A stretch of DNA of 64,000 bases from Podarcis muralis (taxonomy: Eukaryota): positions 51,522,001-51,586,000 of the forward strand of contig NC_135664.1 of assembly GCF_964188315.1 (NCBI RefSeq), written 5' to 3'. Under the pieces are notes generated by a model. It did no database searches. It was not told where the DNA came from and worked only from the letters and a program-made list of their open reading frames with translations. This document shows positions 1 through 64,000 of the stretch, one piece after another. Both the position numbers and the translations under genes were made by a program. Positions within the stretch are counted from its first letter, which is position 1; the number at the start of each line of letters is the position of its first letter.

Positions 1-11142: not shown

Positions 11143-14100
11143 TACTAACTAGGCCCAAATCAGGAAGCAACTCTTGTGGAACTGACTGGTATTTACTTCA
11201 GAATAAACCTGTTTAAGATCAGACAGTAAGAGAGCATTAGCAATAAGAGGCTTCTTTGAGTGGTCACATTTTTAGGCTAGCAATATTTCTCAAGGGCAAG
11301 TAGCAAGTCAACTGCTTTTGCTACACTTTTTCTCATGACTACAGGCAAACCATGTGCACATTTCCTAATGAGAAGGCACCACAGTGCATACATTTCTTTT
11401 TCCTACCAAGAGCAGCAATTCAGCAAATGTTCAGCTGAAGTATCAATGCAACCAAGGAAAATGTACATGTACTGGGGTGCAGGGGAGATAGCCCACTATT
11501 TTCAAAATAAGTAATGGAAGTATAGCCTCTATACTTGAATTATCCTAAAATAACCTTCTGTGAGAGATTCTTGCTCTTAATTTCCTCAGTTGCACAGTTC
11601 CCTGAGGCTTCAAGCTGCTTCTTCCTCTGCAGCCTTCAGGTGTGTGCTCCTCAGCCTATTGTCCACTATGCTCTCTTAATTCAATTATTCTGCCTGTAAG
11701 CTGCCTCCCTCAGCTTCCCTTTCTATTTGTTTGCTTTTCCTGCCAATACAATTGCTCGTGCTCCTGGGCCGTGAGAGTTTTTGCACAGCTGAACCAACTG
11801 ACCTTTCACTTCCCTCACATAAGCTATTTTTGAATATCCTATTGATAACACTCATAACTTCTAATTACTACAAAGGGGCTCACAGTTGTCTTGTCACAAT
11901 ATCAGCTACCTGAAAAGCCTTGTACTCCATAGTACTCAAGTGCGCTGGAAGAGGCTGCTGTTTAAGGAAATCTGTGCATGCCTAGAATCCATTTTATTTA
12001 TAGCTGAAGCCTGCCACAAATTATCCTATATTGATAGCCCTCATGCACCCAAATATTAGGGTGTTTGCAAGCCTTCCATGACATCAGCTGCAAATCTTAT
12101 TCTGAACTCCCAGCATGCATTGGGTGTGGGAGGGGAGCAGACAGACAGATCAAGGCCTCTCTTGATAGTATACACTTTCTGGCTTGGCTTTAAAATATTG
12201 TGGTGCCAAACAGCCCATCTTTCCTACCCCTCAAACCACCCCAGAAATGGCGTGTGGCTGTTAGCTTCAATAGGGTTGCCATATTTCAAAAAGTAAGAAC
12301 CAGGACACCCCAAAAGTAGTTGTTGAGCTTTTTTTAGACAAACCCCAAAGTTGCTGGGCTTTATACTGATTCAGTATAAAGTAGCCTCATACATTTCTAT
12401 GAAAAAAGTGTCCAAAGCTGCTAGTAAAATCAATGGTAGATTTGTGTAAAAGAGCACAGAGCAGTAAAATCTACTATGGTATTCACTGATTTCTGCACTC
12501 ACTAGATCATTTGCATGCCATTGAAAAATGCCAATCTCTGCAGTAATGGTCCCTCTGTAGCCTGATGCACATCTCTGTTGGGTGAACAATGAGTGCTTGT
12601 AGGATATTCAAACAGTCTAGCACTATGTTACCCCTGGTACATGTAGAAATGTTTTAGAATCTGCTGATTTGCCTCTGACACCGAATGCTTCCTTCAGACA
12701 AGGTTTTCATTATTTTCAAAACCAATTTACCATGCTTTGGGGTGATGGGTGTGCCCTAAGATGATAATGAATAGGCCTTCATTGCACTGATCCTTGGAAT
12801 GCCTTTTTGGAATGTCTTTTAACCCAATAAAAGCATGTCAGATATCTACCGGGATATAGATTTGTTTAATTGGGGGCACCCCACCCCGAAGTATCTCCCA
12901 CTACCCCAATCGCTTCCCCTGGATTTCAGTCACAGTAGTTTTATATTTAGTTTGTGTGGCAGAATCCCTGCTCTCCATTTTTGTCACCCCTTTGCTTCCC
13001 AACTATTTTTTTCTGGTGTTTTCACTCTTGCGCAAGCCATCCATCTGTTTTTCAGAATCTGGAATTCATATGTTTGTGTTGTACTTCAAAGAAAGGATTT
13101 GGGCTCGTGGGAAAAGCCAGAGAGAGAGAGAATAGATTTCTAAAAGCAGGAAGACTGAGAAGAATGGGCACTAGGTGATAAACCATATGAGATTTTCCTG
13201 CAAAAAGAAAAGAGCAGAATTTCCTCCCATCACTGTCTCTGTTACCATGAGGGCTACCTTCCTGCATTTTAAATTTTACCCAAGCTGCAGAATTCCATAA
13301 CAGTTTGGCATTATGATAGCCATGCGGATTTTCCTGTTTACTAATTGAGGCCTTCAATCAGGCTTTATTACATTGCATTTATAAAACTGGCCAACCAGGT
13401 CCAAAATTGTATAGAATGTTGTAGGTATCAATTGTCAAAACTATATGTTTCAGTGAAGACAGGAAATCCAGAATGCCCTCACCATGAATGTTATTCACAA
13501 ACCTGTCCAAATTGGGGAAATATAAAAAATCCAGGTGCTGGCATCAACTTTTAAAGTTTCCATTCACCTGCCTTTTTCTTCCAGCCTACTTTCATTAATA
13601 GTATTATTTGGATCTGTAACCTTCAGGTCACTCCCAGAAAGAATTTTATAGCCTTTGGTTTATACATCTCTGTAATCAGAATGATCCTACAATGGATAAA
13701 TAAACAGAACAAAAGAAATTAGCAAAAACACACACAACCTTTTCCTGTTGAGGGCCACATTCCCTTGGGAGCAATCTATCAGAGGTCACATACCAGCAGC
13801 AGATATGGCTGATGGGGAAGGGTGCTGCTGCATACCTGACCTCACACCAGCAGCATAGCTAGTAGTTACTGGGATGTCTCAGGCAGTGGGGAGGCTGGCA
13901 ATGTGTGGATGCACTGGCAGGTGCTGGATTGGCTCCCGCAGTTTATGATAGCTAAGCATGGACCTGGTGGAAGCAGTGGGGATGAAGGAAGTCAGAAAGC
14001 AAAACTCAAGGCATGGTGGGTTGTATCCAACTAAGACATACTCAGAATTGAATCACTGAATTTATGAACCTAAATTAGTCATGTCCTTTAACTCCAGTTG

Positions 14101-15375
14101 GTTTACTCTGAGTAAGTCTAGCATATTATAAACCCGCCCTGTGATCCTTGGGTGAATGGCCGCATAGAAATTAAATAAATAAACCCGGAGTTTTTATGCT
14201 AAGACGTTTATTGAACTAGGATTCAGAGTTCAGCGGATTCACAATAGCCAATGATGACTCAAGGGAAAGATGCACAAGAGTGGTCTAAAATATCCTCCCC
14301 ATGCCTACCCACTGGCTCTAGCTTTGCTCAGGAATGCACTGTCAAGAGTTCACTGTCTCTAAGCGAAAGAAAATAAAACTCTTCTAAACGCAAGGGTGTG
14401 GCAGGAATGCAGGTCAGATGATTGTGGAAGATAAAACTTTGGCTGAATCATCTTGAATGACTTGGAAAGGGGAAACTTTCTAACAATATAATAATGTCAA
14501 TAGTTTTAATTTGTTTGGACAGTTTAATTCCATTTGCTGCATCAGTGAAGGCCTAAAGAAAACCTTGTAAAACTGTATGTGTTGTAATCTAATAAAAGTA
14601 ACTGATGCCTGGATGGTTTTTCCTCCCTAATCCTAATCATAATCCATTCATAATGTATTTTTGTGTGCACATAAGGATCTAAAAAGTACACAGAACAGCT
14701 ATTTTGGATTTTGCCCTCTCGGGATAACATACTTCACATTTCAGCTTTCTAAGAAAAGAACAGTGGAACATTAGAAATCCGCTCTGGGATCATCCACACT
14801 TCCCTTTGTCCCAAGATTTCTTCTGTTTGGGTCCCATGATTTCTAGGCATGGGTCTATTTTCTTGCCGCTTTCCCTGGAAAAACAGAGTTTACTGCTGAA
14901 TCAGAACAAATGTCACCCCACAGAAAACCTGCTGCTTTTTCCAGGGAAAGCACGGGGACCAAATAAAAACGTCTCTGGAGTGTGGAGGAGTAAAATGCTG
15001 TCAATTTTGCCAATGGCTACCAGAGCGAGATAGAAGTCAAGAGGCTGTGGGGGTGGAGTCAGCCAGCCAACCTGGCCACGTTTGTAATACCTTCAGACCC
15101 TGCTCAATCTGTGCATATTAACAGAGGAGAAAACTAGTTTACAATTCAGTGAAATGTGGAGGTTCATAATGTATATACTGTAAAGAGTATATATATGTCC
15201 CTGTTTCCAATTTCCTACCAGGGATTCATTCCAGCATTCTTATTTGTAGCTAGCATTTCCAATAATAATCACAAACATGCCAAAGTAGATGCAAATAACT
15301 TGACTGGCCCTCCCATACTTGTTTTTTCTTTACTGGGTAACAGTTTCCCCTCTCGCTGCTATTTGCACCAGCAAA

Positions 15376-15740
15376 GGTAAAGGTAAAGGTACCCCTGCCC
15401 GAAGGCCAGTCGTGACCGACTCTAGGGTTGCGTGCTCATCTCGCTCTAGAGGCCGGGAGCCGGCGCTGTCCAAAGACACTTCCGGGTCACGTGGCCAGCG
15501 TGACGAAGCTGCGTCTGGCGAGCCAGCACCAGCGCCGCACACGGAAACGCCGTTACCTTCCCGCTATAAAGCGGTCCCTATTTATCTACTTGCACTTAGG
15601 GGTGCTTTCGAACTGCTAGGTTGGCAGGAGCCGGGACCGAACGACGGGAGCTCACCCCGCTGCGGGGATTCGAACCACCGACCTTACGATCGGCAAGTCC
15701 TAGGCGCTGAGGTTTTACCCACAGCGCCACCCGCGTCCCC
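15376..15740 (-). mobile_element. Sauria SINE, full length, young
   Basis: Reverse-strand head GGGGACGCGGGTGGCGCTGTGG, intact B box, CpG-rich, ACCTTT tail, 11-bp TSD GCACCAGCAAA at 15365-15375 and 15741-15751. Confidence 0.95.
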
Positions 15741-15839
15741 GCACCAGCAAAAAGCTGATGTTAATGCTAATGGTAGCCTTCAACTTAGAAGATTGTGTTA
15801 GTGGCTCCAAGCCCCCCAACAAAGCACTTATACTCAATA

Positions 15840-16081
15840 CAGTGGTACCTCGGGTTACATACGCTTCAGGTTACATACGCTTCAGGTTACAGACTCCGCC
15901 AACCCAGAAATATTACCTCGGGTTAAGAACTTTGCTTCAGAATGAGAGCAAAAATCGTGCTCCGGCGGCACGGCGGCAGCAGGAGGCCCCATTAGCTAAA
16001 ATGGTGCTTCAGGTTAAGAACAGTTTCAGGTTAAGAACGGACCTCCAGAACGAATTAAGTACTTAACCCAAGGTACCACTG
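15840..16081. mobile_element. Tigger/pogo-like MITE
   Basis: TIRs CAGTGGTACCT and AGGTACCACTG, TA TSD, internal 16-bp tandem duplication (GGTTACATACGCTTCA)x2. Confidence 0.9.
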
Positions 16082-16629
16082 TATTTTCAAATTAACTGAA
16101 TTAAAATAAAAAGCTCTTAAAGCGTACACACATCCGTAAGTTTGAGTTGTTATAATATCAGCTCAGGATGAAGTCATCCAAAAGTATTTCAGCACTGCTA
16201 TTGGGGGGAAAATCTGCAGAGGACCAGAATGTACATATAACCTGGTCATTATACTTATTGTACTACCTTCTAGAGCTTGGCCTAAAGAAGAAAATGAAAA
16301 CTGAGGAGACCAGGAAGCAAGGTGCATCTATTTTGAGCATATAACAGAAACTGAAAGTTCAGCTATCCATGTAATCAAAGAATCTCTCAGCTTCAGAATC
16401 CACTGAGAAGTCTCTCCAGCTCTGCTCCTGTGGTCTATGAGATAACCAATTTGCACACAGGATTATTTGAGCAAACCACAATAATATTTTTTAAAAGAAC
16501 TTTTAAAATCTAAGCTCTTAAAACACTTGGAACTATGCTGCCTCTGTGGCACCTACCAGCAAAACCTAATATAACAAAGAGAACTATAACACTTCCTAGA
16601 CCTCCAGGTATAGGGCAGTATATAAATTC

Positions 16630-16681
<52 letters not shown>
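16630..16681. repeat. (TAA)n microsatellite
   Basis: Directly visible. Confidence 0.97.
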
Positions 16682-16682
<1 letters not shown>

Positions 16683-19408
16683 TTTTTCCATTGTGTTTTA
16701 CAGAGCAACAGAAAATTCTTGGAAAAATTGTTGGGGGGGTGCCATGCTTGGTTTTTTTTCTTAAGTACGCTTTACATACCAAAAGTCACTTTGTTACTTT
16801 AGCAATATAAAATGCATCATGTGTAGCATGGTTTACCATAGAATTGTCACATCTGGTATATTAAAAGTACTTTACAGCTTGCTCAGACAACAATTACAAA
16901 TTGTATTTTTGTTACAGTTGGAGCTACAAGCTGCTGATCTTTAAGACACATAGCCAATTTCAGGGGTGCAGGGGCACACGAGAGGAAAGGAGGGGAAAGT
17001 CCATTGTACAGGTACAGAATTCAACCAATGAGGAACTGCAATATAGTTGTGCAGCAAAAATTCTCTTCAGGGTTTCTACACTCACCCACAAACAGTTTCC
17101 CAGGGATATTTAGAAAAAAGGAAAGAATCACGGTTGAACTGTACTGCCTGCCCTATAGTACTGAAAAATATGTTAAATTGAGAAAAACACAGAAAGACCA
17201 TGATTCAATCCCTGACATCTCTAGTTAAAAGGATCAGATAGCAAGTGATGGCAAAGTGATCAGGCCTATGGAACTGCTACCAGGCTGATTGGCAACAATG
17301 GGTTATATGGTCAAACAGGCTGACATAATATACAATACCTTCTTATGTTGCTATGATACATTTACAAAAACATTAAAACTAGGTCCCATTAGTTCATGGA
17401 CAAAAGCGGGTCTGAAAAACTTGAAGACTACTCAACTAAAGTATCTCTGGAAGGCAAACCATTCAATTCACTGGGGAAGAAGATTTCATGACGATTTAAG
17501 ACAAGGTGCCCTGAGGACTACTCAGACATTCATATCCAAACATGGTAGTAACAGAGGAGGAGGAGATAAAATAAAAATCATCTAGGCAGAAAACCAACAC
17601 CACTGAAAGTCAGAAATGTTCACTGGTCTAGGAGTGTATCTAGGAATATAAATCTTCAACCAATGCAAAAAGCTTACAAAATGCCAGATCCAGTGATTCT
17701 TGGGGGGGGGGGTGTATTTTAAAGGTCATTAAGAACATTTCCTGAAGCAAATATACTAGTTCCTTGCATGTGTAATGACAAGTAAATGCAAATGTCTTGG
17801 CAAAGAATGTAGAGGGTTATTAGAGCCTCGAGCTATAGTAACACCCCACCATAACAAAGCCAGTTGTATTTTGTGGCATTCACTCATTATATTTTCACAT
17901 ATACATGTTCCCAAGGACCCATGTATTCTATAGAATAGGAAATAGCTACACTAGGGGTTTTCCCTCCAGTGGAAAGCTTTTTAACACTGAGACTGAGATT
18001 AAAAATTGTACCCCTGAAGCCATCTGCACAAAATATGCCTCTCTCCATACACAGTGTGAAGAATGCAACATTAGTACCAGCATTCAAAGCCAACTGACCT
18101 GACACAGATCTGCATATACTTTGTACAGGCATGTGGAAAGAAACAGGTAACAGTCCAACAGAAAGAAAGGACATGTCATTAAATATACAGATTTTCCTAT
18201 TAATTGCCTTTGAAAATTAAAGGGTATCACTTTTCATATCCCTTTTTAGTTTTTCTGCCTCATATTATTAGGCATAAAACTTCAGTATGCTTTATTTTGT
18301 TTTTGTTAAGGTTATAGAGGACATTTCCCAATAAAGGGGCTGTTCCAAGCACGAGGGAATTCATGTTACTGCAGGGATGAAAAGGTTTTTTCCATTATAT
18401 CTCAAGTGATAATGAAATCACTGAAGATGGGGGCTAGTGGGAGCAAATGCTTTTTTAAAAAGCTAATCCGAAAAAGGCATAAAGGTTTGGGGAAGCAATG
18501 TTTCTTCAAACATTTGATTTCTACGCTCACCCTTTGACATACTGCAGTAGCATTCAGATGCTGCAGAATTACAGGGTGGGAAGACCAAGATAATTTCTTT
18601 TCTATTTCTGAATTTTTCAAAAAGGAATGCTGAAGATTAATTGTGACAGCCCAGAAACGCCGCACAACCATACACAAATAGCTACTTCTGGGGAGTGGAC
18701 TGAGGGCATTGACACACACTGCTCGGAGCCACCAAAAGCCCTTCACTCAGCATATTTCTGGGTTGTACATTTGTTTTCCACATTAAGATGACTGCAAGTA
18801 CCTTCCAGGGCTCTGTAAAAACTTCACATCTCATTGGAACCCAACTTTTCCCAATTTCTATTTGCTCTGCCTAATCTCTATGAGCTTCAACTGATAGCAG
18901 TGGCTACATTACTTTGATATAGGATTATATCCTCTCTCTCATCAGCAATGTCTGCAGATACTGAATTTAGGTTTGAGGTTAGTGCAGTTTTGCCTGATAA
19001 CATGCAAACTCAAAAAGCCAATAACCCTTCTCTTCCCCCAATGAGTTTTTATTCATGCTCTATATAATAATAGCTTGAAAATATGCATTAATATAGGCAT
19101 TATGGAATAATTTGATTGCTGTGAACTAACCAAATCTGTGCCTTCTGGACTAATGTGCAAATCAGAACATAATTATCCTTTGAATTCTGCGCTTTTCTTA
19201 ATTTTGCCACTCAGTTCTTGGCTCAAAAAAAAATATCTACTAAAATGTGCTACATATGCATATTTTACAGTACAATAAGTAGATTAAGATAAAATACATT
19301 TAAATATGTATTTTTGTGATAAAAGTGCATTTTAGTACAAAATTATCTTGCAGTTTTTCTTTAAATCCCAGATAAATATGGAAAGGGGATGGAACAGACT
19401 TGCAAATA

Positions 19409-19658
19409 CAGTGGTACCTTGATATGAACTTAATCTGTTCCGGAAGTCTGTTCTTAAACCAAAGCGTTCTTAAACCAAGGCGTGCTTTCCCATAGCAGCA
19501 AGGGACTCAATTTACAAATGGAACACACTCAACAGGAAGCAGAACATGTTCTGCTTCCAAGGCAAAGTTCACAAACCAAAACACCTACTTCCGGGTTTGC
19601 AGCGTTCTTAATCCAAGTTGTTCACAAACTAAGCTGTTCTTAAACCAAGGTACCACTG
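19409..19658. mobile_element. Related Tigger/pogo-like MITE, different interior
   Basis: TIRs CAGTGGTACCTTG and CAAGGTACCACTG flanked by TA. Confidence 0.85.
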
Positions 19659-21120
19659 TACAGAGAAACATAGGGAACTGCCTGAAACCAATACTCTCTA
19701 CATTCCATACATTCCATATATGGGCCTCCCAAGTAGGTTTCCATGAAGGAACCTATCAAATACGGATTTGCTAAGCTTCCCCAAAGCTGTATCATGGGCC
19801 ATGTTCTCAAAACATGAGGGTTCTGTGCTCTACATTCCCTGTTTTTATCCTTGACCCAAGGCACTATCTGAAACTATTTGTGCCCACCAATAGCTCCGAA
19901 GTCCCATCATTCCATTGGATCCACCAGCTATTCAAGGCCTCGTAAGTTTCCAGATTCTATCTAAAGAGTCTGCAAACAAACATGAAAAGCACAGTTCTGT
20001 AATTTTGGAAATGTGTGTAATTTATTTGAAGCGGGGAAGCTGAGGGCTTCAAAATGTTGTGCAAGAAAGTGCAGAGGATGCCTGTAGAAAACTATATAAT
20101 ATTTTTGAGGAAGTGACTGAAAAATTAGGCACTGGAGGCTGAGATGATTGATGTTCAGCGAATGGGGGTTTAAATCATTAGCAAGGATTAAGAAACCAGC
20201 TTCCTATTGCTTTAGGGACTGGGACAAAGTTGCTATATAAGAAGACAGTCAGTCTCTTTGCTTGTATAAAGATGTCATAAAACAAATGGATTGATTTTGG
20301 TGAAGAAATTAAGAGGAAATGCATTCCATAAAGCTAGTTAAATAGCCAGAAAGGGACTTGTGGGTGCTACAAACACTTCTGTAGCACGGAGGAGTATTTT
20401 CCAGAGAGACTGTCCTCTCTTCCTGTTGACACATGGCTCTTCCTGTTCATTCTCACTATTGTGAAGCCCTTAACTACCCTCTTGTCCATCATCTATTAAA
20501 ATGACACCCCCAGGGCAACTTTTCTGTTAACATGGAAACATAATATTGAGATGCTTGTTTTCAACCCCAACTTAAGGAGTTTGGTGGCTCTGTTCACATA
20601 TTAACTTTAATGGGAATTGAAATTACAAGCCCCTTAAAGGCTTTAGGAAGCTTCATTTCCTCAGGTTTCCTTTAAAATAACATATGTGAAAATTGGAAAT
20701 AATGCATTCACAAGCAAGCTACAAATTACATATTGGTATGTGTAACAAGGCCTCAGCGGTTTGATGTGTTTTCAACAGACTTGGAAGACTGGAATTTTGA
20801 AGGGGTGTGCAAAATTTCCCTTGCCAGATATTTTGATGCTCACAATTCCACCACAGCTGCTTTCCAACCCACAGCATTCCCTAAACATCCATCTGGAACC
20901 TCAACAGGAGCACAAAGACAACTTGGGTACTGATTTTGAGCAGAAGAACAGATGCATGAGAGAAAATCTAAGCATCTCATTCACTCAGGATGACAGCTAT
21001 CTAAGGTCAATATTCATTTTCTGTATGACATCTTAAAAATACAAATAATAAATAATTAACTTTTAAAAAAAAAAATCCCATCAGAGCTTCTCTGTGTATT
21101 TTTGTATGTAAGATGTAGTT

Positions 21121-21255
21121 CAGCCTTCCCAAACCTGGTGCCCTCTAGATGATTTGAACAACAATTCCCATTTGCCCCCACCCATCATAGCCAATGGTCA
21201 GGGATAGTGGGAGTTCTAGTCCAAAACATGGACAACACCTGATTAGGTTAGGCTG
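21121..21255. mobile_element. Degenerate palindromic hAT-type MITE
   Basis: CAGCCTTCCCAAACCTGGTGCCCTCTAGATG...GGGAGTTCTAGTCCAAAACAT...AGGCTG. Same family as 33371 and 53644. Confidence 0.55.
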
Positions 21256-21287
21256 GTGTGGTTTATCCCTCAGGAAATGACAAACTC

Positions 21288-21894
21288 TGTGCTGGTCCGG
21301 GGGGGGGGGGAGGTTACCGTCAGGCATGGTCAGAGTCCGGTCCTGGGTCACGGATCTAGAAACAGTCCACACAGGGTGAAGCGGGATCCGAAGCAAGAAG
21401 CCGGGCGGGGGCGGGAACTCGGGAAAAACAGGACTGGGTGCTGGCAGAAGCAGGTTTCCAGCGACCTGCTCCCGTAACCTGGGACTGGGCTGACTGGCCA
21501 TTATCTCCTCTGAGGCCAGGGGCGGTCCCAGCCCACAGGTGACCCGCCTCTCCTGGCCTTAAGGCGAGCACTCCTCCTGAGAGAAACCAGTTCCCTCCGC
21601 CTCTCTGCCCTGAGCCTCTGCAGCTCAGGAGAGGCTGGAGGGTTACTGGACCCAGGGGGAGGCTCACCTTCCCCTGACAGGGCTGGGAGAGGCGCACCTG
21701 TAGGCAATGGGTCCTCAATCCCCTCTGGAGCCAGAGTGGATCCATCTGGTGCCTGCTCCTGAGGACCCGGCACAGGTGCAGGCGCTTCCAATTCAAGGCC
21801 CTGCCCCAGCTCAGCCAGCCCTGGAGGTGGGGATTCCTGTGCAGGCTGGGATTCCTCTGGTTCAGCCTCTGAATCAGACTCCCAGGCCATCACA
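21288..21894 (-). mobile_element. Probable solo LTR, Gypsy-type (607 bp)
   Basis: GC-rich island with TGTG...CACA termini, 5-bp flanks AACTC/AACTA (one mismatch), no internal gag/pol. Orientation and superfamily are inferred from recalled lizard Gypsy LTR style. Confidence 0.6.
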
Positions 21895-24800
21895 AACTAC
21901 TTCCAAATGAACCACCAGCTCTCTCCACCCCACCACCACTCTGTATGCATTTTGGAATTTAGGAGGGCAGATTTACCAGTTCATCTTGTTGAAGAGTATT
22001 TGAAATAGGCTGGGATGTGAACAGGAATTAAAAACTCGTCTCCACACCCAATTCAACAGCAAACACACAATAGCATCCAGTTAATTCCTAATTCTAGGGA
22101 TGTCTAGACCTCTCATTCCTGCACAGAAGAATCTGAATCCAAGAGGCAGTTCTTACCATAATCACCCCTTGTTTCTGAGGTCACACCCACAACATACATT
22201 TAAAGCTTTCCCCCACCCCTAAAAAATCCTGTGAACTGTAGTTGTGTTAAACTACAGTTCCCATGAGTCTTAGAGGGAAGCCATGACTGTTAAAGTGGTA
22301 TAAATGTGATTTAATTGTACGGTGCTGATGTGAGAGTCCATTTTGTAGCTAGCACCTGCTTCTCTTACCTCAAGACAGTAAACCAGAAAGTTACATACAG
22401 CTTTCTTGGGAGTGTTTATAAACACTCACGAGAACAAGATTAGAAGTACGGGATTGTTTATTATTTCTGTTCTGCACAGCCTTCATATTGGTTTATCCAC
22501 TGAGTTTTGTACTGTATATTCATTGACACATGGGTATTTGATACATTGACACATGGGCTCCATGGGGAGGAAGGGCCGGCTATAAATTCAATAAATAAAT
22601 AAATGGTTGCTATCCGTAGCTGTATTATGTTACATGAAATTATGTTGGATGTTTGAGTCCACTGCTGTATGGGTGTTTTATCACCTTCGCTTTCATTGGT
22701 CTGTGACTTCCTTATTTTGCTCCTCTTACCTCAAAATCAGCCTCAGGAGAGAACAGGCCTAGCACAAGCCTGAGGCCTTCCCTGCCCCACACGCTGACCC
22801 CCCTTTCTCCTTCCCCCACCTGCCACCCACTTGTTTATCTGTTTTTCTTTCCCTCGCTGCAGCACTGCAAGCCCAGCAGGGCTCTCCAGGACCTCACATC
22901 TGACAAGACCTCACTCCAACAAACCACCACCAGAGTGAGGCATCATGGCTGAGGTAGCCTCTAAGGGTGCCTATTTATACTCTGTTTACAAAAGCCTTCT
23001 GGTAGGCTATCAATGCCATACTCTTGGGATTTGTGCAGGCCTGTTTCAAAGCATTATTTTATGTACTCATTTGTGAGCATTAAAAGTACTGTCAAATTAA
23101 TAATGGTTTGCAGCACTAGCCACAGAATCCTCTTTATTGTACACAGAGGCTTTAAAAAGGCACAACAGCAGGAACTTGCGAAATCACTTGTGTGTACTTG
23201 TTTTGCAATAGCACCACACTGCATGTTCTGTTTCTGAAGGGGTGTTTTCAGACAGGAACTCTACATGGCAACACTTCAGCCTTTCCCCCCCTTCCGTTTT
23301 GTACTGCTCTCTGATGTTACTACCTGTCTCCATCTGCTCTCCACAAATAAACTAATGTTTGTACACTGCTTTGTTAAAATCCCAGTATTGTTGACCCTTG
23401 CCCAGTTATCCAACTTCCCCAAGTCCAATTTTTATTCCAAATTTTATTGACAGAGGTCTGAAATTTATCCTAATTATACATCACTAGAAAGCAGTATTAT
23501 TATTGTGAAACAAATTGTTACCATTTTGCCCGTGATATTAATTTGAAACATATCACACAATTTCATGCAAAAAAAAAACATGTTTCCCCCCTTTGCTACT
23601 AAAAAGTCTCAATAGCATTTTCCAAGTGTTCACTTTTATTTTTTTAAAAAACATTAAAACCTTTATAGACTGCCTTTCATATAAAATAACAAGGTGGTTT
23701 ATAACATAAATTCAATACAAAAGACCATAGAATACTAAAAACACAAAAATACCACAGAGATCCAAAATTCCTAAAAGAGCCAATACTAAAACGCAGTGTT
23801 CAAGAATGCTCTTGCAAATCAGCTAATTCAATCCATTACTATAGGTGCTGCTAGTCATAGCCCTAAGGCAGGTTAGGGAAACTCCAGCACAATTTGGCCT
23901 ACCAGCCTGCTTTCCCTAAGCCATGCCCACCTGGCCCACACTTGACCAAAAAAAAGTAGGACTTGACCAGAACTTGGGTCAAAGAGGGTTCATGACCTCC
24001 ATAGTTCTTGACTCAATAAACCACTTTCTCTCCCTGCTCAACCAGATTTCCAGGTCAGCATGCTCTTCCAGCATTTAATGCTTGGTTGGTGAGGTATATT
24101 ACCAGTTACCAATCTGACCTTAAGCAACAGAATTACCAGGCTCAGGGGGGTGTCACCAGAATAACCAACAACTTGTTGGCTTGATGGTAAACAAAAAGAA
24201 GGAGCAGCCTTCAGATGGCTCATCTCCCTTCGGTTCCACAGGCTCATTTTATTTCCCTGGCTAGGATATCTAGCTGTTAAAAAAGAAAAATACATACCTA
24301 TAAATATCAGAAACGACCAATGCTACTCCAATTCCTGATGGGAGATTCACTTCTTGATTGATTGTCGCATGAAAGTCATGTTAAAGAAGTATGAAATAGA
24401 TTCCTCATGTAAGGTGGGCACACATCCCATATTGTCCCTCAAGCCTGGCCACTGTTTTACCATTACTCCTCAGCTACAAGATCTCTGTCTACAGATCATC
24501 TTACATGTCAGTTCTAACTACAAATAGACAGACATCTTTGGTGAGAATCAGGAGACTGAGAGGTGTTGACTGAGCAAGTGTGTCAGAAAAAAGAATTTTA
24601 AACAGTATTTTTTTATTACAGTAGCAATTTACATTAATGGTGTGTATTTTTGTAACATTTGTTGTTGTTTTAGTGTGCTGTACATCACTTATTTTTAGTC
24701 CTTTTTATTATTTCATTATATATTTATTTGCACACGTTAATCAGTATAGGGGGAAAAACTAACTAAATAAATAAAACTTATTCCCCAGCCCTTTTTCTTA

Positions 24801-25442
24801 ATGCATGGCAGGGACATTTCTAGCCTTGCATAATTCTGGATCCCTGAGTTGAGGCGTCTATGCACCTTTAAATGCTCCTTGTTAATGAGTAGTCTGTTTT
24901 CCTAGAGCAGGTCTCAGGATATTTAAATTCCGGCAGAATGAAAACAGAACCCTGAGTACATGGCAAACCTTTATCAAGTCATGTTATTCCCTGATAGGGT
25001 TTCAGAGGCTGTGACTGATTCAGCTGTAAATTGCTATCACTTGGGTATTTCATGGGCACAAGGTCATCTCCACCGACAAGGAACAGGACGTGCAGATGCT
25101 GAGGCAACAAGCAAATCAATAGGTAAAAAGGCCATGGGACTAGAGACTCAATCAACAAAATTAGACTTCACCTATGGCAAGAAGCAAACAGCTCAACCAG
25201 CTTATAATGTGCTAATTGAAAAGGGGCACATTAATTTTTGGTCACCAGCTTGTCGGTATTCACAATCTCATAATGTAGGGATTCAGCAACCTGACATTAT
25301 TTCAGAAGTCCTTTTACAAAAAAAGCTCAGCAAGCAACACAAGGAAACATGGACAGCCCACCTTTCAGTAATTAACTCTGACAGCGCAGTGTAGCGGTTG
25401 GAAGGTTGGATTAGGATTTGCAAGACCCAGGTTCAAATCATG

Positions 25443-25582
25443 AAAACATAAGAACAGGTTGCTGGATCAGGCCAATGGCCTAACTAGTCCAGCATCCTGT
25501 TTTCGCAGTGGCCAACCAGATGCCTATGGGAAACCAGGGAGCAGAACATAAGCAAAACAGCACTCTCCCCTCCCCCCGTTTC
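25443..25582 (-). mobile_element. CR1 3' end fragment
   Basis: AAAACATAAGAACAGGTTGCTGGATCAGGCCAATGGCC..CTAGTCCAGCATCCTGT is the antisense of a CR1 3' terminus. Related copies at 36203 and 46158. Confidence 0.6.
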
Positions 25583-25584
25583 CA

Positions 25585-25897
25585 GCAATTGTGTGAGTGG
25601 GGTGTGTGTGTGTTTTGGATCAGGTTAGCCATATTGATTTGTATGCTGTTGGTGGATTCTTGTCATTGTCTTGTTGGGCTGTGTATGTGATAAAGGGGAG
25701 CCATACCGGGGTGAAGGCGTCTTCTTCTGTTTGTCCCCGTGCCAGTTTCAGTTTATTGGTTAATTTTTCTAGTAGGGCTGTTTCCCATACTATTTGGTAC
25801 CATTGGTCCATGCTTACTCCTGACAGGTCTCTCCAGTGTCTGGTTTTGGTGTTTCTGGCTGCTGAAAGTAGGGTGGGTTATGAGTTCTTTGTGGTGT
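25585..25897 (-). mobile_element. Second fragment of the same L1 family (ORF2 C-terminus)
   Basis: Reverse complement of about 28333-28635, roughly 90% identical by eye. Peptide MDQWYQIVWETALLEKLTNKLKL matches MDQQYETVWETALLEKLTNKLKL. Confidence 0.9.
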
Positions 25898-27226
25898 CCC
25901 TGCCCCCAATTCTGAAACATCCTTCCATAACAGGCCGCCGTGAAGTTCATTCTCAGCATGTAAACTTGAATGTTGCCTTTAATCACCAATAGCTTCCTCT
26001 GGATAATTGCTACTCCCTGACAGTGCATCAATGTGCATCAAACAACACATGCAGCCTCCATATTGCTGCCCACATGATTGCACTAGGGAGCCTGCATGCA
26101 CAACTGTCTTTGGGCCTCTTCCGGCATTACTTTGCAGCATGTGAACCAATTCAGAATGTGTCCCTTCTGTGCTACTCTGGTAACGAGAAGTTCATTATGC
26201 AATTACTTCCCATACCAATGCTGCAACTCCAGCAGGAAATAGGGCACTGCTGGACCCACATCCTGGGCTCTTGCAATGTGGCCTAGATCTTCTAACAATC
26301 CAAATGATGCAAAGGGGACACAGACTGCAGCAGCCCTTCTTATATCAGTAGAAGTCTATGGTCTTCCTCCTAGCCTTAAAGAGCCAGAAACTCTTTGAAG
26401 GATGAAGGGGAAATTGAGAGAGCAGATCTTACAGATGAGATGTGGATATCAATCTGCATGAGAACTGCATAAACAATCAGTAATAGAGAAGTGAAAGGAT
26501 AGCTGTTTGAAATTAATGAGCCAATTTTCTCCCATTGTGAAACTCAAATAAAATCAGTGACATACTGGCATGGCACAATATATGAATGTGACCCAGAAAT
26601 GTCTAGCTAATTTCAAATTACCATTCTTTCACTTCATCTGCTTTTAATGTATCAATCCATATGAATATATAATATTATTTAGATTATAACCTTCAAGACT
26701 GGGGAGGCTTCACATTTTAATATTTTGTTAAATATATAGCCAGCAAACCTGTTAAAGCTGGAATGAAGATTGTCTGACAAAAGGAAATGCATAGTATGGT
26801 CTCTGACCCATCAATTATCATTTCTTGAAATCCACAGAGAATTGATGAGATTCCAAAAGGAAGTAATGCTATGTAGGTCAAATGTACTGCACTAGAAAAG
26901 TGCTCAATTTATCAAGGTTCTAGGAATACTTGTTATATATTAAAGTGTCACATTGTTGTAGCTGCTACAACAGCAAAGGTGTACAAACAAGAGCATAGCT
27001 TTTTATGTAAACCTTCTCAAGGTCAGTGGTAAAATGCTTAATTAAATTCTGTTCTTTAAACTCTGTCCCCATGGAAATATAAGGCTGCACACCTATATTT
27101 GCACTGGATGAAGCTTCATTTAACTCAGTGAAGCTTACATCTGAATAGACAAATACAGACTGAGTTGAAAAATAACTCCATAGCCATGCAGTGCAATCCT
27201 ACCCATATCTACAGAGAAGTAAGACT

Positions 27227-28980
27227 GCAGATAAAAATGATCACCCTCCCAAAACTAACCTACCCATTCCAAACCCTCCCAATCTGGATTCCCCCAACCC
27301 AACTCCGTAAATGGCAGAAAAAACTACATACCTGCACCTCCCCTCCTCCCCTCCTCCGAGAGAGGATGGGGAATCCCCAACATATAAGCATATTACATTG
27401 CCAACCAAGTGTGCCACATAATCCTATGTATACTAGAAGATGAGACAAAACAATGGATACATCTAGAGAGGGACACAGTTGAAAACACCTACACCACAGC
27501 ATACCCATTCCTCTCAAACAAACTAAGGAAAATTCCCACAAAACTTAACAGGTACACCCAGACCATGCTTAAAGCATGGAAAGCAAAAATAGGTAAACTG
27601 TCCCCAACCTCATCCCCATCCCCACTAATTCCCCTGGCATACCATCCATTATTCCATCACGCAGCACAAAACCTCCAAATAAAAACCTGGCAAACCAAAG
27701 GCCTATATCGCCTAACAGACTTCTATAAAAATAACAAACCCTTATCAACACAAGAAATACAAGACAAACTAGAAGACACCCAAATGCCCTGGTTAACACA
27801 ACACCAACTACATGCCCTCTTAAACAATCCAGTAGTAAAATCAGCAACAGCTAGGCCCATGACAACCTTTGAAAACCTCCTCCTAACAACAAAGGGACAC
27901 GGCAAAGAGATGGTATCCGCAATATACAAATTACTACTCCAAAACCCCATGAACCCCCTAGACGTAATCAAAAAACAATGGGAGGACGACATAGGCTATG
28001 AGATTAACACCACTCAGTGGACCAGAATGTGGCCTAAACCCCCTTTAAATCCATATCAACGAAAAGGAAAGAATTTACTCTAAAACTCACCTACAGGTAG
28101 TACCTAACGCCAAGGCAATTAGCTCTAATACACCCAGGAACCTTAACAAAATGCCGGAGAGGGTACACCTCCACAGGCACATACTTCCACATGTGGTGGG
28201 AATGCCCCAAAATCCAACTATTCTGGACAACATCCATAAAATAAATATGCAAAATAAGTAAGCAAGTATTGTATTAGAAATAACCCCAGAACTGGCCATA
28301 TTAAACATCTTCCAAGACAATAATGCCCACTCACATCACAAAGAACTTATAACCCAAATACTCTCAGCAACCAGAAACATCATAACCAGACACTGGAGAG
28401 ACCTGTCAGGAGTAAGCATGGACCAACAGTACGAAACAGTATGGGAAACAGCCTTACTAGAAAAATTAACCAATAAATTGAAACTGAGACGGGGACAAAT
28501 AGAAGAAGACACCTTCACCCCAGTATGGCTCCCCTTTGTCACATACACAGCCCAACAAGACAATGACAAGAATCCACCAACAGCATATGAATCAATATGG
28601 CTAACCTGATCCAAAACATCCACCCACCCCACTCACACATGAAAACAAAGTTCACCACAGCCAATCACAAACAAACAACCACACCCTAGGCCAACCCCAA
28701 CCTCTCTCACCACTAAAGGAACACAAGCAAATAGCAAAGAGAACCTGCACAAGCGATGCTGACACAAAACCCCACACATACATTAAGTAAAATAGAAACT
28801 TCGCCACCCGACCCCACCCCCACTCACCATTCCCCATTCCACCTCTTTCCCCCTTTTCTTCCTAATGTAACACTAATGTCTCAACAAATGAAACTGATCT
28901 GTAGAAAATGTAACTTGAAAAAAGAGACATTGCACATACTACTGTAAACCAAGAAATCTTTAATAAAAATACATTAAAAA
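27227..28980 (+). mobile_element. 5'-truncated L1/Tx1-clade LINE, 3' part of ORF2 plus 3' UTR
   Basis: Post-RT peptide IKMITLPKLTYPFQTLP, ORF 27409-28083 and further broken frames, decayed C-terminal zinc knuckle (KCRRG...GTYFHMWWECPKI), stop at about 28609, AATAAA at 28962-28967, A-rich tail, TSD GAAGTAA(G/A)ACT at 27216-27226 and 28981-28991. Confidence 0.88.
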
Positions 28981-30689
28981 GAAGTAAAACTATTGAGTTC
29001 ACTAAGACTTGCTGAGTGTGTGCATGCATGTATAGGATACTTACGACCTTAATTTTGTGTATCTATATGTATATACAGTATAGCAGTATAGATGAAAACA
29101 GAGGCTAATCTAAATGGTTCAGCTTCTAAATGTGACAAGTGAATTGAATTGATCATAAAAACTGCCCAGTAGCCAGAGAACAGAACAAATTCCCTGTTAC
29201 TCATCTTAGGGTACAAAACTCCTATATGTCCATATACTTCCTTAACTAAGAATAAGGCTGTGCACACACCATACAATTCAGTCACATTGCCTCCCCCGAA
29301 GAAGCATGAGAACTGTAGTTTGTTTTTGGGAATTCTGTGAAGGATGCATAAGACATGCATAAAATTGCTCTATTAAGTTTTGTTCTCTCTCCACACTTGC
29401 AACTTTAAAAAAGGAACATAAGTTACCAATATACCAAGTCTTACTAATTGCCTATCAATCATGACAATGCTTTCTCTGACAGACAGCAGCTCCCTAGGTC
29501 TCAGGCAGAACTATTCCCCAGTGGAAAAGATGAGGATGCTAAGGCCAGGACATTAAGCATGCAAATAATGTACTGCATTACTCAGCTAAGGTCAATCTGC
29601 ATCCTTACAGACAAGTCACCATGAAACCCATAAGCCCATCATAAACCTGCATCTTTCTGTTACTGCTGACTCCCCACAACCAAAACCCCACCCACCACTT
29701 TGAAGGCACGCACAATGCAAAAAGACAACACAAAAGGGTTATTTTTATAGCTGGGATGGGGAACCTGTGCCCCTTCAAATGTTGGACTCCAACTCCCATC
29801 AGCCCCAACTCATGGTTTTATAAACTTATACATATGTGTCCTACCAAGACAAAAAGCAATATGTCTTTTCAGTCACTATTAACAGGGAATAAATGTGGCT
29901 GGAAGACAATGAATTCAATATAGTTCAGTTTGACTCAACAAACCACTTCAAAGTTTGAGGAGCTACATGGCTTATCTTTAAATAATATGTGCTCATGACA
30001 CAGCACTGTGTAATTTCAAGCACAGAGCAACTCTGTTAAGTGTCTGAACACTTCTGTGACATATGTTGAAGGCAAATGAATAATGGTGGATAGAAGAAAT
30101 ATGGGGGAGAACGATCTCTACAACATAACTAGCCAAACGGGCTGTTCATATGATATTTTGGACCAGCTCCCCACTTATAGAACTTCCAACTGAGATTAGA
30201 TTTTCCCCAGTACTGCGGAAGTTTCAGCATTGCTTAAAGACATATAAACTTGCTGGGCATTTGGTGGTTAGCTGTAGGTCTTGCTTTGCTGCTGTGTTTT
30301 TAAAAGTTTATGTTGATTTGTTCTTATTTTAACTGTTATTTTATGATATTTGTATGATGTTACGACATTTGTATGGCTTTACTATTCTTGTTAGCTGCCC
30401 TACGGCCCAGTAAGATGAAGGATTGGGTAGAAGTACAATGAATGAATGAATAATAGTAAATAAACAAACCAAAACTGTGAGAAAATCTGTAGGTGTGGTG
30501 TGAGTTCAAAGAGCTCATCTTGGCTTGGCTCAGGAAATGATGGGCAGTAATGGGACAGTAATGATCAGCCTTTACTCTAACAACCCAGCCTGTCACAACC
30601 ATCGGCTCAAATGTTTGCGTAACTCTTGCCCTCAGTATCCCAGATATTGCCTTGTTAAAAATATTTTACTGTGAAGTTGGTCGAATGAC

Positions 30690-31080
30690 CTCAAAGAAGA
30701 AGTGCATGACCAGAGGGAGTGCTTGGTACAGCTTCTATTCAATGCCTTCATTAAAAGCCAAGAGGATAAAGTATATTGTCCTTTGATCGAGTCTATAGAT
30801 AACGCTAAACTAGAAGGATTTGCCAACGCAGTGGCAAAGAGACTGAAAGTACAAAATGATCCAGAGATCTGAGGGAGATGGGCAAATTCAAATAGGATCA
30901 GATTTCATTTAGATAAATGTACAGTAATACACTTAGGGAAAACAAATCACAGCACAAGTGCAAAATGAAAGGCATTTGCTCAGACAACAGGGAAGGATTT
31001 GGGGAGCGATAAGTGGATAGCAAATTGGAACGAAGCTCACTACACTGCAGCCGTGAAGCAAAAGCTGGTCTGCAATGTAT
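30690..31080 (+). mobile_element. Highly degenerate CR1 RT fragment
   Basis: Remnants of CR1 RT core (DNAKLEGFAN...RLKVQND...WANSNRIRF..DKCTVIHLG). Confidence 0.55.
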
Positions 31081-32511
31081 AAAATGAGGCACACACAGAA
31101 GGAGTGACCTGTACTGTTTAAGTTAGGGCAATTTAAGAACTACATGCCTGTACAGACACAATTCTGGTGGCTTCATTACAAAAAAAAAGGTCAGGAGACA
31201 AAATGGACATGTTTGTATGTCACACACAGTTTATCATTATGTGACTGGGCTTAAGCAGGTCTTGGCCTTGCATCCTGCCCCTTTCTTTTTCCCTGCAGAG
31301 AAGGAGTTCAGAAGCTTTCACTCCCTTTTTTTGTTTAACTGTGGTTTGTCATTTCATCAGATGCAACTAACTGTGATTAAGATTAGCTATATTTAGTTTT
31401 AAGGGGAGGGGAGCATGCAAGCCCAAGGCTCACCTAGACTCATTCACATCACAATAAACTATGGTTTAGCTGCAAACTTTATCACGGTGTGTGAACGCAG
31501 GCATTGCTAATTTCAGAAATTAAAACAGAATATTTAACGTAATCTTATGAACACAGCTTCTTTAAAAAGAAATAATCTACAGTAAGGCACAGGGAACGTC
31601 ACCTCATGTTCTTCAAAAGGTTTTGATACCAAAGGAGTCCACTATGATCCATCTGAGCATTAAAACATAATAATAGATCATAGATTTAGAAGTCACAGGC
31701 ATTATTAGCATATAAAAACAAGCTAACAGCATAGCTACCTTGTGACAGCTGGCAGCTAATCTACACAGCTGGAGACTGTATCCACATAACATCTTTCTAT
31801 TTACTGTTGTATGGAAATATTGATTGCATTGCAGAAGCTTGACATTAGAAGGTTCATTTCTATAGCTCCCACAACTTATGAGTTACAATTATTCTGTTAC
31901 AAAAGCTATGCATGCCTTATTATAATTGTTTTAAGTCAAAAGGCCAACAGATGCAAACATATGTTTGTTTTTCTTAATTGGAATAGGGGTCTTAAAACCT
32001 TAAGCAGATCAAATTTATCTAAACCAGTGTGGGCACTACTTCTTTCTTTGTTCAGGTTCACTAGTCCTCATGGAAATCACCATTAAAATGTGCACATTTC
32101 CCTCCTTATGTTAGCGATTCTCAAACATCTCAGTATGGGCAAATTTAAAGATAAAAATCCTCAATCACCCATCAATTTTTCTTCCTGCCTGCATTGTCCA
32201 TAATATCCCCTTTCCCAGAAGCCCAAAATGAAGCCATCTTCATTTTCATGCATTTGATTCACTAAACCATATATTATTTCAAGGGCTTTTTCGTAGCCTT
32301 GGATCTCAGAACACATCTTTTAGCGCTGAAATATTCAATGTAAGCAGGATAATTTTGGGGCTAGCTTTAGAAATACCTATTCTCCAAGCTACAAGGACCC
32401 TCCTTGTGCTTCCTCTTCTCTAGACAGTGGAAACCAGGAGCAAAGATAACTAATGCATTCTTCATACTGCAAAATAATTTGGCTAAAAGCCACCCTTTTA
32501 TCCTTTCTGTG

Positions 32512-32649
32512 TCAGTCAGACCTCATCTGACACCTATAGTTCTGAGCACTCCAATTTAAGAAGGATGTCAGCAAACTGGAATGTGTCCAAGATGGTGAAG
32601 GGACTTGAGACCAACTCCTATAAGAAAAGGTTGAAGGAGTTGGATATGG
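32512..32649 (+). mobile_element. CR1 RT C-terminal fragment, degenerate
   Basis: Reads VRPHL...QFKKDVSKLECVQ...MVKGLETNSYKKRLKELDM across deletions. Confidence 0.7.
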
Positions 32650-33370
32650 CCAACGATCAAGAATTCTAGGAGCTGTAGTCCAACAACATCTAGAAGGCAA
32701 TCCCTTTAAGGGTAACATTGCAACACTTTAAAATACAGTTTTATAAATTATTTGACGTTTCCCAAACTTTTCTTTAAAAAGAAGCTGTCACGGGCATGAC
32801 TGTGTGAAGGTGGTGCATCATTAAAAAGAGAGAAAATATTGTCATGTTCTCCTGCGACAACTGCTGTTTATAGTGGAAAATTACACTGCAATAGACATTT
32901 TGATAAGTGTTGCAAAGCATTTACAGCAGGTATGTGAGCTTCTGTATGACTGGCGAATACCCATCTCCTTTGCTCTATATATGAAAAGAGTAGTTAACAA
33001 TGACACAAACACCCCACTGAATATTATTATTCAGCTAATCATGATTTGCTTCCCAAACGCCTATTTCTATTCTACAGGGTTGGCATCTCCCACAATTTAA
33101 TTAAGTTTCAGTATATTTAGCTGGTTCCCCACCCCCAACTTCTCAACTGATGAAGTTTTTAAATTAATTTCAACAAATTGAGTGAGGAAGGGTCAAAGGG
33201 CTGGGGTGATCAGGGACAAAGGGAAGGTATCCTATAGCTTTAAGAAAAATGAAAAACAGAATTTCAGCAGGCATATCTTGTCATGCAGGGGTTAGAAATG
33301 CTGCATAGAAGGGGGAATAGCAGCAGGTAGAATGCACCTATGGTATACAGGATTACGTTTGGGCCTGCAA

Positions 33371-33462
33371 CAGCCTTCAGCAACCAGGTGCCCACCAGAT
33401 GCTGGCTGGGGCTTGAAGCTGTAGCTTTAAACATCTGAAGAGCACCAGGCTACTGAAGGCTG
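33371..33462. mobile_element. Short hAT-type MITE
   Basis: TIRs CAGCCTTCAGCAACC and GGCTACTGAAGGCTG. Confidence 0.6.
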
Positions 33463-33794
33463 CCCTAGAAGAACTCAATTATTGTCAACAATACAGTTTG
33501 GATGCCCTTTGGCAAGTTTTAATTGATCGATCTTTCTTCCCTATCTCTTAAAAGGAGAAAAATCATGACCTGTCACAGAATGATGAGGCAAGCACAGGGC
33601 CAGCCCGCCCATTAGGCAGACTGAGGAAACCACCACATAACCCCAGTAAGCGACGCTTCTGCACCCTCCCATTTTGCCCCAAGGAACAAAATGGGGCAGG
33701 CCACCCCTGGGCCAGTATATATATATGTGGTCCACTGGGACCATATATAACACTGGTCCTAAAGGATCAGCACTGACTCCCAGTACATTTCCGA

Positions 33795-34035
33795 ACACAA
33801 TTCAAAGTGTCGGTGCTGACTTTTAAAGCCTTCAACAGCCTCGGCCATTACTTATTGCAGAAGAGAAGTTACACAGAACCAGGCAGAGGATCTTCCCTGT
33901 GGAACACCCTCCCACCAGATGTCAAAGAGATAAACAATTATATGACTTTTAGATGACATCTGAAGGCAGCCCTGTACAGGGAAGTTTTTAATATTTGAGG
34001 TTTTATTGTGTTTTTAATTTTTTGTTGGGAGCCAC
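33795..34035 (+). mobile_element. L2 LINE 3' fragment with internal deletion
   Basis: CAATTCAAAGTGTCGGTGCTGACTTTTAAAGCC (QFKVSVLTFKA) and CTGTGGAACACCCTCCC (LWNTLP). Confidence 0.65.
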
Positions 34036-34549
34036 CTCTAGGAAATCTTTTACAGTAGCAACTTTCTTTCACAACAGGACTGTGATTCACAGTGCCTTCT
34101 TAGGGCTGGGAGGACTCAAGGGAAGACTCAAGCTTTACTTCTTTACTTTTGTGCGTTTTACAGAAGACCGATCAACAGGAATCGGCAGATGAAACTTCAT
34201 GGCATGGAAAGAACATCATCACCTGCTAAGGTCTGCAGGTCGAGCTGTCATTAAGACGGTAGAACAAAAGAGTAGGCAAAAACAAAACAAAAAGTAAGTA
34301 GTCCTAGCTATGATAAGATGATGTCTTCTGTCTCGAGCTCCAGACATTCCTTTGGATCAATATGATGAACCATAGCTACAACAGCTGTTAGTAATTTTCC
34401 ACTTCTGGGCTTGCAAGTCTTCTTTGCAGATAGCTCAAAAGTGACAGAAGTCAGAACTGGATCAGGGTGCAGGTAGAGAAGAAAAAGACAGTATGAGCAA
34501 ATCCCTTTCGCTGACAGATGCCTGTCCTGTATCAGCTATATTTTATTGC

Positions 34550-34594
<45 letters not shown>

Positions 34595-34595
34595 T
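34550..34595. repeat. (TAT)n microsatellite
   Basis: Directly visible. Confidence 0.95.
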
Positions 34596-34724
34596 ACTCC
34601 TAAAATATATCAAGGCAGCTCATGGCATGAAAATACAATACAACCAGTCTATAAATATATATAAAACATAATATAAAAACAGCAATAAAATATCAACAAA
34701 TACTGGTTGGTTAAAAGAAAAATT

Positions 34725-35330
34725 CATAGAATCAAAGAATTGTAGAGCTGGGGAGAAGACCCAAGGGCCTCTAGACCAACCCCCTGCAATGCAGGAATCT
34801 CAACTAAAGCATCCATGACAGATGACCACCCAACCTCTGCTTAAAAACCTTCAATGAAGGAGAATCCAAAATCTCCCAAGGAAGACTGTTCCACTGTTGA
34901 ACAGCTCTTATTGTCAGAAAGCTCTTCCTGATGTTGAGTTGGCATCTCCTATCTCCTTTAACTTGAAGCCACTGGTTCGAGTTCTACCCTCCAGAGCAGA
35001 AGAAAACAAGCTTGCTCCATCTTCCATGTGACAGCCCTTAAGACATTTGAAGATGGCTATCATATCTCCTCTCACTCACCTTTTTTCCAGGCTAACCATA
35101 CCCAGCTCCTTCAACCATTTCTCATAAGGCTTGGTTTCCAGATCTTTGATTATCTTGGTTGCCCTCCTCTGCACACATCCCAGCTTGTCAACATCCTTCT
35201 TAAATTGTGGCACCCAGAACTGGACACAGTATTCCAGATGAAGTCTGACCAAAGAATAGAGTGGTACTATGACTTCCCTTGATCTGGACACTATACTTCT
35301 ATTGATGGATCTAGAATAGCATTAGCTTTT

Positions 35331-35381
<51 letters not shown>

Positions 35382-35474
35382 AATCATGCTGAGCTTGTGG
35401 TCCACTAAGACCCCTAGATCCTTTTCACATGTACTACTAGTAAGCCAGGTATCCACCATCTTATATGTGTGCAG
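34725..35474 (-). mobile_element. CR1 LINE 3' fragment
   Basis: Peptides TCEKDLGVLVDHKL and [34 protein letters not shown]...VQRRATK...[12 protein letters not shown], and an ATTCTATG-type terminal repeat at 34725-34740. Confidence 0.92.
35332..35380. repeat. (TGC)n microsatellite, about 16 units, inside CR1 ORF2
   Basis: Directly visible. CR1 coding sequence continues on both sides. Confidence 0.97.
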
Positions 35475-36202
35475 ACCTGGTCTAAATAGTACCACGTTCA
35501 GAAGGCATTTGAAAGAAGGCAGGGCTGGTTCCTGCTGAACCTCTAACAGTGAGTTCTACAGGGCAGGACCTGCCACCCTAAAAGCTTGGTCCCTTGTTTA
35601 GGACAACTGAACCTCATGGCCACATCAGAGAATCTCAGTAATCAAGATGGAGTATAAGCTACTTTGAACCCAAGGTACTTAAGTCTTTGTGAATTAACTA
35701 AAGAACCTTGAACCTGGCCTGGTAGGTATACAGAGAAACCCAGAATCTAGAGGCAGCAGGTATTCTAATTAATGGCAAGCAGAAAGCAGAATGTGTGCAG
35801 TAGGAATACTTGTTGCTTATGTGGAATAATTCCTAATGCTGCATACGTTATTCTATGAAGGCTGCATAATGCAAAGCAGCAGCTTTCAGTCCACAGCAGT
35901 CAGGTTAGTCTGCATATCTTTTAATATGCTTTAGGAAATCTCAGTGACAACAAGATTGATAGAAATAGAGGCTAAGGGTGCAAAATGATTTTAATGAAGC
36001 AGTAATATAGCCAAAATTGCAAAGCATGATGGGGATCAACCTTAAAACTGGGTCATGGTTCCCACTTACAATGGAAGCGCTGCCAACTCTGCTTCTTGTT
36101 CACTGTAGAAGCCATCATGAAATATAAGCTCTCATTTGAGGGTCAGGGAAATTTCTGGATTGTGGTTGCCAAAAGCCTGGATCATTGTTTAACTGCTAGG
36201 AT

Positions 36203-36440
36203 TTAAGAACATAAAAAAAGCCCTCCTGTGTCAGAGCAAAGGCCGATCTAGTCCAACATTCTGTTCTTGTAGTGGGCAGCCTGATGCCTATGGGAAGCCG
36301 ATGAGCAGGACATAAGTTCAACTGCACCATTTCTATTTGTGATTCCCAGCAAATGGTATTCAAAGACATTCTGCCTCTAGCCATCATGCCTAGTAGTGAG
36401 TGATTACTTTTATCCTCCATGAATTTGCCTAAAGCCACCC
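36203..36440 (-). mobile_element. CR1 3' end fragment
   Basis: TAAGAACATA...CAAAGGCCGATCTAGTCCAACATTCTG...ATCCTCCATGAATTTG, same family as 25443. Confidence 0.55.
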
Positions 36441-37689
36441 AAGTGCTAGCGAGTTCCATAGTTTAACTAACAAGTTTCCATAGCATTGAATCACAGCAAA
36501 GTTAATACTGATTAAAACTGGAATAATATACCTGTTTAGAACATACAAAACACCCAATAAGAGACACCTGTTTCAGCATGCCAGAAAAGTTGCTTGCATA
36601 ACTGCATCAAGATCAATCTTTCTTCGCTAGGGAGACTGGTCCTACAGTATCTTGAAAAAATTTGTAGTCCCCACCCCCATACATCATATGTTCAGGATTT
36701 TCTGGATGTGTCCAACTGTCTTGGCAAGATTCTGATAAAGTCCCTGAAGGTATTATGGGATTTTATTTTTCCCTGGTCTGGCTTCCTGTGTTGCCTTTCT
36801 GACAATGCTAGAAACAGATCTTCAGAAGGAGAAGAAACATATTTAAAAAGGAGCCTCTGCCTGACCTCCAATTCCCAAACAGGCCAGCTGGACAGGGTAT
36901 TGTCCAGCAATTTCATAGGACTGGAAAGAACATGTTCTTTCCTCCTACAGTTTCTGCTTGCATAAAGCAGCTAGAGCAAGCACAGTTTAATTTCCATTTG
37001 GTTTCCATTATCTGCTCTGCTCCAAGGCACAGAAATCTGGCTTCTCTCGAGCAGTAAAACAATACAGTAAATTGCTACTATTAAGTAAACTGGCCCAAGG
37101 TTGCCCAGTACCAAGGGAGATGGGATACATGACAATACCATCCATTTGCTGTGGATGTAACCCAAATTTACATTGAAATAAAATTATTCAGCAGGAGCAT
37201 CTCTAGAGCCTAAACTGCACTGGAGGCTGTAGACACAACCTGAGCCAGCTACTCCTCATTTCAGCAACCTGCTGTTGTGTTAGGTCTGTCTATGCTAAGA
37301 TGAAGACAAAGACTGCACCAACTCCACAGTCAGTTTCCAAAAGCAGATTCAGGAACCATTCCCTTTTACACACAAAAGGTAGGGCGGGGAGCTCCATTAA
37401 GGGATGTAAAAGAAAAAGCAGCACAATGAAATACAACCTTATCTGAGCAGGGTTGGCAAAAAAACAAGGAAAGGAGAACTAAGTTGTTATTAAAGGGCTT
37501 GACAATGCACTTTTTAGAGCAGGATGTAGACATCAGCCCTGCCTATCAAACGTGTTGCTAGATGGCTGAAACCATACATGCATTTGCAAACCCTTTCATA
37601 GCCACTTGGTAATACTTATCAGCGCCAGGTTTAATGCACACTAACTCCATTCAGGTTTTCTCACTTTAAAGGTCACCATATTCCCTCCA

Positions 37690-38046
37690 AGGGATGCAGG
37701 TGGCACTGTGGGTTAAACCACAGAGCCTAGGACTTGCCGATCAGAAGGTCAGTGGTTTGAATCCCTGCAACGGGGTGAGCTCCCGTTGCTCGGTCCCTGC
37801 TCCTGCCAACCTAGCAGTTCGAAAGCACAAAGTGCAAGTAGATAAATAGGTACCGTTCCAGCGGGAAGGTAAAAGGCATTTCCGTGCGCTGCTCTGGTTC
37901 GCCAGAAGCAGTTTAGTCATGCTGGCCATAGGACCTGGAAGCTGTATGCCGGCTCCCTCGGCCAACAAAGCGAGATGAGCGCCACAACCCCAGAGTCGGC
38001 CACGACTGGACCTAATGGTCAGGGGTACCTTTACCTTTACCTTTAC
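37690..38046 (+). mobile_element. Sauria SINE, full length, more diverged
   Basis: Head GGGATGCAGGTGGCACTGTGG, (ACCTTT)3 tail, TSD ATTCCCTCCA at 37680-37689 and 38047-38056. Confidence 0.93.
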
Positions 38047-38456
38047 ATTCCCTCCAGCTAGTGGGGGGAGAGGCCAGTCCCCTTTCCTCTTCTGCTTCCA
38101 TGGCTGCAGCTAGCCTCCAATGCATGATGTGGTAGGCTACAGTCGATGGTCTGTGCCCTCTTTCTGCACAGTCTGCCTCCCAGTTCCACTGTTGCTTTCC
38201 CTCACCATTGCAGTCCCCAGTGAAACTGACATGCTCGAGGAAAAGGTTTCTCAGTCCGTTCAATGCCAATTTCCTCCCTCCCTAACCCACTCCAGAGTCT
38301 AGTGAACCTGACACGTTTGAGGGAAAGCTTTGTCCATCTGTTAACAGGGTGACCTGTCAGAAACTGCTGGATCTGTATGCAGCGGCCTTGTGTCACTGAA
38401 CCGCAGCTGGCAGCCTTCACAGTGAAGAACCTTCTGGCCCTGGGCTGCCTGCTGAA

Positions 38457-38604
38457 CAGTGGCGTAGCGTGGGTTGTCAGCACCCGGGGCAAGGCAAGTA
38501 ATTTGTGCCCCCTAACCCGTGGATTTGCGCCCCCTAACCCTAACCCCCAGATGTTGCGCCCGGTGCGGCCAGCCCCCCCTGCACCCCCCCACGCTACGCC
38601 ACTG
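38457..38604. mobile_element. Young 148-bp hAT MITE
   Basis: Perfect 17-bp TIR CAGTGGCGTAGCGTGGG, perfect 8-bp TSD CTGCTGAA at 38449-38456 and 38605-38612, CpGs intact. Confidence 0.92.
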
Positions 38605-39710
38605 CTGCTGAAGGTGGCCCTTGGATCCTTCTGGGCAGAAAGGAATATCAAAGACTTTCAGTTTCAGCTGAGCCATGCTTAAGCAAGAAGGTCATAGGGG
38701 GACATAGGAAGCCACCATATACGGAGTCAGACTGTTGGCGCAATTTAGTTCAGCATTGTATACACTCCTGGGAAAGCCTTCTGACAAAAACATCTTCAGT
38801 AGGTGCCTAAACACTGGGTGCCTGTCTAATTCCTGCTGGTAATCTATTCCAGAGGGCTGGCACTGTGACACTAAAAAGCCAGTTTCTAGTACAAAGTAAT
38901 TGCACCTTTGAGGCATGTGATACTCTGAGCACTGCCCCATCTGAGTTCACTTGCTAGACAGGGATATACTGTATGTGACAAGGTGGATCCATTAAGTCAC
39001 CTTGCCCCAAGTTGTTGAGACTTGCATACTGCCTGAAAGTCCGAAATGTAAAATCACTGCACAACTACAATGTTCATGGAGGATGACCTCAACATTCACC
39101 CATGTTCAGTGTTGTGCTTCTCCATCCAACAGTCACCTCTGGACAAAACTGATGCCTAACTAGCTGGAGCTCTGGACATGCCCTGAGGCAGCAAGCCCTT
39201 AAAAAAAAAAAGAGTACCTGGAGAGGAATTTTGCCAGCTATTTCTGACAGCAAGTACCAGGCAATCTGATAGCAACAGGTCATTGTGCCACTTGATGGGA
39301 ATGGCAAATTTGCCAGGTGAGGGGAGCATCCGTCTCAGCATTGCTTGCTACAGATGAGTGAAACACTAAAGCTTTTGATATAATATGTACTTATATCTGG
39401 TGTCATTTGTTCACTTTGTGGATGATTAAGTGCATATCACTCCAGAGCTCTCCTCCCTCAATAGCGGCATTCACAATACAACAAAGAAGAAAGTAACTGA
39501 AGATCAACTTGGGGGGGGGGACGATTTTCAAGCATCATTTTTTATGTCTGAAAGCATCACATTTGCGGAGTACACAACAGATTCAGGAACAATAAGTGAT
39601 CATTCTAACTGTCAAAAGGAAACATGTGTTCCTTTACTAAGACAGGCACTTCCATGTGATTCAGCCATTTTTTTCTGGATTCAGCCCCTGATTCAACTAT
39701 TTGTTGAGGG

Positions 39711-40143
39711 CAAGGATGGGAGAACCTGTCAATTTCAGTTTTTCTCAATTTGTTATTTTTCTACTCTACAGTTCTCCACATTTCCATACCAGTTTGCATT
39801 AAAAAGGGGGGGGGGTCTCATGAACATTCGTAGACATTTCAGTGTGAATTTCTCCTCATACACACATTTTTGTATGCAACCTTGCCTAATATACTCATTT
39901 TGGAAAGCATTTTCTAAAATAATCAATTTTTGTCTCTTATTTTCACTAAGACATGCATTTTTATGCACCTTCGTATATGTATTTTTTGTATACATTACAA
40001 GAGAACTGCATTGCGAAATTCAGAGAAGTACAAATTTCAAAAGATAGCTAGCTGCATTTCAGTTTGTACATTGTTTCGGAAAGGGAAAATTAGGTAGGTT
40101 CATATTTAAACATGAATTGAGTAGAATTTCTTCCCCATCCCTA
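39711..40143. mobile_element. Putative old non-autonomous DNA transposon (TAGGGATGGG-type ends)
   Basis: Imperfect TIRs CAAGGATGGG and CCCATCCCTA, decayed 8-bp flanks. A related partial copy starts near 52359. Confidence 0.5.
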
Positions 40144-40256
40144 GTTATGGTATAGAACTTTCCTCTTCAATTCCAATGGAGAAAGCAGTTTTACACAAAT
40201 ATTTATCTTAGCATTGTGATAATCTCTGCAGTCTCTAGTGTCACCATTGATCTTTG

Positions 40257-40445
40257 AGAGTCAGTGTGGTATAGTAGTTACAAGTGTCAATCTAGGATCA
40301 GTGAGACCCACAGTCACAAACTTCACTGGGTGACCCTGGGCCAGTCACTAACTCTCAGATAAACTATCTTGCATGGTTCTTACGAGAATAAATGGGGGTG
40401 CTAAATATGCCATGCCAAAAAGGCAGATATAAATGAAATGAATGA
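40257..40445 (+). mobile_element. tRNA-CORE (MIR-like) SINE, degenerate
   Basis: GAGAGTCAGTGTGGTATAGTAG head, CTGGGTGACCCTGGGCCAGTCAC core, GATATAAAT tail. Confidence 0.7.
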
Positions 40446-43400
40446 AAATAAAATTATGCAATGTCAGTATAATTCATGGCCTCAGAATGATTACTTCTCT
40501 TCCAGTAACCAAGCTGAAACCATGGAAATGTAATAACAAGTTGGTCTGCCCACACTTGGGATAGTCTCATACTTTATGTTTTATGACACACCTTAGAAAT
40601 GCAACATGTGATTCTTAAAAGTACATGTCTAATAACAAACATTCACTGGCAATAGGCACCTATTCCTTATTCTCATGGCTCCTTCAGTTATTGCTGAGAC
40701 TTTTCTCTGTGCCAAACTACACATGATGTTAAATATATGTACATATTTATCTATTGCTCTATCTATGTCATTTATATACCTTAGATAAGCGTTTCCAGGC
40801 AGTATACATAAAAACAAACCATAAATAGTAAAACAATAATCATTCACCATAAAGCCAAATATCAAACTGATCACTACTTTAAAATGCCTGCTGGAATAAG
40901 AAAGTCGTTGCCATGCACCTGAAGTTCAACAAGGAGGGTGCCAGTCGGATCTCATTTTGGAGGGACCACAGCTACGGAAGCATGTTTTTTAACTGTTATG
41001 AGCTGTGCAGCTTAGCCCCAGGAGGAAAATTTCCATTGGCATCAATGGAAAATTTCCCTTCTGGCACTAACAGTAGGGGAAATACCCATGTGTCACAATC
41101 TCTACCCCTCTCCCATGGTTGCTATTTAAAGATTAAAAAGTGTGCACATTAAATGCCTATAGGCATTTGACTAGCATGGCATCGTTTTCAGGTGCCTTCC
41201 CACTTGCCAAGGCCATGGCACACTTTTGTTTGCATGGGCTGTATGTCAAGCTACCTGTATCTGGAAATCCTGAGAGACATTTGTTCCATGAACACACAGC
41301 TCAGGATAGAGTCTCCTCCACTGTGACATTTGCTTGTCCTTCTCTGTGATCATCTTGGCGTCTGGTGCCTTAAAGGGAGTGGGGACAACATCAGCTGCAC
41401 CAGTGCAAAGGTTTTCCCTCACTCCTCTCATACATCAAGCAAAGCCAAACACCGTTTCCATTTATTGAACAGGTCAGTCCAGTACTTACTTGCACAGCAG
41501 TCTTGGCTGCTTTTCAGCACTGAACTCTTTTGTCGAGTTCCTTGAAAGTTTTGCTCGTTTATCGGTTTAAATGGGCTGCTTACTTTGCTTTAATCACTGG
41601 CACAACCTTTGTTTGAGCAGGTCTCAAACCCAGCCTTGTAGAAGGTCTTCATCTAGTTAAAGGGAGCCACAGCTGTCTCACAGATGCCTTTGTTAAAGGA
41701 GCCTGGGATTCAAGCGCTCACCATTGGTCCATATAGTTCAATATTGTCTACCAGACATTGAATCTGGGGCCTTCCATAAGCAAATCAGATGCTCTACTAC
41801 AGAGCTATGGCCCTTCCTGCAGGATGCCATGAGTGAAAAAGCTGGCAGAAGACAGATGGGGTGTTCTGGCCCTCCATTCCTCCACACCAATGCAAATAGC
41901 CATCAGGCTGTTGGAGAAGAGGCCAAGTTTTTATCCCACCTCTGTCAACCCCCAACCGGCTAATTTTAAAAAATGCAGGCTAGTAACTTTAGTAGACTTA
42001 TTTACAAGGCTGTTTTAAAGAGCCCCAGACTTTGTAAACATTCCCTTGGAGGACTCTTTAGATATTATCTGCTTGATAGTCTCTGCTTGACAGTCCCAGA
42101 TGCCTTCCAGATTTTCACACTGCGAGTGTTGAAGCAGAGCTGCTGTGAGCATTGACTAGGGTGCAGTTAAATTAATAGACTAAAAACCTTTTTAAAAAGA
42201 CACAATTGTAAACACACTTTCTAGGCTAGAGACTAAATTTCACTGAACTCAATAGGCTTGTCTCCTGAGTAAACATGTTTAGGGCTGCATTATAAAAAGG
42301 AATTCCTAATTAATCAGGAAGCAAGTTTTTAATTAAAATTTTGAATATTTTTGTGTTTATTTATTACAAAAAAAAATCTATAATCTGAGCCTCAGAGACT
42401 CAGAAGGGCCCCTCTCTAGACCACATTTCACAAGGGTAGGGTATTGCATTCTGGGTAAATTAAGATGGAAAGCATCCACTGCAGATGGGAGCCAGTATTA
42501 GATCCCAATTCAAAAGCAGCACCTCCGCCCAGCCATCAAAGAGAGATGCCCAGGAGTCTCTGGGGGTGGGTGGTCATTGATGATGATGCTTCCACCAGCA
42601 CAGCAGCAGGAATGACAGAGGGGGGAAATATTGCACAGCCACATGGAGGGGGTGTTGGGGGACTGGGAGCCCAGTGGCAGCGCAGTGTTGAGGATCCTCT
42701 CAAGTCTGGTACTAGCCCTGTAAATAACCAGTCCTGTTATACAGGACAGTTTTGCCCTGCCTGACAGATTGCTCACCATGTATGGAGAACACATCATCAA
42801 GCTAGTTTTATTTGGTTAGCTCAGAAACAGTAAAGTATTTGAGCTGTTCTGAGCATTCCCTTGCTTTCAGCAGATGACAATCCTGGAAGTTATAGGAATA
42901 AATATTAGAGCTACTGTTCCCCAATTATTATTTTTTTAAAAATCTTGGATGAGATTATCTGCATACATTTGCTTATGTCTAAAACAATGGTTTGGAAGGG
43001 AAAAGGCATAATTTTAAAATGATGTGCATATTTATTTTAAAAAAGTTAATTGTGTTAAATTTAGAACATTTCAAAGTGGTATACAAGAATTTAACACATC
43101 TGTATATAATAAAAAAGCAGTTCTTACCATTCATATAAAATAACAGTATGCACAGCTGTGATCAATCCTCTAAGAAGGCTTGTCTAATTTTTTTAAAAGT
43201 CTTCAGTGGGCATCAAAAACCTAGTACAGCTGGTGCCTGCCAAATGTCCACCAGGTCAGATTTTCCACAGGTCTGGTTTTGCAGCGCCAAAGGCCCTGCT
43301 CTGAGATACTATGGGAGGGTTTCTAGAAAAGTTGCTCAATATGACAGCTTTTAAAATAGCTGAAGCAGCAAAATTCATGCAAAAACACCAAAACTATATT

Positions 43401-43465
43401 ATACATGTATAACTATGTACTAGTAAGCAGAGCAAAGGCTTTTTATCTTATTTAGGGTCCTCGCT

Positions 43466-43996
43466 GTGAGATCACATTCATCCGGTGCTATACCAGCTGC
43501 ACTGGCTCCCGGTGGAGTACAGGATCAGGTATAAGGTGCTGGTTTTAACCTTTAAAGCCCTTTACGGCATAGGACTCTCGTACCTACGGGACCGCCTCTC
43601 CTGGTATGTCCCACGGAGGAACTTACGATCTTCAAACAAAAACATCCTGGAGGTCCCAGGCCACAGAGAGGTTAGGCTGGCCTCAACCAGAGCCAGGGCT
43701 TTTTTGGCTGTGGCTCCGATCTGGTGGAACGCTCTGCCACAACAGACTAGGGCCCTGCGGGACTTGACATCTTTCTGCAGGGCCTGCAAGACAGAGCTGT
43801 TCCACCAGGCCTTTGGCCAGGGCACAGCCTGACTCCCTCCTTTGGCAATCTTCACAGAACTCTAGCCCAATGGTTGCCATCAATTTGATTTGAATTAATT
43901 TTATAATTAAATGATTTTAGAATGCTGCATTATTTTATTGTTGTTGGCCGCCCTGAGCCCGGCTTCGACTGGGGAGGGCGGGATATAAATAAAAAA

Positions 43997-44043
<47 letters not shown>
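43466..44043 (+). mobile_element. L2 LINE 3' end with (TTA)n tail
   Basis: Peptide LHWLPVEYRIRYKVLVLTFKAL...YLRDRL...RAF..VAPIWWNALP...KTELF (ORF 43485-43832), then GGGCGGGATATAAATAAA and a TTA run. Confidence 0.9.
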
Positions 44044-44047
44044 TATT

Positions 44048-44499
44048 GTATTAAAACATATATATCCCACCTTATTTCCAAGGAAGTCAAGGGGGCATAC
44101 AGCATTCTCTCTTCCCTACTTGATCCTCACGACAACCTGGTTGTCGTGGCTAAGTTGTTTAGGCTAAGATTCTGCCACTGGCTCAGGGTCACTCCAGGTG
44201 AGCTTCGTGACTAAGTGGAAATTTAAAGCCTGGTCTCCTAGGCCCTAGCCCAGTGTTTCTCAAACTTGGGTCTTCAGATGTTGTTGGGACTACTAAACTC
44301 CCACCAGCCCTAGCTAGCAGGACCAGTGGTCAGGGATAATGGGAGTTGTAGTCCAACCACTGTGGTATAGTGGTTAGAGTGTTGGGCTAGCTGTATTTCT
44401 CTAACTTGGAACTCCAGTTGTTGGACTAAACAGCTGGAGTTCCAAGTTAGAGAAACACAGCTAGCCCAACACTCTAACCACTATACCACACTGGCTCTC
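44048..44499 (-). mobile_element. tRNA-CORE SINE interrupted by a hAT MITE and an inverted duplication
   Basis: Head at 44461-44499 (GAGAGCCAGTGTGGTATAGTGGTTAGAGTGTTGG on the minus strand). Body resumes at 44250 and runs to the GGTGGGATATATA tail. Confidence 0.75.
44251..44460. mobile_element. Non-autonomous hAT MITE, rearranged internally
   Basis: TIR-like ends CAGTGTTTCTCAAACTT and AAGTTAGAGAAACACAG. Inserted at a CTAGCC site in the SINE head, with an imperfect duplicated target. Confidence 0.75.
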
Positions 44500-44646
44500 C
44501 AGTGCTGGGCATACAAAAGGTTCAATCCCTGGCATCTCCAGTTAAAAGGACCTGGTAACTGAGGTAGGGGAGACATAATGCTGGTCAGGGTAGACAATAC
44601 TGAGCTGGATAGATAGTCTGACCCTGGTACAAACCAGTTTCCTATG
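44500..44646 (+). mobile_element. Degenerate SINE with CR1-type tail
   Basis: B-box remnant GGTTCAATCCCTGGCATCTCCAG and a tail ending GGTACAAACCAGTTTCCTATG. Confidence 0.5.
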
Positions 44647-46157
44647 CACAAATAAGAACAGTCCTCTTCCACTGATGTGAAGATGCATTCCACATCACTT
44701 GCATAACCCCATAGCTGCCAAATGCAAAACACAGGTACTTTTTGTAACCTGTGCCCAAGCTGCTTTTGAGAACATTCTAGGTGTTTTATCTCATTCAGTC
44801 CCTTTTGAGTTCTGAAGAAAGAAGCAGCTTAAGTCAGGAAATTAACATCTGATTCTCAGAAAGTATCCAGGTTTTGTACTAGGTTGCCATCACCTACAAA
44901 CAGAGTCAGAAGAATATTATGCCTTAGAAATATCTGTCCGCGATGCAGCTAAATGTGTCACAGTTGCTTTTAAACTTAAATTAAAAGCTAAAACTCAACT
45001 ATTATTTCAACATTAAAGGAAGAAAAAAGTTACCCTGCAGCAGATCTGTGCCACTTGGAATCCTTTCGAAAAGCGACTGATCAATTTTCAAAGTGCGTTA
45101 TGAAAGGACACTACAAAATACTGTTATAAATGTCTTCCTGTTATTTCTCTATTAAAGATAGGAAGGAGACAGACAAAGCCTACTGATGTGAAATCAGCAG
45201 GAGCTTTGCCCACTTAAAGTTGAAATCTGCTTCTTGATTCCGTCCTGAGGTATAATGTCACATTAGAGTGGAAGGAGGGAACTTTTTGGCCCAGTGGGGT
45301 AAGATTCTTATCTCTTCCCATCCCGCAGGCCAACTTTGGCAGGTGGGCAGAACAAGCTACCTGTTAATTACCTGATATCATATTGACATCAGGTTACTGA
45401 CAGCTGTCAAAGTCCCTTGCGCGGAGTCTCCCAAATGCCCTACAACCAGCTTGAAACTGCTGTGCAGGGGTTTTGCCAGCCCTATGTACATTTGGCAGTT
45501 GGGAAGTCCCAAGCATAGGGCTTGCAAAACGCTTTCTTTCCCAAGCACCCAACAGCCTGCTGGTTGATTAGAGCTTTCTGATTCATGGTTAGAGGTTTCA
45601 TAGTTAACCTTGTGCAAAACAGTTAAGTAAATTAACAACTTGGAAAACAGGCACCATGTGGCTCTGTAATGATAAACAGAACATAACTCTCAGTGGTGAC
45701 CATCCTTATTTTTGGCAAGTGTGCTGCATCAAATCCAAAGCATGAAGGAGTGCACTTGATAATCATCACTTCACAACCATTTCCTCCACTTCCTAAGGAT
45801 AGTTTTGCCCTAGTGCTGGAGAAGCAGTAGGTAAGTACCGTATATAAGCTTAATGGGGTGCCATCCCTCTGAGGGGCTCCCTTGCTCCTGTCCAAATTGC
45901 CATACACACCTGCTTTCTGTTTCATATGTGGTACCCATGCTTCATACTGAAGTCCGCAAGGACTGTTTTGTGGGACACTTCCTCTTCATCTCCCCACCAA
46001 CACTGAGGTTCCCTTTCACTCATGCTCTATCTGCCCCCATCAAGATTGTCAAGATGGATACATCCTGTGGTGAAGGGGAGGCTTACTTCACATGGCTCTG
46101 TAATGATGCTTTGAGGACCAGTTCCCATTGCCCATTCTGTGTCTTTTACTAAGAAGG

Positions 46158-46375
46158 TAAGAACCCTGCTGGGTTAGGCTGGTGGCTCATCTAGTCCAGG
46201 ATCCTGTTCTCATGGTGGCCAACCAGATGTCTATGCAAAAGCCTACAAGCAGAACCTGGATGCAACAGCACTTTCCCACATGTGAATATTTTCAGCCACT
46301 GATACTGAGAGGCATACTACTTCCAGTACCGAAGATTGCACACAGCCACCATGACTTGTGGCCATTGATAGCTTT
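46158..46375 (-). mobile_element. CR1 3' end fragment
   Basis: TAAGAACCCTGCTGGG...CATCTAGTCCAGGATCCTGTTCTCATGGTGGCCAACCAGATG, same family as 25443. Confidence 0.55.
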
Positions 46376-47859
46376 GTGTGACACTGCTGAATGCTGTCCA
46401 TTGAAAGTGCAAGGAAGGTTCCTCCCCAAAACAAATATGCAAAAAAAAAACCAAATCTTAAAAACATACTCATTTTAAGATAATCTTTTGTCATCAGCAT
46501 TTCCCATCAGTTTTAACAGCTACACTAGGAACTAGTCCAAACCCTCCTTTTAGAAGTTCAGAATGAGCTACCTGCCTTTTCTGCTAAGTTAAGAACAGCT
46601 GCATGTGGTCTGTTCCAAAGGCTGGGGCCTAGGATGTGCCCACATATGTGCCACAACCATATACCATCTGCCAAGTTCATGGTTGCTCAGAGGGGACCAG
46701 AGACCTTCAATGCAGTCTAACAATTTCCGGTTCCTCCCCCCCCCTCCCCCCAGAGAAGCTTGTGAGGTGAGCCCTACAGGTTCCCCAAATAGAGAAAGGT
46801 CTAAGCTAGAAATAAAGAAAAAGAGATAGTTGACAACGCAAAAGCAATTTGTAAGTGCAATCTTGTTTCTGCCCCATCTTTGTCATTCCAGCACAGGACC
46901 AAAACACACAAAAGAGAGAGAGAAAAAGAATTTCAAATTAACATGGAAATGGCTTCTAAAAGGTGGGGGGGACACAAATCAAATCAAACAGGCTCTGTGA
47001 TGACTGTCTTATAAGCATCCGGTCAGTCATAACTGGAACCCTGGGTAGCTCAGCCCTAAGCAGAAGTGAGTCCACCTGTGTTCAGTGGCTCTTACTCACA
47101 GGAAAACATGTGCAAGGTTTCATCTGCTCACTCTCTCTTCAGGCCATGTGCCAATTAGTCCATAAACATTCACCAGTTCTAGTAATTTATTCCCCCACCC
47201 ACCAGGTATTGTGGCATTTGATGACATAAAATAGGTTCTAGAATAAGTTTTGAAAAATAAACCTTCTCCAGTTGTTTTCTGTATTGTATTTTATTTCAGA
47301 TTCACATGCAGACCTTCTATCTTTCTTTCTTCTTTTTAGCTTTCTGATGCTGCTGAAAAACTTGGCATCCTCTCAGCAAAGGAAACATTGCTCAACTCTT
47401 CAAGGATTTGCCAATCGCCTCTGCAGTGCATTGCAAGTGGCTCAGCAGGTTTTTAATATATATTTTTGCTAATCATCCACCTTGTGTTTCTAGCTCTGTT
47501 AATAAAAAAAGAAGATGGCACATGTGGCTGAGTGGGGATTTGAATTCAGCTTTAATAGATATCACTTCAATTCACAAACTACTGCCATCATAGCTTACTG
47601 GAACATTTGCCAACCTGATACAAAAAAAATCTGGAGGGCACCAGATTATTTATTTACATACACACCCCACACACAGTTTAACATGAAACATTTCTATGTA
47701 GTTTACATAAAACACAGTAAAATGCTTAAAGAAGAAAATGAAATGTATGTACCACATTAGAACACAAAAAAGAAAAGAAATAACATCAACAAAAGCAGAG
47801 TATCCATCAGTAAAAAAAAAAATCACTAAAACAGAGCAGTGCACTGAATTTTGTGAACC

Positions 47860-48365
47860 AGAGAAATCCTGCACAATTAGATGGATCTTCAGAAAGCATT
47901 TGAAACTTGCCACTGTTTCCTCCTCATAAACACCATGTAGGAGAGTGTCCCAGAGAGTAGGTGCCACTACTGAAAAGGCCCACTTTCAAGTTATCATATG
48001 ATGACATTCTGCCAATTACAGATATTATGAGCAAGGCCTCATTGGAATATCTGAGAGACTGGCCAGGGAGATAATGAGGAAGGTGAGGAAGGTGGTCTCT
48101 TAGGTTTCCAGATCCCAAGCTATTTAGAGCTTTACACATCAGTAATGAAAACTTGAACATGGCTTGATACCTAACAGGCAGGCAGCGCAGTTATTTCAGC
48201 ACAGCTGTGGTGTGTATATAACTATGGGTCTCACTGAGCACCCTAGCTGCTGCATTCTGTACTAGCTACAGCTTCCAAACCAAGAACATCAGTAGCCCAC
48301 ATACAGTGCCTTACAGTAGTCTAACTGTGATATTGTCTGGACCACAGTAGCACTAACACAGTCAC
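47860..48365 (-). mobile_element. Degenerate L2 LINE fragment
   Basis: Peptides SQLDYCKALYVG and FKFSLLMCKALNSLGSGNLRDHL resemble the L2 ORF2 C-terminus. Boundaries approximate. Confidence 0.7.
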
Positions 48366-48870
48366 TGTCTGGAGAGCAACTGAGTGACAGTACAGGATTT
48401 GGGCGAAGAAGGTACAAAGACAAGAATCTAAAGAAATGGAGGAACAGAGGAAGTATGGACCAAAGGGGAAAGGTGGGCAAACTTAATTGGGAAGGACAAC
48501 TGGAGCTGGTACTCAACCACCCATTCAGACACTGCCCATCTTCACACACAAATTTCTGGGAATGTAAGTTTGAGATATTGAGCAGTTACAGGAACCTGCC
48601 TTATACCAGGCCAGATTATTTGTCCATCTAGACTAGAAGTTGCCAATGTGGTTCACTCCACATAATGTCAAGTTTCAGCTCCCATCAGCCCCAGACACCA
48701 TGGCCAATGGCCAGATATGATGGCAGTCATAGTCAAACTGCCTATGCTGATCCAGTTACTACTGGATGCTTTTAAGTGGAGATGCTACAAACTGAATGGG
48801 GCACCTTGTCAATGTGACACATATGCTCTACCACTGAGCTACAGTCCTCACCAGCCATCAGACCTGTATT

Positions 48871-49041
48871 CAGTGCTTTTTTCTGGGGGGACGTAGGGGT
48901 ACGTATCCCTCTAAACATTTTGTGAATCTTTGTACTTTTGTCTATTTACTGTATTTATTTTTCCCGATTTGAACTATAAAATGGTGGTTTTCTTGTGTCA
49001 AAATGAAGTACCCATTTTTTTAGAGGGGGGAAAAAGCACTG
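48871..49041. mobile_element. 171-bp hAT MITE
   Basis: TIR CAGTGCTTTTT and AAAAAGCACTG, perfect 8-bp TSD CCTGTATT at 48863-48870 and 49042-49049. Confidence 0.9.
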
Positions 49042-49783
49042 CCTGTATTCATGCTTTGAACTTCTTTAGTATCAGACATGCCACTTGTGGGGGTCACCAA
49101 GAAGGCACTTCTGAGTTGTTTTACTACACCACCTTCCTTGCACTTTTATTATGTTTTGTCTTCAGAGAGTTTCCTAGGTTTCTGCCCAGTAGCACTGAAA
49201 CAGCTACACAGTCTGAGTGCCCAGGGCAAAATTAAATTACCTTTTTCTTCTTCCGCCATAGTGATTGTTGTTTTTTTTTACGTCCCACCGCTCTCAATTT
49301 TCAGTAAGTGACTCCAGTTTCCCCCTTCTTAAATGCCCTACCAATCCTTGAAATTTATTGGTGGTACCAGGACTAAAAAAGACAATACAAAATGGCACCC
49401 CCTTCCCAAAGTCACAATGCAAAGTTTCAAGGCACAGGAAAGGTTGCTTTGGCACCTTAGGCAAAAAAATTCCCACAGGCACATCTCCACCTCCCTGGCA
49501 GTAAAAATGCAAGAACAATACATTAAACAAGTCTCAGTTTGCTGCCCCTTCCTGTCACCCTATTTAGCTGCCTCTCTTTGCCTAACAAGGTCCTTATATA
49601 ACATGTCATTTTTCAGAACTCCAAGTGCAACTGGACCAGGTTGCTTTAGGAAAGCAATGGAGGGCTATTTGGGGCCTCAGATCCTCTGGACAATGCTGAT
49701 GATGTGTTATGAACAAAGCAGAGGATTTCTTTAAATGAGCTGTCTGCACTGATATTTGTCTGAACAGCTTAGGAATTCCTTAC

Positions 49784-49813
49784 CTCTGTGAAAATCAGTT
49801 TGGCTCGACCAAG
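49784..49813 (-). other. Candidate 30-nt cassette microexon of an unidentified host transcript
   Basis: Minus strand: ttgcatgtcttttcag|CTTGGTCGAGCCAAACTGATTTTCACAGAG|gtaagg. Length is a multiple of 3 and two frames are open. Confidence 0.3.
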
Positions 49814-52358
49814 CTGAAAAGACATGCAATCTATTACGTTTTTCATAGCAGACTGGCTCAATAGACAGGAAATCATTTGACAAGTAAAGCAGTAGGTACA
49901 ATTTTTCAGATTTTGTGTTTGTACACATGAGTTCACATGCTTTGCTTGCATAATTCACTCTCTTACAAAGGACACTGGAAGGATAGGAGAGATTTTCAGA
50001 CCCTCTCATTTTGCAGCTGCCAAATCCAACAATATACTGTTAAGTTTGCACTGCTATTAATCTCTCTGCTTGAACTTCCATCAAGCAGTGCTTTAAATAT
50101 TAATTGATTTTTTAAACGATAACTTAATTTTTGAACAAAGGTTTAAATAATACAATGGCTTGGATCCAGAGATGCTGAAGAGGAATAAAGCCTGTAGAAG
50201 GGGACTTTCCCATCCTCTCTACTCCACTGCTGCCACCTGCGCGCGCACACACACACCCACACCCTTAAAAAAGAAGAGCATCTCTGGAGGATTGCTGGGC
50301 TCTGTTGGACAGTGTGAGAGGCATGGCACCCCCCAATACATTTTGCTAGCTGAAGCAAAGAGCAAATTCCACATCCAGGAGCCAAACAGACTGGCCACTG
50401 AATCTTGCTTCAACACTGGCAATGAGAGAGCATCCTCCACCACACCTGAGGGCAGAAGGCTAGAAGGGGAGAGGAGGAGGCCCTGGAAGGCCAGGTGTCA
50501 CACGTGCCTCTGTCCTCCAATTTCTTACACCCACTCACTCGCTACTCCACCTGGCACCTGATCCCAGGCTGCTCAAACAAATGTTGTAACAGGTTGGCAA
50601 CAGCATAACAACACGTCACCAGAGAATGTATACGCATTTGCGATGCCATTTTAAGTACCAGGCAGACACAATGCCTGCTCACTCGGGTCAAGGGGTCTCC
50701 ACCCCCCCAGTGATGTCTGTGTCAGGAGCTCATCCTACTCTCAAGTAGGACCCTGGCAGAGACACATGCCCGACTGGCATGTTCTCTCCCTCCTGGTCGT
50801 TCGTTCGGGAGCTTCAAAAAGCTTTCTTCTGCCCGAATATCACAGCAACCAATGCCAACAGACACCAGCACACTTAGGGATCTGCAGAGTCTTTGCAGTT
50901 CACGTGACAGACCTCAGCAACCTCAGCATTTTGGCTAATCTACTTTATTTACATATAAACACACACGGAGCACTGCAACATGGCTCCCTCTCTCTCTAGC
51001 ATCAGACAGCAAAGAGAAAGAACAAAGGAAAATAGCCCCACTTCATGGAACACAGTAACACAAGCATCCTGTCTCCATCACTTCCCACTTTGTGGAGTCA
51101 AAACATACACCGTCATGTGATAGACAAAAATCACATGACTGCAATCACGGAGCAGGAATTCTAACAGTCTGTGAGGCATTGGGAGAAAATGAATAGGCAA
51201 GATAAGCAACCTAGCCCAGGTCAGCAATGAACAGCCACTGCCAACTCCAGGGTGCTGGCTCTGGAGATTAGGGAGATCAAGAACAGGGGCTCCAATCACC
51301 ACCCATCATCTGCAACCACATGCAGCCACCTCACTCTGCCTGGTGGTTCGGCCAGCCCTAGTGGGATTGGGTGCAGGAGGGGTGGAAGCAACAGGGGCTT
51401 CTCAAAATCAGGAACCACCAGGAGCTTCCTTTCCAAGTCAAATAAAAGCTTCTGTAAGGAATAGTTTTCATCAGAACCACAGTGTGTGGAGGAAAGGCAT
51501 AACAGTTGTCCACTAGCACTAAATCAGAGCAAACATCAATCCCATTGACGTTTGTTCCAATTCAGTGGTAAACATTGGGGTTTTCCTGGAGAAAGTGGCA
51601 GGGCAAGTGGAAGAGTTCTATGCGCCTCTCCCCATGTGCTACAGTCCCAATCAGAATTAGGCCACTTGGTGACTTTTCAGGGACATGTGCAGTTCTCATC
51701 AACGATACAAGGAGGTAGCTACTATGCATAATTTTACAGCTTTTAAAGTGTTTCTCAGACACACAACCGAAGATGTTCATCCCACCACCCAAATGTTACA
51801 AAAGCTACCCGTCTTCAAGCAGCTTACCAGGCCAACCTTCTTAAGAATATGCGAAGGGAAATTGATTGCAAGTTGTATTCCCAGGATACACAAACATTCA
51901 GACACAAACATTCTGAAAACAACCCACCCTGTGTGCAAGCCCCACTGAAATTAATAAGGACTAAGTTTTTTATTTTGGGGGGGGAAACATTTTTGCACAA
52001 AAGCGATTCACTTCAGTGGGAAACTGTGCAAAGGAACTTCCCCATGGATTCCACACACCCATGCATACCAGTGTTTGTAGGTCTAATATTCTTGCTAAGG
52101 GCTTGATAGAGAAAAAACACCTCTCTTACTTTCACAAATGAATATGTGCAGTGGTAGATTTTGACTGTGCACAAGTCATAGATGTGCTTCAAGCCAAAGT
52201 CATATTTTCCATCAAGCCAAGCTATTAACCACAGTTTTGTGAGCATGCTACTGCTTCACCATATGCCAGCTCAGCCCACATGATGTCACGCTAGTTCAGT
52301 GATATCAGACCCCACACTATGCTTGTGTCTCTTACTCGTATTGCACATAGCTAGTCCT

Positions 52359-52720
52359 CAGAGATGGGCAAACCTGTCAGTTTCAGTTTCTCTCTGTTTC
52401 ACATTTCCCCACTCTTTAGTTCTCTGCATTCCCTTTGTGATATTTTTTACAGCATTATTTCATTAGCATTTTAGTGTGAACATCTCCTAATGTACACATT
52501 TCTTTTGCAAAGGATTCCCCCCTAATATAATGCATATATTATATATTTGCAGTAGTACTATATGCACACTTATGGCTAGTAGATGCATATTTGCTTGCTC
52601 TATTTTGCTAGAGAACTACATTGCAAAATTCGTCTAAATGCCAATTTTGAAGGAGGGCTTGTGTTCCAGTTCGCATATTGTTTTGGAAAGTGTGAAATAG
52701 GTATGTTCACCTTTAAAGAA
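52359..52720. mobile_element. Partial copy of the 39711-40143 element family
   Basis: Shares CAGAGATGGG..AACCTGTCAGTTTCAGTTT start and GAGAACTACATTGCAAAATT interior with 39711-40143. Right end is approximate. Confidence 0.45.
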
Positions 52721-52901
52721 TCCCAGCTATACCTTAGGGGACTAGCAGCAGCCCAATAAAATTGTAAGCTATTATGACTTCATTACTCCTGGAGGACCAA
52801 GGAAAGAAAAACATGATAAGAGAACAAAGCAGTGGAGATTTTCCACAGCTGGGGTATGTAATATAATGACAGACCCATTCACCTGTCTTCCATATCTAGC
52901 A

Positions 52902-53127
52902 CAGTGGTACCTCGGGTTAAGTACTTAATTCGTTCTGGAGGTCCGTTCTTAACCTGACACTGTTCTTAACCTGAAGCACCACTTTAGCTAATGGGGCCTC
53001 CTGCTGCCGCCGCGCCACCGGAGCACGATTTATGTTCTTATCCTGAAGCAAAGTTCTTAACCTGAAGCATTATTTCTGGGTTAGCGGAGTCTGTAACCTG
53101 AAGCATATGTAACCTGAGGTACCACTG
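52902..53127. mobile_element. Tigger/pogo-like MITE, opposite orientation to the 10914 and 15840 copies
   Basis: Termini CAGTGGTACCTCGGGTTA and TAACCTGAGGTACCACTG. Interior is the reverse complement of the other two copies. Confidence 0.9.
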
Positions 53128-53643
53128 TACTTAAAAGCAAGAGAACACAAGCTCCAAATCCTCACCTGGAAGCATTACCTATAAATGCACATCTTGGATT
53201 TGATGCACATACAGTACTGGTCTCCTCCTCCTTATGCCATCATTAGTATAAGATCTGGTATAGTATGAGACACAGGATGTAACATCTCTTGGAGCACCTT
53301 CAGTGATCTAGCAGGTTTCATACTGGATAACACCTTTACAGACCAAAGTTCCAGCAACAATAGTCGGCAAAGAACACAAGTTACTATATGCTTTCCAGGT
53401 TCATAGCCATGTTTCGTTTGAAGTAGCTGGTTAAATATGAAAAGACTTGGCCTTTGTAGCACCCTAAAGATTAATGCACTTTATTTTTTAGAGCACAAGC
53501 ATTTTGAGACTACAGTCCACTTCATCAGCTGTTTAAGTATTATGAGACTGTTAACCTGCTTTTCCAGTTTGAAGCACAGAGCACTCAATAGCAATTAAAA
53601 ATACATCAAGGTGGCTATTGACTAACCTCAATTAAAAATGCAT

Positions 53644-53741
53644 CAGCCTTCAACTTGGTGTCCTCCAAATGTTTTGGACTACAACTCCCATCAGCCCTGA
53701 TCAACATGCAGATTTGGAGGGCACCAGCCTGGTGAAGGCAG
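53644..53741. mobile_element. Short hAT-type MITE
   Basis: CAGCCTTCAACTTGGTGTCCTCCAAATGTTTTGGACTACAACTCCC...TTTGGAGGGCACCAGCCTGGTGAAGGCAG. Confidence 0.6.
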
Positions 53742-54607
53742 TCAACATGCCAGGCTAAGGCTGATAGGCGCTTTAGTCCAAAAGTAGGGCAACAGGTTAG
53801 CAAAGGCTGCCATACTCCGTTATAAAAACAACAACAACCATCACAAAAACAGCAAAGCAGCTGCCTTAAAAAAAAGAAAAGTATCAGAAGGTGCAAACAA
53901 AGGAAATCAAGGTAAGCAGAGAACAAAAGCTACCCAAAACAAAAAGAGGGTGATAAATGGATCTCTGAAAACCAAGAACTCTACAGTCTGTGCACTGCTA
54001 CTAAGTATGCCTATTTTGTATGTCTACCAGAAAGGTCTGTCCTGTTGGTTACATTTATCAGCAATAAGTCCTTTAAATATATTAGTCCCAAGTCGTAATC
54101 AGCACTTTGAATGGTGCCCAAAAATTGTTAGGCAGCCCATGAAATCAATTCGTGTTTTGTTTTATTCATTACTGTTTGTATCCTGGCTTTCTACCAATGG
54201 CACCCAACTCTGTAAACAATACAGTAAAGCACACATCTACAATACAGTAACAACAGTAGTACACAAAAGAGCAGCACAGAAGTGGAGAGGCAGAAACCAA
54301 AAAGACTGAAATGGGTTAAACAGAAGCAACCAAGTGAGGGCAGCTGTTTTTAATTTTATAAAGAACTGCCTTGGCAGAATCTTCATTATGATGAAATACA
54401 CCTTTATTCCTTCATCAGATATTTGAATGGAAAAGATACATTGTACTTGTTCAGGGTGAAAACATGATTAATGCAATTCCAATTTTGTGCCAATTCCTTG
54501 ATCTACTACCTTATGTTCCATACCTGTACCTGAACCAAAGAGTTTCTGGTGTATGAATTTAGCCATGAATCAGGGTGATATATGGGGCAGAAACCTCCCT
54601 TTTGGTA

Positions 54608-55053
54608 TCATGGAACTTTGGAGTGTCAGGCATAGCCCTACTGGCTTTAGCCCAAACGTAGCAGAGTTTTCCTGCACAGCGAGGAAGCTAGTTGCGGCGG
54701 TAATGACTAGTCAGCTAGACTCAGAATAACTATTTACAGGATTTATTAAAAGGAGAAAATAAAACCAGCAGAGTTTCTGCATACAAAACAAAGCAAAATA
54801 AACCCTCTCTTTCTCTATCTCTCAAAACCGTACACAGCACTTCTACTCCTAACAACACCTCACTTCAAACTGAGCTAGCAAACCCTTGATAACAGAGTTG
54901 AGTGCTGGTCGTTAACCAATCAGAGTAGTTTCTAGGTCAGGCAGACCTGGGCTTTCTGCCAAGAGTAAATTGACACCACCTTGAGTTAATTGTGAGAAGC
55001 TAGAATCTGCAAGTTTCCCACGAGAACCAATTAACTGAAACTGAAACTGAACA
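54608..55053 (-). repeat. 3' LTR of the Copia element (446 bp)
   Basis: Preceded on the minus strand by the PPT GAGGGGG. Near-identical to the 5' LTR. Minus-strand AATAAA at 54742-54747. Confidence 0.97.
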
Positions 55054-55060
55054 CCCCCTC
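55054..55060 (-). promoter_or_regulatory. Polypurine tract GAGGGGG
   Basis: Plus-strand ccccctc lies directly against the 3' LTR start. Confidence 0.9.
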
Positions 55061-55106
55061 ACAGATTCTGCTGAACAATTAACACCAAATACACCTATGT
55101 AGAAGA

Positions 55107-58100
55107 TCATTTTTCCAGCAAACCTAAACCCTTGCACATTCGCTTGTTCTTTATCTTTGCCAGTGGTTTAGTTAATACATCTGCTACATTTTCTTCACTT
55201 GATACATAAGTACAGGTGATTACATTGTCTTGTACACAGCAACGTACATTTTGGTATTTTACAGAGATATGTTTGGAACGCGATTTGAAACCCTCTGTTT
55301 TACTTAATGTTATACAAGCTTGATTATCAATGTAAACTTGTACTGGTTCTCCACAATTTACATTTAAATCTGCTAACAAATGCTTGAAATAAATCACCTC
55401 GTTGCACAATTCACTCAATGCGGCGTACTCTGATTCCGTTGATGACACACTTACAACGTCTTGCTTGCGTGACCGCCAGCTGATTAAAGCTCCACCGACC
55501 ATTATGACTAGTCCTGTGACAGATTTTCTATCCGGCAAATTTCCCCAGTCACTATCACAGTAGCAACTCAACATTTCATCCTCTGAAGAATTTAATTGTA
55601 ACATATAGCCAATTGTCTGTTTGAGATATCTCAGAACTTGTTTTACCCCTTTCCAGGCATTTAGTGTGGGTTTTGAGACCAATCTACTTAATATGCCTAC
55701 TGCATAGCTAATATCAGGTCTGGACCACTGTGCTAGATACAATAAACTTCCAATTACAGAATGATATACATCAGGATGTTCAAATTCAGGACCCTCATCT
55801 ATATGAAGTGTTTTTATGAAACCTGGATCCATAGGCACCACTGCCCCTTTGCAATCCTGCATCCTGTATGTAGTCAGTAGTTGTTTAACTTTGTTCTGCT
55901 GACTAATTAGGCAGCTGCCATCTTGGGCCCAGCACACTTCCAACCCTAGATATGTCCTAACCGGGCCTAAGTCTTTCACTTTGAACTTACTGGACAATTG
56001 TTTGGCAAACCTTTTAGTTTGTTTATCTGTTTTGCATGCATACAAAACATCATCTACATAAATCAGACAAAACTCTTGATCACTGCCTGTACCACGTACA
56101 TAAACACAATTGTCAGCTGTACTCTGCTTGAAACCAAATGACACTAAGGCCTCATGGAAACATTTGTTCCAAGATCTTGCAGCCTGTTTGAGACCGTATA
56201 GAGCTTTGTTTAATTTTAACACTCTATTGGAACCTGTCTCATAACCAGGCGGTTCGGCTAGATACAGGTCTTCTGATATTGGTGCATGTAAATATGCAGT
56301 CTGAATATCAAAATGGTTTAACAGGAGTTTTCTCTTTGCTCCAAGTGTTAAAATCAGCCTTACACTGTCCCCCTTAGCAGTAGGGGAAAAAGTCTCGTCA
56401 TAATCTTTTCCAGGCCTCTGAGAGTATCCTTGAGCCACTAAACGAGCTTTGTATTTGTACTCTCCTGTCACCAGAGGTTTAAGTTTGTACACCCACCTGC
56501 AGCCTACAATCTTTGCCCCCTCAGGCGCTGCTACTGGTGTAAAAACCTTGTGCTCATTCAGAGAGGACATCTCTTCCTCCATTGCCTGTTTCCAGAGCTC
56601 TGCCTCCTCTTTTGGTAACTTTAACACTTCCTGAAAACTCTTGGGTTCTGCAATTACACTAAACACATTTGCAGTATCTGGGGAAAAACGCACCGGAGGC
56701 ACTCCTTTGTTTTGTCTTTTAGATCTTCTGGGAGAAAATTTTTCTTCTGACCCACTTTCCTCCTCAGAACTACGACCTCTCTTTTGTTGCATAGCAACTG
56801 GTCTTTGGCTAACTCCACTTTCTTGAGAGCTCTTATCTGAACTTTCCTCCCCCTCAGACTCTGACTCTCTGTGTTTACCTTCAGAGTCATGAAGCTCCTG
56901 GGAAGGTTCAAACCAAACCTCAGTATTGGCATGTAGTCTCTCCCAGCCACTATGTTCACAAAAACTGGCATTCCTGGAGATCACAATGCCATTTGTCCCT
57001 TCAGCAAAACGGAAACCTTTTCCCAGCTCCTGGTAACCCACAAACACTAACTGTTTGGTCTTAGGATCTCCCTTCCTCCTCATTTGTTTTGGAATTAATA
57101 CCCAGGCCTTTGATCCAAACACATGCAAATGGTCAATTTTGGGTTTTTTCTGAAACAATTTAAAGTACGGGGTTGTACCTATTGTTTGATGAAAGAGCCT
57201 GTTTTGGAGATAACACGCGGTGAGCATGCTCTCCCCCCAATAAGACATGGGCAAATCAGCATCTTCAAGCATGGCAAACATCATATCTTGTAAAGATCTG
57301 TTTTTTCGCTCTGCAACGCCATTCTCCTCTGGGGAAAAAGCATTCGTTTTTCTATGCCCAATGCCACGCTTTTGTAACCAATCTTTAAAAGCATTTGACA
57401 TAAATTCGCCACCTCTGTCCGTCTGAATCCTTTTGAGTTTAATGGACAGAAATCTTTCCACAGATGCCACCCAGCCTTTAAACTTAGTGAACACGTCACC
57501 CTTATTCTTCATGGGGAAAACCCAGGAGTAACGCGTGGCGTCATCCACAATTGTTAGTGAAAAGCGCGATCCACCCCTGCTTACAGCAAATGGACCAATT
57601 ACGTCCATGTGAACCAGCTGTAGCGGTGACTCACTAACTCTGTCACTTCTGGGGTAAGAGACTCTGTGGGTTTTAACCTTTTTACACACATTACAATCAA
57701 GGTACTTGTTACAACTCTTTAAATTACCCCCATCAGCCAATTCAGACATTTTTAGTACACTTTTCCAGCAAGCATGCCCCATTTTCCTATGCAATAAGTG
57801 CACACAGTTGTCATGTATAGCTTTGTTATTCACTGCAGGCTGAGATTTACTGACTACTGCTGCAACTTGAGATCCTGCTTTAAGCCAAAACAAGCCTCCC
57901 TCTGACTTAGCAGTGCCTAAAATCTCACCAGCCTTCTTAATAATGCAACTGTCTCCTTCAAAATACACTTTAAACCCAGCTTTTAGCAAACAATCTACAG
58001 ACATCAGATTGCTCCTTAATGACGGCACACAAAGTACATTTTGCAGGCATTCACGAAGACAAGGAACAAAAACTGCACCCCCCGAAATCACTTCGGAAGT

Positions 58101-59069
58101 ACTTCCGTCTGCTAGAGCCACCTGGCTACGCTGTGCTGAGTTCTTGGAAACAAACAATTCATCTGAATTCACGATGTGGCGAGATGCTCCCGAATCGATC
58201 ACCCAGACCGCTTGTTTCTCATCAGCAATCTTGACCTCGCCGGTCACCAGCTGAGCCGACTGTTTTTGTTTGAAGAATTTCTTTTTACGCTGCTGCTGCT
58301 GCTGATCTCGTCTCTGCTCCTGCACCGGCAACTGAGACTTGACCAACTCCGGACATTGTCGTTTTAGATGCGCTGAAGACCCACATCGGAAACAACGCCT
58401 AACAGCAAACGCTGACTTCTCACCGGTACGCTGCTTTTGCTTCACCTCTGGCACGGCCTGAGAACTCCTTCCAAACCGCCCACCTGTAGAAGCCTCTGCA
58501 GCCAACGACCTTTCTTGCCTCTTCTGCCATTCTTCAATCAAACGCCCAGTAACGTAACTGACTGATAAATCATGCTCCTGCATGCCTTCTAGAGACAAAA
58601 CTAAATTATCCCAGCTTTCCGGGAGAGAACTCAAAATAATAGCCACCTTCTCCTGCTGGTCTAACGCACAGTCTCTTTCCTGTAGCGCAGCAAACTTTAA
58701 CTGTAAACTGTGTAGGTGTTCCTGCATTGTAACCCCAGGCTGTAACATTGCCTTGTACAATGCCTTGTGAATGAACAGCTTGGAAACCGCTGTCTCACGC
58801 ACATGGAGTTCTTTAAGTGCTTGCCACACACCTCTAGCTGTCTTGATTCCCCTCACATACGGCAACTGGGAATCTTCCAGCCCCAAGACAATTGTGGCCC
58901 TTGCTCTTTGGTCTTTATCGAGGTCTTCATCATCAGGCTTTGCAGGAAACTTACTCACCACTTGCCAGAGACGATCCCTCTGCAGCACTGCCTGCATGCG
59001 TTCCGACCACAGCAAGTAATTGGAGTCATTCAGACGCTCAAAAGCCATCTGAACTGGTTGTGAGGCCAT
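55107..59069 (-). CDS. gag-pol: Copia gag-pol polyprotein, 1320 aa, no stops or frameshifts
   Basis: ATG in strong Kozak context (AAGATGG). Gag N-terminus (LNDSNYLLWSERMQAVL), CCHC knuckle CFRCGSSAHLKRQC, protease VIDSGASRH. Integrase zinc finger (HRKMGH...CNVC), DDE residues (HMDVIGP, QTDRGGEF, NGVAER), GKGF motif. RT motifs YKARLVAQGYSQ, DIQTAYL, YVDD. RNase H motifs CDSDWG, EYAAL, IDNQA, ADVLTKPL. Confidence 0.97.
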   Translation of the reverse strand: MASQPVQMAFERLNDSNYLLWSERMQAVLQRDRLWQVVSKFPAKPDDEDLDKDQRARATIVLGLEDSQLPYVRGIKTARGVWQALKELHVRETAVSKLFIHKALYKAMLQPGVTMQEHLHSLQLKFAALQERDCALDQQEKVAIILSSLPESWDNLVLSLEGMQEHDLSVSYVTGRLIEEWQKRQERSLAAEASTGGRFGRSSQAVPEVKQKQRTGEKSAFAVRRCFRCGSSAHLKRQCPELVKSQLPVQEQRRDQQQQQRKKKFFKQKQSAQLVTGEVKIADEKQAVWVIDSGASRHIVNSDELFVSKNSAQRSQVALADGSTSEVISGGAVFVPCLRECLQNVLCVPSLRSNLMSVDCLLKAGFKVYFEGDSCIIKKAGEILGTAKSEGGLFWLKAGSQVAAVVSKSQPAVNNKAIHDNCVHLLHRKMGHACWKSVLKMSELADGGNLKSCNKYLDCNVCKKVKTHRVSYPRSDRVSESPLQLVHMDVIGPFAVSRGGSRFSLTIVDDATRYSWVFPMKNKGDVFTKFKGWVASVERFLSIKLKRIQTDRGGEFMSNAFKDWLQKRGIGHRKTNAFSPEENGVAERKNRSLQDMMFAMLEDADLPMSYWGESMLTACYLQNRLFHQTIGTTPYFKLFQKKPKIDHLHVFGSKAWVLIPKQMRRKGDPKTKQLVFVGYQELGKGFRFAEGTNGIVISRNASFCEHSGWERLHANTEVWFEPSQELHDSEGKHRESESEGEESSDKSSQESGVSQRPVAMQQKRGRSSEEESGSEEKFSPRRSKRQNKGVPPVRFSPDTANVFSVIAEPKSFQEVLKLPKEEAELWKQAMEEEMSSLNEHKVFTPVAAPEGAKIVGCRWVYKLKPLVTGEYKYKARLVAQGYSQRPGKDYDETFSPTAKGDSVRLILTLGAKRKLLLNHFDIQTAYLHAPISEDLYLAEPPGYETGSNRVLKLNKALYGLKQAARSWNKCFHEALVSFGFKQSTADNCVYVRGTGSDQEFCLIYVDDVLYACKTDKQTKRFAKQLSSKFKVKDLGPVRTYLGLEVCWAQDGSCLISQQNKVKQLLTTYRMQDCKGAVVPMDPGFIKTLHIDEGPEFEHPDVYHSVIGSLLYLAQWSRPDISYAVGILSRLVSKPTLNAWKGVKQVLRYLKQTIGYMLQLNSSEDEMLSCYCDSDWGNLPDRKSVTGLVIMVGGALISWRSRKQDVVSVSSTESEYAALSELCNEVIYFKHLLADLNVNCGEPVQVYIDNQACITLSKTEGFKSRSKHISVKYQNVRCCVQDNVITCTYVSSEENVADVLTKPLAKIKNKRMCKGLGLLEK

Positions 59070-59316
59070 CTTGAGAGCGATGTCCCTGGAACCCGGAACC
59101 AGCTACTCACGACCACCGAGAGAGAAAACAGGAACCACAGCACCCAGCACTCACACGCTGCAGCTGTTGTCCTTGTGTCCGCTGCGTCACCAGCTCACCA
59201 CGGTCAGGAACCAGCCAGAGTCCATCTGCTGCACCAGCAGGAACAACAACTTCTGGAACTACTGGAACCAACGCCGTTGATGCTGACACCACCGCAACTC
59301 AGGCTGGCAGCACAAT

Positions 59317-59326
59317 GCCCATAACC
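59317..59326 (-). promoter_or_regulatory. Primer-binding site GGTTATGGGC (half initiator tRNA-Met type)
   Basis: Abuts the 5' LTR. Complementary to GCCCAUAACC in the anticodon arm of initiator tRNA-Met, as in Drosophila copia. Confidence 0.85.
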
Positions 59327-59772
59327 TCATGGAACTTTGGAGTGTCAGGCATAGCCCTACTGGCTTTAGCCCAAACGTAGCAGAGTTTTCCTGCACAGCG
59401 AGGAAGCTAGTTGCGGCGGTAATGACTAGTCAGCTAGACTCAGAATAACTATTTACAGGATTTATTAAAAGGAGAAAATAAAACCAGCAGAGTTTCTGCA
59501 TACAAAACAAAGCAAAATAAACCCTCTCTTTCTCTCTCTCTCAAAACCGTACACAGCACTTCTACTCCTAACAACACCTCACTTCAAACTGAGCTAGCAA
59601 ACCCTTGATAACAGAGTTGAGTGCTGGTCGTTAACCAATCAGAGTAGTTTCTAGGTCAGGCAGACCTGGGCTTTCTGCCAAGAGTAAATTGACACCACCT
59701 TGAGTTAATTGTGAGAAGCTAGAATCTGCAAGTTTCCCACGAGAACCAATTAACTGAAACTGAAACTGAACA
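59327..59772 (-). repeat. 5' LTR of the Copia element (446 bp)
   Basis: Minus strand begins TGTTCAG and ends CCATGA, immediately followed by the PBS. Matches 54608-55053 except one base (C at 59536 vs A at 54817). Confidence 0.97.
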
Positions 59773-61985
59773 TGGTATTCTAAAAATTCAGAGTATGTCT
59801 GAGCTTTCAACAAAGGGAAATAATCTTATCTACCTCCTTTGCTTTTAGGTTTTGTTCTTATCTTCTGAAAAGATGTTTACACTTCATGCAAGCCTTCTAA
59901 ACACTATTATTCTTTTAACATAAGATAGCATTGTACTGTTTGGCAATAAATTAAGCCAAATGCAGGAGTATCCAATAAGACAAGATTCATTATTATAACC
60001 ACTAACTAGCTCTACTATGAACATGCTGCCAATCCTATGCACACTTATATTGCAGCAAAACTCATTGAACCAGTTCAATATCTGAGTAAACACACATAGG
60101 ATTGTACTGTAAGACTTAGCTACCTCCAAAATCCAGGGTTAATGCACCAGTGTTGTGATGTTAAGTAACGCTATAGCACAGAAAGCTTTGCAAATGCTAA
60201 GCCTGAACGATCAAGGCAACCTCCATTGCAAGAACATGCCACTGCAATACAGATAGTGTATTCTACCAAAGGGTAGAAGAGCTCTTGTAACTTTATACAA
60301 GGGAGCTTCAGTGAGTGCAACTCATCATGCAGGGATCAGGAAAGCTGTGACTGCTGAATTTTCCTCTACTTCTGCACAATGATTAAGAGGTACAGAATCT
60401 CTGGTCTCATTGCATCTGGTGATTCTAACAATAAGCTTTGCATGAGCTGAGCTGCTAGATTGAAGGAGAACTCTTTGTATGATGAAATCAACAAATATTG
60501 TAAGAGGTAAGTATGTTAAAATTAGAATGTACATATAATGGCATGGCCAATGGAAATTGTAGTCCAACAACATCTGGAGGGTTCTGTCTTACAAATAAGG
60601 GAAGATTGACTATGGCGAGGTACGTGCATTGAGTAGCAGCTAGCATTACTCTTGACCATTCATAAATATTAGAGAAAGCTGCAACAGAGATGGTGTGATC
60701 ATGGTCCATTGTAATCAGTGGAAGTCTTGCCATTGATTCTAGTGACAGATGGACTCTTACTGTTAATTGCATGCACTATTATTTCACACTAGCTAAATTT
60801 GATTAGAAGGGATGGGAAGATTCTACTCCTTACCTGAATCCTTCTGCTCTACCCCTCACCCTCCCATCCATCAATGAAGTCATGCCCTAGAATTGCCATG
60901 CAGGGTTGGGACAGTGAGCTAGCAAGCATAATCTTGTCACATGCTGCTTTTTCATTTCCCCCATAGGAATGAATATTAACCATTCACTTATACGGCATGA
61001 GCTAAGGGATACAGCTAAACCTTGCCCTGGTGATCCATGAATGTAAAATGAGAAGGTCCTCCTTTCAGCTGTGTCTCATAATGCTACTTGCTTATCTGTT
61101 GCACCACCAGAGCCATTACGAACTAAGCTAAACTGTATATGGATGGTCTTGTGTTTGGCCGTCTGGACAAAGCTAAGCCACAAGCCCTGGCTTAGGTGAC
61201 ACACTAAGCCAAACCATGGTCTAAGATCAGCACAGGAGCAGAATGACTGGAGAGGAGCAAAGCAGCGACAATCTCCTCACCGGAAGCCTGAACATTGGCT
61301 CATTCATGCTAGGTTTGGCTTCGTGTTATGTGCAAACTGGGCCATAATAACAAAAGGAAAGCTAACACTGTACAGTGTTAAACATGAGTCGGTCATTATG
61401 AAATATCCTTTTGTGCCCTTTAGAAGAATCTTAAAATACAACAGAGTATCAGAACAAGAGATTCCAATCAGTTGCTTCAATTTGGTTCCCTTGATTTCAC
61501 CATTCTGCACCTTGGCTTGTTCAGATTCTGGTTTTGCCTCCCAAGGTTTATATCAGAAGGGTACATCTCTTGGTGGAGGTGAGACACACATAATAATGCA
61601 AACACAGCTTAGATCCCATTGAACGTGAAAGCTCATACCGCAGCCCTGCACCTACAGTATGCATGCATCTGAATAACATACTGTAATGCCTTTCCCATTA
61701 TGAAGCTGTCTGGATTTGTTGGCAGGGAGGAGAAGCATTACAGTTTGGTTGGACACCTTTTTTAAAAGATGAAAAACTATCCCAGGGAGGCTGATGCATC
61801 AGCTTTGTTGCATCTTCTGTGCCTGAAGCTTTCAGTAAACAAGCAGCGACATGAATGAAATCTCCCAGCAAAAGACTGCGTTGAGCAGCTCCCACGTAAC
61901 AAAATTTTATTTCTCCTCTCTCTCTCTCTGTCTCTCAGCTTCAGTTACAGTTCTACCATTTCCTGTGGAAAAACGAAGGCTTTTG

Positions 61986-61986
<1 letters not shown>

Positions 61987-62026
<40 letters not shown>
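61987..62026. repeat. (GT)n microsatellite
   Basis: Directly visible. Confidence 0.97.
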
Positions 62027-62030
<4 letters not shown>

Positions 62031-64000
62031 CGCAATATGCAGCCCAAACGCATGAGAAGCCTCTACAAAAATATACACAGAAGAGGGAGACAAAACAGAG
62101 GTACTCAGCCAAACACTCGGTCCTGGAGTTCACTGCAGATGTAAATAATGCTCAGAGACGTCCCCCTCCCCAAATATCTCTTTCCTCCCTCCCACCATGC
62201 CATCCACTGTAGCTGCAGTTTCTGGGGGAGGGGAGGGAGTACCACATGTGTTTTTTATCCTTATCCACACACATACCTACTGAAAAGGAAAAGCCAGGAA
62301 TGTCAGGAAGTTTCCCCTGCCTCCGCCACCAGTCCTTAACAGAACTGTGCACATTTCTGGAGATGCACAAGTGAAGATAATAATAACAATCCTGGTCCTG
62401 GTCTCTTCCCCCCACCAGACATCCCTAGATCTGTATGATTCAAACCTTATGGGTAGCCACCAACAGTTCAGTGCTTTGCTCACAAATGGGAGTGGGGAGA
62501 GAGATGAGTGGGAAAGAGGCTGGTAAAGTGAAAAGAGGGTCAAAATTCAACGAAGAAGCTGGTATCCATCCCAGGTTCTCAGCTTTTCCATGTTCCATTA
62601 AAATTGTTAGAGGTTAAGGGGTAGAAAGGACTTGGGGACTGTAAAAAGGTAGTGTGCATGCACACGAAAGCTCATACCAAGAACTAACTTAGTTGGTCTT
62701 TAAGGTGCTACTGGAAGGAATTTTTTTTGTAAAAAGGTAGGTTTCTTAAAATAATTATACTGCTACCTCACATTAAAAATAAAAATAAAAACCTACTTCG
62801 CAGTCTCAAAATGAAGAGGACATAGGAAGGAACTGGAATGAGGAAGCAGCAGGGTGGGGTTTATTCATGATTGCCTCAAGCCCAAACCTGAAGGCAACCA
62901 CCAAGCTCTGACTTTGGTGAGCCACTAAGGAGAAGAAGGAAAAATGGGACAGGATTCAAAGGCCTTGTCCTGCAAGTTGGAGGACACCTTGAGCTTTCCT
63001 TGAGCTGTGTGCACACGTGCATGGGGACAATAGCAGTGGCTTTTTGAATGCACATGCACCCAGTTTTTAGGATCAGTTAAGGGCCGCATTCCTATTTCAG
63101 TGTCCTCGTGTGCTTTCTGTGCCACGTGTGCAAAAGGTTTGATGTGAAGCATAATGTCAGCCCTCCATTGTTCAGTGTAAAACCTACAGCCACAAACTTC
63201 CCCAGACTAGCTAGGCAAGCAGGAAAACTCTTCCAAGCTAGCTGGCAAGAAACATGGTGACCGTCACAGCTGTGAACAGAGGGAGCATAAAGTACCTCTC
63301 AGTGGTGGCTGGTGCCCGTTGGGACTAGTAAAACAGAAGGCAGAGCAGCCTACAGTAGGTGATGCCAAAGCCAATGACAGGCAGGGCCAGCTAATTTTGT
63401 CTCCTTCCTCCTCCCGACTGAGATGAAGGAAGAGGAAACCTGCAGGCAGAGCCACTCTCTGGATTGGTTGTAAGTGAGGAAGGAGACAGATGGGAGCTAA
63501 CTAAGGGCAGACTGAGCTCAGTGGGGCAGTGCCCTGTTCCACCCAACGCACTCGCTGCAGCTGGTACCTCTGTGGTTACCTTTGTTGAAGAAAGAGCACA
63601 AATTTGCACATACCCTCCCCTTTCCAGAGTATCCTTGGTATGAGAAAATCCAGACTGAGGGAGAGGAAAGTGTGTGGAGATAGCAATTTGGAGGAGGTCA
63701 TATGGACAATGGCAAATTAATGGAGGTGCAGGAAGCTTATAATCCACTTCAAACAACAGTATGGATGAGCCTCGTGTGGCTGAACTAGAGTAGTGGCAAC
63801 GAAGATTAATCAGTGACATATCCAAAGCCATTTTGAAGTCGTTAATCTGAAGTCTCTGGGAAGCTGGGAGCTGGCACTTTCCCCATCGCCTGGGCTGAGG
63901 ATTCCTTCCCCTTTTGTAGCATGCCAAATCAGCTGCTGCTTAACTGGCTGTGGCACATCTGGAAAGTGTGCAAAGTCCAGTGGGATTTGGTAAAACCAAG

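What the first reader, a model, noticed from the sequence alone, without database searches (positions are those of the whole stretch)
54608..59772. Structurally complete, probably still mobile Copia retrotransposon in an amniote genome
Seen: 446-bp LTRs with one mismatch by eye (54817 vs 59536, inside a CT repeat), a perfect 5-bp TSD, and a 1320-aa ORF with recognisable protease, integrase DDE, RT YVDD and RNase H motifs. Known: LTRs are identical at insertion, and Ty1/Copia elements are absent or rare in birds and mammals and little studied in squamates. Inference: a very recent insertion from a live family, possibly polymorphic in the population.
Basis: partly seen in the sequence, partly recalled or inferred. 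Interest (0 to 1): 0.8.

Follow-up and report, generated by a model that had tools for sequence, protein, structure and literature searches.

The report
Young polymorphic Copia retrotransposon, wall lizard
This is a real, complete and very young copy of a roughly 200-copy Copia "jumping gene" family in a wall lizard; other individuals and a sister species lack this insertion, so the family moved recently, but active Copia elements were already known in lizards and snakes.

Summary
The element lies on the minus strand at 54608-59772. It has two 446-bp LTRs with one mismatch, a 5-bp TGGTA target duplication, and one open 1320-aa gag-PR-IN-RT-RNaseH frame with all catalytic motifs.

New evidence:
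- **Polymorphic insertion.** The exact empty site, with one TGGTA, occurs in another individual of the same species, in one read of a third individual, and in a related species.
- **Large family.** About 165-215 copies at 93% identity or more; 30% of reads match this copy at 99% or more.
- **Purifying selection.** dN/dS is 0.10-0.16 between three intact ORFs.
- **Host.** Podarcis lilfordi proteins are 97% identical, so the host is a lacertid wall lizard or close kin.
- **Isolation.** Outside that cluster the nearest proteins are 45% identical or less, inside an animal-dominated Copia clade. Nothing points to recent horizontal transfer.
- **Ends.** The unusual TG...GA LTR ends are shared by the whole family.

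Current transcription is not shown: 12 weak reads in one RNA run.

Copia activity in squamates is already published (green anole insertion polymorphisms, sea-snake expression). First readers of this scan also flagged other intact young Copia copies on other DNA of this genome. Verdict: real, recently active, a new member of a known kind, moderate interest.

The parts
54603..54607 (.). Target-site duplication TGGTA, left copy (downstream of the element in element sense)
   Evidence: The empty-site joint 54602->59773 keeps a single copy.
54608..55053 (-). 3' LTR in element sense, 446 bp. Element-sense ends are TG...GA. AATAAA lies at LTR positions 307-312 (window 54742-54747).
55054..55060 (-). 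Polypurine tract GAGGGGG, directly upstream of the 3' LTR
   Evidence: Conserved in family contigs L002, L003 and L004.
55107..59069 (-). Single gag-pol ORF of 1320 aa plus stop
58506..58997 (-). Copia-type Gag (PF14223, aa 25-188). The CCHC knuckle is at aa 226-239 (window 58353-58394).
57972..58205 (-). Aspartic protease region (Pol_BBD, aa 289-366; DSGA at aa 292-295)
57309..57791 (-). Integrase: HHCC zinc finger (aa 427-462) and catalytic core with D489, D551 and E587
55830..56549 (-). Reverse transcriptase (RVT_2, aa 841-1080; YVDD at aa 1004-1007)
55155..55547 (-). RNase H region (about aa 1175-1305); boundaries are approximate
   Evidence: Motifs read from the translation. No separate Pfam hit.
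59317..59326 (-). Primer-binding site GGTTATGGGC, directly after the 5' LTR. Read as complementary to the anticodon stem-loop of initiator tRNA-Met (half-tRNA priming).
   Evidence: Conserved in L002 and L003. The same core follows the LTR in the nearest outgroup contigs L001 and L005. The tRNA match rests on a recalled tRNA sequence.
59327..59772 (-). 5' LTR in element sense, 446 bp
59773..59777 (.). Target-site duplication TGGTA, right copy

Best explanation
This is a full-length autonomous Ty1/Copia LTR retrotransposon, 5165 bp, on the minus strand. It inserted recently into single-copy DNA of a lacertid wall lizard (Podarcis or close kin) and still segregates as a presence/absence polymorphism. 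It belongs to a family of roughly 165-215 copies that was retrotransposing recently and may still be. Inferred mechanism: the 5' LTR drives a genomic RNA. One 1320-aa Gag-PR-IN-RT-RNaseH polyprotein is translated and cut by its own protease. Minus-strand DNA synthesis is primed on the 10-nt PBS by a 5' fragment of initiator tRNA-Met, as in Drosophila copia and yeast Ty5. Plus-strand synthesis starts at the GAGGGGG tract. The integrase inserts the cDNA with a 5-bp staggered cut and tolerates a non-canonical GA at the U5 end. Shown here: structure, intact coding capacity, insertion polymorphism, copy number, and selection between copies. Inferred: transcription, priming, and present-day activity.
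For: Structure: LTRs match at 445 of 446 positions, the 5-bp duplication is perfect, and PBS and PPT abut the LTRs. Coding: an open 1320-aa ORF with six Copia Pfam domains in the order gag-PR-IN-RT and all catalytic motifs. Polymorphism: the joint 54602->59773, skipping 5170 bases (element plus one TGGTA), appears in one X33 contig (same species; k-mer depth 16.3 against 17 for the neighbouring flank contig), in one X44 read (same species), and in one X37 contig (related species B; flanks about 2.5% diverged). Copy number: X44 raw WGS gives a mean internal depth of 226 against about 1-1.7 in the flank. That equals about 165-215 copies for a 1.4-1.8 Gb genome. Of 8043 laid reads, 2392 are 99% or more alike. 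About 150-170 clipped reads at each LTR end carry unrelated flanks, so there are many independent insertion sites. Selection: among the 37 best-supported variable ORF sites, 23 are synonymous and 14 are not (binomial p = 1e-7 against neutral site proportions; for the counts, for the test). Pairwise dN/dS is 0.10-0.16 between this ORF and two other intact 1320-aa ORFs, P0268 and P0269. Youth: CpG observed/expected is 0.44 in the element against 0.21 in the rest of the window. Host: Podarcis lilfordi proteins CAI5789482.1 and CAI5797341.1 are 97% identical to the Gag N-terminus. Priming precedent: anticodon-loop tRNA-iMet priming in copia and Ty5 (PMC10886601, its refs 37 and 38).
Against: No read-level confirmation of the filled allele outside the assembly was obtained. 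The one bulk RNA run laid (X23) gave 12 reads, none 99% or more alike, so expression is unproven. Whether the long family contigs L002 and L003 come from RNA or from low-coverage DNA cannot be decided; their ends fall at indel-variable LTR sites. The tRNA match to the PBS uses a tRNA sequence recalled from memory. The copy number depends on an assumed genome size and a very shallow flank depth. The selection signal could come partly from contigs that blend several copies.
Confidence: 0.9

Rival explanations
1. The family is now silent or extinct. This copy is a leftover of the last burst, drifting as a neutral polymorphism in a large population, and nothing transposes today.
For: Bulk RNA run X23 has only 12 reads on a family of about 200 copies, none 99% or more alike. 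At a dozen or more sites this copy differs from over 90% of family reads, so its own sublineage is small. Polymorphisms can persist for a long time in large populations.
Against: The LTRs are identical apart from one change in a slippage-prone CT tract. 30% of reads are 99% or more alike. At least three intact ORFs are under strong purifying selection. Junction-read counts fit about one pair of LTR ends per internal copy, so solo LTRs appear few (rough estimate). Germline tissue was not examined.
Confidence: 0.35
2. The insertion is old and fixed, and its LTRs look identical only because of gene conversion or assembly collapse.
For: None found.
Against: The precise empty site with a single TGGTA exists in the same species and in a sister species. 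LTR-LTR recombination would leave a solo LTR, not a clean empty site.
Confidence: 0.02
3. The element reached the lizard lineage recently by horizontal transfer from a distant host such as an arthropod or a fish.
For: Sequence gap: nothing lies between 98% (own family) and 45% identity in two very large protein libraries.
Against: No donor-like sequence exists. The nearest non-lizard sequences are 41-45% identical over RT-RNaseH, with path lengths of 1.5-1.8 changes per site. The family is multi-copy in at least two species plus P. lilfordi. Synonymous divergence between copies (2.4-5.7%) is of the same order as the 2.5% host flank divergence, which fits vertical persistence. Vertebrate transposon proteins are poorly represented in these libraries, so the gap is weak evidence.
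Confidence: 0.05
4. Assembly artefact: a family copy was wrongly placed at this locus.
For: No independent filled-site read was seen. All three other data sets examined show the empty allele.
Against: An exact 5-bp duplication at exact LTR ends in single-copy flanks is the signature of integration, not of misassembly.
Confidence: 0.03

Closest known systems
Podarcis lilfordi annotated proteins CAI5789482.1 and CAI5797341.1 ('Retrovirus-related Pol polyprotein from transposon TNT 1-94')
   Same: Same family: 97% amino-acid identity over the first 263-269 residues of Gag.
   Different: They are 274-282 aa gag-only models. Their tails match the +1 and +2 reading frames of this element after an A-rich tract at the gag/protease boundary, so those copies or their assemblies are frameshifted.
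Drosophila copia and yeast Ty5 (Ty1/Copia, Pseudoviridae)
   Same: Gag-PR-IN-RT-RNaseH order, 5-bp target duplication, and a PBS that pairs with the anticodon stem-loop region of initiator tRNA-Met rather than its 3' end (PMC10886601, refs 37 and 38).
   Different: Not aligned directly here. Named insect Copia in the tree are 35-41% identical in RT-RNaseH. This family has LTR ends TG...GA instead of TG...CA and a vertebrate host.
Copia insertions in other squamates: green anole (1962 polymorphic Copia calls, PMC7561263 Table 1) and hydrophiine snakes (Copia expanding and expressed, PMC8872380)
   Same: Young, polymorphic or expressed Copia elements in squamate genomes. [quoted passage not shown]
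   Different: Sequence relationship not testable here (no Repbase or Dfam access). This one is in a lacertid, and no paper on Copia in Podarcis was found.
Unnamed metagenome contigs L001 (P0001) and L005 (P0277)
   Same: Nearest non-lizard relatives, forming a 100/100-supported clade with the lizard family. They share the PBS core GGTTATGG(G) directly after the LTR and are CpG-depleted.
   Different: Only 41-45% identical in RT-RNaseH. Their LTRs end in the canonical CA. Their hosts are unknown.
Metazoan Copia clades GalEa, Hydra and CoMol (PMC8556966, PMC2774666)
   Same: Animal Copia lineages. Hydra and GalEa include fish elements.
   Different: Clade membership could not be tested because no reference sequences were available through the tools.

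Membership tests
Ty1/Copia superfamily (Pseudoviridae) | Integrase upstream of reverse transcriptase (gag-PR-IN-RT-RH order) | tested here: met
   Pfam hits in order: gag_2 25-188, Pol_BBD 289-366, rve 481-579, RVT_2 841-1080.
Ty1/Copia superfamily (Pseudoviridae) | Copia-type RT (PF07727 RVT_2) with a YxDD active site | tested here: met
   RVT_2 E = 1.2e-67; YVDD at aa 1004.
Ty1/Copia superfamily (Pseudoviridae) | Copia-type Gag with CCHC knuckle | tested here: met
   PF14223 E = 4.7e-33; C-x2-C-x4-H-x4-C at aa 226.
Ty1/Copia superfamily (Pseudoviridae) | 5-bp target-site duplication | tested here: met
   TGGTA on both sides; the empty allele keeps one copy.
Ty1/Copia superfamily (Pseudoviridae) | LTR ends TG...CA (usual, not strictly defining) | tested here: not met
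   Element-sense ends are TG...GA. The GA end is shared by about 150 clipped junction reads from other copies and by contigs L002 and L003.
Ty1/Copia superfamily (Pseudoviridae) | No env gene | tested here: met
   Only 53 nt lie between the stop codon and the 3' LTR. No further sense-strand ORF of 100 aa or more lies inside the element.
copia/Ty5-type half-tRNA priming | PBS complementary to the anticodon stem-loop of initiator tRNA-Met | tested here: inconclusive
   The 10-nt PBS is conserved in the family and in the outgroups. The tRNA sequence was recalled, not supplied by a tool. ARAGORN found no tRNA gene in the window.
Recently or currently active retrotransposon family | Insertion polymorphism with a precise empty site | tested here: met
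   Joint 54602->59773 in X33, X44 and X37.
Recently or currently active retrotransposon family | Several near-identical copies and other intact ORFs under purifying selection | tested here: met
   30% of reads are 99% or more alike. P0268 and P0269 are intact. dN/dS is 0.10-0.16. Synonymous to non-synonymous sites are 23:14.
Recently or currently active retrotransposon family | Full-length sense transcripts | tested here: inconclusive
   12 reads in bulk RNA run X23, none 99% or more alike. Tissue unknown. The six small runs that hold 60-61% of the stretch's words are only guessed to be RNA.
Recently or currently active retrotransposon family | De novo insertions or extrachromosomal cDNA | not testable with these tools
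   Needs pedigree or eccDNA data.
Metazoan Copia clades (GalEa / Hydra / CoMol / insect clades) | Monophyly with clade reference RT-RNaseH sequences | not testable with these tools
   No reference sequences were available. The tree only places the family in an animal-dominated clade with two unnamed sequences.

The most novel reading that the evidence does not exclude
The family is transposing today in wall lizards, which would make it one of the few demonstrably live Ty1/Copia families in an amniote. Its integrase would work on a non-canonical GA terminus. Its proteins would mobilise in trans the RT-deleted derivatives seen in the reads and the RT-less Copia lineages that other first readers noted in this genome.
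Probability: 0.3. Interest if true: 0.55.

Novelty: new member of a known kind. Interest (0 to 1): 0.35.

Why it matters
Ty1/Copia elements were lost in birds and mammals, so squamates are the amniotes in which their biology can still be studied. A well-defined autonomous family of about 200 copies, with segregating insertions in a much-sequenced wall-lizard group, offers three things. It gives ready presence/absence markers. It is a natural system for studying Copia control (piRNA, methylation) in an amniote. It is a candidate helper for the non-autonomous Copia lineages noted elsewhere in this genome. It does not change the known picture: active Copia in squamates is already documented.

Tried and rejected
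- **Rfam.** A permissive E-value scan of 54500-59900 gave only chance-level hits (E >= 0.85).
- **tRNA genes.** ARAGORN found none in the window, so no tool-supplied tRNA-iMet was available for the PBS test.
- **Host genes.** Pfam on the ten other longest ORFs in the window gave nothing, so no host gene was found to identify the organism directly.
- **Full-length protein search.** It missed the element's own family because the cluster representative is a 461-aa fragment outside the length filter. The exhaustive representative search recovered it.
- **Protein atlas.** It returned only generic Copia clusters with no useful taxa.
- **Naming top hits.** The long top hits are a scatter of pseudoscorpion, green alga, fungus and mosquito at 33-37% identity, which gives no clade label.
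- **Earlier scan findings.** The look-up by sequence was blank.
- **Transcript ends.** I tried to read them from contigs L002 and L003. Their ends coincide with indel-variable LTR sites, so they are graph breaks, not RNA ends.
- **RNA run X23.** It gave no support for expression.
- **Alternative boundary parse** (element shifted by one base, duplication ATACC). Rejected because the two LTR copies then disagree at their first base.
- **Literature.** No paper on Copia in Podarcis was found.
Full report
**1.
- A direct-repeat search finds one repeat pair in 54000-60400.
- Base-by-base comparison shows 446-bp LTRs at 54608-55053 and 59327-59772. Their single difference is 54817 A versus 59536 C, in a CT-rich tract. 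TGGTA lies immediately outside both ends.
- The only long ORF runs on the minus strand from 59069 to 55107, 1320 codons without a stop. The element is therefore read right to left.
- In that sense the 5' LTR is 59327-59772 and the 3' LTR is 54608-55053.
- The LTR-start 30-mer occurs only at the two LTRs (0 expected by chance). No other copy or fragment lies in the 64-kb window.

**2. Anatomy.**
- Pfam places Retrotran_gag_2, DUF4219, Pol_BBD, rve, SH3_retrovirus and RVT_2 in the Ty1/Copia order.
- The translation carries all expected motifs:
  - a gag CCHC knuckle at aa 226
  - protease DSGA at aa 292
  - an integrase HHCC finger at aa 427-462, with D489, D551 and E587
  - RT YVDD at aa 1004
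  - the RNase H acidic residues
- Directly after the 5' LTR lies GGTTATGGGC. From my memory of the vertebrate initiator tRNA-Met sequence, this is complementary to its anticodon stem-loop. That is the copia/Ty5 style of priming by a 5' tRNA fragment (PMC10886601, citing Kikuchi 1986 and Ke 1999).
- Directly before the 3' LTR lies the purine tract GAGGGGG.
- The PBS, the PPT and both LTR edges are conserved in three independent family contigs. The PBS core recurs after the LTR in the two nearest outgroup contigs.
- The LTR has AATAAA at positions 307-312 and no canonical TATA box.
- Only 53 nt separate the stop codon from the 3' LTR, so there is no env.

**3. The LTR ends are TG...GA, not TG...CA.**
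- Shifting the boundary by one base makes the two LTR copies disagree, so the parse is firm.
- The GA end belongs to the whole family. About 150 reads from other copies are clipped exactly there and continue into unrelated flanks (table 7). L002 and L003 show the same end before the PBS.
- The nearest outgroups end in CA.
- This agrees with an earlier first-reader note on this window (s1-188942).

**4. The insertion is polymorphic and derived** (all).
- I laid four runs on 54300-60100. A joint from 54602 to 59773 skips exactly the element plus one TGGTA.
- X33, same species: the joint appears in one contig. Its k-mer depth is 16.3, against 17 for the neighbouring flank contig, which suggests a homozygous empty site.
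- X44, same species, raw WGS at about 1x: the joint appears in one read.
- X37, a related species: the joint appears in one contig. Its flanks differ from the window at 16 of 631 positions, about 2.5%.
- A clean empty site cannot come from LTR-LTR recombination. Its presence in the sister species shows that absence is the ancestral state.
- I did not obtain independent reads of the filled allele, so the assembly is the only witness of presence. The exact duplication in single-copy flanks makes an artefact very unlikely.

**5. Age.**
- One difference in 446 bp gives K = 0.22% (Poisson 95% interval 0.006-1.25%).
- Scaled to the 2.5% flank divergence between the two species, the insertion is about 9% as old as their split (interval 0.2-49%).
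- The single difference lies in a tract that also varies by 2-bp indels between copies (table 4), so it may overstate the age.
- CpG observed/expected is 0.44 in the element against 0.21 in the rest of the window. This fits little time under methylation decay.

**6. The family is large and young.**
- In X44, mean internal depth is 226 against about 1-1.7 in the flank. For a 1.4-1.8 Gb genome this means roughly 165-215 copies at 93% identity or more.
- Of 8043 reads, 30% are 99% or more alike, 63% are 95-99% alike, and 7% are 90-95% alike.
- Junction-read counts at each LTR end (about 150-170) match the number of internal copies, so solo LTRs appear few. This is a rough inference.
- The related species also carries the family. 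Its contigs are 1-2.4% different, with k-mer depths 50-80 times that of the flank.
- At a dozen or more sites, over 90% of family reads differ from this copy, so it belongs to a minor sublineage.

**7. Selection.**
- Among the 37 best-supported variable ORF sites, 23 are synonymous and 14 are not. The ORF has 849 synonymous and 3111 non-synonymous sites, which gives p = 1e-7.
- The exhaustive representative search found a 98% identical fragment, P0123. Its 90% cluster holds two further intact 1320-aa ORFs, P0268 and P0269, on 4.5-kb Logan contigs L002 and L003.
- Those contigs are 97.8% and 98.3% identical to this element at the DNA level.
- Pairwise dN/dS between the three ORFs is 0.10-0.16, with dS of 2.4-5.7%.
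- The differences therefore accumulated mostly along replicating lineages, not by decay after insertion.
- Caveat: the contigs may blend several copies.

**8. Host.**
- Run and organism names are coded. The same 90% cluster holds two Podarcis lilfordi proteins that are 97% identical to this Gag.
- The host is therefore a lacertid wall lizard or close kin. An earlier follow-up in this scan also calls this genome a lizard.

**9. Relatives and horizontal transfer.**
- Outside the Podarcis cluster, the best hits in libraries of 5.8 and 1.84 billion proteins are 38-45% identical.
- In a maximum-likelihood tree of RT-RNaseH, the lizard family groups with 100/100 support with two unnamed metagenome sequences. 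Path lengths to them are 1.5-1.8 changes per site.
- That group sits inside a 100/100 clade that also holds nematode, mosquito and wasp elements. It is separate from a clade dominated by plant, fungal and oomycete elements.
- No donor-like sequence exists. The family is shared by at least three congeners. Horizontal transfer is not needed, though the libraries hold few vertebrate transposon proteins.
- Assignment to GalEa, Hydra or CoMol could not be tested.

**10. Expression is not shown.**
- Bulk RNA run X23 gave 12 reads, none 99% or more alike.
- Six small runs that hold 60-61% of the words of the stretch are only guessed to be RNA.
- The ends of L002 and L003 fall at indel-variable LTR sites. 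They are assembly breaks, not transcript ends.

**11. What is known.**
- Copia is retained in fish, amphibians and reptiles and lost in birds and mammals (PMC4350176).
- The green anole has 1962 catalogued polymorphic Copia insertions (PMC7561263, Table 1).
- Copia subfamilies are expanding and expressed in hydrophiine snakes (PMC8872380).
- I found no paper on Copia in Podarcis.
- First readers of this scan have flagged other intact young Copia copies, and RT-less Copia lineages, on other pieces of this genome. I did not verify those.

**12. Verdict.**
- It is a new member of a known kind. Its points of interest are the family-wide GA terminus, the half-tRNA PBS shared with its deep relatives, and a possible helper role for deleted derivatives.
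Those steps are referred.

Noticed in passing
window 55963-56510 (RT domain, minus strand): X44 reads show at least six different internal deletions of 238-466 bp, each in 4-9 reads at about 1x coverage, with 1-7 nt of microhomology at the joints. One X37 contig shows a further 538-bp deletion. None of the lengths is a multiple of three. This suggests RT-deleted derivatives that have themselves multiplied, perhaps mobilised in trans (table 5).
   Followed up: partly
window 58262-58290 (gag/protease boundary, aa 261-270): This is an A-rich tract. The two annotated Podarcis lilfordi gag-only proteins (274 and 282 aa) leave the frame here, and their tails match the +1 and +2 frames of this element, each stopping within about 15 codons. 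This could be homopolymer assembly error, decayed copies, or a hint of how Gag excess is made. Untested.
   Followed up: partly
window 59379-59410 and 59480-59494 (5' LTR); the same motifs at 54660-54691 and 54761-54775: The LTR carries two copies of a motif ending in CTCTGCT (element sense). The longer copy, 53-84 nt upstream of the PBS, resembles the complement of the 5' end and D arm of initiator tRNA-Met as I recall that sequence. Other first readers noted tRNA-iMet-like segments in Copia LTRs of this genome (s1-189834). Not tested against a tool-supplied tRNA.
   Followed up: no
window 55033-55053 and 59752-59772 (U3 start in element sense): This copy has TTTCAG twice after TGTTCAG. Contigs L002-L004 have a single unit, which reads TTTCTG, and about 20% of X44 reads at 55033 lack one 6-bp unit. 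So the hexamer copy number varies at the very edge of the LTR.
   Followed up: partly
L001:300-340 and L005:220-250: The nearest non-lizard relatives sit on metagenome contigs from two sibling ENA assemblies. They are CpG-depleted (observed/expected 0.36-0.43), which suggests a CpG-methylating host of unknown identity. They share the PBS core but have canonical CA LTR ends.
   Followed up: partly
window 26001-30000: Strong strand asymmetry: GC skew -0.19 to -0.24 and AT skew +0.18 to +0.23, unlike the rest of the window. The 224-aa ORF at 27409-28083 has no Pfam hit. Unexplained.
   Followed up: no
window 16630-16680, 34539-34593, 35332-35381, 43996-44043, 61988-62027: Perfect or near-perfect microsatellites: (TAA)17, (TAT)19, (TGC)17, (ATT)16 and (GT)20.
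   Followed up: no
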